Source: Candidatus Hodarchaeota archaeon (lineage in GTDB: Archaea > Asgardarchaeota > Heimdallarchaeia > Hodarchaeales > Hodarchaeaceae). Taken from it: a stretch of 10,890 nt of DNA. Below are positions 1-10,890 of this stretch, in pieces. The position numbers and the translations under genes are program-made. Under the pieces are notes generated by a model that saw nothing but the letters and a program-made list of their open reading frames with translations, ran no database searches and was not told the DNA's origin. The stretch is from contig JAEOTQ010000190.1 of NCBI GenBank assembly GCA_016839785.1, positions 1 to 10,890 on the forward strand, read 5' to 3'. Every line of letters starts with the position of its first letter. Positions within the stretch are counted from its first letter, which is position 1.

Positions 1-576
1 ATTGATCTCCCAATAACTGAGAAGACATATCGGGAACCGTTAACGATGTACGGAGTGGGAAAGGTATGTACAGAAGTTTTGGGAACGTTTTACAATCGTC
101 GCAAAAATGTTAATTTCGTAACTCTCCGGTTTCCTGCTCTAGTAGGGCCAGGAAGAACGGGTGCAGGAATGACAATTTATGCTAATAATATTGTACAGTA
201 TCCAGCTCAAGGATTGAAAGCGGTCTGTAATGTAGAACCTGAAATCACCATTCCTATATTATATATCAAAGATGCAACAGTTCTGTTGGGAAGCTTACTT
301 AAGCAAGAAAACATTAACGAACAGGTATACAATCTTGATGGGTTTTGGGTATCAGCCCAAGAATTAGCTCATTTAGTCCAAAAAGAAATTCCTAATGCAG
401 TTATCGAATATGAACCAGATACCGAATTATCCTTTTTGCTTAAATTCTTGTCTATGATGGAGGGAGACGACTCATTAGTTCGCAAAGATTTAGACTTTAA
501 ACCTCAATTTAATCCTGAACAACTTGTTAAAGATTTTATTTCCGAAGTTCAGAAAAATCCTCACTATCATGTTTAG
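1..576 (+). CDS. NAD-dependent epimerase/dehydratase (extended SDR), L-threonine 3-dehydrogenase-like; 5' truncated by window edge
   Basis: The frame is open from base 1 (IDLPITEKTYREPLTMYGVGK). It carries the SDR catalytic YxxxK in a P-x-T-M-Y-G-V-x-K context, then LRFPALVGPG, LYIKD and VYNL motifs typical of the extended-SDR C-terminal half. The Rossmann GxxGxxG motif would lie upstream of the window, so ATG 46 is internal. Confidence 0.85.
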   Translation: MDLPITEKTYREPLTMYGVGKVCTEVLGTFYNRRKNVNFVTLRFPALVGPGRTGAGMTIYANNIVQYPAQGLKAVCNVEPEITIPILYIKDATVLLGSLLKQENINEQVYNLDGFWVSAQELAHLVQKEIPNAVIEYEPDTELSFLLKFLSMMEGDDSLVRKDLDFKPQFNPEQLVKDFISEVQKNPHYHV

Positions 577-595
577 AAGAACACTGGTGAAAGAA

Positions 596-1555
596 GTGGA
601 TGTTTCCACAATAAAGAAAATTGGTATAATAGGTGCGGGGGTTATGGGTCCTTCGATTGCAGAACTCTTCGCGATTTTTGGAGCCTCTTATGATTTTTCT
701 ATTGTGCTTTTTGATATTTCTTCTACTCAATTAGAGAAGGCTAAATCTCGTATGGATGTTGATTTCACTAAAGTTAGTAGTACTGGATTATTCAATACTT
801 CTGACCTCGAGGTGGCTCGTAATCGAATCCAACTAGAGAATGATATTAACTCTCTAGCAGATTCAAACCTAATCATAGAAGCAGTTCCAGAAAAACTTGA
901 ATTAAAACTTGAAGTTTTCAACCAATTAGATAAGCTCACACCTCCTTCAACTATCCTAGCTACCAATTCATCTGGACTGAGTATTACACAGATTGCGAAT
1001 GCTACAAATCGCCCTCAATTATGTATTGGAACACATTTTATGAATCCTCCTCTTCTCATGCCCCTCGTTGAAGTAGTCAAAGGAGAACAAACATCGGATC
1101 AGACTGTACAATCAATAATAGAGCTGCTAACCACTGTGAATAAGCGTCCAGTCTTGGTAAAGAAGGACATTCCTGGATATGTACATAATAGATTACAAGC
1201 AGCATTATTTAGGGAAGTTATGCACTTAGTAGACGAAGAAGTAATGGAAGTACAGGATTTAGAAACAACAGTGAAATATGGATTGGGTTTACGCTTACCT
1301 GTAATGAAAGTGTTTGAGATGGTCGATCTGATGGGATTAGACACTATTCAAAACGTTCTTACTTATATATATCCTACTTTAGATCGTTCAACTAAACCTC
1401 CTGCATTTCTAGAGCAAATGATAAAGTCTGGAGAGCTTGGTACAAAAAGTGGAAAAGGATTTCATGATTATACTCGAAAGGACATACAAGATTCCATGCG
1501 ACAAAAAGAAGCTGCTACCTTTCAACTCCTATTGATGATGCAACAATATGAATGA
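596..1555 (+). CDS. 3-hydroxyacyl-CoA dehydrogenase family protein (NAD-binding plus C-terminal dimerisation domain)
   Basis: Motifs: IGIIGAGVMG Rossmann loop, IIEAVPEKLELK, ILATNSSGL, catalytic HFMNPP...LVEVV, PGYVHNRL, DLMGLD and GELGTKSGKGFHDY. The start is placed at GTG 596 behind an SD-like GGTGA (586-590); GTG 587 is an alternative. The tracked start at 524 overlaps the upstream gene. Confidence 0.92.
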   Translation: MDVSTIKKIGIIGAGVMGPSIAELFAIFGASYDFSIVLFDISSTQLEKAKSRMDVDFTKVSSTGLFNTSDLEVARNRIQLENDINSLADSNLIIEAVPEKLELKLEVFNQLDKLTPPSTILATNSSGLSITQIANATNRPQLCIGTHFMNPPLLMPLVEVVKGEQTSDQTVQSIIELLTTVNKRPVLVKKDIPGYVHNRLQAALFREVMHLVDEEVMEVQDLETTVKYGLGLRLPVMKVFEMVDLMGLDTIQNVLTYIYPTLDRSTKPPAFLEQMIKSGELGTKSGKGFHDYTRKDIQDSMRQKEAATFQLLLMMQQYE

Positions 1556-1620
1556 ACAGAAGTATGGTTTATTATATCTTGCACCACTAAAACTGTTCAA
1601 ATAATTGAAATATGGCATAA

Positions 1621-1641
1621 CTCAACTTCTGAGCCTTTTTT
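1621..1641 (+). terminator. possible terminator of the dehydrogenase pair
   Basis: Small dyad CTCA-ACTTC-TGAG (1621-1633) followed by T6 (1636-1641), about 65 nt after the stop codon. Confidence 0.35.
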
Positions 1642-1670
1642 CAATATGACCATCCAAATGTTATTGAAAA
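1638..1670. promoter_or_regulatory. inverted repeat upstream of the SBP-receptor operon, candidate operator
   Basis: TTTTCAATA (1638-1646), 15-nt spacer, TATTGAAAA (1662-1670). A second dyad TTCAA-ATAA-TTGAA at 1596-1609 uses the same half-site. Confidence 0.35.
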
Positions 1671-1768
1671 GTTAATAAATTGGTGTGGATTGACTAACAA
1701 TAGTACAATTAAATAGTATTATGTTATTCATTGTTTTATTATTAAACTAATCAAAAGTGGAGTTATTT

Positions 1769-3694
1769 ATGGGAGAAAGAAATTTACTTCGATTGGGAGA
1801 GATTATAGCCCTATTAACCATATTTTTTGTCCATAATATTACTATGTTGCCAGCGAGTACTAATAATGTTATGTGGTCTAGTGATTTCCGGCCTCAGGGA
1901 GGATACTTGGATGAAATAATGATCAAAGTATATAGTAATTTCTCTCAAGCGATCGAAGCACTTCAGAAGGGCGAAATAGATGCTTATGATTACGAGGTGT
2001 TTCCTGAATATGAACTTGATCTTCGTCATAATCCAAACATCAGTGTGAGCTATAGTCCAAGTGCAAGCTACAGGACGTTTATTTTGAATTGCGAACGATT
2101 TCCCACCAATATCACCGCGTTTCGTCGTGCAATGGCTTTTGGTATGGATAAATACAAGGCTACAGAGGAGATTATGGGAGATCTGGGAACACCATTAGAT
2201 AGTTATATTCCTCCAGCTCTAACGGAATGGGAAGTCGAGAGTGTTTTAGAAACCCGCTTCTATGATGCGGATTTCATTTCTGGGAATGCATCTCTGGAGG
2301 CTGCTGGATTCAAAGACTTGGATGACGATGGTTGGCGTGAATACGATGCAAACAGTAATGGTGAGTGGGATGCCGACGTAGATTTGGACGATAATGATCC
2401 ACTTCTTGTAATCAATATCATGGCGTCAACTGGATTGGACATCGCTATTATTACCTCTGAAGTACTTCGTGATGGTTTAGCAAAAATGGGTATCCGTTCT
2501 AGGGTTGAGGAGGTAGATTGGTCAGGACCTTATTGGCCAAAGGTTTTTGCTGGTGATTATTGGGTCGCATGTTATGAACTCACATTTAAACCTACGTTTT
2601 TACCCCCTAAAGCCCTATATACCGACTATCATTCTGATGGAGAGTGGAATCCAGTTCTTCATCGTTTCTATAACACTACTATCGATTCTGTTCTTGATAA
2701 GATGCTAGCAGCAACCGCTGTTACTGATATAAAGAAATACTCCCGTGAAGCTGCACAACTACTGGCTTATGAACAGCCTGAAATTCCCATCTATAGTCCT
2801 TTAACCATTAATGCTTACCGTAATGATAAATTTGAGGGTTTTCTAGAGTTCGCGGGAAGGGGTACCGCTAGTACAGCCAACCCTTACGTAGCAACGAAAG
2901 TTCACCTAAAGGAATCCAAAGGGGGTCTTTACGGTGGAATGCTTACTTATTCTGCAATGGATGATATTTCGAACAGAAATCCTTTTAGATTCCCAGATCT
3001 TATTGGTGTCAGGGCCTTCATTGAAAACTCTATCTACGGAGGCCTTTGGCAACCAGATCCAACCACGTGGGATCCAATCCCAAATTTGGCTTGGAACTGG
3101 GAGACCGAACCAACAACGGTTCAAGTTGTTGCTGGTATTCAAGCTGGTCAAAAGTTTACCTTTTACTTATACAAAAATGCTACTTGGCATGATGGTCAAC
3201 CTGTTACCTCAAAAGATGTCAAGTTTTCCTTTGAACTTCCCCGGAATTATTATTATCCTGATGTTTTTTTTGTTCCTGTAGATATTAATGATATTTATCG
3301 TATTGATACCCCTGATAATTATACAGTTGAACTCTATGTCAATAGAACTGATATCTTTGCGTGGATCGATATTACTAGTTATTCACGGATTCTCCCGTGG
3401 CATATTTGGAAGGATGTGGAAAATCTTACGGCCTTTGAACCCACTGAAGCACAAGTAATAGGTTTTGGCCCTTACAAGTGGAATGAACGTGTACCAGGCC
3501 AATATGTCAGCCTATTGCGCCACGAGAACTGGCATTTTTCTATATGTGATGAAGCTGGACCATCAACAACTTCTTCACAAGAGAGTACTACTTCCAAAGA
3601 TTCATATGGATTTGAATTTATTTCAATATTTACTATAGTAGGAATTGCTCTCATTTATATCAATCGAAGAAGAAAATGGTGGAATAAATCTTAA
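1769..3694 (+). CDS. ABC transporter substrate-binding protein, family 5 (OppA/DppA-like), permuted domain order, C-terminally anchored
   Basis: N-terminal hydrophobic signal. SBP_bac_5 motifs: YLDEIMIKVY..ALQKGEIDA, FRRAMAFGMDK, PNLAWNWE..FTFYLYKNATWHDGQPVTSKDVKFSF and IGFGPYK..VPGQYVSLLRHENW. Ser/Thr linker, then YGF, TM helix and RRRK tail. ATG 1769 follows GGAG (1759-1762); GTG 1757 is an alternative start. Confidence 0.9.
   Translation: MGERNLLRLGEIIALLTIFFVHNITMLPASTNNVMWSSDFRPQGGYLDEIMIKVYSNFSQAIEALQKGEIDAYDYEVFPEYELDLRHNPNISVSYSPSASYRTFILNCERFPTNITAFRRAMAFGMDKYKATEEIMGDLGTPLDSYIPPALTEWEVESVLETRFYDADFISGNASLEAAGFKDLDDDGWREYDANSNGEWDADVDLDDNDPLLVINIMASTGLDIAIITSEVLRDGLAKMGIRSRVEEVDWSGPYWPKVFAGDYWVACYELTFKPTFLPPKALYTDYHSDGEWNPVLHRFYNTTIDSVLDKMLAATAVTDIKKYSREAAQLLAYEQPEIPIYSPLTINAYRNDKFEGFLEFAGRGTASTANPYVATKVHLKESKGGLYGGMLTYSAMDDISNRNPFRFPDLIGVRAFIENSIYGGLWQPDPTTWDPIPNLAWNWETEPTTVQVVAGIQAGQKFTFYLYKNATWHDGQPVTSKDVKFSFELPRNYYYPDVFFVPVDINDIYRIDTPDNYTVELYVNRTDIFAWIDITSYSRILPWHIWKDVENLTAFEPTEAQVIGFGPYKWNERVPGQYVSLLRHENWHFSICDEAGPSTTSSQESTTSKDSYGFEFISIFTIVGIALIYINRRRKWWNKS
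3557..3694 (+). other. PGF-CTERM-like C-terminal sorting/anchoring signal
   Basis: GPSTTSSQESTTSKDS linker, then YGFE, hydrophobic FISIFTIVGIALIYI and basic NRRRK. This is the tripartite layout of archaeosortase substrates. Confidence 0.65.
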
Positions 3695-3702
3695 ACTGAT
3701 AT

Positions 3703-6700
3703 ATGGAACACAGGAACTCCAATAAGGATTCATTGCTAATGCTAACGCAAGAACAAGGAATATTGGTATTATTGTTATTACCTGTTATTATCATCCCTAA
3801 TATATCGTGCATACTTGGAGGTAGTAAAACCTACGAAAGTTTTCATCAAGAAGTAAAATTCATTCCCCAACAACCTGAAATATTCCAAGATATTTCCTTA
3901 GTAAATCCTGATTCTGGAACCGCTTTTTCTCATTTAATTGGACAACCTGGTTCGATTCATTCAGTTGTTTTTTCGCCAGATGAGAGGATAGTGGCCTCTG
4001 GGAGTACTGATGGCAATATCAAGCTGTGGGATGTGATTACAGGAGATGAGTTACCACTCGACTTGACAGGACATAGAAAAACAGTGAATTCGCTTGCTTT
4101 CTCCCCTGACGGGACAATTCTAGCTTCAGGGAGTGGTGATTCCTACATTTGTCTCTGGGATGTATCAACTGGAAAATTGATCCAAAATCTCTCTGGCCAT
4201 ACAAAAGCTGTATATTCCGTTGTATTTTCTCCAGATGGGACTACCCTCATCTCAGGGAGTTTAGATACTACCATTAAGCTGTGGAATGTTACTAGTGGAG
4301 AAGAATGGCCATTTTTGTTAGAACACCCCACTCCCGTCTTTTCAGTTGCTGTTTCACCAAACAGGGAAATTCTTGCCTCGGGTGGTGGAGATGGAACTAT
4401 TTACCTCTGGAATTCCACAAGTGGAAAAAGGCTACTAGACTTGACTGAGTCAACAGATGATGTAGTATCAGTTGTCTTCTCACCTGATGGAACTCTCCTC
4501 GCTTCGGGAAGTGCTGTAGGAACCATTACACTTTGGGACATAACTACTGAAGGAACGCGCCCATCAGTTCTAACAGAATCTGAAGGACAATTATTTTCAC
4601 TTGCTTTCTCGCCAATTAGAAAAATTATCGCTTCAAGCTCAGAAAATGGTGTTATTCACCTAAGGAATGCAACTTTTGGTGGAGGAGAATTATTATTAGA
4701 TCTAATAGAACAGGGAGGGGCTGTGTTTTCAGTTACTTTTTCACCTGATGGGACAATCCTCGCCTCGGGAGGTGCTGATGGTGTCATTAGACTATGGAAC
4801 GTGGTTTTTGAGGAAGAAATCCAGACTCTCTTAGGACATGAAGAGGGTGTGATGTCAGTCGATTTTTCCCTTAACGGAACGCTTGCTTCCGGTAGTGCGG
4901 ACAATACAATCAAGCTTTGGAATGTGAGTACTGGACGAGTGACTCAAAACTTGACTGGACATACTGATGATGTCTTAACAGTCACTTTCTCACCGAATGG
5001 AACCCTCCTCGCCTCAGGAAGTGCAGATAACACAATCAGACTTTGGAATATGAAGACTAGAAATGTGAGTCAAGTCACACCAGGGCATCTAGAAGATGTT
5101 TTATCAGTCTCTTTTTCTCCAAATAATACAATCTTAGCCTCAGGATGTGCTGATGGCACCATTAAACTTTGGAATATTAATACTAGAACTTGGAAAGACC
5201 TTCTGGGGTATGGTTCTTCAGTAGAGTCAGTCGTATTTTCTCCAAATGGATCACTCCTTGCATCAGGTAGTAGTGCTGATACCAATATTACACTTTGGAA
5301 TCTCGATTCTGGCACCTCGAAAGAGCTCTCAGGACATATTTCTCCCGTAAAGTCAGTTGCTTTTTCTCCAAATGGGTCATTACTTGCTTCAGGTGGCGTA
5401 GATGGTTCATTAAAACTTTGGAGTATTGACAAAGGAGAAGCTATGTGGCGTGATCTTACAGGCCATGAAACAAGTGTTAGGTCTGTTACATTTTCTCCAA
5501 ATGGGTCACTTCTTGCTTCTGCAGCTGCAGATGGGACTATAAAGCTCTGGAACGCGACAACAGCAGCTTTAATTCAGATTTTGATCGGGAAATCTGATGG
5601 TATCCGATCAATCGCCTTTTCCCCTGATGGAAGACTCCTAGCCTCAGGGAATACCAATCGTACTATTCAACTTTGGCCTGTTGTTTCGATGCAGTTTGAT
5701 ACTGATATAGACGGAATGTTGGATACTTGGGAACTTCAATATGGATTAAATCCAGTTATTTTTATCGACAAGTTCGATGACAATGATAATGATGGACTGA
5801 TCAATAGTCTGGAGTTTTTTCTAGAAACTGATCCTCTTAACAGTGACTCTGATGATGATGGTTTGCCAGATAACTGGGAATATTTGGGAGGTTTAGCTCC
5901 TACAGTTACTAATCCTAATGATGATAACGATATGGATGGTTTACCAGCATATTATGAGTACCAGATGGGTTTGAATCCCCGGATAAATGATGCTGCTTTT
6001 GATAAAGACAACGATAGTTTAACCAACCTGCAAGAGTATCAGTTTGGAAGTTGGGCCAATCAGACTGATAGTGATCTGGATGGTATGCCTGACTGGTGGG
6101 AATTCAAATATACTGATGCTTTTTATAGCTTTAACCCTAGGAACGGTTCTGATGCCATAGATGATCCAGATATCGATTGGGTGAGTAATCTCGATGAATT
6201 TAAAGGACGAAGTAATCCCCGAGATTTCTGGAGTGTCCCTCTTTTTACCTTCAGTGCTTTCCTCGCCATCAGAATAATGATTCTTCTCATTATAGCAGTT
6301 TTAGGTATTCTTCTCATTATAAATTCTAGAAGAAAGACTCAGAAAGCGTTAATAACCCACTTTAAGGCACCTGATTATCCAACAGCCTTGAAAATACGTA
6401 AATCCAAGTACAAAGATTATACTGCTTTTCTTCAAGCAGGAGAAGATGCTAAAAAGTTGAAAAGACTAGGTAATTCAGTATATTTTCAAGGAAAATTTAG
6501 TGAAGCCTTCAATCACTATGATCAGGCCCTGACTATTTTTGAACGCCTTGATAATCTCTCATTAATTGCTGAAACCATATTTAAGATAGTATGGGTACAA
6601 AAAGAAAACCAGACTTTAACTGCTAAAAGCTCCGTCCTAGATCGATTCCCAAAGCAACCTTTTAGTAATTCTATTGCTAATGTATTTAATCAGATGGTTC

Positions 6701-7221
6701 AAGCCCTGATCGCTGAAACAGAAAAGAGATGGGAAGCTGCAGAGAAATTATGGACAGCTGCTCTTCAAACGGAAGGATTAGGAGTAGAATATCAGTTACT
6801 TTGTGAGGGAGCTTTAGTGAGATCTGAATTCAGGAATTGGCTTATTAATCCAGTAGATCCTATTAAAGAAAGAATGAAATCTCGGTTAATGGAGTGGCAA
6901 AAGGCTTCGGAAAACCACCAATTCTTTGATATGATGTGTGAGGCCTATTTACTCCATGCAAGAATTGCCATTGCTTCTTTTCAATTTGAAGAAGTTGAAG
7001 AGTGGTTATCGCTCTGTTCAACAACAGCTGCAACAGCAGGATTAACTATTTATCTGAATAAAGTTGATTCTGAGTTCGAGGCGTTTCTGCAACATAAACA
7101 AAGAGTGTTTCACCTTTTAAAAGAAGAAAAAACACTTTCACAAGAGGAACAAATAAAAATTATACAGAGTTATTTACGTAAGGTTCAACAGATAGTTAAG
7201 GATGAAGAGAATGAATCTTAA
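3703..7221 (+). CDS. single-pass membrane protein: signal segment, 14 WD40 repeats, 7 DxDxDG (TSP3-like) Ca-binding motifs, TM helix, TPR/alpha-helical tail
   Basis: Hydrophobic GILVLLLLPVIII near the N-terminus. 14 GH..V.S..FSP[DN]G..LASGS.D.TI.LW[DN] repeats (3937-5676). Seven DxDxD[GSW]xxxxxE motifs (5698-6198). TM segment AFLAIRIMILLIIAVLGILLII followed by SRRK (about 6256-6336). TPR-like LGNSVYFQGKFSEAFNHYDQALTIFERL from about 6448. Confidence 0.9.
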   Translation: MEHRNSNKDSLLMLTQEQGILVLLLLPVIIIPNISCILGGSKTYESFHQEVKFIPQQPEIFQDISLVNPDSGTAFSHLIGQPGSIHSVVFSPDERIVASGSTDGNIKLWDVITGDELPLDLTGHRKTVNSLAFSPDGTILASGSGDSYICLWDVSTGKLIQNLSGHTKAVYSVVFSPDGTTLISGSLDTTIKLWNVTSGEEWPFLLEHPTPVFSVAVSPNREILASGGGDGTIYLWNSTSGKRLLDLTESTDDVVSVVFSPDGTLLASGSAVGTITLWDITTEGTRPSVLTESEGQLFSLAFSPIRKIIASSSENGVIHLRNATFGGGELLLDLIEQGGAVFSVTFSPDGTILASGGADGVIRLWNVVFEEEIQTLLGHEEGVMSVDFSLNGTLASGSADNTIKLWNVSTGRVTQNLTGHTDDVLTVTFSPNGTLLASGSADNTIRLWNMKTRNVSQVTPGHLEDVLSVSFSPNNTILASGCADGTIKLWNINTRTWKDLLGYGSSVESVVFSPNGSLLASGSSADTNITLWNLDSGTSKELSGHISPVKSVAFSPNGSLLASGGVDGSLKLWSIDKGEAMWRDLTGHETSVRSVTFSPNGSLLASAAADGTIKLWNATTAALIQILIGKSDGIRSIAFSPDGRLLASGNTNRTIQLWPVVSMQFDTDIDGMLDTWELQYGLNPVIFIDKFDDNDNDGLINSLEFFLETDPLNSDSDDDGLPDNWEYLGGLAPTVTNPNDDNDMDGLPAYYEYQMGLNPRINDAAFDKDNDSLTNLQEYQFGSWANQTDSDLDGMPDWWEFKYTDAFYSFNPRNGSDAIDDPDIDWVSNLDEFKGRSNPRDFWSVPLFTFSAFLAIRIMILLIIAVLGILLIINSRRKTQKALITHFKAPDYPTALKIRKSKYKDYTAFLQAGEDAKKLKRLGNSVYFQGKFSEAFNHYDQALTIFERLDNLSLIAETIFKIVWVQKENQTLTAKSSVLDRFPKQPFSNSIANVFNQMVQALIAETEKRWEAAEKLWTAALQTEGLGVEYQLLCEGALVRSEFRNWLINPVDPIKERMKSRLMEWQKASENHQFFDMMCEAYLLHARIAIASFQFEEVEEWLSLCSTTAATAGLTIYLNKVDSEFEAFLQHKQRVFHLLKEEKTLSQEEQIKIIQSYLRKVQQIVKDEENES
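3937..5676 (+). repeat. 14 tandem WD40 repeats (about 41-44 aa each; two 7-bladed propellers predicted)
   Basis: Counted by hand in the translation. Repeats 1-7 start at 3937 and repeats 8-14 start at 4831. Confidence 0.9.
5698..6198 (+). repeat. seven acidic Ca-binding repeats (bacterial TSP3-like, Dx[DN]xDG)
   Basis: DTDIDGMLDTWE, DNDNDGLINSLE, DSDDDGLPDNWE, DNDMDGLPAYYE, DKDNDSLTNLQE, DSDLDGMPDWWE and DPDIDWVSNLDE; most are followed by a G-L-N-P-like turn. Confidence 0.85.
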
Positions 7222-7248
7222 AAAAATTGGTTGATAGTTTTTTTTTAA
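7218..7248. terminator. bidirectional oligo-T terminator between convergent genes
   Basis: A7 at 7220-7226 (T7 on the minus strand) and T9 at 7238-7246 flank the 23-nt gap between the two stop codons. Confidence 0.6.
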
Positions 7249-7994
7249 TCAGTTCTTAAAAATATATTCATTGCTCTTTGCAAGGCTTTGCTGAATTCGT
7301 GCTCCATTGGAAAAATCTTCGTTTTGTGAGCCATCTCATAAGCTATATTGCAAGAACAGGAAATGGATCCAACGTATTTCATCCCCTCCTTTTGTAATTC
7401 TCCCGCCCAATTTTCGAGATCAACATTCATCTCTACTTCTGGAACTTGGTTAAATAGGACATAAACCTCCCAACTGCTTATCGGTTTGGCTCTCTTGTAA
7501 AGAATCTCAAGCATTATTTTGGTGCCATTTACTTCGTAAGAGTCTGGACGGAGTAATAGAATCGCTTTATTTGACAAAGCAATCAGATTTACTACGATTA
7601 AGTGCCATCCTGGAGGTGTATCGAAAATAATATAGTCGTAGTTCTTTTCGAGGGCGTTAAAGTCTGCTATCATCTGTTTTAGTATAGAGAGAAACCATTC
7701 TTGATCAGAGCTCATGACTTTCTCATTTGGATCGAATTTATTATTTGTAAAAACCACATCTAAATTTGGTTTAACTGCATGTTCAATAATACTATCAAAA
7801 TTGACAGATTCATTGAGATAATCATTGAAATAAGCGTTAGGTTCGCGATCAAAGATATCGAAAAAAGATGGCATCATAAAATCATTTTCTATAAGCAATA
7901 CCCGATTTTTAAGTGACAATAAAAACGCTATATTGACCGCTACAGTGGTTTTCCCCGTTCCTCCCTTATAACTGTGAACCAGTATTTTTTCCAT
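7245..7994 (-). CDS. MinD/ParA-family (SIMIBI) ATPase
   Basis: Deviant Walker A KGGTGKTT right after the N-terminus (MEKILVHSYKGGTGKTT), Walker A' region LIENDFMMP, Walker B YDYIIFDTPPG, and LFNQVP. ATG 7994 has an SD-like GAGGGTGG upstream; the alternative ATG 8018 overlaps the upstream stop as TAATG. Confidence 0.92.
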   Translation of the reverse strand: MEKILVHSYKGGTGKTTVAVNIAFLLSLKNRVLLIENDFMMPSFFDIFDREPNAYFNDYLNESVNFDSIIEHAVKPNLDVVFTNNKFDPNEKVMSSDQEWFLSILKQMIADFNALEKNYDYIIFDTPPGWHLIVVNLIALSNKAILLLRPDSYEVNGTKIMLEILYKRAKPISSWEVYVLFNQVPEVEMNVDLENWAGELQKEGMKYVGSISCSCNIAYEMAHKTKIFPMEHEFSKALQRAMNIFLRTD

Positions 7995-8017
7995 AATAGA
8001 AATCCACCCTCTCATCA

Positions 8018-8554
8018 TTAATGTGCATAATAATAAATTTTCCCTTGTGACTCTCTGAAATCGAGGAGTGCATCTCTCATGAATTTTTCAATATGTTCAC
8101 GGATAATATCTGGATCTATTTTCAGGTATTCCATCAGATCCTCTATTGTCACTCCTGGTACCTTTTGTAATTGTAACTCGATTAAAGCAACAGCAGTATC
8201 ATTTTCCTCTTGAGAAAGAGTTTGTCGCATGCTCCAGTTCTTCAAACTCCATTCTTTTTTTAAAGTTGTCAAAAACTCACTTATAGCTCGCTTGATGAAG
8301 TCATCAGTACTTGTTATTGCGTAACGTACTTTAATATGGGGACTAGAGATTATCTTATGGATTTCATTGTACAAATCTTCGTCGATTTCTAATGTCATTC
8401 CATGATAGACTTTATTGACACAGAAACGTAGCACCTCGGCTTTATTCTTCAGTTTAAATTCTTCTTGAATGCTTTGAAACTTTTCCGTATCCTCTATATC
8501 GAGATCCACCCGAATTGGAAACTTTCGTTGTTTTTCATGATTACTAGACAACAT
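8018..8554 (-). CDS. predicted DNA-binding protein: two ribbon-helix-helix-like units plus a C-terminal winged helix
   Basis: aa 12-50 (FPIRVDLDIEDTEKFQSIQEEFKLKNKAEVLRFCVNKVY) and aa 53-95 (MTLEIDEDLYNEIHKI...STDDFIKRAISEFL) fit the strand-helix-turn-[SN]xx[DE]x[IL][RK]x[AC][IV] RHH pattern. aa 113-178 (LSQEE..GVTIEDLMEYLKIDPDIIREHIEKF..LLDFRESQGKIYYYA) fit a wHTH. The CDS is well supported; the domain calls are by pattern recognition only. Confidence 0.7.
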   Translation of the reverse strand: MLSSNHEKQRKFPIRVDLDIEDTEKFQSIQEEFKLKNKAEVLRFCVNKVYHGMTLEIDEDLYNEIHKIISSPHIKVRYAITSTDDFIKRAISEFLTTLKKEWSLKNWSMRQTLSQEENDTAVALIELQLQKVPGVTIEDLMEYLKIDPDIIREHIEKFMRDALLDFRESQGKIYYYAH

Positions 8555-8739
8555 GCACACCAAGGTTTTGTATTTAGAACATATTTTCCATTAATTTCGT
8601 AAAATAATATATGTTATTATTACACAACATGTCCATGGTAAAACTTATAAGTATCATTGTTTTACAATATTTACCATTAAGATGTAATGGTTTCTTATAT
8701 CTTAATGAACAAAGAAAAGACATGGAGGCAAATAGAAAA
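8555..8739. promoter_or_regulatory. divergent promoter region with palindromic TATA-like element and operator-like repeats
   Basis: ACTTATAAGT perfect palindrome (8643-8652) behind purine-rich GGTAAA. ATTGT-N3-ACAAT (8656-8668). ACCATTA-N5-TAATGGT (8673-8691). Direct repeat ATATTT[T/A]CCATTAA (8581-8594 and 8667-8680). SD GGAGG at 8724-8728. Confidence 0.55.
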
Positions 8740-9276
8740 ATGAGGAAAAAATTATCTGTTCTGGTTCTATCTGTTTTCATTTTAATGCTATTGCCAGCAA
8801 TATCAGGAAGTGCAAAAAAACCTCTTATAGGTACAATGAGCTTGGAATATAATCTGCTTTGGCCTGGATACCAAGCTGATATACCTGATTGGATAGGAAC
8901 TATCACCCTAGATACTGACGGTGATGGCATAAATGAAGAATATGGTATGGTATTCTTCTGCATTGGAACAGGAAAACCGTTTGACACAGATGTCAGAGGA
9001 AATGTAGTGTTTTTTGGGGAAATTTGGGCCATCTATGACTATGTCGTGTTCGATTTCGAGACCCAATATTTCGAACACGGTGATGTAGTCCTATTGGGGA
9101 CTGATGAAGGAACAGTTTCTCTTAAAAACAGTAAATATAGAATGAACGGCGTTGTAACAGAGACTAATGATGAATGTTCAAAATGGCTAGGTCGCAGTGT
9201 GCATATGAATGGCATTATTGAATGGGACCCATTTGGAGCTCCTCAATATGCTCCTGGTACATTTAGAATAAACTGA
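8740..9276 (+). CDS. secreted beta-rich hypothetical protein with a DTDGDG loop
   Basis: ATG 8740 follows GGAGG (8724-8728) and gives a clean signal peptide, MRKKLSVLVLSVFILMLLPAISGSA. The mature part has alternating beta-strand patterns. The tracked start at 8611 runs through the promoter region. Confidence 0.8.
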   Translation: MRKKLSVLVLSVFILMLLPAISGSAKKPLIGTMSLEYNLLWPGYQADIPDWIGTITLDTDGDGINEEYGMVFFCIGTGKPFDTDVRGNVVFFGEIWAIYDYVVFDFETQYFEHGDVVLLGTDEGTVSLKNSKYRMNGVVTETNDECSKWLGRSVHMNGIIEWDPFGAPQYAPGTFRIN

Positions 9277-9299
9277 TATGACCAAAGAATAACTGAAAC

Positions 9300-9335
9300 A
9301 TCTCCTGGTATTAACCAGGAGATTCCTTCTTTTTT
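9300..9335 (+). terminator. stem-loop plus T-tract terminator
   Basis: Perfect 10-bp stem ATCTCCTGGT (9300-9309), loop ATTA, ACCAGGAGAT (9314-9323), then TCCTTCTTTTTT. It begins 23 nt after the stop codon. Confidence 0.75.
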
Positions 9336-9375
9336 CTCTCTCCTGTGATCGTATTATGAAAGGATTGATGAAAAG

Positions 9376-10515
9376 ATGAAAAAAAACACAAAAACGAGTC
9401 TTTTACTCGTAATATTTGTATTGTCGTTTATAATGGGATTTATTACATTCGATAAGGGAAATACAAATTCCAACGATGTTATCTATGTATCTCCTTCTGG
9501 AGATACAACAGGTGTGACTGATGCCGACAATATCGAAGATGCGCTTCTTGCTGTTGCTGCTGGTGGCACTGTTGTTCTAAGTGAGGGCCACTTTTACACC
9601 AGTCGCTCACTTACTATTTTTAATTTCCATGGAACATTGAAGGGGCAAGGTAAAGATGACACAATTATCGAAATCGTGAGAAGTGGACCTGATGAAGGTC
9701 AAGGATTTGAACCAGCTTGGGATCCTTTTTATCTCGCTTACATACCTTGTGTGCTCTATTTTATATCACCTGATGGAGATTTAAAAATAAGCGATCTTAC
9801 TGCACAGGTTATTGAATCCAGTCCATGTGAACCGTGGACTATACCCTGGGATCCCATAGAAACAACTGCTGTGGCTAACTTCTTTTGGATTTCAGACAAT
9901 GCTTTTAATACCGAACTTAAAAATTTGAGGATGAAAGGCGCCCCAGTAGATAATTACTACGGTTATAATATGTTATGGAGCTGTGGTGTGGACTTCAGTG
10001 AAGGCGATGGGCGTACCCATGTTGTTAAGGAATGTGATTTCAAAAATGTTTATACCGCATTAGAGTGTTGGGAAATGACTGGCAATTCGAAAATAAAAAT
10101 CAAAGATAATACTTTCACTAACATGAGTCTTGCAATAGCGGTTGGTAACTTCGAAACGACTAATTCTATGAATGCGATCATCTCAGAGAACACAATCTCT
10201 CATGTTGATTATGGTGGGATCTGGATAGGTGCCACAAACAACCATAGAATCAAAGAAAACGATATTTCAGATTGTGGAGTCCTTGGAATCGTTTTAGCAT
10301 GGGGTTCCTCGAATAATCACATAATTGACAATGAAATTGAAGATTGCGGAGTATTTGGGATTGGTCTGAGGCATGATTCCTCTAATAATCGCATAATTGA
10401 GAATGAAGTCGAAGATAGCGGAGAATATGATTTATTCTGGGATGGTACAGGCGAAGGAAATATCTGGAAAGATAACGAATTCGATACAAAAACACCAAAC
10501 ATTGAGGACAATTAA
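9376..10515 (+). CDS. secreted or anchored right-handed parallel beta-helix protein (pectin lyase fold, NosD/CASH-like repeats)
   Basis: Signal MKKNTKTSLLLVIFVLSFIMGFITF. Typical beta-helix cap VIYVSPSGD..DADNIEDAL..GGTVVLSEGHFY..TLKGQGKDDTII. C-terminal repeats of about 23 aa: SSNNHIIDNEIEDCGVFGIGL, SSNNRIIENEVEDSG. Confidence 0.88.
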   Translation: MKKNTKTSLLLVIFVLSFIMGFITFDKGNTNSNDVIYVSPSGDTTGVTDADNIEDALLAVAAGGTVVLSEGHFYTSRSLTIFNFHGTLKGQGKDDTIIEIVRSGPDEGQGFEPAWDPFYLAYIPCVLYFISPDGDLKISDLTAQVIESSPCEPWTIPWDPIETTAVANFFWISDNAFNTELKNLRMKGAPVDNYYGYNMLWSCGVDFSEGDGRTHVVKECDFKNVYTALECWEMTGNSKIKIKDNTFTNMSLAIAVGNFETTNSMNAIISENTISHVDYGGIWIGATNNHRIKENDISDCGVLGIVLAWGSSNNHIIDNEIEDCGVFGIGLRHDSSNNRIIENEVEDSGEYDLFWDGTGEGNIWKDNEFDTKTPNIEDN

Positions 10516-10528
10516 TTGATACCACGTG

Positions 10529-10555
10529 GGGGAATTCCCCTTATTTTTCTTTTTT
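10529..10555 (+). terminator. GC dyad plus T-rich tract after the beta-helix gene
   Basis: GGGGAATTCCCC palindrome (10529-10540) followed by TTATTTTTCTTTTTT, in the gap between convergent genes. Confidence 0.6.
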
Positions 10556-10599
10556 GAAGTGGGCTTTCATATGTAATCTGAAGGTTACTTAATTTTTAA

Positions 10600-10890
10600 T
10601 TAAAAATTCTTAGGCTTACAGATAGGTACCTTCATTTTCAGGTCAAATAATTTATTAGAATATGAAGGTTTTATGACCCAAGCAGTATCAAGGCCTCTAC
10701 CTGTTCCCGCAACACATATGATTTCAGATGAAGGGTCAACAAGACCCGCATCAGATACCATAATTGCCATTTCTAATGTCACTTTGGTTCCTTCACCAAA
10801 ACAACGTCTTAACGTTATAGCTATCATCTCAATAGGTAACATTGTTTTGGCTTGTGATAAACGAAAACTTCGTTCCAAACCAGCGAAAGC
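10600..10890 (-). CDS. pyruvate kinase C-terminal alpha/beta domain-like protein (AF0103/MTH1675 family); 5' truncated by window edge
   Basis: The frame is open to the window end (AFAGLERSF...). Family motifs: TLRRCFGEGTKVTLEMAIMVSDAG, AGTGRGLDTAWVIKP and FDLKMKVPICKP. Confidence 0.85.
   Translation of the reverse strand, partial: AFAGLERSFRLSQAKTMLPIEMIAITLRRCFGEGTKVTLEMAIMVSDAGLVDPSSEIICVAGTGRGLDTAWVIKPSYSNKLFDLKMKVPICKPKNF

Follow-up and report, generated by a model that had tools for sequence, protein, structure and literature searches.

A predicted WD40 surface protein with a TSP3-like stalk and a TPR-like cytoplasmic tail, encoded beside a solute-binding protein gene in a Heimdall-group archaeon

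Single-pass proteins with an extracellular beta-propeller include Mycobacterium tuberculosis PknD (NHL propeller, transmembrane (TM) helix, kinase), integrin alpha, the YWTD proteins LDLR/LRP and sortilin. Their propellers are of the NHL, FG-GAP, YWTD and Vps10 types, not canonical WD40; that of integrin alpha has calcium-binding loops, and PknD has a kinase output. To our knowledge, none of them has a TSP3 stalk or a TPR tail. Canonical WD40 propellers are usually regarded as intracellular scaffolds. Many eukaryotic receptors signal without catalytic output, a mode seldom met in the prokaryotic sensors described to date. The part covered here of a systematic survey of prokaryotic WD40 proteins (PMC5587647) has no signal-peptide, secreted or periplasm wording.

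Membrane-tethered solute-binding proteins (SBPs) that act on transducers provide the closest parallel in gene order. The Halobacterium salinarum genes basT and cosT are immediately preceded by basB and cosB, and the tethered SBP is required for the transducer response in both BasT/BasB and CosT/CosB, as described in the part of an SBP-receptor review covered here (PMC8050422). The same part, in its Table 1, presents the SBP_bac_5 members DppA, AibA and CBP as stimulating receptors (Tap-DppA, TlpB-AibA and ChiS-CBP), and the word 'propeller' is absent from the review (PMC8050422). The locus studied here resembles BasT/BasB and CosT/CosB in being archaeal, in placing a tethered SBP gene upstream of a membrane transducer and in its proposed logic, and resembles Tap-DppA, TlpB-AibA and ChiS-CBP in that family-5 binding proteins would serve as ligand-loaded activators of membrane receptors. 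The parts themselves differ: BasT and CosT combine a dCache-like sensor with a methyl-accepting chemotaxis domain, in contrast to the WD40 propellers, TSP3-like stalk and TPR-like solenoid found here, with no homology between them, and Tap, TlpB and ChiS, as chemoreceptors or sensor kinases, carry four-helix-bundle or Cache domains.

The window (the whole stretch of DNA that was analysed) spans 10,890 nucleotides and contains the following features.

1757..3694, + strand: gene for a solute-binding protein of family 5 (SBP5), 645 aa, 8 bp upstream of the receptor start (Pfam SBP_bac_5, E 7.4e-45)
3703..7221, + strand: WD40 receptor-like open reading frame (ORF), ATG start, 1172 aa
3703..3825, + strand: N-terminal region, aa 1-41, with a charged n-region (R4, K8) and a hydrophobic core at aa 19-41; signal peptide or N-terminal anchor
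3901..4800, + strand: WD40 blades 1-7, aa 67-366, first propeller, by blade alignment and Pfam; predicted extracellular
4801..5679, + strand: WD40 blades 8-14, aa 367-659, second propeller, by blade alignment and Pfam; predicted extracellular
5680..6225, + strand: stalk, aa 660-841, seven TSP3-like acidic repeats of DxDxDG type, each followed by an aromatic-acidic W/Y-E segment
6226..6327, + strand: TM segment, aa 842-875, hydrophobic core 852-875, hydropathy up to 3.15, SRRK next
6328..7218, + strand: cytoplasmic tail, aa 876-1172, a juxtamembrane helix pair, then a TPR-like alpha-solenoid
6451-6543, + strand: the sole Pfam-recognisable TPR unit of the tail, aa 917-947

The product of 3703..7221 is well supported as a bitopic, type-I-like surface protein of a Heimdall-group (Asgard) archaeon. 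From N- to C-terminus it comprises a hydrophobic signal or anchor, 14 WD40 blades, a TSP3-like stalk, one TM helix, SRRK and a 297-aa tail, and these architectural features are far above chance expectation. An equally well-supported division places the signal or anchor, two predicted seven-bladed WD40 propellers and the stalk outside, and a TPR-like solenoid without a catalytic domain inside. Neither the 1172-aa protein nor the tail alone has a Pfam or NCBIfam match to an MCP signalling domain, histidine kinase, GGDEF/EAL or Ser/Thr kinase, and the protein is not assignable to those receptor families. Literature searches found no publication on this WD40-stalk-TM-TPR-like architecture and Pfam/NCBIfam hold no model for the stalk-TM-tail cassette. 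A preliminary description had named three results that would refute its reading (a cytoplasmic WD40 region, a tail matching a known enzyme, an already described family), and the analyses made here gave none of them.

That description had also reported an N-terminal hydrophobic segment, exactly 14 WD40 repeats and one TM helix followed by SRRK, and each was recovered. Hydropathy windows in the N-terminal segment reach 2.8. Such a segment is present in 28 of 37 relatives that look full-length and absent in the other 9, whose gene calls are probably truncated. Which start codon is used is uncertain because the representative of a 93% orthologue begins at the M13 equivalent. Pfam PF00400 (WD40) matches the protein at E 1.5e-140 (452.1 bits against a cut-off of 27) in 13 stretches; blade-by-blade cutting and alignment gives exactly 14 blades across aa 67-659, and Pfam counts one fewer because blade 6 is degenerate, ending in LRN instead of LWD/N. 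The blades share a mean pairwise identity of 45%. Fourteen blades suit two propellers, many seven-bladed propeller models match the protein, and two seven-bladed propellers are predicted.

Two kinds of composition bear on the claim that the WD40 part is external and the tail cytoplasmic. In 57 of 61 non-redundant relatives, the 15 residues after the TM segment contain more Lys plus Arg than those preceding it, with 4 equal and none reversed (averages 4.62 after and 1.56 before). N-x-S/T sequons number 16 in the WD region against 6.3 +/- 2.2 expected, and none of 2000 shuffles reached as many. Across relatives, the observed/expected ratio is 1.59 in ectodomains (727 vs 457) and 0.69 in tails (57 vs 83), in agreement, respectively, with the secreted-like class (1.40, 132 ORFs) and the cytoplasmic-like class (0.98, 696 ORFs) of the genome. 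Together with the presence of a solute-binding protein in the WD40 position of paralogues, these asymmetries bear the claim out, and a type-I (N-out, C-in) single-pass topology is predicted. Four of the five WD40 ORFs of this genome are predicted surface proteins, so that in a lineage close to eukaryotes the assumption of an intracellular WD40 does not hold. The others among these surface WD40 proteins are fused to Peptidase_S8 (E 1.6e-49) or Beta-lactamase-family domains (E 3.1e-28, 1.3e-31).

Inspection of the stalk reveals seven repeats, as first described, although the strict DxDxDG pattern that had been assigned to all seven is found in five only (aa 666, 693, 715, 741 and 789); the other two, DKDNDS (aa 767) and DPDIDW (aa 821-826; relatives have D-x-D-G-D-W), are degenerate. 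The last repeat forms a family-conserved juxtamembrane element, D-x-D-x-D-W...NPRDFWSVPL, and an alignment of 10 receptors has invariant columns at D666...W826, F842, W843, S844 and P846. Pfam TSP3_bac (PF18884) scores this stalk at 18.4 bits (E 0.0019), below the cut-off of 25, which the same stalk exceeds in relatives P0012 (42 bits) and P0023 (33.6 bits). The acidic motif suggests that the stalk may bind calcium. Several other surface proteins of the genome also stand on TSP3-like stalks.

The tail begins with a conserved juxtamembrane helix pair carrying an APDY.TALK motif (A889, P890, Y892, A895). Its Pfam matches are limited to the one TPR unit, under the gathering score (TPR_2, E 2.2e-5, 24.7 bits vs 27), and its 297 residues match no kinase, cyclase, HTH or enzyme family in Pfam or NCBIfam. 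An AlphaFold2 model has 14 helices (pLDDT 93.2, pTM 0.87), and on this model the tail is a TPR-like alpha-solenoid. The top structural matches are all TPR proteins, the best fold matches being TPR scaffolds and peptide-binding regulators: VIA-align ranks TSK/BRU1 (Z 15.5), APPBP2 (15.1), LGN (13.9), PlcR (13.8) and NprR (13.5) highest, with 226-262 residues superposed at 7-13% identity, scores that it rates as common for helical repeats, and the best Foldseek match has E 4.9e-3. The model, fold comparison and profile searches agree with the preliminary account of about 300 helical residues, a TPR-like unit and no kinase, cyclase or HTH motif. LGN/Pins, PlcR, NprR, Rap and SNAP, on which the model superposes, all use the groove of the solenoid to bind peptides or protein partners; the likeness is at the level of fold only, and none of them is membrane-tethered like the tail.

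Fifty-one library proteins match the tail at E <= 1e-30, and in the membrane forms listed it is always C-terminal. The 61 stored tail relatives comprise 35 WD40 forms, 1 SBP5 form, 6 others, 10 fragments and 9 soluble TPR proteins. Ectodomains on the cassette are mostly WD40, and also SBP_bac_5, NosD-like beta-helix and unassigned kinds, which confirms an earlier guess that Asgard genomes combine one tail with varying ectodomains. Among 301 sampled Asgard genomes, the cassette is nearly confined to a single Heimdallarchaeial genus, where it occurs at 1-5 copies per genome. It is well supported as a lineage-specific module that has been combined with different ectodomains in the course of evolution, and is a candidate for an unannotated, lineage-specific transducer without catalytic output. 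Among distant soluble proteins related to the tail core, P0060 carries HisKA+HATPase_c and P0068 a MarR-type wHTH.

The SBP5 encoded upstream has an N-terminal hydrophobic segment, an S/T-rich linker and a C-terminal Heimdall-CTERM-type TM anchor (24.7 bits vs a cut-off of 24, at C170:3602-3676). It is circularly permuted relative to canonical SBP5, and its match to the oligopeptide-binding Opp4A-like type (E 1e-24) is under the cut-off. Context was fetched for 23 receptor genes, 15 of WD40 form and 8 with SBP5 as ectodomain. For 10 of these WD40 forms the gene directly upstream encodes an SBP5, in 9 cases on the same strand; all come from closely related genomes, in which gene order is not independent evidence. 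Of the 3865 ORFs in this genome that reach 100 aa, only 10 are SBP5-like. Two further WD40 forms have another C-terminally anchored surface-protein gene directly upstream, and the remaining three, one at a contig end and two forming a tandem pair, have none. The pairing is old, because the receptor-linked SBP5s fall into three unlike groups and receptor tails beyond the three closest relatives are 34-40% identical to the tail described here. In a quick tree with SH-aLRT support only and midpoint rooting, the SBP5-fused forms (8 rows) make up a single clade (SH-aLRT 99) that lies within the WD40 forms. Their SBP5 part shares 45.8% identity over 616 aa with the free SBP5 encoded next to L018, the sister WD40 receptor. 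No BPD_transp_1 permease matched on the contig within 36 kb of the 15 receptor genes (5 genomes), a reach limited by many short contigs; such permeases are present elsewhere in the genomes (13 matches in G000). Genomic linkage of the SBP gene is with the receptor gene, not with a transporter. No conserved neighbour at the receptor loci encodes a cytoplasmic partner; a ParA-like ATPase and a 181-aa protein lie downstream in 4 of 22 loci only.

We give about an even chance to the reading that the receptor-like protein is a binding-protein-coupled surface sensor signalling through a cytoplasmic scaffold, with the SBP5 of 1757..3694 as its proposed co-receptor. The membrane-anchored SBP5 would bind a solute (peptide, oligosaccharide or metal) and dock on, or act beside, the WD40 platform. 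The signal would then cross the single helix, probably via altered oligomerisation, to the cytoplasmic solenoid, which would gain or lose a protein partner. In a sister lineage the WD40 part would have been lost and SBP5 fused straight onto the same stalk-TM-tail; this fusion is the main argument for taking SBP5 as the sensing element and the cassette as the transducer. Gene order and fusion, from which SBP5-WD40 contact, ligand binding and signalling are proposed, thereby give the receptor a concrete partner candidate. By domain-fusion logic only, winged-helix regulators, histidine kinases or longin/roadblock-type modules are the likely downstream partners. Against the sensor stands a tail without recognisable output, and against docking a 180-aa stalk that may lift the propellers well above the short-tethered SBP5. 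Since WD40 is also fused to secreted hydrolases in this genome, the propellers may serve extracellular binding in general rather than act as a dock dedicated to SBP5.

The absence of enzymatic output is also compatible with an adhesin or structural surface protein, fairly unlikely in our judgement, whose propellers attach to another cell, to a mineral or polymer surface or to the envelope of the cell itself while the stalk, stiffened by calcium, acts as spacer and the solenoid anchors or positions the whole, with no signal. Sequon-rich ectodomains like those of surface glycoproteins and the TSP3-like stalks elsewhere in the genome agree with it, as do weak NCBIfam matches to the Myxococcus cohesion/gliding proteins MtsD (E 9.3e-7) and CglD (E 0.0043), which illustrate runs of TSP3-like acidic repeats in prokaryotic surface proteins. 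Those scores are far under the cut-offs (27 vs 800 and 15 vs 400), however, and MtsD and CglD are lipoproteins or adhesins without a TM-solenoid cassette. A strongly family-conserved tail of 297 aa exceeds the needs of an anchor, where the other surface proteins of the genome end in a short TM anchor, and its core shares homology with soluble proteins that have HTH or histidine-kinase outputs; the exchange of WD40 for a solute-binding protein and the tight linkage to SBP5 suit sensing better than adhesion.

Peptide metabolism, to which the Peptidase_S8 and Beta-lactamase-family WD40 fusions and the oligopeptide-type SBP5 point, would fit a nutrient-capture platform, which we consider unlikely. 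The WD40 part would hold detrital proteins or peptides, or the processing hydrolases and binding proteins, near the membrane, SBP5 would feed a transporter encoded at a distance, as the permeases elsewhere in the genomes allow, and the tail would cluster the assembly without transcriptional or behavioural output. Yet none of the 15 receptor genes checked has a permease nearby, in the SBP5-cassette fusion the binding protein would be attached to something other than a transporter, and the tail is kin to regulators. Extremely improbable, and already disfavoured, is an inverted or non-membrane reading as a cytoplasmic protocoatomer-type protein with its hydrophobic segments as buried helices: it has the order of beta-propeller then alpha-solenoid discussed for protocoatomers and found in an Asgard cluster in the part covered here of a recent preprint (PMC13734099), but two segments have membrane-grade hydropathy (2.8 and 3.15), positive-inside counts and sequon asymmetry indicate a membrane protein, a calcium-type acidic-repeat stalk separates propeller and solenoid, and relatives have a solute-binding or NosD-like beta-helix ectodomain in the propeller's place. 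Propeller and solenoid are not contiguous in one compartment; separated by stalk and TM segment, they face opposite sides of the membrane according to the topology evidence. Asgard scans that use propeller-to-solenoid order to find protocoatomer candidates would wrongly catch this family unless membrane topology is checked.

The binding-protein-coupled sensor could also be one part of something larger. We consider it quite unlikely that the genus runs a eukaryote-style transmembrane signalling network of interchangeable parts with the 3703..7221 product as its nutrient-sensing arm. Ectodomains (WD40, SBP5, beta-helix or Fn3-like) would be carried by a calcium stalk or sit at the membrane itself, and the adaptor after one helix would be a TPR-like solenoid, an FLCN/Lst4/Nprl2-type longin domain, or both. 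An SBP5 co-receptor would load the WD40 platform, and the solenoid would relay to longin/roadblock-small-GTPase modules or winged-helix regulators. The longin-like domain family regulates small GTPases in eukaryotes, and longin-like domains behind membrane helices link surface sensing to that family. If this network exists, a receptor-scaffold-GTPase logic resembling Rag/GATOR nutrient sensing would already be present in a close archaeal relative of eukaryotes. The longin-like domain (domain X) matches three other ORFs in genome G000 and not the 3703..7221 product. In other receptor-like proteins such a domain directly follows the membrane helix, and in three membrane relatives (P0022, P0051 and P0065) it has been added behind this tail.

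An ATG-initiated ORF at 3703-7221 (+) in the window, which is the entire contig C170 of a 4.04-Mb assembly (G000; 248 contigs, 36% G+C, 84.5% estimated completeness), encodes a putative surface receptor of 1172 aa. When the sequence was cut at blade ends and the pieces were aligned, exactly 14 WD40 blades were found at aa 67-659, in agreement with the number given in the preliminary description; the Pfam WD40 model counts 13 stretches (452 bits, cut-off 27). The blades share 45% mean pairwise identity, and blade 6 is degenerate and terminates in LRN. A tandem-repeat search of the WD region returned a single 126-bp two-copy array only, and we therefore see no recent DNA-level amplification. A stalk of seven acidic repeats joins the blades to the membrane helix. 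All seven had been described as DxDxDG motifs; their number stands, and the strict motif holds in five only. The Pfam bacterial TSP3 model matches this stalk weakly (18.4 bits, cut-off 25), and relatives with the same stalk exceed the cut-off. Hydropathy bears out both the predicted hydrophobic N-terminus and the single membrane helix followed by SRRK.

Features of the window protein outside the blades
aa 19-41: N-terminal hydrophobic segment (hydropathy)
aa 666, 693, 715, 741 and 789: five exact DxDxDG repeats (motif match)
aa 767: deviating stalk repeat, DKDNDS (sequence)
aa 821-826: last stalk repeat, deviating, DPDIDW (sequence)
aa 852-875: second, stronger hydrophobic segment, then SRRK (hydropathy)

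A sigma-70 promoter and terminator scan stayed at background level, using a bacterial model that is inapplicable to an archaeon. A sequencing-run search lists DNA runs from marine or other sediment metagenomes (8 studies) as containing the window sequence, and no RNA run.

Topology was judged by three family-wide indirect tests, namely the positive-inside rule, N-glycosylation sequons and the ectodomain types of relatives. Across 61 non-redundant relatives, K+R per 15 residues averages 4.62 after the TM helix versus 1.56 before it; the inside count is the higher one in 57 relatives, the two counts tie in 4, and none shows the reverse. The WD region of the window protein contains 16 N-x-S/T sequons versus 6.3 +/- 2.2 expected from composition, and 0 of 2000 shuffles attain this number. 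Many of these sequons occupy two recurring sites, at which WD becomes WN-x-S/T and SPDG becomes SPNG-S/T. The observed/expected ratio across the family is 1.59 for ectodomains and 0.69 for tails; in G000 it is 0.98 for 696 ORFs without a hydrophobic window and 1.40 for 132 ORFs with an N-terminal hydrophobic segment only. Solute-binding proteins and NosD-type beta-helices are extracytoplasmic domain types, and Pfam identifies one or the other in place of WD40 in some relatives. The N-terminal hydrophobic segment is absent in 9 of the 37 relatives that start with M and have long ectodomains, and these nine look like truncated gene calls. Together, the K+R counts, the sequon asymmetry and the extracytoplasmic ectodomains of relatives back the external WD40 region and cytoplasmic tail suggested earlier, an orientation that is well supported by these sequence indicators.

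The 297-aa tail (aa 876-1172) has no NCBIfam match, and its Pfam matches are TPR families on one unit only, the best being TPR_2 at 24.7 bits (below the cut-off of 27); kinase, cyclase and HTH matches are absent from both searches, as anticipated. The AlphaFold2 model of the tail (45-row alignment, pLDDT 93.2, pTM 0.87) consists of 14 helices and, with the single Pfam unit, confirms a helical tail with one TPR-like unit. Foldseek against the PDB gave no match to this model at E <= 1e-3, the best being SNAP, LGN/Pins, Rap and KLC. VIA-align Z values reach 15.5 for the TSK/BRU1 TPR, 15.1 for APPBP2, 14.8 for DdvA, 13.9 for LGN, 13.8 for PlcR and 13.5 for NprR, which barely exceed the values that helical repeats reach through their common arrangement. 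Because they lie so near this commonplace level, the tail is described here as a predicted TPR-like solenoid outside every described family. A PDB sequence search matched the tail solely via its single TPR unit, and the nearest ESM Atlas clusters are generic bacterial TPR_12.

Used alone as a query against 1.84 billion representative proteins, the tail matches 546 at E <= 1e-3, 127 at <= 1e-10 and 51 at <= 1e-30. The best matches are proteins of 500-1420 aa in which the tail invariably forms the C-terminal region, preceded by a conserved D-x-D-G-D-W...NPRDFWSVPL element and a TM helix; its opening reads L..L.APDY.TALK. Ectodomain classes were counted over 61 stored matches (local E <= 1e-30; P-numbers denote individual proteins).

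Ectodomain classes among stored tail relatives
WD40 ectodomain: 35/61
SBP_bac_5 ectodomain: 1/61 (P0004, Pfam E 5.4e-58)
Other: 6/61 (P0011, NosD/beta-helix; P0007 and P0023, unassigned; three stalk-only fragments)
Short fragments: 10/61
Soluble proteins: 9/61

WD40, SBP_bac_5 and beta-helix domains thus occur on the same tail, the variability that a tail-only search had been suggested to look for. The soluble relatives are 25-30% identical, miss the first ~40 residues and carry the tail core behind TPR_12 arrays, followed by HisKA+HATPase_c in P0060 and by a MarR-type winged helix in P0068. P0052 and P0056 resemble these soluble relatives, by eye only. The two named relatives come from MAGs labelled Candidatus Heimdallarchaeota archaeon and Promethearchaeota archaeon, with tail identities of 93% and 79%.

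A search of 41 related genomes gave 26 full-length tail matches (E <= 2e-49), every one in the window's GTDB genus, where 13 of 22 genomes have 1-5 each; other genera of the class give weak soluble-type matches only. A wider survey of 301 genomes, sampled evenly from 70 genera of the phylum, yielded a match at E <= 1e-10 in 16 genomes, 15 of which belong to the same genus, and the sole match elsewhere has E 2e-11 and 21% identity. The near confinement of tail matches to one genus, with the soluble type more widely spread, argues that the stalk-TM-tail cassette is, within the genomes searched, a genus-level invention upon a more widespread soluble TPR module.

Gene order links the receptor to a family-5 solute-binding protein (SBP5) or, at two other receptor loci (L013, L014), to a different surface protein.

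Genes upstream of WD40 receptors
1757-3694 (+): SBP5 (Pfam SBP_bac_5) with C-terminal Heimdall-CTERM anchor, 8 bp upstream of the window receptor
L013:6616-7680: unassigned, sequon-rich surface protein in the upstream place of SBP5
L014:11036-12901: unassigned, sequon-rich surface protein in the upstream place of SBP5

Surroundings were fetched for 23 of 26 receptor genes, leaving out G015:C73, G015:C282 and G002:C19. SBP5 is itself the ectodomain in 8 of the 23, and WD40 is the ectodomain in 15. An SBP5 gene lies immediately upstream in 10 of these 15, in 9 on the same strand. Two others have the alternative upstream protein, which is signal-bearing, sequon-rich and C-terminally anchored, with an S/T-rich linker and a TM anchor with a basic end. 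The remaining three comprise one receptor at a contig end and a tandem pair. SBP5-like ORFs are rare in G000: among 3865 ORFs with 100 aa or more, 10 are of this kind. The same genome has 32 matches to the NCBIfam Heimdall-CTERM sorting signal, 17 of them above cut-off; a literature search returned nothing on this signal. The receptor-linked SBP5s form three dissimilar groups, and overall identity to the window protein is 37-48% for the receptors at these loci (two close orthologues excepted); the partnership is therefore old within the family, although the genomes are all related and have inherited their gene order.

A quick maximum-likelihood tree of 59 tails, with SH-aLRT support, was used to place the fused forms. 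The SBP5-fused receptors form a single clade (8 rows, support 99) that is nested among WD40 forms, beside the group of locus L018 (support 88). In the G000 paralogue on contig C60, the fused SBP5 aligns collinearly over 616 residues, at 45.8% identity, with the free SBP5 from the gene preceding the L018 WD40 receptor, a value close to the 52-54% that it shares with other fused forms; the remaining SBP5 groups give short local matches only. The simplest history suggested by these sequences is that an SBP5 gene stood upstream of a WD40 receptor gene, after which WD40 was lost and SBP5 was fused onto the stalk-TM-tail.

No BPD_transp_1 permease match occurs on the same contig within 36 kb of 15 receptor genes in five genomes, where several contigs are short; each of these genomes has 12-21 matches elsewhere. 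A complex model that paired aa 40-610 of SBP5 with aa 360-700 of the receptor (the second propeller and first stalk repeats) scored 0.00, which for one propeller and 10-row alignments is uninformative either way. The SBP5 at 1757-3694 (+) is also circularly permuted: its aa 46-295 match Pfam SBP_bac_5 positions 143-365, the C-terminal part of the model, and its aa 424-592 match SapA 63-237, the N-terminal part. BLAST against canonical relatives gives the same swap (aa 464-493 to 105-134; aa 269-348 to 545-617), and the permuted order is common to seven relatives.

Three tail relatives carry a domain of ~160 aa, here termed domain X, behind the tail or in place of its end. It has no Pfam match and is absent from the window protein. 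Within the genus, domain X is also found behind soluble TPR arrays and immediately behind the TM helix of further type-I-like proteins, whose ectodomains are beta-helix or Fn3-like.

Proteins with domain X
P0022, P0051 and P0065: behind the tail or in place of its end
G000:C173:8980-9687 (-): in front of a winged helix (HTH_IclR E 1.1e-4)
Loci L034-L043: further domain X proteins

The AlphaFold2 model (20-row alignment, pLDDT 90.5) has the order beta-beta-alpha-beta-beta-beta-alpha-alpha and is predicted to be longin-like by VIA-align.

VIA-align matches of domain X
Lokiarchaeal Roadblock-Longin protein: Z 12.4, rmsd 2.9 A, 135 residues
Lst4: Z 11.6
GATOR1 complex chain 8fw5_B: Z 9.3
FLCN-FNIP2 complex chain 6nzd_H: Z 9.2
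C9orf72-SMCR8 complex chain 7o2w_A: Z 9.0
VAMP7: Z 8.8

Foldseek against the PDB gave the same kind of match at E 2e-3 to 1e-2, none at <= 1e-3. A PDB sequence search with the domain X profile found nothing at E < 0.6, and the ESM Atlas held no usable match.

Activation of membrane receptors by solute-binding proteins is established, with DppA-Tap, AibA-TlpB and CBP-ChiS as family-5 cases; genes for sensor-kinase solute-binding proteins adjoin the signalling genes, and in the archaeon Halobacterium salinarum the transducer genes basT and cosT have basB and cosB directly upstream (review PMC8050422). By analogy to such receptors, and because of the fusion evidence, we propose that the anchored SBP5 would be the ligand-binding element and the WD40 double propeller a platform for it, or at two loci for another surface protein. 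The stalk-TM-tail would then be the transducer, and the cytoplasmic solenoid would signal through gain or loss of a protein partner. This proposal, which would add docking, transmembrane signalling and an output to the observed architecture, topology indicators, fold, family, gene order and fusion, is in our judgment the likeliest reading and evenly poised between right and wrong. The window protein may work like known SBP-coupled receptors, yet their defining output modules are absent from it in Pfam and NCBIfam searches.

Two other explanations retain the surface location. The protein could be an adhesin or structural surface protein, which we regard as unlikely; a signalling scaffold is favored over a passive anchor because a longin-like domain occurs behind the same tail and because the tail core is fused to HTH and kinase domains. 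A nutrient-capture platform without signalling is a rather improbable reading, helped by the Peptidase_S8 or Beta-lactamase-family domains that the three further surface WD40 proteins of G000 carry. A cytoplasmic protocoatomer-like protein, worth naming because the window family would mimic the propeller-then-solenoid order of one cluster reported in an Asgard solenoid preprint (PMC13734099), is very unlikely.

WD40, TSP3-like repeats and a TPR-like fold are known kinds of part. Neither the cassette nor the domain combination is in Pfam or NCBIfam, and literature searches of openly accessible papers found no description of the architecture; an already described family would have counted against the earlier interpretation. 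The available portion of a prokaryotic WD40 survey contains no signal-peptide, secreted or periplasm wording (PMC5587647). Judged by sequence, the window protein is placed outside all described receptor families. What the analysis adds is the SBP5 partnership and fusion, a genus-restricted modular family and its longin-tailed relatives. For specialists in Asgard cell biology or prokaryotic signalling, canonical WD40 propellers outside the cell, and receptor tails that are catalytically silent, would come as a surprise. The surface-receptor interpretation is supported as a whole, and its weight is limited by a function that we infer, a narrow family and an organism known solely from sediment metagenomes.

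Several neighboring genes and other surface proteins were also noted. The gene for a ParA/MinD-type ATPase (7245-8018 (-), AAA_31 E 9.4e-22) shares one base with that for a 181-aa protein (8018-8563 (-)), which has no Pfam match and by eye begins like a ribbon-helix-helix protein and ends like a winged helix. The pair is convergent to the receptor in the window and at loci L007, L008 and L021; as candidate tail partners the two were set aside, being convergent and kept in 4 of 22 loci only. At 8611-9276 (+), a small secreted-looking protein with a signal-like start and a DTDGDG motif has no family match and is kept in the two closest genomes. At two loci (L015:11872-14382 and L024:2140-4554) the receptor gene is followed directly, on its own strand, by one for a protein combining a MalT-like TPR region with a carbon-nitrogen hydrolase domain, and at L016:2772-4292 such a gene lies two genes downstream; the G000 member of this type (contig C188) matches the tail weakly (E 1.7e-5). 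Four of the five WD40 ORFs found in G000 look extracellular, the soluble one being on C247. Besides the receptor, the predicted surface WD40 proteins are C166:9341-11812, C33:8168-10354 and C182:45839-48124, one with Peptidase_S8-WD40-TSP3-TM architecture and two with WD40-Beta-lactamase-family and a C-terminal anchor. A further stalked surface protein, G000:C173:3333-6077 (+), has a PQQ/FG-GAP-type propeller, then TSP3 repeats (35.4 bits) and finally a short tail behind a TM helix, and lies 3 kb from the gene for the longin-like domain with winged helix.
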